Shown here: one piece after another, positions 1 to 38,269 of the stretch
How positions within the stretch are numbered: position 1 is the first letter of the stretch
Layout of the letters: every line of letters begins with the position of its first letter
Assembly (NCBI GenBank): GCA_009777025.1
Contig: WRMS01000001.1
Location: forward strand, 1 to 38,269
Direction of reading: 5' to 3'
Length of the DNA stretch: 38,269 bases
Source of the DNA: Clostridiales bacterium
GTDB lineage: Bacteria; Bacillota; Peptococcia; DRI-13; UBA5745
Notes under the pieces: model-generated
The model's database searches: none
What the model was told of the DNA's origin: nothing
What the model saw: the letters and a program-made list of their open reading frames with translations, nothing else
Program-made: the position numbers and the translations under genes

Positions 1-673
1 AGGCGCCGATGTTATCCGGCTTGACGCTGCCGCCGTATTGGATGCGAACCTTCTCCGCGCCCCCGGCGCCGAAGGCGGATTTCAGCCACTGCCGCAAGAG
101 GGCGATGGTTTCCTGGGCGTCGTCCGCGCTGGCGTTTACGCCTGTGCCGATCGCCCAGATTGGCTCATAGGCGATGATCAGCGTGTCGCAGAGTTCCGGA
201 CCAAAATCCGCCAGTGCGGCAGCCAATTGGCCCCTGCAGAAATCCGCGGTTTCCCCCCGCTGCCGCTGCTCCAGCGTTTCGCCGATGCAAAGGATAGGCT
301 TCAGCCCGTATTCCAGGGCAGTTTTCATTTTGGCATGCAGAAACTCGTCTTGCTCCCCTATGACCTGCCGGCGCTCGGAATGCCCGATAATGACGTAGGA
401 CGCGCCTTCCGCAAGGAGCATCGCCGGAGAAATCTCACCGGTAAACGCCCCCTCTTTCGCGGGATACAGATTCTGCCCGCCGGTTCCAATGGCAGTTCCT
501 TTCGTCGCTTCAGCAAATGCCGGCAATGCGGTAAAGGGAGGGCAAACCACGATATCCACCTGATCTTGCAACGCCTGCTTCCGCAGGTTTTCCTTGAGCG
601 CATCGGCAAAAGCCACTGCTTCGGCCGCTGTCTTAAACATTTTCCAATTCGCGGCTAGAATCGCTTTTCGCAT
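1..673 (-). CDS. tpiA: triose-phosphate isomerase, C-terminal end cut by the window edge
   Basis: Missing from the ORF track only because it runs off the window. Reverse-strand translation from ATG 673-671 reads MRKAILAANWKMFK...AIGTGGQNLYPAKEGAFTGEISPAMLLAEGASYVIIGHSERR...LIIAYEPIWAIGTG, which are TIM signatures. AAGGAGG lies just upstream, and the gene sits 13 nt downstream of pgk. Confidence 0.9.
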   Translation of the reverse strand, partial: MRKAILAANWKMFKTAAEAVAFADALKENLRKQALQDQVDIVVCPPFTALPAFAEATKGTAIGTGGQNLYPAKEGAFTGEISPAMLLAEGASYVIIGHSERRQVIGEQDEFLHAKMKTALEYGLKPILCIGETLEQRQRGETADFCRGQLAAALADFGPELCDTLIIAYEPIWAIGTGVNASADDAQETIALLRQWLKSAFGAGGAEKVRIQYGGSVKPDNIGA

Positions 674-686
674 GATGTTGGCCTCC

Positions 687-1871
687 TTAATCCTTGTCCT
701 GCAGTATCTCTATGCCAGGGAGCTTTTTTCCTTCCAGAAGCTCCAGAGAAGCGCCCCCTCCTGTGGATAAATGCGTCATTTTCTCTCCGTAGCCCGCTTG
801 TATAACCGCCGCGACCGCATCGCCGCCGCCCACTATGGTTATGGCGGAGGATTCCGCCATGGCTTTTGCCACCCCGTCGGATCCTTTGGCAAAGGAGGGC
901 ATTTCATAGACGCCCAGCGGACCGTTCCAAATGATCGTGCCGGCTTGGGCAAAGATAGCAGCCCAGGCTTTCACCGTAGCAGGCCCGATATCCAGCGCCA
1001 TCCACCCGGCGGGCACCTTGTCATAGGGCACTGTCTTTTTTTCGGCATCGTCGCTGAAGCTGTCCGCCGCCACCAAGTCCTCCGGATAGACGATTCTACA
1101 GGCGCCTTTTTCCACCCGTTCCATCATTTCCCGGGAAAGATCCAGTTTGTCCGATTCGATTTTGGAAGTCCCCATATCACAACCTTTTGCCGCCAGCAGT
1201 GTATTGGCCATCGCGCCGCCAAAAAGGATAGAATCCGCTTTATTAGCCAGATTCTCGATCAGGGAGATTTTATCCGAAACCTTGCTCCCCCCCATCACCA
1301 CCACAAAGGGCTGTTTCGGGTTCTCGACGGCTTCCAGAAGGAAGGCGATTTCTTTTTCCATCAGAAAACCGGCGCTTGCCGGAATAAACTGTCCGACTCC
1401 CTCTGTAGAACAGTGCGCCCTGTGCGCGGCGCCAAAAGCGTCGTTGATATAAATGTCTCCCAGCGACGCCAAAAAGCGGCTGAAGGCCGGATCGTTCTTT
1501 TCTTCCTGAGGCCAGAAACGCGTATTCTCCAATAGCGTGATTTGTCCCGGGGTAATCGCATCCGCCGCCGCCTTAATGGATTCCTCCGTGCCGTAAGGGA
1601 TGCAGGTTACTTCCCGGTTCAGCAATGCCGACAGATGCGCCGCGATCGGCTTCACACTCATATCCTCAACGGGTTTCCCTTTGGGGCGGCCTAAATGGGT
1701 CATGATAATCAAGCCGGCCCCCTGATCCATGATATAGCGGATTGTAGGCAGTTCCGCTTGTATTCTTGTGTCGTCGCCGACTTTGCCGTCCTTGATGGGG
1801 ACGTTGAATTCAGAACGAAGCAAGACCCGTTTTCCTTTCAAATCTAAATCTACCATTGTTTTTTTTGCCAA
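687..1871 (-). CDS. pgk: phosphoglycerate kinase
   Basis: Long ORF with PGK signatures (KGKRVLLRSEFNVP, AAHRAHCSTEG, STGGGASLELLEGK). The start is ambiguous. I prefer TTG 1871 (AAGGAG 9 nt upstream, giving MAKKTMVDLDL) over ATG 1856 or the ORF-track start at 1907. Confidence 0.92.
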   Translation of the reverse strand: MAKKTMVDLDLKGKRVLLRSEFNVPIKDGKVGDDTRIQAELPTIRYIMDQGAGLIIMTHLGRPKGKPVEDMSVKPIAAHLSALLNREVTCIPYGTEESIKAAADAITPGQITLLENTRFWPQEEKNDPAFSRFLASLGDIYINDAFGAAHRAHCSTEGVGQFIPASAGFLMEKEIAFLLEAVENPKQPFVVVMGGSKVSDKISLIENLANKADSILFGGAMANTLLAAKGCDMGTSKIESDKLDLSREMMERVEKGACRIVYPEDLVAADSFSDDAEKKTVPYDKVPAGWMALDIGPATVKAWAAIFAQAGTIIWNGPLGVYEMPSFAKGSDGVAKAMAESSAITIVGGGDAVAAVIQAGYGEKMTHLSTGGGASLELLEGKKLPGIEILQDKD

Positions 1872-1990
1872 TCGTACCAACTCCTTAAATAATCTATATA
1901 TAACCATATGCCGGGTATCCCGGTATTATGGTATCTCGCGTTTTGTTGTTATATGCCTTTTCTGCGCCATACTGGACGGTTTTTGTCGAT

Positions 1991-2022
1991 AAAAAACATT
2001 CAGGGCGTCTTTCGACGCCCTG
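1991..2022 (-). terminator. intrinsic terminator after the ferredoxin gene
   Basis: 9-bp GC-rich stem cagggcgtc/gacgccctg (2001-2009 and 2014-2022) with a 4-nt loop. On the minus strand it is followed by aatgtttttt (2000-1991). Confidence 0.6.
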
Positions 2023-2047
2023 ATTTACCTGGTATTCATTATCTGCT

Positions 2048-2218
2048 TTATCCAGCCTGAGGTGCGCTTACTGGGCAAATGTCAGCACAAGCGCCGCAAT
2101 CGACGCATTTCCCTGCGTCAATAACATATTTGCTATCGCCTTCCGTAATAGCTTCCGAGGGACAGCCGGAACTGCACGCGCCGCAGCTGATACATTCATC
2201 ATTGATCGTGTAAGCCAT
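2048..2218 (-). CDS. 2x[4Fe-4S] clostridial-type ferredoxin (56 aa)
   Basis: Two CxxCxxCxxxCP motifs (CISCGACSSGCP, CVDCGACADICP). ATG 2218 is preceded by GGAGGTGAAAAA; the longer ORF-track start at 2284 has no RBS. Confidence 0.85.
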   Translation of the reverse strand: MAYTINDECISCGACSSGCPSEAITEGDSKYVIDAGKCVDCGACADICPVSAPQAG

Positions 2219-2528
2219 TTTTTCACCTCCTACTATCATTCCATGTTGGAAAGGAATCACCGGCTGCGTTGAACCGCAGTCCAATCGCAGCTATGCCGCT
2301 TGCCAAGCCGTTTCAGGGCATGATGTACGACTTTTCCCGGCAACACGCAAATAAATTATAACTTGCCGTAACAGGGAAAGCAAGCCGCAATTCACATAAT
2401 TTCAAGCCTGTGTTTCACGACTTCATGTTCCTAACGTAGCCTCGGCAAACATTCTGTCCGCCACCATAGTCGGCACTGAACTGTAACGGCAGGCACGGCG
2501 CCATGCGCAGGTTTTCTGATTGCCCCTG

Positions 2529-2556
2529 TTCAAACTACAGGCAATTTGTGTATAAT
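2529..2556 (+). promoter_or_regulatory. candidate sigma-A promoter for the moaD-like/aor unit
   Basis: TTCAAA (2529-2534), a 16-nt spacer, then TATAAT (2551-2556) with TGTG immediately upstream. Confidence 0.4.
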
Positions 2557-2596
2557 CATCTTAGGTACAATTTGTCCGATGGCTGGTGAGGATAGT

Positions 2597-2872
2597 ATGG
2601 GTTTCACCTTATACCATAGCGATATGTTTCCCGGGTTGCCGGGGAAAATGCGCTTTGACCGGGACGGCATCACGGTCGGCGAACTTTTTACGCTGCTGGC
2701 TAACCAATATGGGGATCAAGCCCTGACGGAAGTGCTGGATAAAAGCGGCAAGCTCCACAGAGAAGCCATGGTGGTGATCAACGGGAGCATACTGCGCCAG
2801 CCCCTGGTTTTGTCCACCGTAATCCCCGCCGAAAGTGAAGTCCTCGTCACTGTCCTGATAGCGGGAGGCTAG
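2597..2872 (+). CDS. MoaD/ThiS-like ubiquitin-fold sulfur-carrier protein
   Basis: About 91 aa ending in ...VLIAGG (C-terminal Gly-Gly). ATG 2597 follows GGTGAGGA. It lies directly upstream of a pterin-dependent AOR, a known pairing. Confidence 0.65.
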   Translation: MGFTLYHSDMFPGLPGKMRFDRDGITVGELFTLLANQYGDQALTEVLDKSGKLHREAMVVINGSILRQPLVLSTVIPAESEVLVTVLIAGG

Positions 2873-2884
2873 CGGCTTGTTGGT

Positions 2885-2936
2885 CTGGCAGCCTGACGGA
2901 CTGGCAGTCTGACGGCCTGGCAGCTTGGCAGCCTGG
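2885..2936. repeat. short tandem repeat, about 16-nt unit ctggcag(c/t)ctgacgg
   Basis: ctggcagcctgacgga (2885-2900) and ctggcagtctgacggc (2901-2916), followed by degenerate partial units ctggcagcttg and gcagcctgg. Confidence 0.7.
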
Positions 2937-3135
2937 AAAGCCCAATGATTACCAAAATTTAGCCATATCCCATTATGCTACATTCCGCCCTGTAGCTCTT
3001 CGATTTTCGGGTGCTCCGGTATTGTTCATCCCCCAAAACTGTGGTGAAGGGAGAGCATAGAGGGAAGTGTTAGAAACGGTTAGAATAATAGATAATTATT
3101 AGCGACAGTTCACTTTAAAGAATGGGGGAAATTCA

Positions 3136-5028
3136 GTGCATTTCGGCGGATATATGGGCAAACTTCTCTTTGTCAACCTCAGCGATAAAACGACGCGGGA
3201 GGTTCAGCCTGACGAACAGCTCTACAGGCAATACATCGGCGGCTACGGGCTTGGGGCACGGATATTGTACGAGCATCTCCAACCGGGCGTAGACCCCCTG
3301 GGACCGGAAAATATGATCGGCTTTGTCGCCGGAACCTTCACAGGTACCAAAGCGCACGCTGCCGGGCGCTTTCACGTCGTAGCCAAATCACCGCTGACCG
3401 GTGGCTGGGGGGATTCCAGTTGCGGCGGCAATTTCGGACCCAAGCTGAAAAGCACGGGCTATGACGGCGTCTTCTTCAGCGGTAAAGCGGAGAAGCCTGT
3501 TTATATCTTCCTCGACGACGGGCGCCTGGAGTTCTGCGACGCGGCGGATGTGTGGGGCAAGGATTGCAGCGATACCGAAACCTGGCTCAAAGAGAAATAT
3601 ACCGGCAGAAATATCGGCGTCATGTCCATTGGCCAGGCAGGAGAAAACCAGTTGCGCATCGCGAACATCATGCATGATTACGGACGGGCAGCCGGTCGCT
3701 TGGGGCTGGGCGCTGTCATGGGTGCAAAGATGCTCAAAGCATTTGTCGTCTGCGGAACGCACCAAGTGCCTGTCGCCGATCCGGAAGCCTTCCAAAAGCA
3801 GCTTGACTATATGGTGCACAACATTACCCAGGAAAGGACGCCGATGGCAAATAGGCTGGGTACCAGCGGCACCGGCACAGTCTATGACAAGAATATCGCC
3901 ATCCAGGACTGCCCTGTGCAGAACTGGCGTTCCCTCGGCGCCGGAAATTACTCCCTGGATCAGGCGATGAAGCTGAGCGGACCGGCTTACGCGCCCTACG
4001 TCAAGCGACGCTATGCCTGCGCCCAATGCCCCGTCGCCTGTGGCGCCATAATCGAATTCACGGATAGCGAAGGCCGGACGCAAGAATCCCACCGGCCAGA
4101 ATACGAGACCATTGGCGCTTTTGGCAGCCTTTGTCTGGTGGACGATATACAAACGGTGATGGAGGCAAACGAAGCCTGCAACCGCTACGGCATGGATAGT
4201 ATATCCACCGGCGGCACAATCGCCTTTGCCATGGAGTGCTTCGAGAAGGGCCTCATCCGCCCGGAAGACATAAACGGCATGGATTTATCATGGGGGAACA
4301 AAGATGCGCTGGTTCCGCTGATCCGGCAAATGGCTTACCGCGAAGGGATAGGCGCAGTCCTTGCCGATGGTTCCCGCATCGCGGCCCATAAACTCGGGCA
4401 GGGCGCGATCGCGTATGCCATGCAGGCCGGCGGCGTAGAACTGCCCATGCATGACCCGCGTTGCTGGCCGGGCTTCGGTTATAGCTATGCGCTGGATCCC
4501 ACGCCCGGTATCCATTGCAAAGGACCGGTTGGATTCATCGAACATGGCTGGACCGACCGTCAATTTGAGGAAATATACAACATGCGGCATTTGCCGGATA
4601 GCCGCTACGCCTATGAGAACAAAGGGGAAGCGCTGAAATTGTTGAGCCACTGGTACCATTTTTTCAATGGAACCGGCCTATGCATTTTAGGAAAATATTG
4701 CTATTATCGCTACCCGACGCTGGAGCTTCTCAAGGCAATAACGGGTTGGGAAGACTTCGATATGGAAGAAGCCCTTGCCTGCGGCGAAAGGGTCAATACG
4801 CTGCGCCAGCAGTTTAATGTCAATGAAGGCATAAGCTTTGAGGACTTCAAGCCGCCCGGGCGCGTACTGGGCGACCCGCCCTTTCTTGCAGGCCCCACCG
4901 CAGGCGTAACCGTGGATGTAGAAACGGTTCGCCGGGATTATTATCGTGAAATGGACTGGGACTATCCCTCCGGCAGGCCGTCAAGAGTGGCTATTGAGCG
5001 GCTGGGCCTGACGCAGCTCATTCCCTAA
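3136..5028 (+). CDS. aor: tungsten-type aldehyde:ferredoxin oxidoreductase
   Basis: 630-aa ORF. The N-terminus (MHFGGYMGKLLFVNLSD...YIGGYGLGARILYE...PLGPEN) matches the AOR-family N-terminal domain. CAQCPVAC is the CxxCxxxC [4Fe-4S] ligand motif. GTG 3136 lies 5-6 nt after GGGGGAA. Confidence 0.9.
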   Translation: MHFGGYMGKLLFVNLSDKTTREVQPDEQLYRQYIGGYGLGARILYEHLQPGVDPLGPENMIGFVAGTFTGTKAHAAGRFHVVAKSPLTGGWGDSSCGGNFGPKLKSTGYDGVFFSGKAEKPVYIFLDDGRLEFCDAADVWGKDCSDTETWLKEKYTGRNIGVMSIGQAGENQLRIANIMHDYGRAAGRLGLGAVMGAKMLKAFVVCGTHQVPVADPEAFQKQLDYMVHNITQERTPMANRLGTSGTGTVYDKNIAIQDCPVQNWRSLGAGNYSLDQAMKLSGPAYAPYVKRRYACAQCPVACGAIIEFTDSEGRTQESHRPEYETIGAFGSLCLVDDIQTVMEANEACNRYGMDSISTGGTIAFAMECFEKGLIRPEDINGMDLSWGNKDALVPLIRQMAYREGIGAVLADGSRIAAHKLGQGAIAYAMQAGGVELPMHDPRCWPGFGYSYALDPTPGIHCKGPVGFIEHGWTDRQFEEIYNMRHLPDSRYAYENKGEALKLLSHWYHFFNGTGLCILGKYCYYRYPTLELLKAITGWEDFDMEEALACGERVNTLRQQFNVNEGISFEDFKPPGRVLGDPPFLAGPTAGVTVDVETVRRDYYREMDWDYPSGRPSRVAIERLGLTQLIP

Positions 5029-5095
5029 ATGAGTTACCGCACAAACCTATTCCCGTTTTCCATCAGCGATCAGGATAAGCGTGGATCCGAATCCT

Positions 5096-5270
5096 GTGCT
5101 GAACGAAGATTCGTTCAAGGGACGCTAAGTCGCTATATGAAACCCACTAAAGAATCTATACATCGGGTTTTATATAGCGGTGCATCTGGATGCACCCCGC
5201 GAACGTAGGGAGCGGAGGGATGAGCGGCGTGTACGCGAATCTCGACGGGGCATGGGGCAGTGCCCCATAT
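5096..5270. repeat. hairpin array; inverted, internally deleted copy of the 34.7-34.95 kb mosaic element
   Basis: Module A gtgctgaacgaagattcgttcaa (5096-5118) is identical to 13684-13706. There is a 15-bp stem at 5131-5145/5165-5179 and a 7-bp stem at 5179-5196. ccgcgaa..gcggagggatgagcg (5197-5226) and cgcgaatctcgacgggg..atggggcagtgccccat (5234-5268) match the reverse complement of 34766-34880. Confidence 0.65.
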
Positions 5271-5313
5271 AGAATGATTATCAGGATTCATATAGACGGA
5301 ACAACTTGAAAGG

Positions 5314-5349
5314 GAAAGCAGCATCCGGATAGATGCTGCTTTCTCTTTC
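5314..5349 (+). terminator. intrinsic terminator downstream of aor
   Basis: 12-bp stem gaaagcagcatc/gatgctgctttc (5314-5325 and 5332-5343) with a 6-nt loop, followed by tctttc. Confidence 0.6.
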
Positions 5350-5597
5350 AGGAGGGTTTATGAAGAAGTGTGTTCCTGCAATGTAAGAGTTGCGCCAAAT
5401 GCGCTGTGTATATCGGCGCCCTTTTCGAGCGGCTTTTTAGAGTGGCGAATCCCGATGAGATCCCGGTCGTGTTTCCTCTCCATCTGTCTACACTCGAAAC
5501 ATAGGGTTGTTTTTGATATTACATTAGCCATTTTAAACTTTTTATGATAACATTTATTTCACAGACCCAATGACCCCATTGTGTGGATAGGAAAAAG

Positions 5598-6401
5598 ATG
5601 AACAATACCGGGAAAGAAACAAAAAAACCATTGCGGCTGATTGTGATGGATCTCGACAATAGTCTTCTGCGAAGAGACAAAAGCATCTCTGCGTACACGC
5701 AGTCTATATTGGATCAATGCAGAACAAATGGTTTATGCACCGCCTTTGCCACGGCACGGTCGGAAAGCTCATCCAAGCGCTTTATAGATTGGATACAGCC
5801 GGATGCGATGATCAGCAACGGCGGCGCCCTTGTCCGCGTAGGAGACCGGATCGTCTACCGCGCGACGATGAGCAGGGAGATCACCAACCGGTTGCTGCAA
5901 GCGCTTCTTCAGACGCCGGGAATAGGCTATGTTACGGTGGATACCGACGAAGGCTATTTCGTGAATCAACTGGTTGAGGAGAGTACGCCGGGCTGGAGCG
6001 ACTATTTGCCCGCTTATCCCAGGGATTTCGCACATGGGCTGGATTGCGACGCGTATAAAGTCTCCGTGCAACTGCCGGATGAGGATGGCGCGCGGGCTAT
6101 TCTTAGCGGTTTTCCGATGATCGACGTCATCCCTTTTTATGGAGAAAACTGGTATCGCTATGCCGCAAAGGGCGCGGACAAGTGGGACGGCGTCAAGGCG
6201 TTGGCGGCCCATTTAGCGATTGACAGAGAAGCCGTTGTTGCTTTTGGCGATGATTACAGTGACCTGGAAATGATTAAGCAATGCGGCGTTGGCGTCGCCG
6301 TCGCCAATGGGATCAGCGAAGTGAAAATGGCTGCGGATGCGATCTGCGCGGACTGCGATGAAGACGGCATTGCGCATTGGATCGAGGTGCATTGTCTGTG
6401 A
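5598..6401 (+). CDS. Cof-type HAD-IIB phosphatase
   Basis: Motif I VMDLDNSLL and motif IV FGDDYSDLEM. ATG 5598 is preferred over the ORF-track GTG at 5583. Confidence 0.8.
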   Translation: MNNTGKETKKPLRLIVMDLDNSLLRRDKSISAYTQSILDQCRTNGLCTAFATARSESSSKRFIDWIQPDAMISNGGALVRVGDRIVYRATMSREITNRLLQALLQTPGIGYVTVDTDEGYFVNQLVEESTPGWSDYLPAYPRDFAHGLDCDAYKVSVQLPDEDGARAILSGFPMIDVIPFYGENWYRYAAKGADKWDGVKALAAHLAIDREAVVAFGDDYSDLEMIKQCGVGVAVANGISEVKMAADAICADCDEDGIAHWIEVHCL

Positions 6402-7246
6402 CGGGTAAAACCCCTGCGTATCCCGTCCTTCCGGATGAGAAGCCGGATATCCGTTTACTGGCGCTCGATCTGGACGACAGCCTGCTGACCGACGCGCTGG
6501 TGATTACGCCAAGAACAAAGAAAGCCATACAAGCAGCCCGGGCGCAGGGCGTAACGGTCACGCTGGCTACAGGCCGCATGTTTCAATCGGCGCTGCCTTA
6601 TGCCCGGGAACTGGAGTTAGAGGTTCCCCTCATCACCTACCAGGGCGCTTTGGTTTGTATGCCAGACGGCAGGATCATCAGCCATCAGCCCTTCGACCGG
6701 CAGCTGAGCATCGAGCTTTTAGAATTTCTGTTGCCATACGGTTACCAGGTCAATGTCTATGTAAAAGACGAGTTCTATATTGAGAAAAGCTCTCCGGAGG
6801 CGGAGGTTTACCGGGCGCGTATCCGAACCAATTTCCATGAAGTGCCCAGCTTGACAGCGATGATGGCCGGCGGCTCCGAAGGGGCGACCAAGATCGCCGT
6901 GATTGCCGGGGCAGAGCAGATACGGGAAATCACAGCCGCTATGCAGGAGCGTTTTGGGAAGAAGGCCCTTGCCGTACCCAGTAAACCGACTTTCCTGGAA
7001 ATCAACAGACCGGACACGGGGAAAGGCGTCGCATTGGCTGTGATGGCAGCCGGTTTGGGGATAGAGCGCCGGCAGGTCATGGCTATCGGAGACAGCCCCA
7101 ATGACCTGGACATGATCGAATATGCCGGTTGGGGCGTGGCTATGGCAAACGGAGAGGAAAGTGTGAAAGAAAAAGCCCGCTGGATCACGGCGTCCAATGA
7201 AGAAGAAGGCGTGGCTATTGCGATTGAGCTTTTGTTGTTATCCTAA
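6398..7246 (+). CDS. Cof-type HAD-IIB phosphatase (second paralogue)
   Basis: ALDLDDSLL and IGDSPNDLDM motifs. GTG 6398 overlaps the upstream stop (GTGA). The ORF-track TTG at 6377 is an alternative start. Confidence 0.8.
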   Translation: MTGKTPAYPVLPDEKPDIRLLALDLDDSLLTDALVITPRTKKAIQAARAQGVTVTLATGRMFQSALPYARELELEVPLITYQGALVCMPDGRIISHQPFDRQLSIELLEFLLPYGYQVNVYVKDEFYIEKSSPEAEVYRARIRTNFHEVPSLTAMMAGGSEGATKIAVIAGAEQIREITAAMQERFGKKALAVPSKPTFLEINRPDTGKGVALAVMAAGLGIERRQVMAIGDSPNDLDMIEYAGWGVAMANGEESVKEKARWITASNEEEGVAIAIELLLLS

Positions 7247-7276
7247 TACAGATGATACGGGGAGATAGTAAACGAT

Positions 7277-8146
7277 ATGACACAAGACCAAAAATTGGAA
7301 GTCTGGATTATCACAGGCTTATCAGGGGCAGGAAAGACAAACGTCATCCGAATTCTGGAGGATTGGAATTATTTTTGCATCGATAATCTGCCGCCCGCCA
7401 TGCTGGCGGAGACAGTGGGAATGATCCGGGCTGCGGGAAGCATCCACCGCCTGGCTTTGGGTGTGGACGTCCGCAGCGGTATGCTCTTCGAGCTGTTGCC
7501 GCCTGCTTTGGAGGAATTGACCGCCCGCGAAGGCAAGCCCAAAATCCTCTTTTTAGACGCGGACACGCCGACGCTGGTCAACCGCTTTAAAGAGACCCGC
7601 CGCCGTCATCCGATGGCATCCGAAGGGATGTTGGTGGAAACCATTCAAGCGGAAAGAAGCCGTCTGGAAGCCATGCGGGAAATCGCGGACGAAATAATCG
7701 ATACCAGCAATCTGAAGGTGAAGGATCTCAAAGAGATATTAGAAAAACGGATCAACGCGGAGGGCTGGGAGGACCGACTCAAAGTCCATATTGTATCCTT
7801 CGGTTACAAATACGGCATTCCTATGGATGCGGATCTGCTGATGGACGTCCGTTTCCTCCCGAATCCCTTCTATTTGTCCGAGTTGAAGGAATTGACGGGC
7901 AAGGATGGCCCGGTCAGGGATTTTGTAATGGGACATGAGGTCTCGCAGGTATTCTTCGACCAGTTTTCATCGCTGTTATTTTATCTGATTCCCAAGTATA
8001 TCGAAGAAGGCAAATCCAGCCTGGTGGTCGCCATCGGCTGCACCGGCGGAAGGCATCGGTCCGTAACGCTGGCGGAAAAGCTGTATGGCGCGCTCAGGGA
8101 GAAAGGTTTCGGCGCGGACATCCGGCACAGGGACACAGAACGATGA
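7277..8146 (+). CDS. rapZ: RNase adapter / nucleotide-binding protein RapZ (YvcJ)
   Basis: Walker A GLSGAGKT, and C-terminal IGCTGGRHRSV typical of RapZ/YvcJ. Confidence 0.9.
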   Translation: MTQDQKLEVWIITGLSGAGKTNVIRILEDWNYFCIDNLPPAMLAETVGMIRAAGSIHRLALGVDVRSGMLFELLPPALEELTAREGKPKILFLDADTPTLVNRFKETRRRHPMASEGMLVETIQAERSRLEAMREIADEIIDTSNLKVKDLKEILEKRINAEGWEDRLKVHIVSFGYKYGIPMDADLLMDVRFLPNPFYLSELKELTGKDGPVRDFVMGHEVSQVFFDQFSSLLFYLIPKYIEEGKSSLVVAIGCTGGRHRSVTLAEKLYGALREKGFGADIRHRDTER

Positions 8147-9102
8147 TGGGAAGGACTTCCTCCTTTTCTGCTGGCGTCAAAGGCGAACTGGCAAGGCTTT
8201 ATCCGGAGAAAGCCTGCTGCCGGCTGGCGGAATTGGCGGCAATTACGCGTTTGGACGGCACGGTTACCCTCGGACAGAATAGTAACCCAGGGCTATACAT
8301 CGCGACAGAATACTCCGCTGTGGCCAGAAAGGTATTTCGGCTGATCAAGGACTTATTCTCTGTCGAAGCGGAACTGACGGTCAAGCGACAAAACCGCCTG
8401 AAACGGCGAACCGTATACCATATCCAGGTGACCTCGCCGGAAGATACGCAGAGGCTGCTCCATTCCCTGGGGATTTTGTCCGCCAGAGGGCAGATCGTAG
8501 CAGGTATAAAAAAAGATATTATCCGGAATAAATGCTGCAGCTGTAGCTATCTGCGGGGCGCCTTTCTGGGAAGCGGCTCCGTCAGCGGGCCTGACAGCGA
8601 TTATCATTTGGAGCTGACTGCCGGAAATGAGAAATTAGGTATGGATCTGATGGAGCTGGCTAACCGCTTTCCCGGCATACAGGCGAAGATAAGCCGGCGA
8701 AAACAGACGCAGCTTGTTTACCTGAAAGAAAGCGACCAGATCGCGGATATCCTGACCTTGATGGGCGCCCATGGCAATCTGCTGGAGTTCGAAAACGCCA
8801 GGGTGCTGAAAGGCATGAAGAATCAGGTTAACCGGCTTGTGAATTGTGAGACGGCCAATCTGGAGAAAACGGTGGACGCGGCGGTCAGGCAGACGATCAA
8901 TATCAAGCTAATCGATGAGCGGATCGGCATCGACGCCCTCAATCCTTCCCTGGCGCAAGTAGCCAGGCTGCGTATGCTGAATCCCGAAGCCAATCTGAAA
9001 GAGCTGGGCGAAATTATGACGCCGCCGCTGGGTAAATCGGGGGTCAACCACCGTTTGCGGAAAATTGGGGAAATCGCCGACAAGCTCCGGGAAAAGCAGT
9101 AG
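8143..9102 (+). CDS. whiA: DNA-binding sporulation/cell-division regulator WhiA
   Basis: Degenerate LAGLIDADG-like body (FSAGVKGELARL..., YLRGAFLGSGSV) plus a C-terminal HTH (LGKSGVNHRLRKI). The ATG overlaps the rapZ stop (ATGA). Confidence 0.9.
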   Translation: MMGRTSSFSAGVKGELARLYPEKACCRLAELAAITRLDGTVTLGQNSNPGLYIATEYSAVARKVFRLIKDLFSVEAELTVKRQNRLKRRTVYHIQVTSPEDTQRLLHSLGILSARGQIVAGIKKDIIRNKCCSCSYLRGAFLGSGSVSGPDSDYHLELTAGNEKLGMDLMELANRFPGIQAKISRRKQTQLVYLKESDQIADILTLMGAHGNLLEFENARVLKGMKNQVNRLVNCETANLEKTVDAAVRQTINIKLIDERIGIDALNPSLAQVARLRMLNPEANLKELGEIMTPPLGKSGVNHRLRKIGEIADKLREKQ

Positions 9103-9180
9103 CGGCGCTGCGTTACCGCAGCGTTAGCAACTGACACTTTTGATTTCTTGTTTTAAATTGATGCCTTGAGGGTGTCAGTT
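9102..9180. repeat. mosaic-element copy (modules D + E) in a convergent intergenic gap
   Basis: gcggcgctgcgttaccgcagcgttagc (9102-9128) matches 34877-34903 apart from the loop; it forms a 7-bp stem cgctgcg/cgcagcg. tcttgttttaaattga (9146-9161) is identical to 10865-10880. A 9-bp inverted repeat aactgacac/gtgtcagtt lies at 9129-9137 and 9172-9180. Confidence 0.65.
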
Positions 9181-9196
9181 ACTATGGTGTACCCAA

Positions 9197-10795
9197 TCAG
9201 CTGAATAACTGCACCCAGTACAGCGTGCCGTTCGTGTCCAGCTCCACGCCGATACCAAGACTGATATAGTTGGGATCCAGCATATTCTTCCAGTGTTCTT
9301 CTGAATTCCTCCAAGCCCTGAGGGCGTCTTGCGGGCTTTCCTGTCCATAGGCAATGTTTTCACCGCAGCTTATATAATACCCTGCGTAAGCGCCTCCCAA
9401 ATCATCATAAACCGAAGCGAAACTTCTGCCGTCAGGCCTGATGTGGGAAAAGCTGCTGAGAATCTCTTTGCTTCTGATCATTGCCGCTGAATTGAGCGCC
9501 ATATTGCCGCCGGATAACACCGGGGAGCCTTGATTCGCTCTTTCCTGATTGGTGAGCCTGAATACTTCCGCGGCAAGTGCATTCATATCCAGTACCGTCA
9601 GGATAAGCGACTCCGAGACGCCGTTGGACGCCTCTGCCGTCAGGATCGCCTCGCCTGACGCATAACACGTAAAGCTTCCGTCTTGTGCAATGCGGACAAC
9701 CCCGGGGTTGTCAGAGCTTAAGCGGAATCTTTTATCTGTTGTATCCTCTGGGTAAAACGAGACGCTGAGTTGATCAGACTCGCCAACCTTATAACGCATC
9801 CGGTTGATGTGGATTTGAATATCCATAAGATCCGCGAAAACAGTGACCCGGCACTCTGTCCGCAGCCCATTATGGGATATGGCGGTAATGACGGCCTGCC
9901 CCGCGCCCTGGGCGGTGATCAGGCCCTCCTTGGATACCGTCGCAACGTCCGGCGCGCTGGAAGTAAAGGTCAGCGCCTGGTTTGTTGCGTTATCCGGCTG
10001 AATCATGACGGCCACTGACTGCGAAATGCCTTTCTGCATACGGATCTCGGAGGATAGAAAGGCGATGGAACGCACAGGGATAACGACACGGATATCCCAA
10101 GACGCCGAAACACCGCTTTGTGCCGATACCGCGGTGATTCTTGCCCTGCCGATACCCTTCGTCAGTAAGGTCTGGTTATCGATCACCTCAACGATTCGGG
10201 AATCGCTGGATTGCAGGTGTATCGTCTGGTCGGAGGCGTCACGGGGAAGGGTGAATAAGGTAAGGGGAATGGTTTCGTTCAGGCCGTATTCTGTTGCTGC
10301 CGCCGATAAAGTGATGCTTTCGACAGGAACGATTACCCTTATCACGCATTCGGCACTGCGTCCGTTTTCATGCTCCGCCGTAATCCGAGTCTCTCCGGCG
10401 CCGACTGCGGTTACTTCGCCGTTATCGGATACTAAAGCAACGGAAGGGTCGCCGGTGCTCCAGCGTATAGCCCTGTCGTTCTCGTCGCCGGGAAGCACGA
10501 AACAGGTGATCGTCAGCGTATCATTTCTGTTGAGCGTCGTGAAAGTCGGCGATACCAGTACGATTTGCGCAGTTTGCTGTTCAGGCTGCGGTTCAAGCTG
10601 CGGTTCAAGCTGCGTTTCAGGCTGCAGTTCAAGCTGCGTTTCATCCGGATCCGGGCTTTCGGCTACATAGGCGGCTTCCGGTATCGGCTCATTTTCAATG
10701 ACGACCGTTTCCTGTCCCTCTGGGGAACAAGCCGCCAGCGCATAGCAAAAGAGGAGATAAAGCGCAATGCATAGGGACAGAATTGCTTTTCTCAT
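9197..10795 (-). CDS. lipoprotein with Big_2-type Ig-like repeats and a C-terminal CAP/SCP (YkwD-like) domain
   Basis: ATG 10795 follows AAGGAG. The signal peptide and lipobox read MRKAILSLCIALYLLFCYALAAC. It has several roughly 85-aa Ig-like repeats (...VSDNGEVTAVGAGETRITA...) and a CAP-like tail (FRLTNQERANQG...GENIAYGQESPQDALRAWRNSEEHWKNM). Confidence 0.85.
   Translation of the reverse strand: MRKAILSLCIALYLLFCYALAACSPEGQETVVIENEPIPEAAYVAESPDPDETQLELQPETQLEPQLEPQPEQQTAQIVLVSPTFTTLNRNDTLTITCFVLPGDENDRAIRWSTGDPSVALVSDNGEVTAVGAGETRITAEHENGRSAECVIRVIVPVESITLSAAATEYGLNETIPLTLFTLPRDASDQTIHLQSSDSRIVEVIDNQTLLTKGIGRARITAVSAQSGVSASWDIRVVIPVRSIAFLSSEIRMQKGISQSVAVMIQPDNATNQALTFTSSAPDVATVSKEGLITAQGAGQAVITAISHNGLRTECRVTVFADLMDIQIHINRMRYKVGESDQLSVSFYPEDTTDKRFRLSSDNPGVVRIAQDGSFTCYASGEAILTAEASNGVSESLILTVLDMNALAAEVFRLTNQERANQGSPVLSGGNMALNSAAMIRSKEILSSFSHIRPDGRSFASVYDDLGGAYAGYYISCGENIAYGQESPQDALRAWRNSEEHWKNMLDPNYISLGIGVELDTNGTLYWVQLFS
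10578..10637. repeat. in-frame 12-nt tandem repeat (5 units) encoding a Q/L/E/P linker
   Basis: tgttcaggctgc, ggttcaagctgc x2, gtttcaggctgc and agttcaagctgc, encoding ...ELQPETQLEPQLEPQPEQ... in the lipoprotein. Confidence 0.8.
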
Positions 10796-10864
10796 GGGTG
10801 AATGGCTCCTTCTACTTCGCGGTGCTGCGATCACGCGGCGATTGTGACGGACTTCCTCAAAAAA

Positions 10865-10891
10865 TCTTGTTTTAAATTGACACATCAAGTC
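10865..10891. repeat. mosaic-element module E
   Basis: tcttgttttaaattgacacatcaagtc. The first 16 nt are identical to 9146-9161. tgttttaaattgacacatcaagtc matches 34925-34948 with one mismatch. Confidence 0.7.
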
Positions 10892-10896
10892 TCATT

Positions 10897-11691
10897 CTAT
10901 ACCGGTGGAGAGTCAGTCGCAAAACCTTTTTCCGCAAGCCATTGCGGAAAGTCTTTGGCGATAATCCTTTCCCCCGTCAAACCCGCCGCTTGATCGGAGG
11001 TGAGAAACAAGATCGCCTCGTTCAGGATACTGGCTGGCAACAAGCCACGGCTTTCAGCGGTTTCCCGCTGTTCTTCCGGCACAAAGCCGGTATTGGAGGC
11101 GCCGCCGGGCAGGAGTACATTGACTGAGATGTGATATGCTTTCAATTGTTCGGACAGGATGACCGACATTGCTTCCGCCGCAGCGCGCGCCGGTCCGTAA
11201 GGCAACTGGCCGGGCGCCGTCATCGTCCGGATGCTGGTCGAGACATTGACAATCCTGCCGCCATGCGTAAGCATAAACGGGGTGAACGCGCGGGTAACCA
11301 GAAAATAACCGATGAAATTGGTCTCGACAATATCTCTGAACGCGCCGGGATCAATTTGATGAACCGGCGTCGGGTTTTCCGCATGGTTCTTGTTGATGGC
11401 GCCCATACCGATACCCGCGTTATTGACAAGCATATCCAGCCTCTCCCAGTTGCCTGCAATCCATTCGGCGGCGGTTGCGACGGAAGATTCGCTGCGCACG
11501 TCCATTTCCAGCGCATGGACGTCGTAACCGCCGCCCTTGAGTTCTGCGTAAGCTTTATCGAGCTTCGCGCCACCCCTCGCGGCAATCGCTACCGTAGCGC
11601 CGTGCGCCAACAGGGTTTTCGCCATTTCAAAGCCGAAGCCGCTGGATCCCCCTGTGATAAGCGTATGCCACCCTTTCAGCATTTCATTCAT
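10897..11691 (-). CDS. SDR-family oxidoreductase
   Basis: TGGSSGFG cofactor motif and an NNAG motif. The catalytic region YGPAR has Arg where YxxxK is usual. ATG 11691 lies 6 nt after AAGGTG. Confidence 0.85.
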   Translation of the reverse strand: MNEMLKGWHTLITGGSSGFGFEMAKTLLAHGATVAIAARGGAKLDKAYAELKGGGYDVHALEMDVRSESSVATAAEWIAGNWERLDMLVNNAGIGMGAINKNHAENPTPVHQIDPGAFRDIVETNFIGYFLVTRAFTPFMLTHGGRIVNVSTSIRTMTAPGQLPYGPARAAAEAMSVILSEQLKAYHISVNVLLPGGASNTGFVPEEQRETAESRGLLPASILNEAILFLTSDQAAGLTGERIIAKDFPQWLAEKGFATDSPPV

Positions 11692-11739
11692 CGATATCAC
11701 CTTTTATTCTACACATTATTCTACACTTTATTTATGATA

Positions 11740-13374
11740 TCATTTTTGCGGTTCAATTTCAAACTGCTTTAATAAAGACAGTGTCTCTGCGTATTCCGCC
11801 TCAAGAGCGGCTTTTTCCGCGCCTGCCAGGGACATATCGGCTAAAATCTTTGTCAGCCGCATTTCCAGCACTAGCTTATCCGCCGCGCCCGCCGCTGCCC
11901 GGACGCCCTCGTTTCGATTTTCGTACTCGAGCAAAGTACCGTCAAACTGGCGCAATTGCCTGTCCTGAATGATCAGCAGCTTGTCGGCGACAGCGCGGAC
12001 CAGCTCTTTGTCATGGGCGACGAAGAGCAGGGTCCCTTCGTAGTCTTTGAGCAAATCCTGCACGGCTTCAATCGAGTCGATATCCAGATAGTTGGTCGGT
12101 TCGTCTATCAGAAGCACATTCGCGTCGGAAGTCATCAGTTTGGCTAGCGCGAGCTTTACTTTTTCACCGCCGGAAAGCATGGAGACGGCTTTATATACAT
12201 CGTCGCCGCGAAACAGAAGCCTCGCCAGGATCATTCGCACCGCTGCCGGACTCTGCACGCTATCTTCCAGTGCATTGTCCAAAACGCTTCGATTCGGCTG
12301 AAGATTATCCAAGCCCTGATAAAAGCAGCCCAGTTTGACCTTGGGCGCTTTGCTAATGCCTTCGCCGTCCTTAAGGATCATATTTAGCAGCGTTGTTTTT
12401 CCGGAGCCGTTTCCGCCGAGAAGCGCTGTTTTCGATTGATTGGAAATGGCAAATTCAGCCCGGTCAAACAGGATCAGGTTATCGTACGCAAAGGAAATCG
12501 CTTTGCCGCGGATTACCACTTTGCCTTGGGGCGGATCCGTTAGTGAAAAATCCAGGCGCATCCTGTGGTTTTCTTTCGGCTTCTCCTTTACTTCAAGCTT
12601 ATCGATGCGGGACTGAATCCCTTTGGCGGCGCCATGGAGTTTTTCCGACTTTTCTTCGGCTGCGCGCCGGTGCAGCCTCGCCTCAGAATTTCCCATCCGC
12701 CGAGGCGCTTGCTTGATGGAGGAAGCACGGGTTTTCGTATTGCTTAAGGCATTCTCCAGCCTTTGCTTTTCATCCTGGTACTGCTGATACTCCGCAAAGG
12801 CGCTCTCGAATTCTACCCGGCGTTTCTCCCGATAAAAACTGTAATTGCCATTATATTCTGTAATTTTTGCATCACGAATTTCGAGTATTCTATTGCATAA
12901 CCTGTCGAGCAGACTCCTGTCATGGCTGATTAATACGATGGTTTTCTCGAAGGCAAGCTTGCGATACAACAGCTCGATGCCGTCGTCGTCGAGATTGGAG
13001 GTTGGCTCATCCGCAAGCAGCAACCGGTGTTCTTTGCTTAGGGCGCCAAAGATCCGGGCTTTCGTCTGCTCGCCGCCGCTGAAAGCCGGTTTGCCTGTCT
13101 CCTCATCGGTCAGATATTCGTACAGGATACTGGTATCCTCATCGGCTTCCGCATCGGAAAACTGCCGGATGTAGGCTATGTCATGGTATTGTTTGCAGTA
13201 TCCCTCATCCGGCGGCAGCTCGCCGCTGAAGATATTCATCAGGGTCGTTTTTCCTGATCCGTTCGCACCAACTAGGCCGATCCGGTCGCCGGAATAAATC
13301 TTCAATTCAGGCAGGTCGATGAGCAGCCGGTTTCCATAGGTCTTTTTTATATTGATCGCTTCCAATAAAAGCAA
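11740..13374 (-). CDS. ABC-F family ATPase (ribosome-protection / ARE-type candidate)
   Basis: Two ABC cassettes and no TM domain: Walker A GANGSGKTT and GGNGSGKTT, signatures FSGGEQ and LSGGEK. A charged roughly 80-aa inter-domain linker is present. TTG 13374 lies 6 nt after AAGGGGAG (MLLLEAINIKK...); the ORF-track start at 13503 has no RBS. Confidence 0.85.
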   Translation of the reverse strand: MLLLEAINIKKTYGNRLLIDLPELKIYSGDRIGLVGANGSGKTTLMNIFSGELPPDEGYCKQYHDIAYIRQFSDAEADEDTSILYEYLTDEETGKPAFSGGEQTKARIFGALSKEHRLLLADEPTSNLDDDGIELLYRKLAFEKTIVLISHDRSLLDRLCNRILEIRDAKITEYNGNYSFYREKRRVEFESAFAEYQQYQDEKQRLENALSNTKTRASSIKQAPRRMGNSEARLHRRAAEEKSEKLHGAAKGIQSRIDKLEVKEKPKENHRMRLDFSLTDPPQGKVVIRGKAISFAYDNLILFDRAEFAISNQSKTALLGGNGSGKTTLLNMILKDGEGISKAPKVKLGCFYQGLDNLQPNRSVLDNALEDSVQSPAAVRMILARLLFRGDDVYKAVSMLSGGEKVKLALAKLMTSDANVLLIDEPTNYLDIDSIEAVQDLLKDYEGTLLFVAHDKELVRAVADKLLIIQDRQLRQFDGTLLEYENRNEGVRAAAGAADKLVLEMRLTKILADMSLAGAEKAALEAEYAETLSLLKQFEIEPQK

Positions 13375-13683
13375 AAAAATCTCCCCTTTCACAGGACTGT
13401 GTCGGAAAGATGTGCGCAGGATTACATAGGCAAAGCAAAAACATCCGGAGAACGGAGAAGACACCCAAAATGAATCGGGCTGCATCTGCATGTTGTGCGC
13501 CAATCCGACAAACGGGCGTGTTTAGCCCGCTCTGTATATCACATTTCATGATTCCTGTCAGATTAGCAAATTCTCATCTTCCGGTTACCTTTGCCTTTCC
13601 CAAAATAGGCTGCCGCCCATAATTAAGGCGAAGCAGCATCCCCTAAGCATATATAGTATAACTGACCCGGCTTTCATCAACAA
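13375..13683 (-). promoter_or_regulatory. candidate promoter plus roughly 270-nt leader of the ABC-F gene
   Basis: On the minus strand: TTGTTG (13683-13678), a 17-nt spacer, then TATACT (13660-13655). A long untranslated leader precedes the TTG start. It contains only short uORFs without a good RBS. Confidence 0.35.
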
Positions 13684-13706
13684 GTGCTGAACGAAGATTC
13701 GTTCAA
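13605..13706. repeat. mosaic-element copy (modules B + A)
   Basis: ataggctgccgcccataattaaggcgaagcagcatcccct (13605-13644) aligns with gtgggctgccgcccacaacccaagcgaagcggcatcccct (34711-34750). gtgctgaacgaagattcgttcaa (13684-13706) is identical to 5096-5118. Confidence 0.65.
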
Positions 13707-13728
13707 ATACGGCGTCTTCTTACCTGTG

Positions 13729-13757
13729 TTGCGGATAGCAAAGACCTTGCATATAAT
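13729..13757 (+). promoter_or_regulatory. candidate sigma-A promoter for the isochorismatase-family gene
   Basis: TTGCGG (13729-13734), a 17-nt spacer, then TATAAT (13752-13757). Confidence 0.5.
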
Positions 13758-13791
13758 GTAGATAGTAATGTTGAAAGATGAGGGTTGCGCT

Positions 13792-14295
13792 ATGGAAAAG
13801 ATCCTGGTTGTGATTGATATGCAAAACTTCTTCATCCTGGGACCGATGGGGACGCCGGAGGCAAAGTCCGTTGTTCCCCGCATAGCAGAAAAGCTTAAGC
13901 GCTTTGAGGGGACTGTCTATGTGACCCAGGATATAAACCCCCACTGCGCGGAAGGAACGGAAGCTTTTGCCGTTTACCCTCCGATCCAGTCCGCCTTGCC
14001 GGAGGATGCAAAGTACTTTAGCAAATGGACTTTCGGCAGCGTCGACCTTGCCAAGGCGATCACCGCCAGGTATCAAGAACTGGCGGCAGACAGCGCGGAA
14101 GGCGATCCCGTGTTGGATGTGGAGTTTTGCGGTGTGTGCACCAATGTCTGTGTTATCTCCAACACGCTGATGTTGAAAGCCTTTATCCCAAAGGCAAGCA
14201 TAGCGGTGGACGCTTCCTGCTGCGCGGCGTATCCGCCTGATCTGCACCAAGCGGCGCTGGACGTCATGCAATCCTGCAGAATCGAGATCCGGTGA
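13792..14295 (+). CDS. isochorismatase-family cysteine hydrolase
   Basis: MEKILVVIDMQNFF N-terminus and a CGVCTNVCV catalytic-Cys region. ATG 13792 follows GAGGG. Confidence 0.8.
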   Translation: MEKILVVIDMQNFFILGPMGTPEAKSVVPRIAEKLKRFEGTVYVTQDINPHCAEGTEAFAVYPPIQSALPEDAKYFSKWTFGSVDLAKAITARYQELAADSAEGDPVLDVEFCGVCTNVCVISNTLMLKAFIPKASIAVDASCCAAYPPDLHQAALDVMQSCRIEIR

Positions 14296-14299
14296 ACGT

Positions 14300-16351
14300 T
14301 CAATCCTGCGGATGGAACCAGTCATATACGGCGTCCGCAGTTTTTTTGTTTATTCCCGGCGTCGCCGCCAGTTCGTTCCTCTCCGCCGCCATGATGTTTT
14401 TCAAAGACAGTTGAAAATGGTTCAGCAGGGCTTTCTTGCCTTTTGGCCCAAGGCCCGGGATTTCGTCCAGGGCGGAAGCCAGGTTCCTTCTGCCGCGGAG
14501 CAAGCGGTGGTAGGTCAGCGCGAAACGGTGGGCTTCGTCGCGTATCATCTGCAAAAGTTGAATCGCCGGGGATTTCGGATCCAGGATCAAGGGGTCGGAT
14601 TGCTCCGGCTTATACAGCCATTCAAATTGCTTAGCAAGGCCGACTGTGGGAATATGGCCGACTTCAAGCAGTTCCATAACGGCTCGCGCGGAGGACAACT
14701 GCCCTTTGCCGCCGTCGATAACGACCAGATCCGGTAAATCGCCGAATTTGCTATCTTCCCTTCGTTCTTTACTAAAACGGCGGAGGATGACTTCCGCCAT
14801 GGAAGCGAAATCATCATTACCATCCACGCTTTTGATTTTGAACCGGCGGTAAAACTCGGGCCGGGGTCGCCCGTCGATGGAAACAGCCATGGACGCTACG
14901 GTTTCCGTACCGGAAATGTGCGAAACGTCGTAACATTCCATGCGATGAGGTAAATTTTCCAGACTCAAGGCTTCCCGGATCTCCGCCAAACCCCGTTCAA
15001 AGCGGTCGCCCTGGCCGCCGTCATGCTGCTCGACTTGCAGCAACAGATCCCGGGCGTTTTTACCCACCATATCCAACAGGCCTTTGCGTTCGCCGCGTTT
15101 GGGCATCCTGATCTGTACCTTGCGTTTGCGCTCCCGGGAGAGCCAGGCTTGCGTTGTAGCGAGTTCATCCGCTATATCAACGGCAACGTCGGCATCAGTG
15201 GCAACGGCAGCATCGGCGTTGGCGTCTGCATCGGCGTAAGCGTCTGCATTGGCGTCGGCGTCGGTATTATATTTCGCGGCGGCTTCAGCCACGGCGGCTT
15301 CGGCTACAGCGCCCGTTCCGGTATAGGCGGATCCGTCCGCGCCCTCTTCCGCCTCATCCGGGTTTTGATCTCCCGCCGGCCTGTCCAACGGGGGTATGAC
15401 AATTTCCGGCGGAATGACCGGCGTTCTGCTGTAGTATTGCTGCAGAAACGGCATCAGGACTTCCTCATTCCCCTGAACGCCCTCCAGAAAGAAAGTCTCC
15501 CTGCCGAGAAGCTTGCCTTCCCGGACAAAAAACACCTGCACACAAACCTTGCTTTTCCCCCGCGCGTAGTTGATTACATCATAGTCCTCGTTCTTGTCGG
15601 ACACGATCTTTTGCTTCTCGATCACACGCCGGATGGAGTTCAATTGATCCCGCATCAAGGCGGCTTCTTCAAAGCGCATATCTTCCGCCGCCTGGTTCAT
15701 TTTATCCTCAATGGTTTTACATAAAGCTTCCTGACGGCCTTCCAAAAACTGAATCACCTGATGGATGACGTCCTGATACGCCTCTTTGCTTATCTGCCCC
15801 ATACAAGGCGCCATGCAACGGCCGATATGCCGGTTTAGACAGGGGCGCTGCTGCTTTCCCCAGCCTGCGGTTGATGTGCAGTTGCGCAGGGGGAAAATCC
15901 GCTTCAGCAGTTTCATGGTATCCTTGATATCGCTGCTGGAGGTATAGGGTCCAAAATACCTGGCGCCGTCCCGCTCCATTCTGTGTACATATTCCACCTT
16001 CGGGAAATCTTCCATACTGATTCGCACATAGGGATAAGCTTTATCGTCGACCAGCTTGATATTATACCGGGGTTTATGCTTCTTGATCAGATTGCACTCC
16101 AATATAAGAGCTTCGATTTCCGAATCTGTCAGTATCCATTCCAGATCGGATATGTGTTTCACCAAAGCTCTGGTTTTTTCCTGATGCGCCCCCGGTCCAA
16201 GATTTTCTTTAAAGTAGGATTTTACCCGGTTTCGCAGGTTCAACGCTTTGCCGACATAAATCACCTTCCCGGCGGCATCCTTCATCAGATAGACCCCCGG
16301 CTCTGCAGGAAGCTTATTCAATTTATCTTCAATCATAGTGTTTGCCGGCAT
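14300..16351 (-). CDS. uvrC: excinuclease ABC subunit C, with a roughly 80-aa low-complexity insertion
   Basis: GIY-YIG module (PGVYLMKD...VIYVGKALNLRNRV), a Cys-rich segment, an endonuclease domain and a C-terminal (HhH)2 (IPGLGPKGKKALLNHF). ATG 16351 lies 5 nt after AGGTGA. Confidence 0.9.
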   Translation of the reverse strand: MPANTMIEDKLNKLPAEPGVYLMKDAAGKVIYVGKALNLRNRVKSYFKENLGPGAHQEKTRALVKHISDLEWILTDSEIEALILECNLIKKHKPRYNIKLVDDKAYPYVRISMEDFPKVEYVHRMERDGARYFGPYTSSSDIKDTMKLLKRIFPLRNCTSTAGWGKQQRPCLNRHIGRCMAPCMGQISKEAYQDVIHQVIQFLEGRQEALCKTIEDKMNQAAEDMRFEEAALMRDQLNSIRRVIEKQKIVSDKNEDYDVINYARGKSKVCVQVFFVREGKLLGRETFFLEGVQGNEEVLMPFLQQYYSRTPVIPPEIVIPPLDRPAGDQNPDEAEEGADGSAYTGTGAVAEAAVAEAAAKYNTDADANADAYADADANADAAVATDADVAVDIADELATTQAWLSRERKRKVQIRMPKRGERKGLLDMVGKNARDLLLQVEQHDGGQGDRFERGLAEIREALSLENLPHRMECYDVSHISGTETVASMAVSIDGRPRPEFYRRFKIKSVDGNDDFASMAEVILRRFSKERREDSKFGDLPDLVVIDGGKGQLSSARAVMELLEVGHIPTVGLAKQFEWLYKPEQSDPLILDPKSPAIQLLQMIRDEAHRFALTYHRLLRGRRNLASALDEIPGLGPKGKKALLNHFQLSLKNIMAAERNELAATPGINKKTADAVYDWFHPQD

Positions 16352-16364
16352 AACCATCACCTGC

Positions 16365-17609
16365 TCATGCTCTGTCTCTCGCTGGAGTCGGGTTAAAAAT
16401 GAGAATAAAGCCCAACGCAAACAGGAAGCCTCCCGTTCCGATGAGAATCCGGTCGATGCTGAAAATGTCTGCCAGTGGACCCCAAACCACCATTCCCAAT
16501 GGCGTCATCACGCTGGAAATCATCATCAGCACGGAAAAAACCCGGCCCATGAACGTGCTGTCTACGCTTGTCTGTAATAGTGTGACGATAGAGATGCTGC
16601 ATACATTTAGCATGATTCCGCATAAAGCGACACAAAACAGATAGATCCAAAAATTCCTGAACAGTCCGAGCAAGGCTGCGTTGAGCCCGAAAAGGCTAAG
16701 CGCAAGCATCATGCTACGATTTTTGTCTTTGAATCCGCCCCGGACGCCCATGACAAGCCCGCCTAGCGTCATCCCAACAAAAAATACGATGTTGAGCGCA
16801 GCCAGACGTTGCTCCGGTCCGATCGGAAGCCCGCCGGGCACAGTCCATATACTGTCCCCCCAATTCCGCACCACTTGAAGCTGTGTCAGAACGGCTGCGG
16901 GGGCATACATGAAGTAGAATACCGTCCCAAGCGCGATAAGCTTCTTCGCAAAGGGGTGCTTGCCGATATAGTTCAGACCTTCGCTGATGTCGCGAAGATA
17001 TTGCTTCAGCCCTGTCTGATTCTCGTTTTGACGGGAGCGGACGGGCGTTTTGACGAAAAGAAGCAAGATTCCGATGCCAATGATGGCTGTCGTCACATCA
17101 ATCAATAGGATTGCCCTGAGCGGGGCTATCGCGAGCAAAGCGCCCCCGGCCATCGGCGAAGCAAACAGGACTGCGGATTGGATGCTTCCGTGAATTCCGT
17201 TGATCCGGGCCAGTTGTTCCTGCGGTACAAGCTCGGGAATCAGAGCATTGATCGCAGGCGATTGTACGCCCTGCCCCAGCGCCCGCGAAGCAAGGCATAT
17301 CAGCAACAGCATGGAGTAGTCAGAGTCCGGCGAAATCACGAGAGCCATTAGCAGCGTGATGATCGCAATGGCAGCGTCGGAGAGGGTAATAATGCGCTTT
17401 TTGTTATGACGGTCAGCCCACACGCCACCGAAAGGCGCTATTAAGAACATCGGGAGCGCGGCGGCAATTGCGATAAGCGTCATCATCCATCCCGACTGCG
17501 TTTTTAGAGTAATGTACCACATTATGGAATAATGCACCAGCATGGAACCGAACAGCGAAATGCACTGCCCGGTCAGAAATAAAGCGGTATTGCGTTTCCA
17601 GTTGTCCAT
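16365..17609 (-). CDS. MFS transporter (drug/macrolide-efflux-like)
   Basis: About 12 hydrophobic spans. MDNWKRNTALFLTGQCISLFGSMLV... resembles MFS_3/Mef-type N-termini. The start is ATG 17609. Confidence 0.8.
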   Translation of the reverse strand: MDNWKRNTALFLTGQCISLFGSMLVHYSIMWYITLKTQSGWMMTLIAIAAALPMFLIAPFGGVWADRHNKKRIITLSDAAIAIITLLMALVISPDSDYSMLLLICLASRALGQGVQSPAINALIPELVPQEQLARINGIHGSIQSAVLFASPMAGGALLAIAPLRAILLIDVTTAIIGIGILLLFVKTPVRSRQNENQTGLKQYLRDISEGLNYIGKHPFAKKLIALGTVFYFMYAPAAVLTQLQVVRNWGDSIWTVPGGLPIGPEQRLAALNIVFFVGMTLGGLVMGVRGGFKDKNRSMMLALSLFGLNAALLGLFRNFWIYLFCVALCGIMLNVCSISIVTLLQTSVDSTFMGRVFSVLMMISSVMTPLGMVVWGPLADIFSIDRILIGTGGFLFALGFILIFNPTPARDRA

Positions 17610-17637
17610 TTCTCTGTTTCTTCCACCTTTCCCGATT

Positions 17638-17646
17638 ATTATAACA
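17638..17646 (-). promoter_or_regulatory. extended -10 promoter element for the MFS gene
   Basis: On the minus strand TGTTATAAT (TGnTATAAT) sits about 28 nt upstream of the ATG, with AAAGGTGG between them. Confidence 0.45.
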
Positions 17647-17913
17647 TGTAGTGTAGCTCTATTGGATCCTTGTTGCGTTATTGCGCGATTCTGAAACGGG
17701 ATTATTATATCACCCATGGCCGTCATTACTGTGTTTATCTATATAAGGAAGAATCAAAAAGACCGTGGGCATATATTGAATTTTGTAGCAATTCTTTTTC
17801 AGGTGAAAAGGATTATGGATATGGGAATGATACAATCTTGTATCTTTTTCAAGATAAGTAAAAGGTAGGAACTATCACCTTTGTCGCTTAAGACGAAACA
17901 AGTTCAATTTTTC

Positions 17914-17942
17914 TTGAAAAACTGGGCGGCTTTGGGTATAAT
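17914..17942 (+). promoter_or_regulatory. sigma-A promoter of the metG T-box leader
   Basis: TTGAAA (17914-17919), a 17-nt spacer, then TATAAT (17937-17942). Confidence 0.6.
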
Positions 17943-17949
17943 AGCGCTA

Positions 17950-18255
17950 CAACAAGCACAAAGGCAGTGAAAAGAAGAGTAGGCGGCTATACCTTTTACA
18001 GAGAACCCGGTTGATGAGAAAGGGTGGAGCTATGTAGCCGTCGAACATGGTCTTGGAGCCGCGCACCGAAGGTACCATGTACCCAAGGCTGCGACGGGTG
18101 CGCCCGTTAATGCGCTATGCTCTCGGCAGGTCATCTCCTGCCCGCAGCAGATGAGGTCCGCGCTGTGAAGCCCGGATAAATTTGGGGTGGTATCACGAAG
18201 CAATGCTCTCGTCCCCGAAAACTGAGTTTTCGGAGAGGGGGGCATTTTCTATTTC
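17950..18255 (+). promoter_or_regulatory. T-box riboswitch leader (Met expected)
   Basis: Stem-I elements AGAAGAGUAG and GAUGAGAAAGGGUGG at about 17975-18030. T-box sequence AAAUUUGGGGUGGUAUCACG at 18178-18197. Hairpin ccgaaaac/gttttcgg (18215-18233) is followed by cattttctattt. It lies directly upstream of metG. Several AUG triplets are present, but I could not fix the specifier position by eye. Confidence 0.75.
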
Positions 18256-18344
18256 AGTACTTGTCTTATCAACTTAAATGTAGGGATTCCTTTAGGTCGT
18301 GTCTGGAATGATTACCATGATATATAGGGAAAGAAGGGCTATCA

Positions 18345-19967
18345 ATGAAAATCTTAATTGGAAGCGCATGGCCGTATGCCAACGGTTCATTGCATATCGG
18401 ACATCTGGCGGGACTTCTCCCCGCCGATGTAATCGCGCGGTATTATCGGGCGAAAGGGGACGAGGTCTATCTCGTATCAGGCAGCGACTGCCATGGTTCT
18501 CCCATCGCGATCCGGGCGAAGCAGGAGAATCAATCGCCACAGGAAATCAGCGACTATTATCACGCGGAGTTCTGCGACTGCTTCGAGAAAATAGGCTTCA
18601 GCTATGACCGGTATGGGAAAACATCATCCGAAGAACACATATCCTTTGTACAGGAGTTCCACAGAACCATGTACGGCGGGAAATACATCTACGAGAAAGA
18701 AGCGCCGCAAGCGTTTTGTGAGCATTGTAACACTATGCTTGCCGACCGTTTTGTTATCGGAACGTGCCCGTCCTGCGGCGAGCGGGCAAGGGGCGATCAA
18801 TGCGACGCCTGCGGAACAGTGCTGGACCCGGAGAATCTGCTGGAGCCAAAGTGTTCTTTATGCGGCGGCCAGCCTATATTCAAACCGACCAAACATCTGT
18901 TTTTGGCCATATCCAAGCTGGAAAAAGAACTGACAGCCTATGTTGACACGCACCCCCATTGGCGCAAAAACGCGATTGCTTTTTCGCGCAGATACATCAA
19001 CGAAGGATTACGCGACAGAGCCGTGACGCGCGATATGGATTGGGGCATAGATGTGCCGAAGGAAGGGTATGCGGACAAGAAAATCTATGTCTGGACGGAA
19101 GCGGTTTTAGGCTATCTGTCCATGAGCAAGAATATCGCTGGCCAGCGAGGCGAGGATTACAGGGATCTTTGGACGGAGGACAGCCGCCATTATTATGTTC
19201 ATGGCAAAGACAATATTCCCTTCCACACCATCATCCTGCCGGCATTGATGCTGGCGAACGGCGGCAAGTGGAAATTACCGGACGATATTATCTCAAGCGA
19301 ATACCTAACGCTGGAAGGGCGTAAAATCTCAACAAGTCAGAATTGGGCAATATGGCTGAAGGACATAGTGGACAGATATCATCCGGATTCCATTCGCTAT
19401 TTCATGATCTCGAATGGGCCGGAGAAGCGCGATACGGATTTTACATGGCGGGAGTTTGTCAACAGTCATAACGGCGAACTCCTGGGCGCCTGGGGCAATT
19501 TTGTAAACCGGACATTGACGTTTATAGGAAAATATCATAGCGCCATAGTTCCGGATGGTGAAATAAATCCAGAAATTAGCAAGAAAATACCGGAACTGTA
19601 TACTATCGTTGGCGCAATGATTGAAAGCGGAAATTTGAAAGAAGCGCTGGATAAGGTGTTCGCGTTTGTTCGTTTTGGCAATAAACATTTTGATACGGAG
19701 CGTCCATGGATAACACGAGACACAGACCCACAGAAATGCGCCGATACCATTTTTACTTGTGTGCAAATGATTGCCAATCTCGCTGTGTTACTGGAACCCT
19801 TCCTCCCCTTTTCATCCGCTAAGGTGCGGGAGTGGCTTGCGGTGGACAACAGTTGGGCAGACAAAACAGTCCCGGCAAAGCTTCCCATAAGAGAGCCGGA
19901 ACTATTATTTGAACGGCTTGACAAAAATGTTGTCGAAGAAGAACGCGAAAGACTGCGGCAGGTCTGA
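18345..19967 (+). CDS. metG: methionyl-tRNA synthetase (short form, no C-terminal tRNA-binding domain)
   Basis: HIGH motif (PYANGSLHIGHL), Zn knuckles (CPSCG...CDACG, CSLCGG) and a KMSKS-type loop (GRKISTSQ). 540 aa. Confidence 0.93.
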   Translation: MKILIGSAWPYANGSLHIGHLAGLLPADVIARYYRAKGDEVYLVSGSDCHGSPIAIRAKQENQSPQEISDYYHAEFCDCFEKIGFSYDRYGKTSSEEHISFVQEFHRTMYGGKYIYEKEAPQAFCEHCNTMLADRFVIGTCPSCGERARGDQCDACGTVLDPENLLEPKCSLCGGQPIFKPTKHLFLAISKLEKELTAYVDTHPHWRKNAIAFSRRYINEGLRDRAVTRDMDWGIDVPKEGYADKKIYVWTEAVLGYLSMSKNIAGQRGEDYRDLWTEDSRHYYVHGKDNIPFHTIILPALMLANGGKWKLPDDIISSEYLTLEGRKISTSQNWAIWLKDIVDRYHPDSIRYFMISNGPEKRDTDFTWREFVNSHNGELLGAWGNFVNRTLTFIGKYHSAIVPDGEINPEISKKIPELYTIVGAMIESGNLKEALDKVFAFVRFGNKHFDTERPWITRDTDPQKCADTIFTCVQMIANLAVLLEPFLPFSSAKVREWLAVDNSWADKTVPAKLPIREPELLFERLDKNVVEEERERLRQV

Positions 19968-20027
19968 AGCGGAATGCCTTTACTTAAACTATTTGCGGTG
20001 TTCTCTTGCGGTGTGCCCTTGCGGGAT

Positions 20028-20375
20028 TCATCGATTCTCTCTCTTATAGTCCTCAACGAGATCGATCACCCGGTTCAGGAAGCTTTTCTCGCCCATTGTA
20101 TTGATCTTAAAGAAAATAGCCTGGCTTCCGCCGGAGGTGATTGCAGACAAGAACAGATCGTCCCCGTTGCCTATCAACGTTATGTTTATGCTGACGCGAT
20201 TGCTGCCGATCATGCTGTATCGCTCGTACACGCGCACAGCGCAGCGGATATCTCCGCTCCTGTAATCGCTCCCATCTTCGAAACTGGCAGACGCGCTGCC
20301 CCTCAGTATCCCATTGTCCAATTTGTGAAGAAACGCATCAAAGTTGCCTATTAGTGTATTCTCATACTTAGCCAT
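20028..20375 (-). CDS. hypothetical 115-aa protein
   Basis: Clean ORF with GGGAG upstream of the ATG. No motif I can assign. Confidence 0.55.
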   Translation of the reverse strand: MAKYENTLIGNFDAFLHKLDNGILRGSASASFEDGSDYRSGDIRCAVRVYERYSMIGSNRVSINITLIGNGDDLFLSAITSGGSQAIFFKINTMGEKSFLNRVIDLVEDYKRENR

Positions 20376-20487
20376 ATTTCACGCTCCCAAAAGTATTCCG
20401 CACTATCCGGGCCCGAATCTTTCGCCTGTTGTACGCGCCAGCGCCCTAGACTAAATCAATATCGCCTGTATCAAACGGGTCTCCGCT

Positions 20488-20508
20488 AAAAAAGCTTTCC
20501 TATTAGGA
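20488..20508. repeat. left copy of the 21-bp direct repeat flanking the DUF3791/DUF3990 cassette
   Basis: aaaaaagctttcctattagga, compared with aaaaaagctttcttattcgga at 21603-21623 (19/21 identical, 12 contiguous). Confidence 0.6.
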
Positions 20509-20543
20509 AAACCAATTTACCTTTCACACATTCGGCAGAGACT

Positions 20544-20774
20544 TTACACCTCAATCTGCGAAAACTTCCCATTGGTTAGCTCGTCGCGTAGCAGCTCAGC
20601 CACATAGGCGGAGCTTTCCCTGTACAAACCCGTTTCCTTGTTACTTAGTTTGGCGAACAACTCCGAGTTGTATAGCAAATCCATCGCCTGCTCAATGGAG
20701 AGATTATCCTCCTCTACCAGATAGGCGATAATGTCCTGTGTTACACCCTCAATCAAAGCTTTTACTTTATCCAT
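20544..20774 (-). CDS. DUF3791-like small helical protein
   Basis: 76 aa (MDKVKALIEGVTQDIIAYLVEE...). ATG 20774 lies 6 nt after GGAGGG and follows the upstream gene's stop closely. Confidence 0.65.
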   Translation of the reverse strand: MDKVKALIEGVTQDIIAYLVEEDNLSIEQAMDLLYNSELFAKLSNKETGLYRESSAYVAELLRDELTNGKFSQIEV

Positions 20775-20776
20775 AA

Positions 20777-21277
20777 TCAACCCTCCACCGGTCGAATGTA
20801 GTTCAGCGCCCTCTCAGTATGAAAAGAATGTTGAGAAGTCAGCGATTTGTAATCCAGACTACGAACCAAAGAATCTATGTCAATAAGGCCGGATGAAAAA
20901 GTCCTGAGCAAATAAGCGATGTCGTCGTTGGCGACAGGCCCGGCAACAATATCATATTTATTATCATGGTTGCAGAGTGCGTTGCGAATGTCTTTGAATC
21001 TTTTGTTCCTGTTGTTCAAGACAAAAAGCGCGCAATCCTTATTTGGTTCGTCAAATATTAGCGTATTAACGTCAACGGAACTAAACGCCGATGCATCAAA
21101 ATCAAAAGCAGATATCCAAGGGGAGCCGCCGTATAGATGCACAACGCGACGTGCCATCTGTGCTGCCTGCTCATGAATATTAGTCACGTAAAAGCCTTGA
21201 CCAAAATCCTTGTACGGGCGGCATTTTGAAAGGTCAATGTCTACAACCTTTGTATTGGAACCGTGGTAGAGGATCAT
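20777..21277 (-). CDS. DUF3990-like protein with ART-like motifs
   Basis: 166 aa starting MILYHGSNTKVV...GQGFYVTN. The ATG overlaps the upstream stop (ATGA). Family recognised from the N-terminal LYHGS/GFYVT pattern. Confidence 0.7.
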   Translation of the reverse strand: MILYHGSNTKVVDIDLSKCRPYKDFGQGFYVTNIHEQAAQMARRVVHLYGGSPWISAFDFDASAFSSVDVNTLIFDEPNKDCALFVLNNRNKRFKDIRNALCNHDNKYDIVAGPVANDDIAYLLRTFSSGLIDIDSLVRSLDYKSLTSQHSFHTERALNYIRPVEG

Positions 21278-21501
21278 TGCAGCACCCCTCCGTTCCGGCG
21301 GCATATCGTTTCCAAATCCTCCATTGTTTCGTCAAGGCTAAGAGTATGCTCTATCTCATAGTGCTGTTTCAAGAATTCTATTCCACCAAACTGAGCCAAA
21401 AAGCGGTACGCCTCCCTTGAATCCATTATATACCGCTCCGCAAAATCATTGATACAGATGACGATATAATTTATCATATTTATTTGCTGTTTCGTAATCA
21501 T
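21274..21501 (-). CDS. DUF3791-like small helical protein
   Basis: 75 aa (MITKQQINMINYIVICINDFAERY...). First gene of the three-gene minus-strand cassette. Confidence 0.65.
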   Translation of the reverse strand: MITKQQINMINYIVICINDFAERYIMDSREAYRFLAQFGGIEFLKQHYEIEHTLSLDETMEDLETICRRNGGVLQ

Positions 21502-21601
21502 CGTAAGCCTGCCTTTATATTTCTGTTCATCTTTTACGTTTCCGATACGTGTTATCCTATGCTAAAAATATCATAAATCGCGTGCGGATTCTACCTCAAC
21601 C

Positions 21602-21623
21602 AAAAAAAGCTTTCTTATTCGGA
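21602..21623. repeat. right copy of the 21-bp direct repeat
   Basis: aaaaaaagctttcttattcgga. See 20488-20508. Confidence 0.6.
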
Positions 21624-21703
21624 GGTAGCAAGATATAATGCGATTGAACGAATCAGCATTGCGTTTTGACAGTCATACTTTAAAAATACGAGGGGGATTA
21701 CTG

Positions 21704-22996
21704 ATGAAGAAACCATTGAAAAGGCTTTTGATCTCTTTGACCGCGGCGGCTCTGATCTTAGTTTTACTTGCGGCGGCGCCGCTGGCTGGCCAGGCAGGTT
21801 CATCCGTTCTGGCGTCTGACAGATCTGTAAGCAGAGATATTGCCACAACCTTGGACAAAGACAAAGATCTTAGCGTGGCGCAGGAAAGGCCGATTCCCGA
21901 TCGCTATGTCACCTATGTAAAACCGTATATCATTCAACATCCCTCGGATGTCACCACCAGTAGCGGTATGGCCACTTTCCGGGTAGAAGCCGGCGGTACC
22001 GGCCCTCTATCCTATCAGTGGCAGGTTCGTGACAGCACCGGCCGTGATGCATGGCGCGCTGTACCGAAAGACACCGGCGTTTATTCCGGCGGAACTACGC
22101 CAATCCTTTCGCTTAGTCGCTTAACCAGCGGATACGACGGCGGCGTCTTTCGCTGCGAAGTAAGCAGTTCCTACGGAACGGTCTACTCCAATGAAGCCGT
22201 ACTCACCATAACGTCCAGAGTGACCACCACTGACAAAATCCCGTCTGCAGAACCTCCACCCATTCCTGAACCTCCGCATGAGCCGGAAGCGACGCCTTTT
22301 GGCATGACCGGCCCCAAGGAGATGGGCGTCTACGAAGGGTATGCGGCATTTTCGACGGATCCTTTTACTATTTACGGAGATCCTCTCCCTACGGTAACGC
22401 TATATAGTGCGGCGAGTTCACAGGGTGGAAAAATCACATGGAACGACGAAACACAGCGACTGGATATCGCCGCCGGCTTGCCGGAAGGCATCTATGCAGT
22501 CGAACTGCTTGTGAGCAGGATCACGGAGACAAACCCGGCGGTAGGGCTCGAACTATTCATGCTTTATGTACATGGTCTTCTCAGCGAACAAAGCCCCGTT
22601 GAAGCAATCGTCCTGGTCTTTACCATCGGTGAGAACCAATACACCATAAACGGCGTCGCGCATGCAATGGACGCTGTGCCGGTACTAATTGATGGAAGGA
22701 CCTTTCTTCCGATCCGCTATATAACCGAACCATTTGGCGCCACGTCTGACTGGACTCCTGACGAAAGGAAAGTAACCATCACCCATGGTGAAAAGATCAT
22801 TGAACTCTGGATCGACAATCCCACCGCTGCCGTAAATGGCGTTCCGATGCCGGTTGATAGTTATACGCCTACTGTAGCGCCGATGATCATCAACGGGCGC
22901 ACCTATTTGCCGATGCGCTTCATCGGTGAAATCATCGGGTGTACGATAGACTGGGATGGCGCGACCATGCAGGCCATATTAACGTATCAGCCTTGA
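21704..22996 (+). CDS. secreted protein with an Ig (I-set-like) domain and C-terminal copper-amine-oxidase-N 'stalk' repeats
   Basis: ATG 21704 follows AGGGGGA. Signal peptide MKKPLKRLLISLTAAALILVLLAAAPLAG. Ig-like segment ...LSYQWQV...GVFRCEVSS...AVLTI. Repeats DGRTFLPIRYITEPFGATSDW and NGRTYLPMRFIGEIIGCTIDW. Confidence 0.8.
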   Translation: MKKPLKRLLISLTAAALILVLLAAAPLAGQAGSSVLASDRSVSRDIATTLDKDKDLSVAQERPIPDRYVTYVKPYIIQHPSDVTTSSGMATFRVEAGGTGPLSYQWQVRDSTGRDAWRAVPKDTGVYSGGTTPILSLSRLTSGYDGGVFRCEVSSSYGTVYSNEAVLTITSRVTTTDKIPSAEPPPIPEPPHEPEATPFGMTGPKEMGVYEGYAAFSTDPFTIYGDPLPTVTLYSAASSQGGKITWNDETQRLDIAAGLPEGIYAVELLVSRITETNPAVGLELFMLYVHGLLSEQSPVEAIVLVFTIGENQYTINGVAHAMDAVPVLIDGRTFLPIRYITEPFGATSDWTPDERKVTITHGEKIIELWIDNPTAAVNGVPMPVDSYTPTVAPMIINGRTYLPMRFIGEIIGCTIDWDGATMQAILTYQP

Positions 22997-23040
22997 ATGC
23001 AAAAGGCCGATAGGTGTGTGATTTTTCAAGGAGGTTGGGA

Positions 23041-23418
23041 ATGGAAATTGTAGTATCCAAAGAAGCGCCGTCCGCCATTGGCCCGTATTCTCAAGCAATC
23101 ATAGAAAACGGGATGGTGTACACATCAGGGCAAATCCCTTTAATACCGGAAACAGGCGAACTCATTAGCGGCGGAATCAAGGAACAAACCGAACAGGTAA
23201 TAAGGAATCTCTCTGCGGTATTGGCTGCGGCAGGCAGCAATCTTGAAAACGTAGTGAAAACCACTTGCTTTTTAACCGATATGGCGGGCTTTGTGGCGTT
23301 TAACGAAGTATACGCAGAGCATTTCGATAAGAAACCAGCGCGGTCCTGCATTGCAGCGCTTGCTTTACCGAGGGGGGCAAAGGTTGAGGTTGAAGCCATC
23401 GCGAAAGTAAATAGGTAA
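23041..23418 (+). CDS. ridA: RidA/YjgF-family reactive-intermediate deaminase
   Basis: MEIVVSKEAPSAIGPYSQAI...YTSGQIPL...VKTTCFL...PARSCIAALALPRGAKVEVEAIA. ATG 23041 follows AAGGAGG. Confidence 0.85.
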   Translation: MEIVVSKEAPSAIGPYSQAIIENGMVYTSGQIPLIPETGELISGGIKEQTEQVIRNLSAVLAAAGSNLENVVKTTCFLTDMAGFVAFNEVYAEHFDKKPARSCIAALALPRGAKVEVEAIAKVNR

Positions 23419-23446
23419 AGCTTGTCCATTTCGGCGCAAGAGTAAA

Positions 23447-24811
23447 TTATAGTGCCGGTTTATCATTTACAACAGTAATGGTACTTCGGATCATTCCCAT
23501 CCAGCAGGCGTAACTGAAAGTGCCCTCATTTTCCGGCGTAAATTCTATGATGTTTTCCCCAAGGGTAAACGTATGCTCAATGCCGTATTCCCTTATGAAT
23601 AATCTATTGTTGCATCCGTTAATGCTTCCTTGGGGTGCGTCGATAACCCACTTAACCGGGAGTCCTGCTTGCACCGTTATTGCCGGGTAGCTTCGTGATG
23701 TCAGCGTACTGTTGACAACTTGAACCTCGTTTTCCATAATTACGGGCTCGCTTTGGATTTCCCCTGTATAACCGGAAATGCTGTCAGCGGGCGATTGTCC
23801 AAAACCGGATAAACCCAAGCCTTGCGAGAACATCGAAAGGCCGAGAACCACAACCAATACCGCGCCTACCGATAGTGCTTTATCCATAAATCTCTTTCCC
23901 ATCCATGAACTGAAGGCCCCAAGGCCAAACATAAGAGGCACGGTCCCAATACTGAACAGGAACATGGATAATGCGCCTGCAAATGGGTTGCCGGTAGAAA
24001 GAGCGTATATCTGCATGGCTTGTAATGGACCGCAGGGCATGAACCCATTAAACAGCCCAACAATCAAAGGGGCTTTGCTTTGGCTTTTTTCCGAGTTAAT
24101 TCTTTGCGCGATGAATTTCGGCATCCTTGGATTCCATTTGCGGAGCCAGGGGAAAAACCCAAGCAAATTGATCCCCATAATGACCATAAACACGCCAGCG
24201 ACAAATTTAAGCGCAGCTTGTATGGTGTTGGTGAAAGTAATCGTTGAACCGAGTGCGCCGACCGTGAAGCCGACCGCCGTATAGGAAAACACTCGCCCGG
24301 CATTATACAGCAAGGGGGGCAGGAATGCAGAAAGCCTGCCTCCTTTTTTATCGCTTCCCTGTGGTAAGCACTGGGATAAGTTGATGCCTCCGCACATAGC
24401 GATACAATGAACAGATGTCGCCAATCCAATGATAAACAACATCCCATATCCCATTGCCTCATTTGCCAATTGACTTGGCACAAGCAAGTTCAGTAATTTA
24501 AAGTGCTCCAGAATAACATAAATCGCCACGATGACAGCAAGAACGCTGATCATGCGGTGCATATTTGGCTTTTCCCTAAAGTCTTCTGACAGGACTTGAT
24601 AGTCCAGCTTTTCAATGAGAGCGGTGATTTTTTCCAGCGATACGATATCGGAATGGTAAGTTACAACGGCAATACCCTCGTTGTAGCTCGCGTTCGCCTT
24701 TTCAACGCCGACAGTTTTACGGAGCCTTCGCTCAATTTTGGTTTCGCAGTTTATGCAGGTCATGCCGCCAACGCGAATCCTTTTTGTTATTAGCCTTTTA
24801 TCCATATTCAT
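23447..24811 (-). CDS. HMA domain - TauE/DsbD_2-like membrane domain - cupredoxin-like domain fusion
   Basis: N-terminal GMTCINCETKIE (HMA CxxC). Membrane core with HCIAMCGGINL. C-terminal cupredoxin-like beta domain (ITVQAGLPVKWVIDA...NGCNN...YACWMGMI). Confidence 0.8.
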   Translation of the reverse strand: MNMDKRLITKRIRVGGMTCINCETKIERRLRKTVGVEKANASYNEGIAVVTYHSDIVSLEKITALIEKLDYQVLSEDFREKPNMHRMISVLAVIVAIYVILEHFKLLNLLVPSQLANEAMGYGMLFIIGLATSVHCIAMCGGINLSQCLPQGSDKKGGRLSAFLPPLLYNAGRVFSYTAVGFTVGALGSTITFTNTIQAALKFVAGVFMVIMGINLLGFFPWLRKWNPRMPKFIAQRINSEKSQSKAPLIVGLFNGFMPCGPLQAMQIYALSTGNPFAGALSMFLFSIGTVPLMFGLGAFSSWMGKRFMDKALSVGAVLVVVLGLSMFSQGLGLSGFGQSPADSISGYTGEIQSEPVIMENEVQVVNSTLTSRSYPAITVQAGLPVKWVIDAPQGSINGCNNRLFIREYGIEHTFTLGENIIEFTPENEGTFSYACWMGMIRSTITVVNDKPAL

Positions 24812-24815
24812 TCAA

Positions 24816-25820
24816 TCAATCCGCTAAGATGCGGGTGATAGCCTCTGCTTCCAATTCATTGATAATCGCGGATGGCTTGAGAGGATCCCTATTTTTATTC
24901 ACTCGCACAAGGATTTTCGGTAAGACTTTCTCTTTATTTTTCATAAGGTTGAGTCGGAGCATACGCTGATTGATATATTTTTCCCTATCATAGGTTTTGC
25001 CTTTGTAGATAAATGTGGCGCCAGCAAAGGATGGATCGCTCACTAAACACGGTTCTAAGCTGTTTTTAGCCATCTTACTACGGTTAAGAATTGAAACGAC
25101 AGCACTGGTGACCCCGCCGATAAAGCCCCATGCCAGCCCATTTATAAGGATTCCAGAGAACAAACCTCTGCTGCTTGAAGGAGCTGGGTTTTCTGATATC
25201 TGTGTGAATACGAGGCGATCGACGACGGCTCTTTGCATATCGGTTTGTTCGGCAGTCATTCTTCCGGTGTAAGCCCAGCATGTGACGCTGATGCCTTGCC
25301 CGTTGACGATTGTATAGTATTGACGGCCGTATATTCTAGTTCCATCTTCGATTCTGTCTACGTCAACGATAAAGAAAACGACAGGTTGCGTATCATACAG
25401 GGAATCAAATCTTGCATGAATGCCCGCTTGTTCATACCCGCTTTCAATTGGCGCGACAGCTTTGTGGATTTCCGAAGAATCATGGTCATGAAGATTCCAA
25501 ATATCGCGTGTTCCTTTATCGGAAACCATGAAAAGTGCCAGTTCATAGCTGAGGTCCTTAGGCATTGCATTGAGATAGATGTAGGAATCGGTAAGATGTT
25601 TTTGAAGAGTAGGTAAGTCAACGCCTGCCTCTTCCAGGAATTGTTCGTCAGATACAGCGTCTCGCGTTATCTGTATCAACTCAGAGGGAACGCTGATTTG
25701 CAAATACAATTCATCAAATGTATAAGTGCTCAGCGTATCATCGGCAAAAGCAAATACGGGGGCCAAGGGAATCAGCATAAAGATACAGATTGAAACAATG
25801 ATGTGGATTTGGCTTTTCAC
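24816..25820 (-). CDS. hypothetical secreted/membrane-anchored protein
   Basis: Signal peptide (MKSQIHIIVSICIFMLIPLAPVFAFA) and one late TM segment. Its stop abuts the ATG of the HMA gene (TGAATG). Confidence 0.6.
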   Translation of the reverse strand: MKSQIHIIVSICIFMLIPLAPVFAFADDTLSTYTFDELYLQISVPSELIQITRDAVSDEQFLEEAGVDLPTLQKHLTDSYIYLNAMPKDLSYELALFMVSDKGTRDIWNLHDHDSSEIHKAVAPIESGYEQAGIHARFDSLYDTQPVVFFIVDVDRIEDGTRIYGRQYYTIVNGQGISVTCWAYTGRMTAEQTDMQRAVVDRLVFTQISENPAPSSSRGLFSGILINGLAWGFIGGVTSAVVSILNRSKMAKNSLEPCLVSDPSFAGATFIYKGKTYDREKYINQRMLRLNLMKNKEKVLPKILVRVNKNRDPLKPSAIINELEAEAITRILAD

Positions 25821-25837
25821 TTAACACCGCCTTTCTT

Positions 25838-26386
25838 CTACTTAAAAAGGATGTTTTCCTTCTGTACTCTTTCCAGCAAAAGCTGAAATCCGGCACAATA
25901 CGAGTCAGCGCGAAAAATCTTCTTTTCTTTGTGGAATAGTGTTAACGATTCCATCCCGTATCCAGCCTGCTTTAGCCGCACACTGCTTAGATCTTTAAAC
26001 TGTAAGGTCTGTTTTTTGTTAAACATTTGGCTGCAAAAGAGCGTATCTTCACTGACTATCAGCTTATCCTGATAAAACGAATAAATAAGAGCTAGTCCTA
26101 TGCTGATAAAACCAATACAGAGAAGACAAGTCACCGCGATGCCGATAAGACCATAATCTTCATAATAACCTGACATTGCGTTTGTTACGAATAATAAAAC
26201 AAATAGTGCGCTGAAAAGAAGAGTACAAGCAATGCCAAGCCATAAGATATATTTTGGTTGTTGTATTTTAAAAGAAGTCTCAGACATGCCTTCTTGCGCT
26301 TTTTTCGATTGATTTTTCATCATCGAAAAGAAAAAGAATATTACGATCGGGATCAACGCATAAGGTAGAAAATCAAAAAGATCCAT
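25838..26386 (-). CDS. hypothetical membrane protein (3 TM plus a soluble C-terminal domain)
   Basis: ATG 26386 lies 6 nt after AAAGGAG. First gene of the AT-rich three-gene minus-strand unit. Confidence 0.6.
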   Translation of the reverse strand: MDLFDFLPYALIPIVIFFFFSMMKNQSKKAQEGMSETSFKIQQPKYILWLGIACTLLFSALFVLLFVTNAMSGYYEDYGLIGIAVTCLLCIGFISIGLALIYSFYQDKLIVSEDTLFCSQMFNKKQTLQFKDLSSVRLKQAGYGMESLTLFHKEKKIFRADSYCAGFQLLLERVQKENILFK

Positions 26387-26835
26387 ACTGTACTCCTTTT
26401 CCCTTTGACTCAATGCATAGTAAGAAGACGCTGTGCAACCATCCTATTTTATCATGTTCAAGTGTTGCGCGGTAGGAGCCAGCTGAATAATACACGACTT
26501 AATTTTTTAATTCAAAGCGCAGTTTTTCGGGGGCTTTCGCCCATGCAGGGGCGACATTCGCCGGTCTGCACCCAACCAAATTGTTTGCTGTATGCGCTTT
26601 TCATTTGTGAGTATATCTTTACGGGACCAGAAGATCGTGGAAAAAAAGTTGCGACCTTAAATGGCCTTATTTTTTAAGATTACAACTGATATGGGCAGCA
26701 TTTCTGTACTACGCCAATTGTCAAAAGACCTGAAGGGGTTGGTTTTATCTATGGATTGTTTCAGGGTGACGGTTTAAGTCTCAGGATACAGTACAGTTTA
26801 ACTACAAAATGTATGAATACTATACCTAAAACCAC

Positions 26836-26883
26836 CAAGTATCCATCCAAGTATCCATGCAAATATCCATACAAGTATACAAA
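26836..26883. repeat. 12-nt tandem repeat, 4 units, upstream of ilvE
   Basis: caagtatccatc, caagtatccatg, caaatatccata and caagtatacaaa. Confidence 0.75.
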
Positions 26884-26965
26884 AATACCCCGTAAAGGGC
26901 TATATTTCCGCATTCTTATGCTGTATGATAGTCGCAAAGTCATATCTACAGGAGGCGTATTGAGA

Positions 26966-28036
26966 ATGGATATCGCGATCACAAAAACTACAAGCCCGAA
27001 ACCCAAGCCGGACTGGAATGACCTGGGCTTCGGCGTCTACTTTTCCGACCATATGCTGCTCATGGATTATACTATGGACAAAGGTTGGCATGACGCCCGT
27101 ATTGTACCGTATGCCAACTTGTCGATGGAACCTTCTGCGATGGTGCTCCATTACGCCGTCGAAGTGTTCGAGGGATTGAAGGCTTATACCAGCCCGGATG
27201 GCAAGACCCTAATGTTCAGGCCCCATGCGAATGGACGGAGGCTGAACACCTCCGGCGCCCGCTTCTGTATGCCCCCCATCCCGGAGGAGGACTTTGTCGA
27301 AGGCGTCTGCAAGCTGATCCAGGTCGACCGCGATTGGATCCCCACAGAGGACGGCACTTCGCTGTACATCCGTCCCTTCATCTACTCCGACCAGTCGAAC
27401 GTGGGCGTGCGTATCCCGGAGATATTTAAATTCGTGGTCATCCTTTCTCCGGTGGGCGCTTACTATAAGGAAGGCCTGAATCCGGTCAAGATTTATGTGG
27501 AAGACGAATACGTCCGCGCTTCCAAGGGCGGTACCGGCTATACGAAATGCGGCGGGAACTATGCCGCGTCCCTCATCGCCCAAAAGAAAGCCCAGGACCT
27601 CGGTTTTACCCAGGTGCTGTGGCTTGATGGCGTCGAACGAAAATACATCGAAGAAGTCGGCACCATGAACGTCATGTTTAAGATCAACGGGGAACTCATT
27701 ACGCCCGAGCTAGGCGACAGCATACTGCCCGGTATCACCAGGGACAGCGTCCTGCAGCTTGTGAAAACCTGGGGCATCCCTGTCTCGGAGCGCAAAATTT
27801 CCATTGACGAACTATATGAAGCAGCAAAGAACGGCGGCTTGGAGGAGGCTTTCGGCACGGGTACCGCGGCTGTGATTTCCCCCATCGGCCTCCTGAGCAT
27901 CCATGGAGAGCCTTTGCAGATTCAGGACGGCGGCATCGGCCCCTTATCGCAGAGGCTGTACGATACCCTCACCGGCATCCAGTGGGGCAAGATCCCCGAC
28001 CCCTTCGGCTGGTCCTACAATGTGCCGATAAAGTAG
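26966..28036 (+). CDS. ilvE: branched-chain amino-acid aminotransferase
   Basis: Class-IV aminotransferase signatures (FEGLKAY, YIRPF, GGTGYTKCGGNYAAS, FGTGTAAVISPI). ATG 26966 lies 10 nt after GGAGG. The ORF-track 5' extension reads through the tandem repeat and is not credible. Confidence 0.9.
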   Translation: MDIAITKTTSPKPKPDWNDLGFGVYFSDHMLLMDYTMDKGWHDARIVPYANLSMEPSAMVLHYAVEVFEGLKAYTSPDGKTLMFRPHANGRRLNTSGARFCMPPIPEEDFVEGVCKLIQVDRDWIPTEDGTSLYIRPFIYSDQSNVGVRIPEIFKFVVILSPVGAYYKEGLNPVKIYVEDEYVRASKGGTGYTKCGGNYAASLIAQKKAQDLGFTQVLWLDGVERKYIEEVGTMNVMFKINGELITPELGDSILPGITRDSVLQLVKTWGIPVSERKISIDELYEAAKNGGLEEAFGTGTAAVISPIGLLSIHGEPLQIQDGGIGPLSQRLYDTLTGIQWGKIPDPFGWSYNVPIK

Positions 28037-28044
28037 GGCGCTGT

Positions 28045-29700
28045 TCAGCGGCCCCTGTAATGCTGATAAAGCAGCAGCACATCCTGCAAATTGACCAAGC
28101 CGTCCCTGTTGACGTCGGCGGCAACCAAATCCACTCCGACTAAACTGCTTTTTCCTCGGAAATGCCTATAGAGGAGCAGCACATCCAGCATATTGATCAC
28201 GCCGTCATGGTTTAGGTCAGGAAATTCTCCGGGCTGTGTATCCGTATCTGTATCCAGGCTATACCACAATCCCATTCCGGAGCATAATGGATTTGTAGGC
28301 ATGTAGCGCTCGTCGAGGGCCGGGTCCGCTTCAAGCGAGTCGTTATCCCCGCCGATATGGGATTGCCATGCGGAAAGCCCCGCGTCCTCCAATGTGCTGT
28401 CTGGCCGGCGGTCAGAAAAAGACGCGCTTTTGCCGGCAATATAGTAACAGTTATTGTTCATCAAGGGGTTGCCATCGAGGGCGGACAAGCCGCCAAGCGC
28501 AGTGGCATAACGCACTTCCACCATCGGACGGGTGACGGATGAGGGCTGGCTAATGATATTGTGGTGAATATGCGGGTTGACGTTTGCCGGGCGGCCCGCG
28601 TAATCTTCCCAATCCTGGAACGTGATGCCGAAGTAAATGGCGCTGTGATCGGTTTCGTTCGCTACGTTCACTAAAGTATTGTTGTAAACTTGGGCATCCT
28701 TCGAGGCATATAGGCCAATACCGGAGAGACCGGTATCCATAATCAAGTTGTTTCGAACAATACCGCTGATATTCTCGTAGTATTCCGGATTGACGACTAA
28801 GTCAAAAAATTCCGGACTGGTATCAAAACCCACCAGAATGCCGGCTTCTCTTGCACGTTCGATTCGGTTGTTTTCGATTAAGACGCCGGTCGCCCCGCCT
28901 TTTGCGTAAATCGCCGTGGAACAGACATCATGGATGAAGTTGTTCTGTACCACCATAGAATCGCCGTTCACATTGTCAATGCCTTCGGCATTCCCTCCTT
29001 CAGCGCCAAAAGCGACGCCGGAATTATAAATTTCGTTATACCGGATTGTCACGTTATTGCAATTTGGTTTCACCTTGACCACATCGTAGCGGGAATCATG
29101 CAGCAGGCAGTCCTCGATGACAATATTGGACGCCCCGCTTCGATTGGATGGGTCTCCCCAATCCCATCTGGTCTCCAAGCAAACTGCATAAAAGCCGCCT
29201 ATGACTTCGACCGCTTGTAATTTACCACCGGATGAATCCACATCGAAATATACGCCGGAGTCTTCGTTGGCGCCGGCATTGTAAGTGGTCAGGTCAATCA
29301 CTGCCCATTCGCCTTTTCTGGACTTTATCGTGATATTGGGGATGCGGACACGGACATTAATTCCTTCGCGATAGACGCCGTTGCGCAGGATAATTGTATC
29401 GCCGGGCTGAGCAGCCGCCAAAGCGCTGTTGATGCTTTTATAAGGCGCGTCAATAGAACCAGTCGCTGTACTATCATTGCCGCCAGGAGAAACATAGACG
29501 CCATTTGCAGGGTCGTCATAGGTATTGCCGCGTGGACCGATATTGCCGGTTGCGAACGGCATGATCGGCGCGCTGTCGCCTTCTATTGCCGGTATATAAG
29601 CCTCCGCTGCGAAAGCCGCTGCCGGTATCGCAGCAAGCAATCCCAACACCATCATCACCGTCTGCCCTATTGCCAGTGTTTTGTATATTCCTCTTTTCAT
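28045..29700 (-). CDS. secreted right-handed beta-helix protein with a C-terminal type-I dockerin
   Basis: Signal peptide; many NN/IxDN beta-helix-type repeats; two dockerin Ca-binding segments (DLNHDGVINMLDVLLLYRHF, DVNRDGLVNLQDVLLLYQHY). ATG 29700 follows GGAGGGTGA. Confidence 0.85.
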   Translation of the reverse strand: MKRGIYKTLAIGQTVMMVLGLLAAIPAAAFAAEAYIPAIEGDSAPIMPFATGNIGPRGNTYDDPANGVYVSPGGNDSTATGSIDAPYKSINSALAAAQPGDTIILRNGVYREGINVRVRIPNITIKSRKGEWAVIDLTTYNAGANEDSGVYFDVDSSGGKLQAVEVIGGFYAVCLETRWDWGDPSNRSGASNIVIEDCLLHDSRYDVVKVKPNCNNVTIRYNEIYNSGVAFGAEGGNAEGIDNVNGDSMVVQNNFIHDVCSTAIYAKGGATGVLIENNRIERAREAGILVGFDTSPEFFDLVVNPEYYENISGIVRNNLIMDTGLSGIGLYASKDAQVYNNTLVNVANETDHSAIYFGITFQDWEDYAGRPANVNPHIHHNIISQPSSVTRPMVEVRYATALGGLSALDGNPLMNNNCYYIAGKSASFSDRRPDSTLEDAGLSAWQSHIGGDNDSLEADPALDERYMPTNPLCSGMGLWYSLDTDTDTQPGEFPDLNHDGVINMLDVLLLYRHFRGKSSLVGVDLVAADVNRDGLVNLQDVLLLYQHYRGR

Positions 29701-29942
29701 TGTTCACCCTCCTCTGCGGCGCCCTAAACAGTGCCTGTTTTGCACGATGGGGATTGGCCGCTTTCCCGCTCCGTACCGGTGTTGTAATGCACATTGCTGT
29801 CATTTTCAAGAATTGAGTAAACTATATCATTTTTGTGCAGCGGATGGCAATGCCTCTGGCAAATACGGCAGGCGCCGTTAGAAGCATTGCTGAAAGATAA
29901 CAACGTGGATATACATGCATTCTCCACATTTGAAGAAGTAAA

Positions 29943-29968
29943 GCAAAGAAGTAAAGCAATTCGTTGAT
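29943..29968. repeat. 13-nt perfect tandem duplication upstream of the GNAT/methyltransferase gene
   Basis: agaagtaaagcaa x2, located 22 nt upstream of the ATG at 29990. Confidence 0.7.
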
Positions 29969-29989
29969 GAAAAACGAGGAGTAGCTATA

Positions 29990-31213
29990 ATGGAGCGAAT
30001 CGAAACCAAACGTTTGATCCTGCGCCCTTTTGTGGAATCCGACGCGGCGGACGCCAGTTATAATAGCAAAACACCTATTGTTTCACATTTTATGCCGGAT
30101 ATGGTATGGGAAAGCGAAGAAGCGGCCCTCGACTGGATACGATGGCTCAACAACGATAGGTTTAGCATCGATATTCCCTGTGTTGTTTTAGCGATCGAGT
30201 CAAAACATAGCGGAAAATGCATCGGTTTAGTCGGCGTTGCCCCGAAGCGGGAATTAGGCGGCGAAATTGAAATTTTGTTTTCAATCGCCGATGCGTACCA
30301 AGGCTGCGGTTACGCTACGGAGGCAGGCAAGGCGATGATTTGGTGGGCGTTTGAACAAGCCGGGCAGGAAGTAGTATCGGCCATCGTAAAGCCGGAAAAC
30401 AAAGCGTCCCGGCGCGTCATTGAAAAGCTCGGATTTGTCTACGGCGATACGCGAATATTGCCGTATAACGGTGCAGACTGTGCGTTTGACTATTTCCGCC
30501 TGTACCACACCGATGATCTACCCAACCCGGAATGGGATATGCATACCCTTAATGAACCAGAACCAATGGGGGCGTTTTTTGATGTCCGTTCTGATGGATA
30601 TAATGACAAAATGCTATCAGGAAGCGGGCTTGAAGATTACATGAAACTCGGAGCATGTTTTCCCAAAACAGATAAGGTATTGAATATACTCGACATCGGG
30701 TGCGGAACGGGAATAGAGCTTGACTACATATGGGCGCAAGTTCCGAATGCGCACATTACCTGTGTCGATGTGTCACGTAGTATGCTTGAGCTGCTGTTGA
30801 ATGACCATCCCGACAGGCACGATAAGATAACAATAATAGAGACATCCTATCTAGATTGGACCTATCCCCAAAGTGCTTTTGATATTGTTGTTTCCAACAT
30901 GACAATGCACCATTTATGGCCGGATGAGAAAACCGGGGTTTATAGAAAACTCCGCGAAACGATAAAGCCGGATGGCTGCTATATCGAGGGCGATTTCATG
31001 GTGGACGCCCATATGGTCAAGCAGTACCGGCAGAGATACGAAATAATAACCGCAAATTTACCGGACAAGGCAGCACCGGGAGAATACCATATCGATATAC
31101 CATGCACCATTGAAACACAAATGGAACTTCTGCGAAATGCCGGATTTGGCTTTGTTGAAGTTCTATGCGAAATTAACCGTGGCAATGGCGCAATACTACA
31201 AGCGAAAAAGTGA
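29990..31213 (+). CDS. GNAT (RimJ/RimL-like) N-acetyltransferase fused to a class-I SAM methyltransferase
   Basis: N-terminal half ETKRLILRPF...QGCGYATEAGKAMIWWAF. C-terminal half ILDIGCGTGIELD (SAM motif I) ...VVSNMTMHHL...IKPDGCYIEGDF. Confidence 0.8.
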   Translation: MERIETKRLILRPFVESDAADASYNSKTPIVSHFMPDMVWESEEAALDWIRWLNNDRFSIDIPCVVLAIESKHSGKCIGLVGVAPKRELGGEIEILFSIADAYQGCGYATEAGKAMIWWAFEQAGQEVVSAIVKPENKASRRVIEKLGFVYGDTRILPYNGADCAFDYFRLYHTDDLPNPEWDMHTLNEPEPMGAFFDVRSDGYNDKMLSGSGLEDYMKLGACFPKTDKVLNILDIGCGTGIELDYIWAQVPNAHITCVDVSRSMLELLLNDHPDRHDKITIIETSYLDWTYPQSAFDIVVSNMTMHHLWPDEKTGVYRKLRETIKPDGCYIEGDFMVDAHMVKQYRQRYEIITANLPDKAAPGEYHIDIPCTIETQMELLRNAGFGFVEVLCEINRGNGAILQAKK

Positions 31214-31269
31214 GGGAACTACCTGGCTATGCCATATCATCGACTTTAAGGCTATAAGCTGCAATTTCA

Positions 31270-31986
31270 TTATAATCCACTATTGTGCTGAACCTTCAAT
31301 AACTCCAAAAAATCATTAAACAAAAAAGTCATTTTATCTATGGATTTATATGTGTGGAAATGGGCGCAGTACCAACTCGAGTAAGTTAATTTATCTTCTA
31401 CAGCGTCTAACCACTCCTCGGTGCTGTTGTCAACAGACGCCTGATTGATCGATGGCAAAAAAACTTCCCTCGGGATATACCTATACGGGCAAGTGTGGGA
31501 CAAGACGATGTCCACTTTCCATCCCTCTTCTTCGAGTCGCGCCTCCACGCGATCCTTAATAACATTCGATGGCTGTTCGTCCGGCCACCAGTTCATGCCT
31601 CTGCGCAGCCTGTAGTATTTATCCACGCTGTACGCACCGCCGATGACGATGCAGCGGTTACCTTCCAAATTATAGACTTCACCGTCTCTAGCAAACAGTA
31701 GATTCGGAAACTCTGGCTCCCAATATACCGCCCCGCCGCACCATTCGATTTCCTCGTAGGTATCGATGTTCTCTGGCCGTATCTCGTGGTTGCCATGTAG
31801 GCATAGCAGTGTGATAGGCATCTTGCTGAGCTGCTCTTTCAATGCCCGGTCTTCGGGTTCACCATAATAATTAATCCCTGCATCGCCAAGAATGATGAGC
31901 ACATCATCTGTCGTACTGCCGGTAATCAAGCATAAGTCTTTAACCCGAGTAAAGTTCCTATGCGTATCCCCTGTTATATAGATCAT
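31270..31986 (-). CDS. calcineurin-like metallophosphoesterase
   Basis: Motifs ITGDTH, ILGDAG, LHGNHE, LSHT and AHFH. ATG 31986 overlaps the stop of the 60-aa ORF (ATGA). Confidence 0.8.
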   Translation of the reverse strand: MIYITGDTHRNFTRVKDLCLITGSTTDDVLIILGDAGINYYGEPEDRALKEQLSKMPITLLCLHGNHEIRPENIDTYEEIEWCGGAVYWEPEFPNLLFARDGEVYNLEGNRCIVIGGAYSVDKYYRLRRGMNWWPDEQPSNVIKDRVEARLEEEGWKVDIVLSHTCPYRYIPREVFLPSINQASVDNSTEEWLDAVEDKLTYSSWYCAHFHTYKSIDKMTFLFNDFLELLKVQHNSGL

Positions 31987-32165
31987 TTGTAGTATTCCTT
32001 TTTGAACGTATCTATAAAATTCTCCCAACCGTCAATGTCAATGAAAATCCTATTATCTTGGATGGCGACTTGCGTGTTATCTTGTGTGGCCGTACCATGC
32101 AAGTCGTAATTCATGTTATAGAAAATTACATGGAAAGCTGTCGCTGTGGAGCGGAATTTTGACAT
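31983..32165 (-). CDS. hypothetical 60-aa protein
   Basis: Fills the gap between two genes exactly: a 16-nt gap upstream and an ATGA overlap downstream, which argues for translation. No recognisable motif. Confidence 0.5.
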   Translation of the reverse strand: MSKFRSTATAFHVIFYNMNYDLHGTATQDNTQVAIQDNRIFIDIDGWENFIDTFKKEYYK

Positions 32166-32181
32166 TACTAAACATCCGGCT

Positions 32182-33726
32182 TCATTCCCCTCTCCATGAT
32201 GAATAGGATTTCTCCATCAGTTTTCTATACTTTTCATTGTTTTTATTTCGTGTGCCGAAAAATTCATCTATGCGCTTAATCGTAGGGTCATACCAATCTG
32301 CTTTCTGTTTAGCCCATTCAATCCATTGCATTTCATTTTCTGTTAAGCTAGCTTTTTTCTCCATTACTGATATATATGCTCTGATTTTACACGCGATATC
32401 GAAATCATCCGATTCATTAACAAGCGCATTGGTTTTTTCCACTTCAAGATTGTATCGATTGCGTTGGTCTTCTCTATGACGTTTTTCTTCCAAGCGCTTG
32501 AGTTCTGCGGCTTCCCGTTCTTCCCGTTGTATACGGTATTCATTTGACGCTTCATAGATAAAAATGAGTATATCTCCTAGACGTTCTTCAATGACATGGG
32601 ATTTGCTGTCACGAAGACTTTTTATATTGCCCACTGAGAAAGAGATCTTTCCATTATAAATATAGTCATATTTTCTAATGTTTGGCTGGGATGCCCATGA
32701 ATTCCTTCGTTTTTTCTCTTCATATTCTAAAAGCTGTATGTTTTCTTCCCTCGTTGGAATATGATCAATTTTATCTTTTGACTCCGAAACAGATATAGGT
32801 ACCGTTTCCCCTAGGAGAACGAATTTAAGGTCGTCTGTTAATGAACAACCTAAAGGCTCCATAGCTTTTATAAGAGCGTCAAAAATACGGCATACACGCG
32901 GTAATGAGCTTTCAGATATAGTATCTGCAAGAAATGGTGCTGTGTCTTCATTTGTTCCGAATCTTCGCTGATTTCGTTCCCGGCTTTCCTTTTTGTGCCA
33001 CTCAACTACGTTCTTCCTATGGACGATGATCTTTGCATGCATTTTGGCATTATCATCGGGCAGTCTTATTTGCATTGCTACGGAGAGTACCACAGATTTA
33101 TCCTCTACTGATAAGTAATTAAGCAATTCTTTTACAACTTGTGGCTGCGGTTCGAGATTTGTCCGTATTCCCATTTTTGAAGCAGGTTTATTGCTGTTGG
33201 GTAAGGGAGTTTGCTTTGTCGGTTTGCCTGCCTTGACTTTTGCCCAGTATCCAACGTCAGGTGTAGGAATATCCAGAGACTTACATATCTTGTGTATAGT
33301 GACATCCGAGACCATATATTGCTGTGCAACCTCAACAACCGGTTTTTCCCATACTTCTTGATATAGTTTTTCTCTGTAATATATGTTATAAATTTGTCCA
33401 TATTGCTCAATAGTTTCTACAGGATCTGCGTTTTCATCTATCGTCGGATTCTGCTGATTGTTGTCTGGCATTATGGACTCAATTGTTTTATAAATCGAAA
33501 TCATAGTGTCCGCAGGACCATCCAGCGGAATGATCTCAACGGGTTTACCAAAAGCAAGTTTTGTCCAATAACCGGTAGGTGGAATGGGGATATTGGCTGT
33601 TCTAACTTGCTTTAGTAATTGCGTATAGGGGATATCATATTCTTTTGCGACAGAAGAAGCCGACTTATCCCATATTTTTTCATAGAGTTCTTTCCGGGAA
33701 AGTGTCCCTACTAAAATGTCAACCAA
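32182..33726 (-). CDS. large uncharacterised protein: two tandem HTH-like/GYW modules plus a coiled-coil tail
   Basis: TTG 33726 lies 8 nt after AAGGAGG. The ORF-track GTG at 33771 has no RBS, and the frame stays open up to 34038 without any ATG/GTG/TTG. Internal repeats are ...LYEKIWDKS..IPIPPTGYWTKLAFGKP and ...LYQEVWEKP..IPTPDVGYWAKVKAGKP. Confidence 0.7.
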   Translation of the reverse strand: MVDILVGTLSRKELYEKIWDKSASSVAKEYDIPYTQLLKQVRTANIPIPPTGYWTKLAFGKPVEIIPLDGPADTMISIYKTIESIMPDNNQQNPTIDENADPVETIEQYGQIYNIYYREKLYQEVWEKPVVEVAQQYMVSDVTIHKICKSLDIPTPDVGYWAKVKAGKPTKQTPLPNSNKPASKMGIRTNLEPQPQVVKELLNYLSVEDKSVVLSVAMQIRLPDDNAKMHAKIIVHRKNVVEWHKKESRERNQRRFGTNEDTAPFLADTISESSLPRVCRIFDALIKAMEPLGCSLTDDLKFVLLGETVPISVSESKDKIDHIPTREENIQLLEYEEKKRRNSWASQPNIRKYDYIYNGKISFSVGNIKSLRDSKSHVIEERLGDILIFIYEASNEYRIQREEREAAELKRLEEKRHREDQRNRYNLEVEKTNALVNESDDFDIACKIRAYISVMEKKASLTENEMQWIEWAKQKADWYDPTIKRIDEFFGTRNKNNEKYRKLMEKSYSSWRGE

Positions 33727-34001
33727 TTCACCCGCCTCCTTAGCATAAGGGTCTGGCACTGCATTTGTCACTATCTTTGCGCTATTTCCGCAAGTATTAA
33801 GCAGCTTTTTCAGTAGTTTGGAAGGTGACTTTTTTCGCGATTCAGAAGAAACATTTTTCTCATTCTCATCGGTATTACCCTTTTGTTTCGGCTCAATACT
33901 ATTAGCTTCATTTTCTATCGAGGTATCCTTGTCTGATAAACCAAAAATAATATTAGATCCGGAGATTAATGTCTGAAACTGCTTTATCCCTCCTATTCCT
34001 C

Positions 34002-34319
34002 TTATTCTTTTAATAGAAAAAGCAAGTCTCGCTTCATTTCATCAAACTGTTTGATAATCATTGACAAATTATTGTCAATCGATTCAATCTGTAACTCATT
34101 GATTTTACCGTGATTGTAAGCAATAAGGCGCTCTGGAACGATGGCATAAGTCCAACTGTCTCTGTAGCGATCTTCATTATGAACGGCAAAGCCGATTGGC
34201 AGCAAATTATTTCGCATGCCAAGGGTTAGGATATTGGGAGAAATGCCGAGATAATCGGCAGCAACTTTGATCGTTATTTTCGGAAAATTACGAATTTCAT
34301 CGTCTGAATAGATTCCCAT
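34002..34319 (-). CDS. small HTH DNA-binding protein (105 aa)
   Basis: ATG 34319 lies 5 nt after AAGGAGGTGA. ITIKVAADYLGISPNILTLGMRNN reads as a helix-turn-helix. Confidence 0.7.
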   Translation of the reverse strand: MGIYSDDEIRNFPKITIKVAADYLGISPNILTLGMRNNLLPIGFAVHNEDRYRDSWTYAIVPERLIAYNHGKINELQIESIDNNLSMIIKQFDEMKRDLLFLLKE

Positions 34320-34448
34320 ACGATTCACCTCCTTTTGATAGAAAATGTGAATTGTCAAATATACACGACCTACACTTCAAACTGCCTGCCGAGCTGTATT
34401 TTATCATAATCAGAAGATATATGCGTTGGTTTCATATCGTAAACCAAA

Positions 34449-34484
34449 CAAAAAAAGGTGGCTGATATAGCCACTCGCTTTTTT
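34449..34484 (-). terminator. bidirectional intrinsic terminator (stronger on the minus strand)
   Basis: Stem gtggct/agccac (34458-34463 and 34469-34474) with a 5-nt loop. It is flanked by A8 (34449-34456) and, 4 nt after the stem, T6 (34479-34484). On the minus strand the stem runs almost directly into a U8 tract. Confidence 0.6.
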
Positions 34485-34566
34485 CATACAAAGGACTGAG
34501 GCAGGGCGACACTCCCGCATCTCCAACAAGGGTGACGGCTGCCTGTTCCGTCCTCTCAATCCCTGT
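34449..34566 (-). ncRNA. candidate roughly 115-nt sRNA or terminator-containing leader of the AT-rich operon
   Basis: On the minus strand: TTGACA (34601-34596), a 17-nt spacer, then TACAGT (34578-34573). About 115 nt with no ORF follow, containing stems gacgg/ccgtc and aggcag/ctgcct, and then the terminator above. Confidence 0.3.
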
Positions 34567-34635
34567 AGTTCAACTGTATGCTCATTTTGCTGCTATGTCA
34601 ATGGATGGAGATTTCCTTTTGCAACCATTTGTGTT

Positions 34636-34679
34636 GCCCCTATCACTACTACTAAAAACGATTTGGTAGTGATAGGGGC
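34636..34679. repeat. perfect 14-bp inverted repeat / hairpin
   Basis: gcccctatcactac (34636-34649) and gtagtgataggggc (34666-34679) separated by 16 nt. Confidence 0.8.
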
Positions 34680-34690
34680 CTTTGTAATTC

Positions 34691-36727
34691 TTGGAGCATA
34701 AACGACTAACGTGGGCTGCCGCCCACAACCCAAGCGAAGCGGCATCCCCTTGGCAGAATGCTTTGATGGGGTTAACCACCCCAAACCCCGTCGGGATTCG
34801 CGGAACATACGCGCCCATTGATACTTCGGATAGCGGATTGGGGCCGAAGGACGATGTCGCTCATCCCTTCCGCTTCGCGGCGCTGCGATTCCGCAGCGTT
34901 AGCCCCATACGGACAACGAATTCGTGTTTTAAATTAACACATCAAGTCCGTAAGGTACTACTCCGTTACTTTCGCCATACTTCCGGAACGAAAGCCAAGC
35001 TGATTGCCTGCTTACTTGTGCTGGCTGTGCTGCTTTCCGCCTGTAAGGAAAGCCCGGCGCCTGATGGAGGAAACACTTCCGGCGTCATATCGCCGAACGC
35101 GTCCGTCTCGCTGACCGGCACGGTATCTCCTTCCTCGTCTGTCTCTGACGAACGGCAAACAGAAGGATGGAATCCGGATACACGGCAGGCGGATGACAGG
35201 GCCGATCCCCGCAACGACAGAGTATCGCGAGCTGCGCTGACCGGTTCCTGGACACACTTTAGTTCCAACCAATCGACCTCGTGGGTATTTAACGAAGACG
35301 GGCGATTCGCGGGCTATCTAATCGCCCAGGCCGGCAATTATTACGATTACATGGGCTATATTTACTATCGCTCCTCATCGGCTTACAAACACCTGATGCA
35401 AGGGCGCTATGAAGTAAGCGGCGGCATTATTCGATTTTTCGACTGCCAACTTAGCACTACCATCGTTTTTGATACGGAACCCTGGCATCAGAACAATCTG
35501 AATGACGCGATGGACAACTTGCTTTTCACGCGGCTGGACGCACCTTCAAGAACGGATGATTTCACTGCGGAGTTTGAATTCATCGACGCCCGGCGCTTGC
35601 GTATCCGATTGAACCGGGGCGCGCTGGAAGAATATGATATGAATTTTAAACGAGAAACAGGCAACGCCAACGCCGATATCCCGCCACATCGTATCCCGCC
35701 GGCAGAATGGCCTGCGGTTTTCCTCTCGCCGGAAATGCCTGTGGTCGGCGACAGCAGAGGCCGAATCCGGTCTGTGTCGCAAGGTTCGGTAGAAGACCTG
35801 TCTCCCGAATACCAGTATATCTATATCAATGTAGACAGATCTTCCCAGGCGTCCATTTTGGATTATGCTGCGGAGCTAAGGAAACTGGGTTGGTCTGGGC
35901 CAAGCGAAGAGGAGATATTGATTGAGAAGCAAAAAGCCTTAGACAGCGAGCTGTCAATCGTGACAACGACGTATTCGTTTCGTTACCGTAAAGGTGTATT
36001 TGAAATCACTCTATATGTTGACGCCGAAGACGAATGGCGAATCTATTCCCATCGCGAAGCCGAAGGCTTCTGGCCATCCGAGCTATTCGGGGATGAATTC
36101 AGACCTCCGGCAAACGCTGTGTTTATAGGCGTTACGGACATGAACGCGATCCATAGGGAAGCAGAAGGCTTTTCTGCCTCGTTTGAAATCGATTTCTATC
36201 CGGGTAACCGGGAAAGTTATTTCCAAGATTTACTGTCCCGGGGCTTTGTGATCTACGACAATATGTACGGCACATTGGAGATGGCCAATCACCTGCGCAT
36301 AAACGGCAGGATGTATCAAGTCGTCATATCCCCCGGTTACTACGAAATGGCTGCCATCGGCAGCGTAACCTACCGATTGACGTATTATCCGGATATGGCC
36401 TGGTCGGACGAGTTCCCCTCGGAAACTGCCCCGCCGCCCGGTTATGAATTGTTCTGGGATTACTACGATCTCAACAGAGGCGTCGGCGTGATGAATGCCG
36501 AAGGAGACAGGGGCAATTTGAAATACTCTGTCATCGGCTTGACCCAGGCAGATCTCGATAATTATTACAACAATCTGGAACAAATGGGCTGGAGTACGAG
36601 CTGGATGGGCGACGGAAAGTCCAAGCCATTCAACTGGAATGGGGGCGAATGGTGGTTCCAGATCAGGCTTTACAGATATAGTCTCAACCTCTATACTTTT
36701 GAACTGGACTTCTGGAAAACTAATTAA
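34691..36727 (+). CDS. hypothetical lipoprotein (5' end unresolved)
   Basis: A 678-codon open frame. A credible signal peptide and lipobox (KAKLIACLLVLAVLLSAC) begins only near 34995-35044. There is no ATG/GTG/TTG between 34766 and 35018, and the upstream part of the frame runs through the repeat element. The coordinates given are the maximal ORF. Confidence 0.65.
   Translation: MEHKRLTWAAAHNPSEAASPWQNALMGLTTPNPVGIRGTYAPIDTSDSGLGPKDDVAHPFRFAALRFRSVSPIRTTNSCFKLTHQVRKVLLRYFRHTSGTKAKLIACLLVLAVLLSACKESPAPDGGNTSGVISPNASVSLTGTVSPSSSVSDERQTEGWNPDTRQADDRADPRNDRVSRAALTGSWTHFSSNQSTSWVFNEDGRFAGYLIAQAGNYYDYMGYIYYRSSSAYKHLMQGRYEVSGGIIRFFDCQLSTTIVFDTEPWHQNNLNDAMDNLLFTRLDAPSRTDDFTAEFEFIDARRLRIRLNRGALEEYDMNFKRETGNANADIPPHRIPPAEWPAVFLSPEMPVVGDSRGRIRSVSQGSVEDLSPEYQYIYINVDRSSQASILDYAAELRKLGWSGPSEEEILIEKQKALDSELSIVTTTYSFRYRKGVFEITLYVDAEDEWRIYSHREAEGFWPSELFGDEFRPPANAVFIGVTDMNAIHREAEGFSASFEIDFYPGNRESYFQDLLSRGFVIYDNMYGTLEMANHLRINGRMYQVVISPGYYEMAAIGSVTYRLTYYPDMAWSDEFPSETAPPPGYELFWDYYDLNRGVGVMNAEGDRGNLKYSVIGLTQADLDNYYNNLEQMGWSTSWMGDGKSKPFNWNGGEWWFQIRLYRYSLNLYTFELDFWKTN
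34711..34948. repeat. most complete copy of the mosaic intergenic element (modules B, G, C, D, A', E)
   Basis: B 34711-34750; G/C 34766-34880; D 34877-34903; A' 34914-34926; E 34925-34948. Each has a counterpart at 13605-13644, 5197-5268 (inverted), 9102-9128, 5096-5118/13684-13706, or 9146-9161/10865-10891. A long-range 9-bp complement gcgaagcgg (34735-34743) / ccgcttcgc (34870-34878) brackets G/C. Confidence 0.65.
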
Positions 36728-37461
36728 TGTAGTGTATACGTGCCTTCGCCTTTGGTAAAGCTTAGCGTGTAAGCCCTTGCATCATATGCTATATCCAGTA
36801 TGAGAACCTGCCCATCGTCGATAGAGGCTTTGGCCAGTTGTGTTGAACCGGGAATTGCGCCGGGATTGTATTCCATAGTCAGGCCAAATTCCTCCTCCTC
36901 CATCAGGTGACGGATGTAGGCGGATAGATCAGCGGTGGGCTCGCCAGTATCGCTGTAGGCAATCCTCCTGGTGGAAACGCCTCCGCTTGTATTGCTTTCC
37001 GCACTGCGCACAGCCCGGTGTCCGACAACCAGTTTAATCGAGGGGATACGGTCGCTGCCCATAGTATAGTAGTCCGCGTTTGCCGTATTCCGGAGAGAGA
37101 TAGAGGAGGCGGCGATAGCTACGATGACACATACTGCGATGGCGCCAAGAATAAGCGGCCATTTTTTACGTTTCCCAGCTGTTTTCGTCTTGCTTTCGCT
37201 TCCGTTGATGGATTGCCGGGCAGGAACATCCTGTTCCGCAGGTTGCCGGGAGGGCGGAGATGTACGATTATCCTCCGGCGCATTCCGGGGAGGCGCATCT
37301 GCTTCCCGATTTTCCCGGGGAGGCGTATCTGCTTCCCGATTTTCGCTGGGAGATGCGTCAAGGGGCGTCTGATAGCCTTCGTCCAGCCGCGCTCCGCAAA
37401 TTCTGCAGAATTTTCTATCGGGAAGCACAGGCGACCCGCAGTTATGACAAAAACCGGACAC
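36724..37461 (-). CDS. zinc-ribbon / Pro-rich linker / single-TM / extracellular-domain protein
   Basis: GTG 37461 lies 9 nt after GGAGGAGG (MSGFCHNCGSPVLPDRKFCRICGARL), with one TM segment (WPLILGAIAVCVIVAIAASSI). Confidence 0.7.
   Translation of the reverse strand: MSGFCHNCGSPVLPDRKFCRICGARLDEGYQTPLDASPSENREADTPPRENREADAPPRNAPEDNRTSPPSRQPAEQDVPARQSINGSESKTKTAGKRKKWPLILGAIAVCVIVAIAASSISLRNTANADYYTMGSDRIPSIKLVVGHRAVRSAESNTSGGVSTRRIAYSDTGEPTADLSAYIRHLMEEEEFGLTMEYNPGAIPGSTQLAKASIDDGQVLILDIAYDARAYTLSFTKGEGTYTLH
37287..37346. repeat. 30-bp in-frame tandem duplication
   Basis: ggggaggcgcatctgcttcccgattttccc followed by ggggaggcgtatctgcttcccgattttcgc, encoding ENREADTPPR/ENREADAPPR. Confidence 0.8.
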
Positions 37462-37496
37462 GATTAAAAACCTCCTCCGTCTTGTCTGGTGGTTTG

Positions 37497-37943
37497 TTAA
37501 GCTTCTGCAGCCACTTCGTCTAATTTCGCCCCGCATTCGCCACAGAATTTCATGCCGCTATGATTCATGAAGCTGCAGGCCTTACAGTACTCCCGTGGCA
37601 GGAAGCCAATGGGATTGCCGCATTCTTCACAAAATTTGGAATCCTCCGGATTGACAGTCTTGCAGTTTACACAGGTGCGTTTGATAAGCAGCTCTTTTTG
37701 TTCTTTCTCATACCGGCTTTTCTCAATATGCAAGGAGGATTCCTGTTGTTTGAGCAGCCTGGTCTTCTCTGCGATTTCATCCACTTTCACAGCTAAATCT
37801 GCGAAATCCGATTCTTCGCGGATTCTCGGCAAGGCTTTTTCGCCGATTTCGATAAGGACTTGCAGGCGCAGGGCTTCCAGGTCTTGCAATTCTTTTTCTA
37901 TCGCAGCAAGCTGTTCGTCATAATTAGGATTGCGTTCCGTCAT
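37497..37943 (-). CDS. coiled-coil protein with a C-terminal double zinc ribbon
   Basis: ATG 37943 lies 6 nt after GGAGGT. CVNCKTVNPEDSKFCEECG and CKACSFMNHSGMKFCGECG. Confidence 0.7.
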   Translation of the reverse strand: MTERNPNYDEQLAAIEKELQDLEALRLQVLIEIGEKALPRIREESDFADLAVKVDEIAEKTRLLKQQESSLHIEKSRYEKEQKELLIKRTCVNCKTVNPEDSKFCEECGNPIGFLPREYCKACSFMNHSGMKFCGECGAKLDEVAAEA

Positions 37944-38019
37944 TTTTGTACCTCCCCTGGTTTCAGATAGGCTTCGCCTATATCTCGGATGACGAAGCCT
38001 GTCTTCTTTACGAATGGAA

Positions 38020-38269
38020 TTAATTACTCATCGCTCGTATCCCCAGTTTACTTCCCAAACTGCAATCCAACACGTAACAGGGACCAAGGGTAATATCGCC
38101 TTCACCGGAGATATAGCCGAACCAGGTTTCTTTATCGAAAAGGAATATTGTCGCGTCCCAGGAATCAGCGTCCTGACCCATCGGCAAATTGGTGGTCTCA
38201 ATCAGGAAGTAATCGCCGGTTCCCGGCCAAGCTTCCACAGCAACCTGGGCGTGTCCGGGTGGGAAAACC
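38020..38269 (-). CDS. hypothetical protein, N-terminus outside the window
   Basis: The minus-strand frame is open from the window edge down to the stop at 38020 (...FPPGHAQVAVEAWPGTGDYFLIETTNLPMG...). It is the first gene of the zinc-ribbon unit. Confidence 0.45.
   Translation of the reverse strand, partial: VFPPGHAQVAVEAWPGTGDYFLIETTNLPMGQDADSWDATIFLFDKETWFGYISGEGDITLGPCYVLDCSLGSKLGIRAMSN

Follow-up and report, generated by a model that had tools for sequence, protein, structure and literature searches.

A conserved two-gene HTH-BIG cassette with an apparent -1 frameshift in defence and mobile-element islands of Bacilli, Clostridia and Negativicutes

RESULTS

A small helix-turn-helix (HTH) gene and the large gene next to it (here called BIG), found in a stretch of 38,269 nucleotides from a Clostridiales bacterium (contig WRMS01000001.1; hereafter the window), form a self-contained cassette of about 2.3 kb. 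This two-gene cassette, and not the four-gene operon to which both genes had been assigned, is the conserved entity. HTH and BIG are inherited as a pair, with a patchy distribution across Bacilli, Clostridia and Negativicutes. Our explanation is that of a two-gene cassette with an apparent -1 frameshift and a role in defence or mobile-element conflict, to which a 60-aa open reading frame (ORF) and a phosphoesterase gene downstream are unrelated, and taken as a whole we give it an even chance of being right.

As the preliminary description had it, four ORFs lie in one block on the minus strand, namely the HTH gene (34002-34319), BIG (32182-33771), the 60-aa ORF (31983-32165) and the phosphoesterase gene (31270-31986). 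Their tight packing was borne out too, with 16 nt between BIG and the 60-aa ORF and an ATGA overlap between the latter and the phosphoesterase gene. No terminator-like site was found within the block, and the four genes may be co-transcribed in this strain. The block had been called AT-rich and foreign in composition. The composition supports a foreign origin for the HTH gene, BIG and the 60-aa ORF (GC 0.374, 0.394 and 0.383, respectively), but not for the phosphoesterase gene, which is host-like (GC 0.463, GC3 0.55) and similar to the flanking GNAT-methyltransferase gene (0.471).

Our survey comprised 92 loci encoding a relative of BIG. The small HTH gene is directly upstream in 83 of them, and the identities of the two proteins correlate (r = 0.88 over 67 pairs). 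The flanks of the cassette are hypervariable: clustering left 107 groups among 131 downstream ORFs and 110 among 148 upstream ORFs. Homology of unrelated loci begins 13 to 92 nt 5' of the HTH ATG and ends 0 to 235 nt 3' of the BIG stop codon, and no terminal inverted or direct repeats were found at the cassette ends. The gene 3' of BIG is co-oriented and close in only 24 of 75 loci and lies on the opposite strand in 25 of the 75, while some Paenibacillus copies have their own terminator immediately after BIG. Relatives of BIG on proteobacterial plasmids occur without the small HTH partner.

These results bear directly on the earlier reading, in which one acquired operon encodes an HTH regulator, a BIG protein that senses or binds DNA and a phosphoesterase that acts as the defence or abortive-infection effector. 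The shared strand, the close packing and the missing internal terminator are in its favour, and two other loci (L022 and L047) encode a phosphoesterase homologue no more than 8 kb from HTH-BIG. Co-occurrence of the four genes had been set beforehand as the check that could refute it, and over the 92 loci they did not co-occur. The 60-aa ORF is present in none, and the phosphoesterase is missing from 90; in the remaining two it is 2 to 3 kb off, on either side, and never adjacent. Moreover, the next feature after HTH-BIG is often a convergent gene or the cassette's own terminator. Together with the host-like composition of the phosphoesterase gene, this makes the four-gene operon very unlikely.

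The 60-aa ORF is an orphan outside the conserved cassette. It has a weak Shine-Dalgarno sequence and no phage match, and its sole other copy is from the same strain, with 99.8% DNA identity. The NCBI locus tags of BIG and HTH are consecutive and no NCBI record of the ORF was found, so the NCBI annotation of this metagenome-assembled genome seems, by its numbering, to omit it; it may not be a real gene. The phosphoesterase (238 aa) is calcineurin-like, and its metal motifs had been described correctly: Pfam Metallophos matches above its gathering score (6.7e-11), and DxH, GD, GNHE, H and HxH can be read in the translation. It belongs to a very large family (>7,900 homologues) with quite different neighbours, its relatives occurring in an ICE relaxase/ArdC region, in a PARG/GNAT array and, next to a repressor, in the early region of a phage. 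PADLOC gave no match for it. As a small, single-domain Metallophos protein of the phage or mobile-element type, it resembles the calcineurin-like phage phosphoesterases of phrog_1649 (1.4e-26). The directionality factor gp47 of Bxb1 is also a calcineurin-like protein (PMC11795197). The likeness to gp47 is one of family description; the window has no serine integrase, and the closest phage relative of the phosphoesterase is encoded in an early region by a repressor, not by an integrase. The phosphoesterase is thus a local neighbour or cargo, a common accessory gene of phages and conjugative elements, and not a conserved partner of HTH-BIG.

The 0-frame product of the HTH gene has 105 aa, which read as a winged helix-turn-helix with a helix of 30 residues at the C-terminal end. 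Its Shine-Dalgarno sequence GGAGG (34328-34332, minus strand) is within the string GGAGGTGAAxCGTATG, which is present in most loci; conservation between unrelated loci starts there, about 15 nt before the ATG. The HTH proteins are 59 to 86% identical across the 83 loci. There are 878 homologues, all named "hypothetical", and the protein matches phrog_6058 (2.4e-12) and no Pfam family. A low-confidence AF2 model (pLDDT 66) gives the order helix-turn-helix, beta-hairpin, long helix, and the best Foldseek match, the MerR-family protein HiNmlR, is not significant (E 0.18).

BIG has 529 aa when counted from the GTG at 33771 and 514 aa as called in ENA. It has at least 774 close homologues, none of them named, and the superfamily comprises 13,322 representative clusters at E<=1e-3. 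From its N-terminus it runs through two RWP-RK-like HTH modules, a new alpha/beta domain and an extended helical rod to a Trp-rich motif at the C-terminus. The pair of tandem modules of about 50 aa noticed earlier is real; they are 36% identical (E 2e-15) and kept in all homologues. Module 1 (33541-33696, residues 11-62 of P0001) has the alignment invariants R11, L14, Y15, W19 ... G52, Y53 and W54. Module 2 (33217-33375, residues 118-170) gives weak HTH_6 and RWP-RK matches in the window protein and matches a viral protein in structure over 48 aa (rmsd 0.9). RWP-RK matches 24 of 59 diverse homologues at sub-threshold to moderate scores (best E 1.7e-6), the window protein, at 13.8 bits, staying below the gathering score of PF02042 (29.3). 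One plasmid relative carries the NCBI name "RWP-RK domain-containing protein", but the GYW-x-K extension of the modules and the remaining architecture of BIG are outside that family.

The central domain (32584-32904, residues 275-381; AF2 pLDDT 80-90) has the topology alpha-beta-beta-beta-alpha-beta-beta, and R277, G293, E315, H322, T325, E328, D354, G359, D373 and E380 are near-invariant among 59 sequences of 27 to 53% identity. No match to its fold was found in Pfam, PDB or BFVD, and no catalytic fold was recognised. The coiled-coil tail of the earlier description is predicted as one continuous charged helix of 74 residues (32359-32580, residues 383-456; AF2 pLDDT about 90) in the C-terminal third, with a conserved charged pattern; it is a putative coiled-coil or dimerisation rod. 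The Trp-rich motif WIEWAKQKADWYDP (32284-32325, W468-P481) is the most conserved stretch of the superfamily; among the 59 diverse homologues A476 and P481 are invariant and W471, K475, W478 and D480 near-invariant.

The 275-nt junction between HTH and BIG in the earlier description is not a gap, as the BIG frame is open across all of it and over another 34 nt into the HTH gene. This linker (33772-34018, minus strand) is the -1 frame of HTH and contains no ATG, GTG or TTG. It stays open for 82 codons in the window (chance about 1e-3) and encodes SIKRIRGIGGIKQFQTLIS... as well as an N-terminal extension of low complexity, with homology to the extension in relatives. The BIG frame is open across the HTH stop in 46 of 68 loci, and among these the first canonical start lies 8 to 233 nt past the HTH stop, with one exception. 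In 67 loci the -1-frame peptide F(S/Y)IKRKR(G/R)...(I/L)K(Q/L)F is conserved, whereas the 0 frame degenerates and acquires stops. Between close pairs, substitutions favour the third codon position of the -1 frame (22:13:45 for positions 1:2:3). The candidate slippery site C TTT TTC (34016-34022, minus strand) is read in the 0 frame as CTT TTT CTA (Leu-Phe-Leu, Phe101), and its T TTT run is invariant in all 67 loci. The Phe codon at the site is TTT in 67 of 67, compared with 118 TTT to 33 TTC for the other Phe codons of the same genes (p 2e-6). The L/V/S codon before it is always CTT, GTT or AGT, and the third base is T in 61 of 61 of those L/V codons versus 177 of 873 elsewhere (p 1e-39). Because the BIG frame is an open -1 frame that has no start upstream of the conserved peptide and begins at the invariant T TTT, the junction is most likely coding. 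Comparison of the loci strongly indicates that ribosomes shift -1 at the U UUU run near the end of the HTH gene.

The alternative is that there is no frameshift and that BIG is a separate protein, which starts by termination-reinitiation at a near-cognate AUA, AUC or AUU (AUG or UUG in a few loci) overlapping or just past the HTH stop, the upstream "peptide" being conserved through constraints on a ribosome-binding site and on HTH coding. In six loci the position of the Ile/Leu codon beside the HTH stop is occupied by ATG or TTG, compatible with reinitiation: ATG in L034 and L037 (ATGA overlap) and TTG in four class C loci (TTGA overlap). A GGAGGG string is found 5' of this codon in most loci, and RNAalifold predicted no conserved stimulatory RNA structure (0 pairs) 3' of the slip site. 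In most loci the slip motif is T TTT CTA or T TTT ATA, and neither fits the canonical X XXY YYZ heptamer; U UUU UUA is confined to six class D loci. Moreover, dual coding by itself could keep part of the T run constant. On the other hand, the would-be start codon in 45 loci is ATA (32), ATC (5), ATT (1), TTA (1), TTG (4) or ATG (2), so that a usable canonical start is absent in 39, and this spectrum is, to judge from the codons, the pattern of an internal hydrophobic residue. The GGAGG ends 1 nt from the codon, as against a spacing of 8 nt at the HTH gene's own ribosome-binding site, and is missing in class C. The Arg codons of the peptide 5' of the would-be start vary synonymously in the -1 frame (AGA/CGA/CGC/CGG) and encode Arg in 67 of 67 loci, and initiation at AUA would not need the invariant T run farther upstream. 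We therefore consider reinitiation without a frameshift unlikely, but a reading to be taken seriously.

In the frameshift model, ribosomes on the HTH gene would step back one base at U UUU, four codons before the HTH stop in the window. Those that do not slip would release the free 105-aa HTH protein, whereas those that do would read SIKR(K/I)RG..IKQF.. and go on into BIG. The predicted product in the window is an HTH-BIG fusion of 712 aa, made up of HTH residues 1-101 and the BIG frame. The fusion is not universal, as BIG is outside the -1 ORF in 22 of 68 loci. In about one-third of lineages the -1 ORF ends 16 to 39 codons farther on and BIG starts by itself; in these lineages slipping would only swap the tail of the HTH protein.

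DISCUSSION

Programmed -1 frameshifting at an A AAA AAG/C motif produces OrfA and OrfAB in the IS3 and IS1 families. The cassette resembles these elements in having a small ORF with an HTH and a C-terminal helix, a candidate slip site near its end and a large ORF in the -1 frame without its own start, and in that two products are predicted, one a short DNA binder and the other a long fusion protein. It differs in its motif, T TTT (C/A)TA, in the large ORF being uncoupled in one-third of loci, and in that no DDE domain, inverted repeats, target duplications or multiple identical copies were found. It could be argued that the cassette is a cryptic IS-like element in which BIG, with its additional N-terminal HTH modules and the near-invariant acidic residues E315, D354, D373 and E380, represents a transposase or recombinase of a new type, expressed like OrfAB, and the sharp homology boundaries would fit this. 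However, conservation begins at the ribosome-binding site, terminal repeats were not found, where one genome has several copies (Sporomusa, Sporobacter) these have diverged and are not identical, and there is no family or fold match to DDE, HUH or recombinase proteins. We regard an IS-like element as extremely improbable.

In dnaX (tau/gamma) and the phage tail chaperones G/GT (G GGA AAG), -1 recoding results in two isoforms at a fixed short-to-long ratio; these sites are canonical heptamers with known stimulators, either a Shine-Dalgarno-like element or a hairpin. The cassette likewise has a slippery run inside a coding region and would yield short and long proteins with a common N-terminus, but no conserved structure was found at its site and the proteins are unrelated.

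The home of the cassette is in hypervariable islands of defence and mobile-element genes, often just 3' of large serine recombinases. According to Pfam and PADLOC, its flanks encode Wadjet JetA/JetC, AriA, PDC-S01, pVip, AbiLi, AbiEii, reverse transcriptases and type I restriction-modification systems. Among the PADLOC matches, some (for example AriA and mad3) may represent ATPases or recombinases of a generic kind. These surroundings support the earlier suggestion of a defence or mobile-element pattern for the HTH-BIG pair; a phosphoesterase effector is not supported.

These neighbourhoods leave room for another view, in which HTH-BIG is an accessory module of integrative elements with large serine recombinases, consisting of an excisionase-like wHTH directionality or regulatory protein and a DNA-architectural partner, the window being a remnant that has lost its recombinase. 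A recombinase is found within 8 kb in 26 of 83 loci; in 20 of the 83 it is upstream, always co-oriented, and in several it directly adjoins the cassette (L011, L026, L033 and L076). Element edges carry tRNA and tmRNA genes, a Syntrophomonadaceae phage has the same gene order with the recombinase upstream, and the wHTH topology of the small protein resembles that of excisionase or MerR proteins. A complete skipping-rope sRNA gene (34458-34601, minus strand; 53.8 bits with Rfam RF02924, whose gathering score is 36.7), of a kind normally found beside prophage integrases, adjoins the cassette. It consists of a promoter-like site (34573-34601, 10 of 12 matches), the RNA (34493-34562) and a predicted intrinsic terminator (34458-34474); it lies outside the conserved cassette, with none in nine related loci by Rfam scan and its core pattern missing from 95 others. 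Against this view, 57 of 83 loci have no recombinase within 8 kb, a search of the whole window confirmed that it has no recombinase or transposase, and no conserved DNA site flanking the cassette was found. Furthermore, Paenibacillus copies are in chromosomal defence islands beside Wadjet, and, while plasmid and phage relatives adjoin AbiE, ParB and serine recombinases, there are plasmid relatives by ParB or AbiE without a recombinase. We think such an accessory module rather improbable.

Some regulators travel with diverse defence systems, among them the WYL proteins BrxR/CapW. CapH/CapP is reported to be a two-protein regulator that does the same (bioRxiv 10.1101/2022.04.27.489752). The cassette is similar in that a small HTH protein and a partner occur by many different defence cassettes, and dissimilar in that BIG has no protease or WYL domain, the downstream gene is close and co-oriented in a minority of loci, HTH-BIG often has its own terminator and no conserved operator was found.

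The flanks share no k-mers that could mark an operator beside the cassette, and the upstream DNA is unrelated between loci. The target is therefore probably in trans, in incoming or host DNA, and for this reason a role in mobile-element conflict is favoured. On DNA, the long form would combine three DNA-binding modules with a rod for dimerisation and, possibly, a metal-dependent active site, and the short form would compete with or regulate it at a common target, by analogy with IS3 OrfA and OrfAB. HTH-BIG is a widespread, uncharacterised cassette; neither of its proteins matches anything described in Pfam, NCBIfam, PADLOC or PDB at the level of a family, as had been noted for the large protein, and on the basis of its neighbourhood we favour a role in defence or exclusion in mobile-element conflict.

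Conservation of the HTH-BIG pair

Four minus-strand ORFs lie between 31270 and 34319 of the window, as the preliminary description had it: a small protein of 105 aa with a predicted winged helix-turn-helix (here HTH; 34002-34319), a large protein (BIG; 32182-33771, 529 aa, or 514 aa as called in ENA), a 60-aa ORF (31983-32165), and a 238-aa phosphoesterase (31270-31986; Pfam Metallophos, 6.7e-11). The tight packing of the last three, with a 16-nt gap and then an ATGA overlap, was seen again, and no terminator-like site was found inside the four-ORF block. The block had also been considered AT-rich as a whole; this holds for HTH (GC 0.374), BIG (0.394), and the 60-aa ORF (0.383) but not for the phosphoesterase (0.463, with a GC3 of 0.55), whose GC content is that of the flanking GNAT-methyltransferase gene. 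The window corresponds to one entire contig from a MAG assigned to Clostridiales (locus tags FWH28_), and its remaining genes are chromosomal, e.g., those for MetRS and an MFS transporter. An integrase or transposase had been reported missing beside the cassette, and a recombinase is indeed absent from the whole window; the window also lacks a tRNA gene, and a search for att-like repeats flanking the island was negative.

As a conserved system, the four-gene operon failed the co-occurrence test and is largely refuted. We fetched 92 loci with BIG relatives from Bacilli, Clostridia, and Negativicutes and searched them by tblastn with the four window proteins. An HTH gene lies directly upstream of BIG in 83 of them, the matches being 59 to 86% identical to the window protein for HTH and 33 to 66% for BIG; HTH and BIG identities are correlated (r = 0.88). 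The 60-aa ORF occurs in 0 of the 92 loci; it is an orphan whose only other occurrence is in the same strain, and, judging from the locus-tag numbering, it was seemingly not called by NCBI. The phosphoesterase occurs in 2 of the 92, 2 to 3 kb from the cassette, on different sides and not adjacent. These two homologues (L022, 11991-12671, and L047, 4221-4904) come from unrelated genomes, are 62% and 57% identical to the window protein, and may represent cargo common to such islands and not a partner of HTH-BIG.

The two nearest ORFs on each side of the pair are nearly all different, the 131 downstream ORFs falling into 107 clusters and the 148 upstream ORFs into 110. Of 75 loci, 24 have a co-oriented gene a short distance behind BIG, and in 25 the next gene is on the opposite strand. 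DNA homology between unrelated loci begins 13 to 92 nt before the HTH ATG and ends 0 to 235 nt past the BIG stop codon, with neither inverted repeats at these boundaries nor shared flanking motifs, and the Paenibacillus copies carry their own terminator. The pairing, the hypervariable flanks, the homology boundaries, and the Paenibacillus terminators together define the conserved unit as a two-gene cassette of about 2.3 kb.

Upstream of the HTH ATG, the ribosome-binding-site string GGAGGTGAA(A/T)CGTATG is nearly base-for-base constant in most loci (e.g., window 34317-34332; L007, 7595-7614). It is kept across Bacilli, Clostridia, and Negativicutes, and the promoters further upstream are unrelated. 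This string seems to be the point at which the cassette enters new transcription contexts by recombination. About 7 of the 83 loci (L030, L040, L079, L080, L083, L090, and L093) have a split or truncated BIG, and in most of them HTH is likewise decayed or lost; the two genes seem to degenerate together. BIG is intact without an HTH gene in five loci (L018, L053, L061, L066, and L070) and also on plasmids.

A search of metagenomes for an empty site, by way of the GNAT-methyltransferase neighbour, recovered none; it gave only nonsyntenic relatives and a single 94%-identical contig that ends at the boundary. Between a strain 94 to 98% identical (L216) and a same-strain ENA contig (L001), one metagenome contig ends exactly past the GNAT-methyltransferase stop and the other near window 34957; such breaks in assembly to either side of the block hint at differences between strains in this region.

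A candidate -1 frameshift at the junction

The 275-nt junction between HTH and BIG, noted earlier, is most likely coding. In the window, no stop codon interrupts the BIG frame across the entire junction or in the 34 nt preceding the HTH stop, and no ATG, GTG, or TTG occurs in this frame before the GTG at 33771; the chance of 82 open codons is about 1e-3. In 46 of 68 loci BIG is in the -1 frame relative to HTH and this frame stays open past the HTH stop, with the first canonical start 8 to 233 nt past that stop in all but one of the 46. A -1-frame peptide that starts before the HTH stop, F(S/Y)IKRKR(G/R)x(G/R)(G/D/E)(I/L)K(Q/L)F, is kept in 67 loci. Two of its arginines are Arg in 66 of 67 and in 67 of 67 loci while being encoded by AGA, CGA, CGC, CGG, and AGG, and the 0 frame over the same bases varies (K/N/S/D, then E/A/G) and then stops. 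In the start-less stretch of 12 close pairs, substitutions fall 22:13:45 on codon positions 1:2:3 of the -1 frame. This codon-level conservation indicates that the start-less -1-frame segment is translated.

A rival reading, that BIG starts by noncanonical initiation at the junction, is possible. Its would-be start codon is ATA in 32 loci, ATC in 5, ATT in 1, TTA in 1, TTG in 4, and ATG in 2; to judge by these codons, the variation is that of an internal hydrophobic residue. The six loci with a canonical start at this I/L codon are compatible with termination-reinitiation and fit this alternative. A GGAGG ends only 1 nt before the would-be start, whereas the spacer of HTH's own ribosome-binding site is 8 nt.

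A programmed -1 frameshift is the reading that we prefer. At the head of the -1 peptide there is an invariant T run, in the window at 34016-34022 of the minus strand (candidate slip site CTTTTTC). The Phe codon there is TTT in 67 of 67 loci, against a TTT:TTC ratio of 118:33 for the other Phe codons of the same genes (P = 2e-6, phylogeny being ignored). The codon before it is always CTT, GTT, or AGT despite the varying amino acid; where it encodes Leu or Val the third base is T in 61 of 61 cases versus 177 of 873 elsewhere (P = 1e-39, again with phylogeny ignored). The codon after it is CTA or ATA, both usually rare, or, in six loci, TTA, which gives the canonical U UUU UUA heptamer. Most of the heptamers are noncanonical, no conserved RNA structure was found downstream of the slip site, and some of the invariance of the T run could be due to dual coding. 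Natural in-frame HTH-BIG fusions were not found among the longer database HTH entries, which are upstream-start artefacts. On balance, we regard a programmed -1 frameshift at the HTH-BIG junction as probable, judging from comparative sequence data. The predicted slip product in the window has 712 aa, namely, HTH residues 1 to 101, then SIKRIRGIGGIKQF, and then BIG. The window HTH gene itself stops 3 to 6 codons sooner than those of its relatives (...LLKE*, 34002-34016); the same base changes turn KRKRG of the -1 frame into KRIRG, and the cassette is otherwise intact.

The other 22 of the 68 loci, among them those of Desulfosporosinus, Sporomusa, and Lachnospiraceae, differ: their -1 ORF runs for 16 to 39 further codons (...KRKRGTRDLKLFEYAFSL...), and BIG starts from an ATG or TTG of its own in another frame. 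Because the -1 ORF closes early in these loci, the universal element is a transframe tail and not a fusion. In the split lineages (L045, L050 to L054, L057, L058, L064, L065, L075, L076, and L081 to L092) the -1 ORF encodes ...IKRKRGxRD(L/I)(K/R)LFEYAFSL..., of which LFEYAFSL is strikingly conserved despite there being no annotated gene.

Protein features of HTH and BIG

More than 770 close homologues of BIG, all unnamed and without Pfam domains, were found, and its profile recovers 13,322 representative clusters at an E value of ≤1e-3; HTH has 878 homologues, all hypothetical. Scans of the four window proteins against Pfam, NCBIfam, PHROGs, and PADLOC matched only Metallophos, phrog_1649, and phrog_6058, and PADLOC-DB v2 gave only mad1 for HTH (E = 0.045) and nothing for BIG, the 60-aa ORF, or the phosphoesterase. 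PDB profile searches with BIG and HTH found nothing. For the AF2 model of BIG (pLDDT 78), Foldseek against PDB and BFVD gave no match at an E value of ≤0.001, the only match being one over 48 aa of helix-turn-helix.

Two modules of about 50 aa near the N terminus of BIG, noted earlier as tandem copies of a helix-turn-helix with a GYW motif, are real (36% identical, E = 2e-15). Among 59 homologues of 27 to 53% identity, 24 match RWP-RK here at an E value of ≤0.5 (best, 1.7e-6); window BIG scores 13.8 bits against PF02042, below the gathering threshold of 29.3. This suggests that the modules have a fold related to RWP-RK without being members of that family. The central alpha/beta domain, for which none of the 59 homologues gave a Pfam match, has near-invariant residues R277, G293, E315, H322, T325, E328, D354, G359, D373, and E380, and a Trp-rich motif (W471-P481) is also near-invariant across the 59. 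The acidic and His residues are compatible with a putative metal site. The C-terminal third contains a 74-residue helix in the AlphaFold prediction.

HTH is predicted to have the topology helix-turn-helix, beta-hairpin, long helix (AF2, pLDDT 66). It matches no Pfam or NCBIfam family, the MerR/excisionase type included, and its model gave only nonsignificant MerR and MarR matches in the PDB, the top one being the MerR-family protein HiNmlR (E = 0.18). A type II toxin-antitoxin pair was considered and rejected, as BIG contains no toxin family and is intact without HTH in the five loci and on plasmids mentioned before.

Genomic neighbourhood

Defence and mobile-element families abound in the ORFs around the cassette. 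In a survey of the four nearest ORFs of about 75 loci, the Pfam families found were AAA_21, DUF4143/AAA_14, radical SAM, ResIII, RVT_1, AbiEii, JetA, SMC_N, Vsr, N6_Mtase, HSDR_N, SocA_Panacea, and Fic. PADLOC identified AriA (six times), PDC-S01 (eight), pVip (three), AbiLi (two), Wadjet JetA/JetC (five), and several reverse-transcriptase classes. Single loci carry a viperin-like radical SAM protein with DUF6375, Multi_ubiq with ThiF, nSTAND3, a YobI ATPase, ParE/RelB, or a group II intron. The association with defence genes is qualitative.

A recombinase lies within 8 kb in 26 of 83 loci; 20 of these are upstream, all co-oriented with the cassette and mostly large serine recombinases, several directly adjacent. 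HTH-BIG could be thought of as an accessory or directionality factor of serine recombinases, a role that fits only 20 to 30% of the loci. A tRNA gene (L011, 1-52) and a tmRNA gene (L026, 1-348) stand at the start of two loci, with the serine recombinase(s), HTH, and BIG downstream, and resemble sites at which the carrier elements have integrated. Distant BIG relatives on plasmids follow AbiEi/AbiEii (Mesorhizobium) or ParB (Phaeobacter) or precede DUF2493 (Chryseobacterium), without the small HTH partner, and one phage relative has two serine recombinases upstream of it. HTH-BIG is a co-inherited two-gene cassette resident in mobile islands.

Phosphoesterase and skipping-rope RNA genes beside the cassette

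The assignment of the fourth ORF as a calcineurin-type phosphoesterase holds (PF00149, 43.4 bits versus a gathering threshold of 21.5), and the metal motifs GDTH, GDAG, GNHE, SH, and HFH can be read intact in its translation. In PHROGs it matches phrog_1649. Its family has more than 7,900 matches, and relatives are found beside relaxase/ArdC genes of a conjugative element, within a PARG/acetyltransferase accessory array, adjoining an HTH_3 gene, and in an Oscillospirales phage early region; no constant small partner gene was present in the contexts examined. It is an ordinary Metallophos protein of phages or conjugative elements. A PDB sequence search gave only a spurious RecA match. The Bxb1 directionality factor gp47 is a calcineurin-like protein (PMC11795197) and is a lead by that likeness; a factor of the gp47 type needs a cognate large serine integrase in its element, whereas the window has no recombinase.

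A complete skipping-rope sRNA gene (34458-34601, minus strand; RF02924, 53.8 bits versus a gathering threshold of 36.7, full-length model match) lies 135 nt upstream of HTH on the same strand. It has a sigma-70-like promoter (10/12) and an intrinsic terminator (34458-34474), a 3' terminator being a described property of this motif (PMC5737381). Its GC content is 0.55, unlike that of the AT-rich block, which begins right after its terminator. As a third component of the cassette it was rejected, being absent from 9 Rfam-scanned loci, with its core pattern absent from 95 further loci. None of 115 IMG/VR contigs with the RNA (L097 to L211, picked by a match to GAGGNCGGAANNGGCAGCCG) encodes BIG, the phosphoesterase, or the 60-aa ORF.

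In 35 of these viral contigs, a same-strand gene for a PBECR3 nuclease of about 123 aa (Barnase-EndoU-ColicinE5/D-RelE-like) precedes the RNA by a median of 63 nt. XRE repressors are nearby in 40 contigs and integrases of the tyrosine and serine types in 32 and 14, respectively. This linkage may be the "compelling protein association" of Weinberg et al. (2017), and the RNA and PBECR3 could form an RNA-nuclease pair. The window contains neither a PBECR3 gene nor an integrase; the presence of the RNA fits an AT-rich block that borders on a mobile element or originated from one. A perfect inverted repeat with 14-nt arms (GCCCCTATCACTAC / GTAGTGATAGGGGC, 16 nt apart) spans 34636-34679, close to the sRNA promoter on its upstream side. 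The 678-aa ORF starting at TTG 34691 probably over-extends the lipoprotein gene (in 34691-34990); the signal peptide with a lipobox (LLSAC) begins about 100 codons into it, which leaves about 430 nt apparently noncoding between the sRNA and lipoprotein genes.

Discussion

If the frameshift occurs, ribosomes that do not slip would make a free winged-helix protein, and after a -1 slip the same DNA-binding head would be tethered to BIG. In the split lineages, the head would instead receive a tail with a possible role in docking BIG. The short form could compete with or regulate the long form, as OrfA and OrfAB do in IS3. Because HTH is conserved (59 to 86%) and yet the flanks share no DNA motif, its target is probably DNA in trans and not a local operator. 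Taken with the neighbourhood, such a target speaks for defence, exclusion, or another mobile-element conflict as the role of the cassette, more than for local control of transcription.

In IS3 and IS1 insertion sequences, a small orfA and a large -1-frame orfB are joined at a slippery site; the cassette has the frame relation, a start-less open -1 frame, and an invariant T run that is a candidate for such a site, with a noncanonical motif. The terminal inverted repeats and near-identical copies of these elements are absent, and copies within one genome are divergent. There was also no Pfam transposase match in 59 BIG homologues and no Foldseek match for a DDE (RNase-H-like) domain. The idea that the cassette is a cryptic insertion sequence is thus unsupported, as repeats, a transposase fold, and multiple copies are all lacking. 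The expression logic resembles that of IS3/IS1, dnaX, and G/GT recoding, the positional behaviour resembles that of regulators travelling with defence systems (CapH/CapP and BrxR), and the HTH modules are RWP-RK-like; for every one of these families, at least one test that defines membership came out negative. We rate HTH-BIG as a probably recoding-controlled DNA-binding module of mobile islands. A bolder reading would have the conserved frameshift join the winged helix to a 500- to 600-aa RWP-RK-like/coiled-coil-rod protein, with the short and long isoforms forming a novel and widespread Firmicute system of anti-phage defence or mobile-element conflict, the central domain being a new DNA-acting enzyme, and activity being set by frameshift efficiency; we consider this unlikely.

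Descriptions of the HTH-BIG family and its candidate frameshift were found neither in Pfam (2025 copy), NCBIfam (2026), and PADLOC (2023) nor in the searchable literature; in the literature on bacterial and phage RWP-RK proteins, on frameshifting in defence systems, and on phosphoesterases as recombination directionality factors, we found no description of the family. The pair has close homologues in the hundreds, and the wider BIG superfamily comprises about 13,000 representative clusters, yet the two proteins are neither named nor in Pfam and have no structure. Current annotation lists them as separate hypothetical genes, unrelated to each other, and leaves the gap between them unexplained. 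Same strand and tight spacing in a single genome proved a poor guide to a functional operon here. With Wadjet, PARIS-like, viperin-like, Abi, and reverse-transcriptase genes constantly around it and serine recombinases beside it, the cassette is a concrete and compact candidate for a role in defence or exclusion, and its 2.3 kb make it simple to clone. A real frameshift would extend recoding past transposases, dnaX, prfB, and phage tail chaperones, where it is usually met, and would correct the gene models: the "intergenic" junction would be coding, and the main product would probably be a fusion of about 700 aa.

Follow-up and report, generated by a model that had tools for sequence, protein, structure and literature searches.

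The BOX elements of Streptococcus pneumoniae are modular intergenic repeats with the organization boxA-boxB(n)-boxC, and the ERIC/IRU sequences of enterobacteria are imperfect palindromes of ~127 bp, of which larger forms have arisen via internal insertions. PATEs are non-autonomous elements derived from IS200/IS605, and both these and the REP/BIME elements are mobilized by Y1 (HUH) transposases. Skipping-rope RNAs (Rfam RF02924) constitute a known but functionally unexplained family, no function for them having been found in the literature that we searched. They are seldom located in 5' UTRs, typically possess a Rho-independent terminator at their 3' end, and have been reported to be associated with a particular protein gene encoded close by (Weinberg et al. 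2017, PMC5737381).

The window analyzed here is a stretch of 38,269 nucleotides from a Clostridiales bacterium (assembly GCA_009777025.1, contig WRMS01000001.1), and apart from the region under study it is ordinary chromosome, with genes such as pgk, whiA, uvrC and metG; no tRNA or tmRNA was detected within it. The initial annotation had singled out an interval of roughly 600 nt (34360-34960) as gene-free and dense in hairpins. The pairing density of this interval exceeds chance expectation, its folding energy being -199 kcal/mol as against -168 ± 6.4 in shuffled sequences (z = -4.8), and all the sequence features that had been listed in it are present, some of them displaced by one base. We judge, at odds of roughly four in five, that the interval is a composite of independent elements lying side by side rather than a single structure, and that these elements are a skipping-rope RNA gene, a 14-bp inverted repeat and one copy of a dispersed 255-nt repeat. 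For annotation, a curated RNA family together with a repeat family would thereby account for a gap that seems empty yet is structured.

The skipping-rope RNA gene was identified by cmscan on the minus strand, running from 34562 to 34493, with a score of 53.8 bits against a gathering threshold of 36.7, a match spanning model positions 1-80 of 80, and an E-value of 3e-10 for the whole window. Every upper-case position of the RF02924 consensus is present in the alignment and no non-canonical pairs are flagged. The RNA consists of an outer 8-bp helix (GGAUUGAG/CUCAGUCC) around two hairpins, with conserved loops and with GAGG and GAGAUG junctions, and the minimum free energy fold recovers the outer helix as well as both hairpins. 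Because a gene of a curated Rfam family thus sits at 34493-34562, the interval is not gene-free, even though it holds no credible protein ORF. The earlier suggestion of a structured RNA is correct to the extent that one is present; however, it belongs to a known family, which the initial annotation had failed to recognize, and it contains none of the hairpins on which that suggestion had been based. Among other Rfam families, only a chance-level match to the Tymo tRNA-like family was recovered at E ≤ 10 over positions 34000-35300.

The RNA lies between the promoter and the bidirectional terminator noticed previously. The former is a sigma-70-type motif on the minus strand (34573-34601; 10 of 12 matches in a motif scan), comprised of TTGACA (34601-34596), a spacer of 17 nt and TACAGT (34578-34573); the latter box ends ~10 nt before model position 1, with the predicted transcription start lying within a few bases of it. 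The terminator (34450-34484) is an intrinsic one serving both strands, with a stem, GGTGGCT/AGCCAC(T), at 34457-34475 flanked by A7 on the left (34450-34456) and T6 on the right (34479-34484). Read on the minus strand (34474-34450), it offers a hairpin (34474-34458) followed by U7, and begins 18 nt past the skipping-rope motif. This arrangement predicts a stand-alone small-RNA gene with its own promoter and terminator, from which minus-strand transcription would yield an RNA of ~115 nt, folded as an outer helix enclosing the two conserved hairpins and ending in the terminator hairpin. Promoter-like motifs were likewise found upstream of 61 of the 121 family members that were examined.

The closest relatives of this RNA occur in Bacillus phages, Dulem virus 33 and the plasmid pTA1060, with identities of 82-96%; the copy of Dulem virus 33 is 96% identical over 53 nt and that of pTA1060 88% identical. 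In 49 of 120 viral loci a gene for a nuclease of the PBECR family lies immediately upstream of the RNA, as a PBECR gene also adjoins it in pTA1060, and in 28 of 94 viral loci an integrase gene starts at most 1.5 kb downstream. PBECR adjacency is to be read as that of a frequent neighbor and not as a requirement of the RF02924 family. The pTA1060 copy also bears on a role as the single-strand origin (sso) of rolling-circle plasmids, which we considered and rejected: the RNA lies at 6191-6260 of that plasmid, outside the sso at 6349-6549 (PMC4595007), and the sso coincides with the Bacillus-plasmid RNA motif rather than with the skipping-rope RNA.

In comparison with skipping-rope RNAs elsewhere, the window copy shows the same full-length model match, the conserved junction and loop nucleotides and the 3' intrinsic terminator; it differs in its setting, an ordinary chromosomal region beside an uncharacterized HTH-like gene and a gene for a 529-aa protein. 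Unlike many of the viral loci, it has neither a PBECR nuclease gene nor an integrase nearby: PBECR-like sequence is absent from all frames of the window, and six-frame searches upstream of the RNA for remnants of PBECR, ToxN-like, Abi_2 or SocA proteins returned no match. Since its phage and plasmid relatives adjoin PBECR-type RNase genes and integrases, we infer that the RNA may be trans-acting, or may work together with proteins encoded by mobile elements. The copy in the window would then be an orphan, probably left by a decayed mobile element together with an AT-rich two-gene cassette. The link in viral contigs to upstream PBECR RNase genes and downstream integrases furnishes a testable lead, namely a nuclease partner or an antidote.

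The cassette begins downstream of the terminator on the minus strand. In the upstream region of its first gene (34317-34406, read from the sequence), a ribosome-binding site GGAGG (34332-34328) precedes an ATG at 34319-34317 that gives a product of 105 aa; a GTG at 34328 would give 108 aa, and a gene call with this start was found only on the sister contig L001. The order on one strand of promoter, structured RNA, terminator, 128 nt, ribosome-binding site and gene resembles a riboswitch, and could be taken to mean that the skipping-rope element acts in cis, as a leader or attenuator, and gates read-through into the genes for the 105-aa and 529-aa proteins. Some viral loci, where an integrase gene begins 29-140 nt past the RNA on the same strand, lend themselves to the same explanation. 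We regard it as unlikely, given that the same cassette occurs at 8 other loci, in none of which a skipping-rope RNA was found, that the RNA of pTA1060 is convergent with its neighboring gene, and that a separate candidate promoter of the extended -10 type, TGATAAAAT (34406-34398), is situated past the terminator and before the gene, although this last was read by eye and was not detected in the promoter scan. A consistent 5' UTR position before a regulated gene family, as would mark a riboswitch or cis-acting leader, was not observed. A partnership of the RNA with the 105-aa, 529-aa or metallophosphoesterase genes was rejected too: homologs of these three downstream proteins were seen in 0 of the 120 viral skipping-rope loci, and the RNA in 0 of the 8 other cassette loci. 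The 529-aa protein itself had no match in Pfam, PADLOC, NCBIfam, PDB sequences or Foldseek (AlphaFold model, pLDDT 77).

The descent of the RNA and its neighbors can be framed more specifically. The GC content falls to 34-42% over 32000-34400, as against ~52% in the flanks, homologs of the cassette are found directly after serine recombinases and beside a tRNA gene (L265-L267, L272 and L273), and in viral loci the RNA lies shortly upstream of an integrase, in the proportion given above. These observations make it possible, if only tentatively so, that an integrated phage or integrative element once ended here and has since decayed, leaving behind the RNA, the AT-rich cassette and the inverted repeat after loss of the integrase; the 255-nt repeat would have been inserted later at the junction. 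Against this stands the failure to find an integrase or phage genes at the locus or att-like direct repeats flanking the AT-rich island. Such a history is compatible with the composite interpretation and not opposed to it.

The second component of the composite is the perfect 14-bp inverted repeat, GCCCCTATCACTAC-N16-GTAGTGATAGGGGC, recovered in an inverted-repeat scan at 34636-34679 (34636-34649 with 34666-34679), as the initial annotation had it. It sits 35 nt upstream of the -35 box of the skipping-rope promoter, and has no relative in the viral contigs or in the repeat-bearing metagenome loci; the sister contig L001 carries it as well. It is a candidate for a protein-binding site or, possibly, a weak terminator on the plus strand. 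The last 80 nt of L001 are divergent, and may reflect an assembly chimera at a repeat.

The third component, at 34706-34960 on the plus strand, is a complete long-form copy of a modular repeat, previously undescribed, that is dispersed among genomes of certain uncultured Clostridia. The copy is flanked by the RNA gene on one side and a lipoprotein-like gene on the other, the latter with ACG at 34988 in place of the expected start codon. An alignment of 17 copies shows similarity that starts and stops sharply at CTAA on the left and TACTA on the right, with unrelated flanks, and lengths that range from 205 to 255 nt. About 19 metagenome contigs bear copies at 92-98% identity, in unrelated surroundings and with the match to the window confined to the repeat; copies are also present on 2 contigs of the termite-gut Clostridiales MAG Th196P4bin44. 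A scan of a genome collection with a 17-mer gave 116 matches, most of them arising by chance in high-GC genomes, the real ones being L172 and L183. The window itself holds, besides the one full copy, four fragments, at 9102-9184, 10808-10895, 13608-13644 and, on the reverse strand, 5211-5257. Neither the window copy (E ≤ 10) nor those of L240, L241, L248 and L263 (gathering threshold) match any Rfam family.

All the GC-rich hairpins of the initial annotation, as well as a 9-bp long-range complement (34734-34742 with 34870-34878, one base from where it had been placed), fall within this repeat. They had been taken as signs of one large nested RNA or of a leader of the foreign operon, a reading that the overall folding strength would favor but that we consider scarcely credible. 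The repeat recurs without the operon, the 5' partner of the 9-bp pairing is restricted to one variant of a single module, and the distributions of the components are phylogenetically disjoint: known phages and Bacillus plasmids match only the ~65-nt RNA part of the 601 nt and carry the RNA without the repeat, whereas termite-gut-type metagenomes carry the repeat without the RNA, and the viral contigs gave a single chance match to the repeat. These distributions, with the eight RNA-less cassette loci, already contradict the idea of a single nested structure. The alternative suggestion of a mobile element does fit 34706-34960, with the amendment that this is a complete small non-autonomous element and not a scar of the AT-rich operon.

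The repeat is made up of five hairpin modules (M1-M5) whose order is conserved in both its long and short forms. M1 (34713-34748, plus strand; inverted-repeat scan) is the left hairpin, GGCTGCCGC/GCGGCAtCC, the loop of which is for the most part conserved; the small hairpin gtgggc-tgcc-gcccac, confirmed at 34711-34726, is an alternative local fold within it, and it is in just one variant of M1 that the 5' partner of the long-range pairing is found. Its stems differ between copies yet remain complementary, as in GCTGCGC/GCGCAGC, GCTTCGC/GCGAAGC and GCTACGCCT/AGGCGTAGC in per-copy folds, and in GCTTCGCT/AGCGAAGC of L246, read by eye from the alignment. M2 (34767-34783, plus strand; per-copy folds) is the hairpin TGGGGT-taacc-ACCCCA, which encompasses the previously noted ggggt-taacc-acccc (in fact at 34768-34782, one base from its original placement), and 16-17 of 17 copies keep its GGG/CCC core unchanged. 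M3 (34786-34880, plus strand; copy alignment and folds) has a conserved core, CCCCGTCGGGATTCGCG … ATGTCGCTCATCCCTTCCGCTTCGCG, forming the hairpin GGGAT-tc-GCG / CGC-tc-ATCCC, in whose apical loop the long form accommodates an optional piece of ~50 nt (34803-34852). M4 (34880-34899, plus strand; inverted-repeat scan), GCGCTGCG-attc-CGCAGCG(T), corresponds to the stem cgctgcg-attc-cgcagcg at 34881-34898; 92% of its cells are paired across copies, and in L172 the stem appears by eye to be kept through an exchange of C:G to T:A. M5 (34900-34960, plus strand; inverted-repeat scan) is the right hairpin, with arms at 34900-34914 and 34946-34960, the conserved loop gTTTTAAATT(G/A)ACA and, at its end, the TACTA that terminates the repeat. 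It exists in two stem variants, CCTTACGGAC/GTCCGTAAGG and ACTGACAC/GTGTCAGT, in which 4 of 14 pairs are changed on both sides and 90% are paired.

The short form, which is devoid of 34803-34852, is seen in L001, L240, L248, L253, L254, L257 and L261 and in the window fragment at 5211-5257. Where the optional piece is present it is confined to apical loops, namely that of M3, that of M1 in L240, and both in L251. Modules also occur alone or truncated, as at 9102-9184 and 13608-13644 of the window and in L284. Each complete copy is bounded by CTA on either side, and this trinucleotide could be a target-site duplication, part of the element or a fixed target.

With its many copies, sharp shared edges, small size and lack of an ORF, the repeat is a non-autonomous dispersed element in the broad sense in which the terms MITE, REP and BOX are used. 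The terminal inverted repeats of a classical MITE derived from a DDE transposase are absent, the left end CTAAGATGAGC… and the right end …AAGGTACTA not being the inverse of each other. By description, it is comparable to BOX in being short, non-coding and intergenic, with ordered modules of which an internal one is optional, strong folding and many copies, and in lacking a transposase of its own; the host lineage differs, sequence similarity is not expected, and the ends here follow CTA and are not mutually inverted. With ERIC/IRU it shares an intergenic location and the occurrence of long and short forms, told apart by a discrete insertion at fixed internal sites, but it has five separate hairpins in series in place of one long imperfect palindrome. 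The likeness to PATEs and REP/BIME extends to subterminal hairpins with variable but paired stems, a lack of terminal inverted repeats, and a short conserved CTA that directly precedes the left end and recurs at the right one; the differences lie in its three extra internal hairpins, which are not matched by anything in the minimal ends of those elements, and in the absence of TnpA, RAYT or TnpB near any copy in the flanks examined, which also held no recurrent transposase or other gene.

The distribution of the copies suggests that the element is, or was, mobile, and the family appears to have proliferated in this uncultured clostridial lineage. Since terminal inverted repeats are lacking, the termini are held at the base of the subterminal hairpins M1 and M5 and the putative cleavage points follow CTA, it could have spread by means of a transposase supplied in trans that reads hairpins in single-stranded DNA, in the manner of IS200/IS605 or REP elements. 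At 34706-34960 it would probably exert just side effects on its neighbors, whether by insulating them, by terminating transcription or by acting as an outward promoter. For the last, M5 offers a possible -35-like TTAACA (34934-34939) followed by 16 nt and TACTA|C; a general role of this motif in driving neighboring genes was rejected, the orientation of the downstream gene being inconsistent across copies. The repeat is compact and well bounded, and might be used to mark this uncultured lineage and to study, as an example, hairpin-based mobile DNA in Clostridia.

Alternatively, the repeat might be first and foremost a family of functional structured RNAs, or a signal in single-stranded DNA, and not selfish mobile DNA, for example a guide-RNA-like scaffold left by IS200/IS605-TnpB elements or a dispersed regulatory RNA. 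It folds strongly on either strand (z-scores of -3.8 for the plus strand and -4.0 for the minus strand), the stems of M1 and M5 vary with complementarity kept, and the restriction of the optional piece to apical loops is a tolerance shown by structured RNAs. Yet equal folding of both strands is what would be expected of DNA palindromes, and the covariation of the stems is marginal, with 5 to 15 of 500 shuffles reaching the observed values and few independent lineages represented; RNAalifold found little on the gappy alignment of the repeat. Taken with the solitary and truncated modules, the inconsistent orientation relative to neighboring genes, the absence of tnpB or another partner gene nearby and the lack of Rfam matches noted above, this makes a functional family doubtful, and we retain the interpretation as non-autonomous mobile DNA. 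A small chance may be given to the bolder proposition that either the orphan RNA is a decoy or antidote against incoming PBECR-type RNases or the repeat is a new class of structured nucleic acid. Were it true, the former would be an immunity RNA resembling a type III antitoxin without its toxin, kept against the PBECR-type RNases of phages and plasmids, and the covarying stems and loop-restricted insertions of the latter would reflect a function as an RNA scaffold or a recognition signal in single-stranded DNA.

The repeat also accounts for certain apparent coding regions. The minus-strand ORFs of 71 and 78 aa and the 5' part of a plus-strand ORF of 678 aa all cross it, and its long and short forms differ by ~50 nt, a length not divisible by three; the 653-aa product of the gene caller, the start of which lies inside the repeat, is an artefact.

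The hairpin-dense gap at 34360-34960 (601 nt) is a composite of a small RNA gene and a copy of a dispersed repeat. The identities of these two components are well supported, and their mechanisms we infer. The folding energy of the gap is -199 kcal/mol, while dinucleotide shuffles give -168 ± 6.4 (z = -4.8), and its hairpin density is therefore real. All the sequence features listed in the initial annotation were found, two of them displaced by one base, and its view that no credible protein-coding ORF exists here was upheld: the 71- and 78-aa minus-strand ORFs cross a repeat, the 5' part of a long plus-strand ORF also runs across the repeat, and the long and short forms of the repeat differ by ~50 nt, a length not divisible by three. 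Homologues do exist beyond this genome, in phages and plasmids for the RNA and in metagenomes for the repeat. The gap thus brings one further member of a described RNA family and a new repeat family of a familiar kind; this is not surprising, and is useful to annotation and as a lead towards the function of the RNA.

The failure to recognise any RNA family did not hold, as a search of the whole window against Rfam (cmscan) placed a minus-strand skipping-rope RNA (RF02924) at 34562→34493, with 53.8 bits against a gathering threshold of 36.7. This full-length match, with all conserved positions of the model present, was the only one above gathering in the window, which contains no tRNA or tmRNA. 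The sole strong sigma-70-like promoter of the gap, TTGACA-17-TACAGT (34601-34573, minus), ends ~10 nt ahead of model position 1, and the "bidirectional terminator", a hairpin at 34457-34475 with a U7 run, starts 18 nt past the motif. The promoter and terminator noted earlier therefore flank the motif and delimit a predicted stand-alone sRNA unit of ~115 nt. [quoted passage not shown] 2017, PMC5737381); our literature search found no later functional study. The alternative of a leader or attenuator for the AT-rich operon would accord with the position of the RNA upstream of these genes on the same strand, and is the weaker reading; eight other loci with the same two genes lack the RNA.

A survey of viral contigs with a consensus-derived skipping-rope pattern recovered at least 120 contigs, in which the RNA has a stereotyped position, after a PBECR nuclease or another toxin- or abortive-infection-like gene. 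A nuclease gene of the PBECR family, assigned by Pfam PBECR3/PBECR2, lies upstream on the same strand in 49 of 120 loci, ending 36-77 nt before the RNA; phage RNase activity is predicted for PBECR domains (PMC5512222). Other upstream genes encode SocA/Panacea proteins (Pfam) or, as judged by eye, a 159-aa ToxN-like-looking family and Abi_2-like proteins. An integrase gene starts within 1.5 kb downstream of the RNA at 28/94 loci and upstream at 2/75, and a promoter-like motif precedes the RNA in 61/121. When the 601 nt were compared with known phages and plasmids by BLAST, only the ~65-nt RNA part matched, in Bacillus phages BSP14, BSP36, BSP38 and P59, in Dulem virus 33 (96% identity) and in small rolling-circle Bacillus plasmids. 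In one of the latter, pTA1060, the RNA (6260→6191) and a PBECR2 gene (5763-6161) are convergent. The single-strand origin mapped experimentally at 6349-6549 (PMC4595007) does not include the RNA, which excludes the RNA as that origin; the Bacillus-plasmid RNA motif (RF01691; 6354-6409) falls within the mapped interval, and is therefore probably the origin itself.

The genes of the window are those of an ordinary chromosome (pgk, aldehyde ferredoxin oxidoreductase, rapZ, whiA, uvrC, metG); an integrase is absent, and none of the frames contains PBECR sequence. The minus strand also encodes a beta-helix protein (28045-29700) that carries a type I dockerin domain, which suggests kinship with cellulosome-type Clostridium. 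The RNA is followed by a conserved two-gene cassette (32182-34319, minus; 34-42% GC). Its first gene encodes a 105-aa HTH-like protein (phrog_6058) and its second a 529-aa protein, in which two HTH-like repeats ('LYxxVWxxP…IPxPxxGYWxK') accompany a long coiled coil. The larger protein has no relative in Pfam, PADLOC, NCBIfam or PDB and no Foldseek match, and >770 homologues. As these are 540-610 aa long with variable N-termini, its start is uncertain; the frame is open for ~220 nt upstream of the first GTG (33771-33990, minus), as far as an RBS-like AGGAGGG with ATA after it. Elsewhere the cassette often directly follows serine recombinases, beside tRNA, toxin-antitoxin or defence genes. The RNA was found in 0/8 other cassette loci and the cassette in 0/120 viral skipping-rope loci; the two therefore adjoin only in this organism and in its sister contig (L001, 99.8% identical). 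Our favoured reading, to which we give only about one chance in four, is that the RNA acts in trans or as a partner of mobile-element proteins, most likely related to PBECR RNases, and that a decayed mobile element would have left it as an orphan together with the cassette.

The repeat was exposed by the sister contig, which departs from the window at 34802, where sequence similar to 9102-9155 takes over. The first 80 nt of that contig carry a short form, whose M5 is the other variant, where the window has the long form; this arose through recombination of one copy with another or through chimeric assembly at a repeat, as the contig ends inside this copy. A 17-mer genome scan yielded mostly noise and two contigs of the termite-gut Clostridiales MAG Th196P4bin44; of 26 loci from a metagenome scan of higher specificity, ~19 are real, many from JGI24702J35022, the metagenome of that MAG, and the rest from Ga0099364 and Ga0082212. 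At these loci the repeat alone matches the window (92-98% identity over at most 183 nt). In an alignment of 17 copies similarity starts sharply at CTAA (34706) and stops at TACTA (34960), with unrelated flanks. The GC hairpins and 9-bp long-range pairing of the initial annotation exist, and all lie within this one copy and not in the skipping-rope RNA, leaving a single large nested RNA spanning the gap as the weaker account of them.

Five modules occur in fixed order: M1, the left hairpin; M2, a hairpin ATGGGG-loop-CCCCAT; M3, a core that also forms a hairpin, CCCCGTCGGGATTCGCG…ATGTCGCTCATCCC; M4, a hairpin GCGCTGCG-attc-CGCAGCG; and M5, the right hairpin. Long forms hold an optional stretch of ~50 nt (34803-34852) in the apical loop of M3; one metagenome locus (L240) has it in the M1 loop instead, and another (L251) in both loops. 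Stems come in five different sequences in M1 and two in M5, and complementarity is kept in every one; the loop is conserved in M5 and largely conserved in M1. Of the 14 pairs of M5, 4 have both partners changed, and 90% of cells are paired. The stem variants represent few independent lineages, and their shuffle control is only marginal. Such pairing would also suit a functional structured RNA, the weaker alternative for a sequence covered by no Rfam family. The two termini form pairs at the base of M1 and of M5, both ends follow CTA, and there are no terminal inverted repeats. We infer that the repeat is non-autonomous mobile DNA, which a hairpin-recognising single-strand transposase (IS200/IS605 or REP type), supplied in trans, would move; BOX and ERIC elements are its closest analogues in architecture. 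No recurrent transposase was found near the copies, and the viral contigs lack the repeat.

Partial copies in the window comprise M4+M5 at 9102-9184, which shares its first base with the end of the whiA stop codon (9100-9102) and is 100% identical to L240; degenerate M4+M5 at 10808-10895, upstream of a Big_2/CAP gene; M1 alone at 13608-13644; and short-form M2+M3 at 5211-5257 (reverse strand). An exact 23-nt repeat (ctgaacgaagattcgttca…) occurs in two intergenic regions (5096-5118, 13684-13706), and a related piece adjoins repeat copies in a contig of the MAG (L172) and a metagenome locus (L250); this points to possible further modules of the same mosaic set.

To the right, the lipoprotein-like gene (plus strand, to 36727) has no ATG, GTG or TTG ahead of its signal peptide (T)KAKLIACLLVLAVLLSAC in the 34961-35044 region; an ACG (34988) stands at the expected start, 28 nt past the right end of the repeat. 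P0121 (653 aa), a gene call that begins at ATG 34766 within the repeat, is an artefact. In a contig from another metagenome (L284), an M1-like module (489-545) lies ~60 nt upstream of the ATG of a 55%-identical homologue; in a related organism, too, this gene thus has fragments of the repeat beside it.
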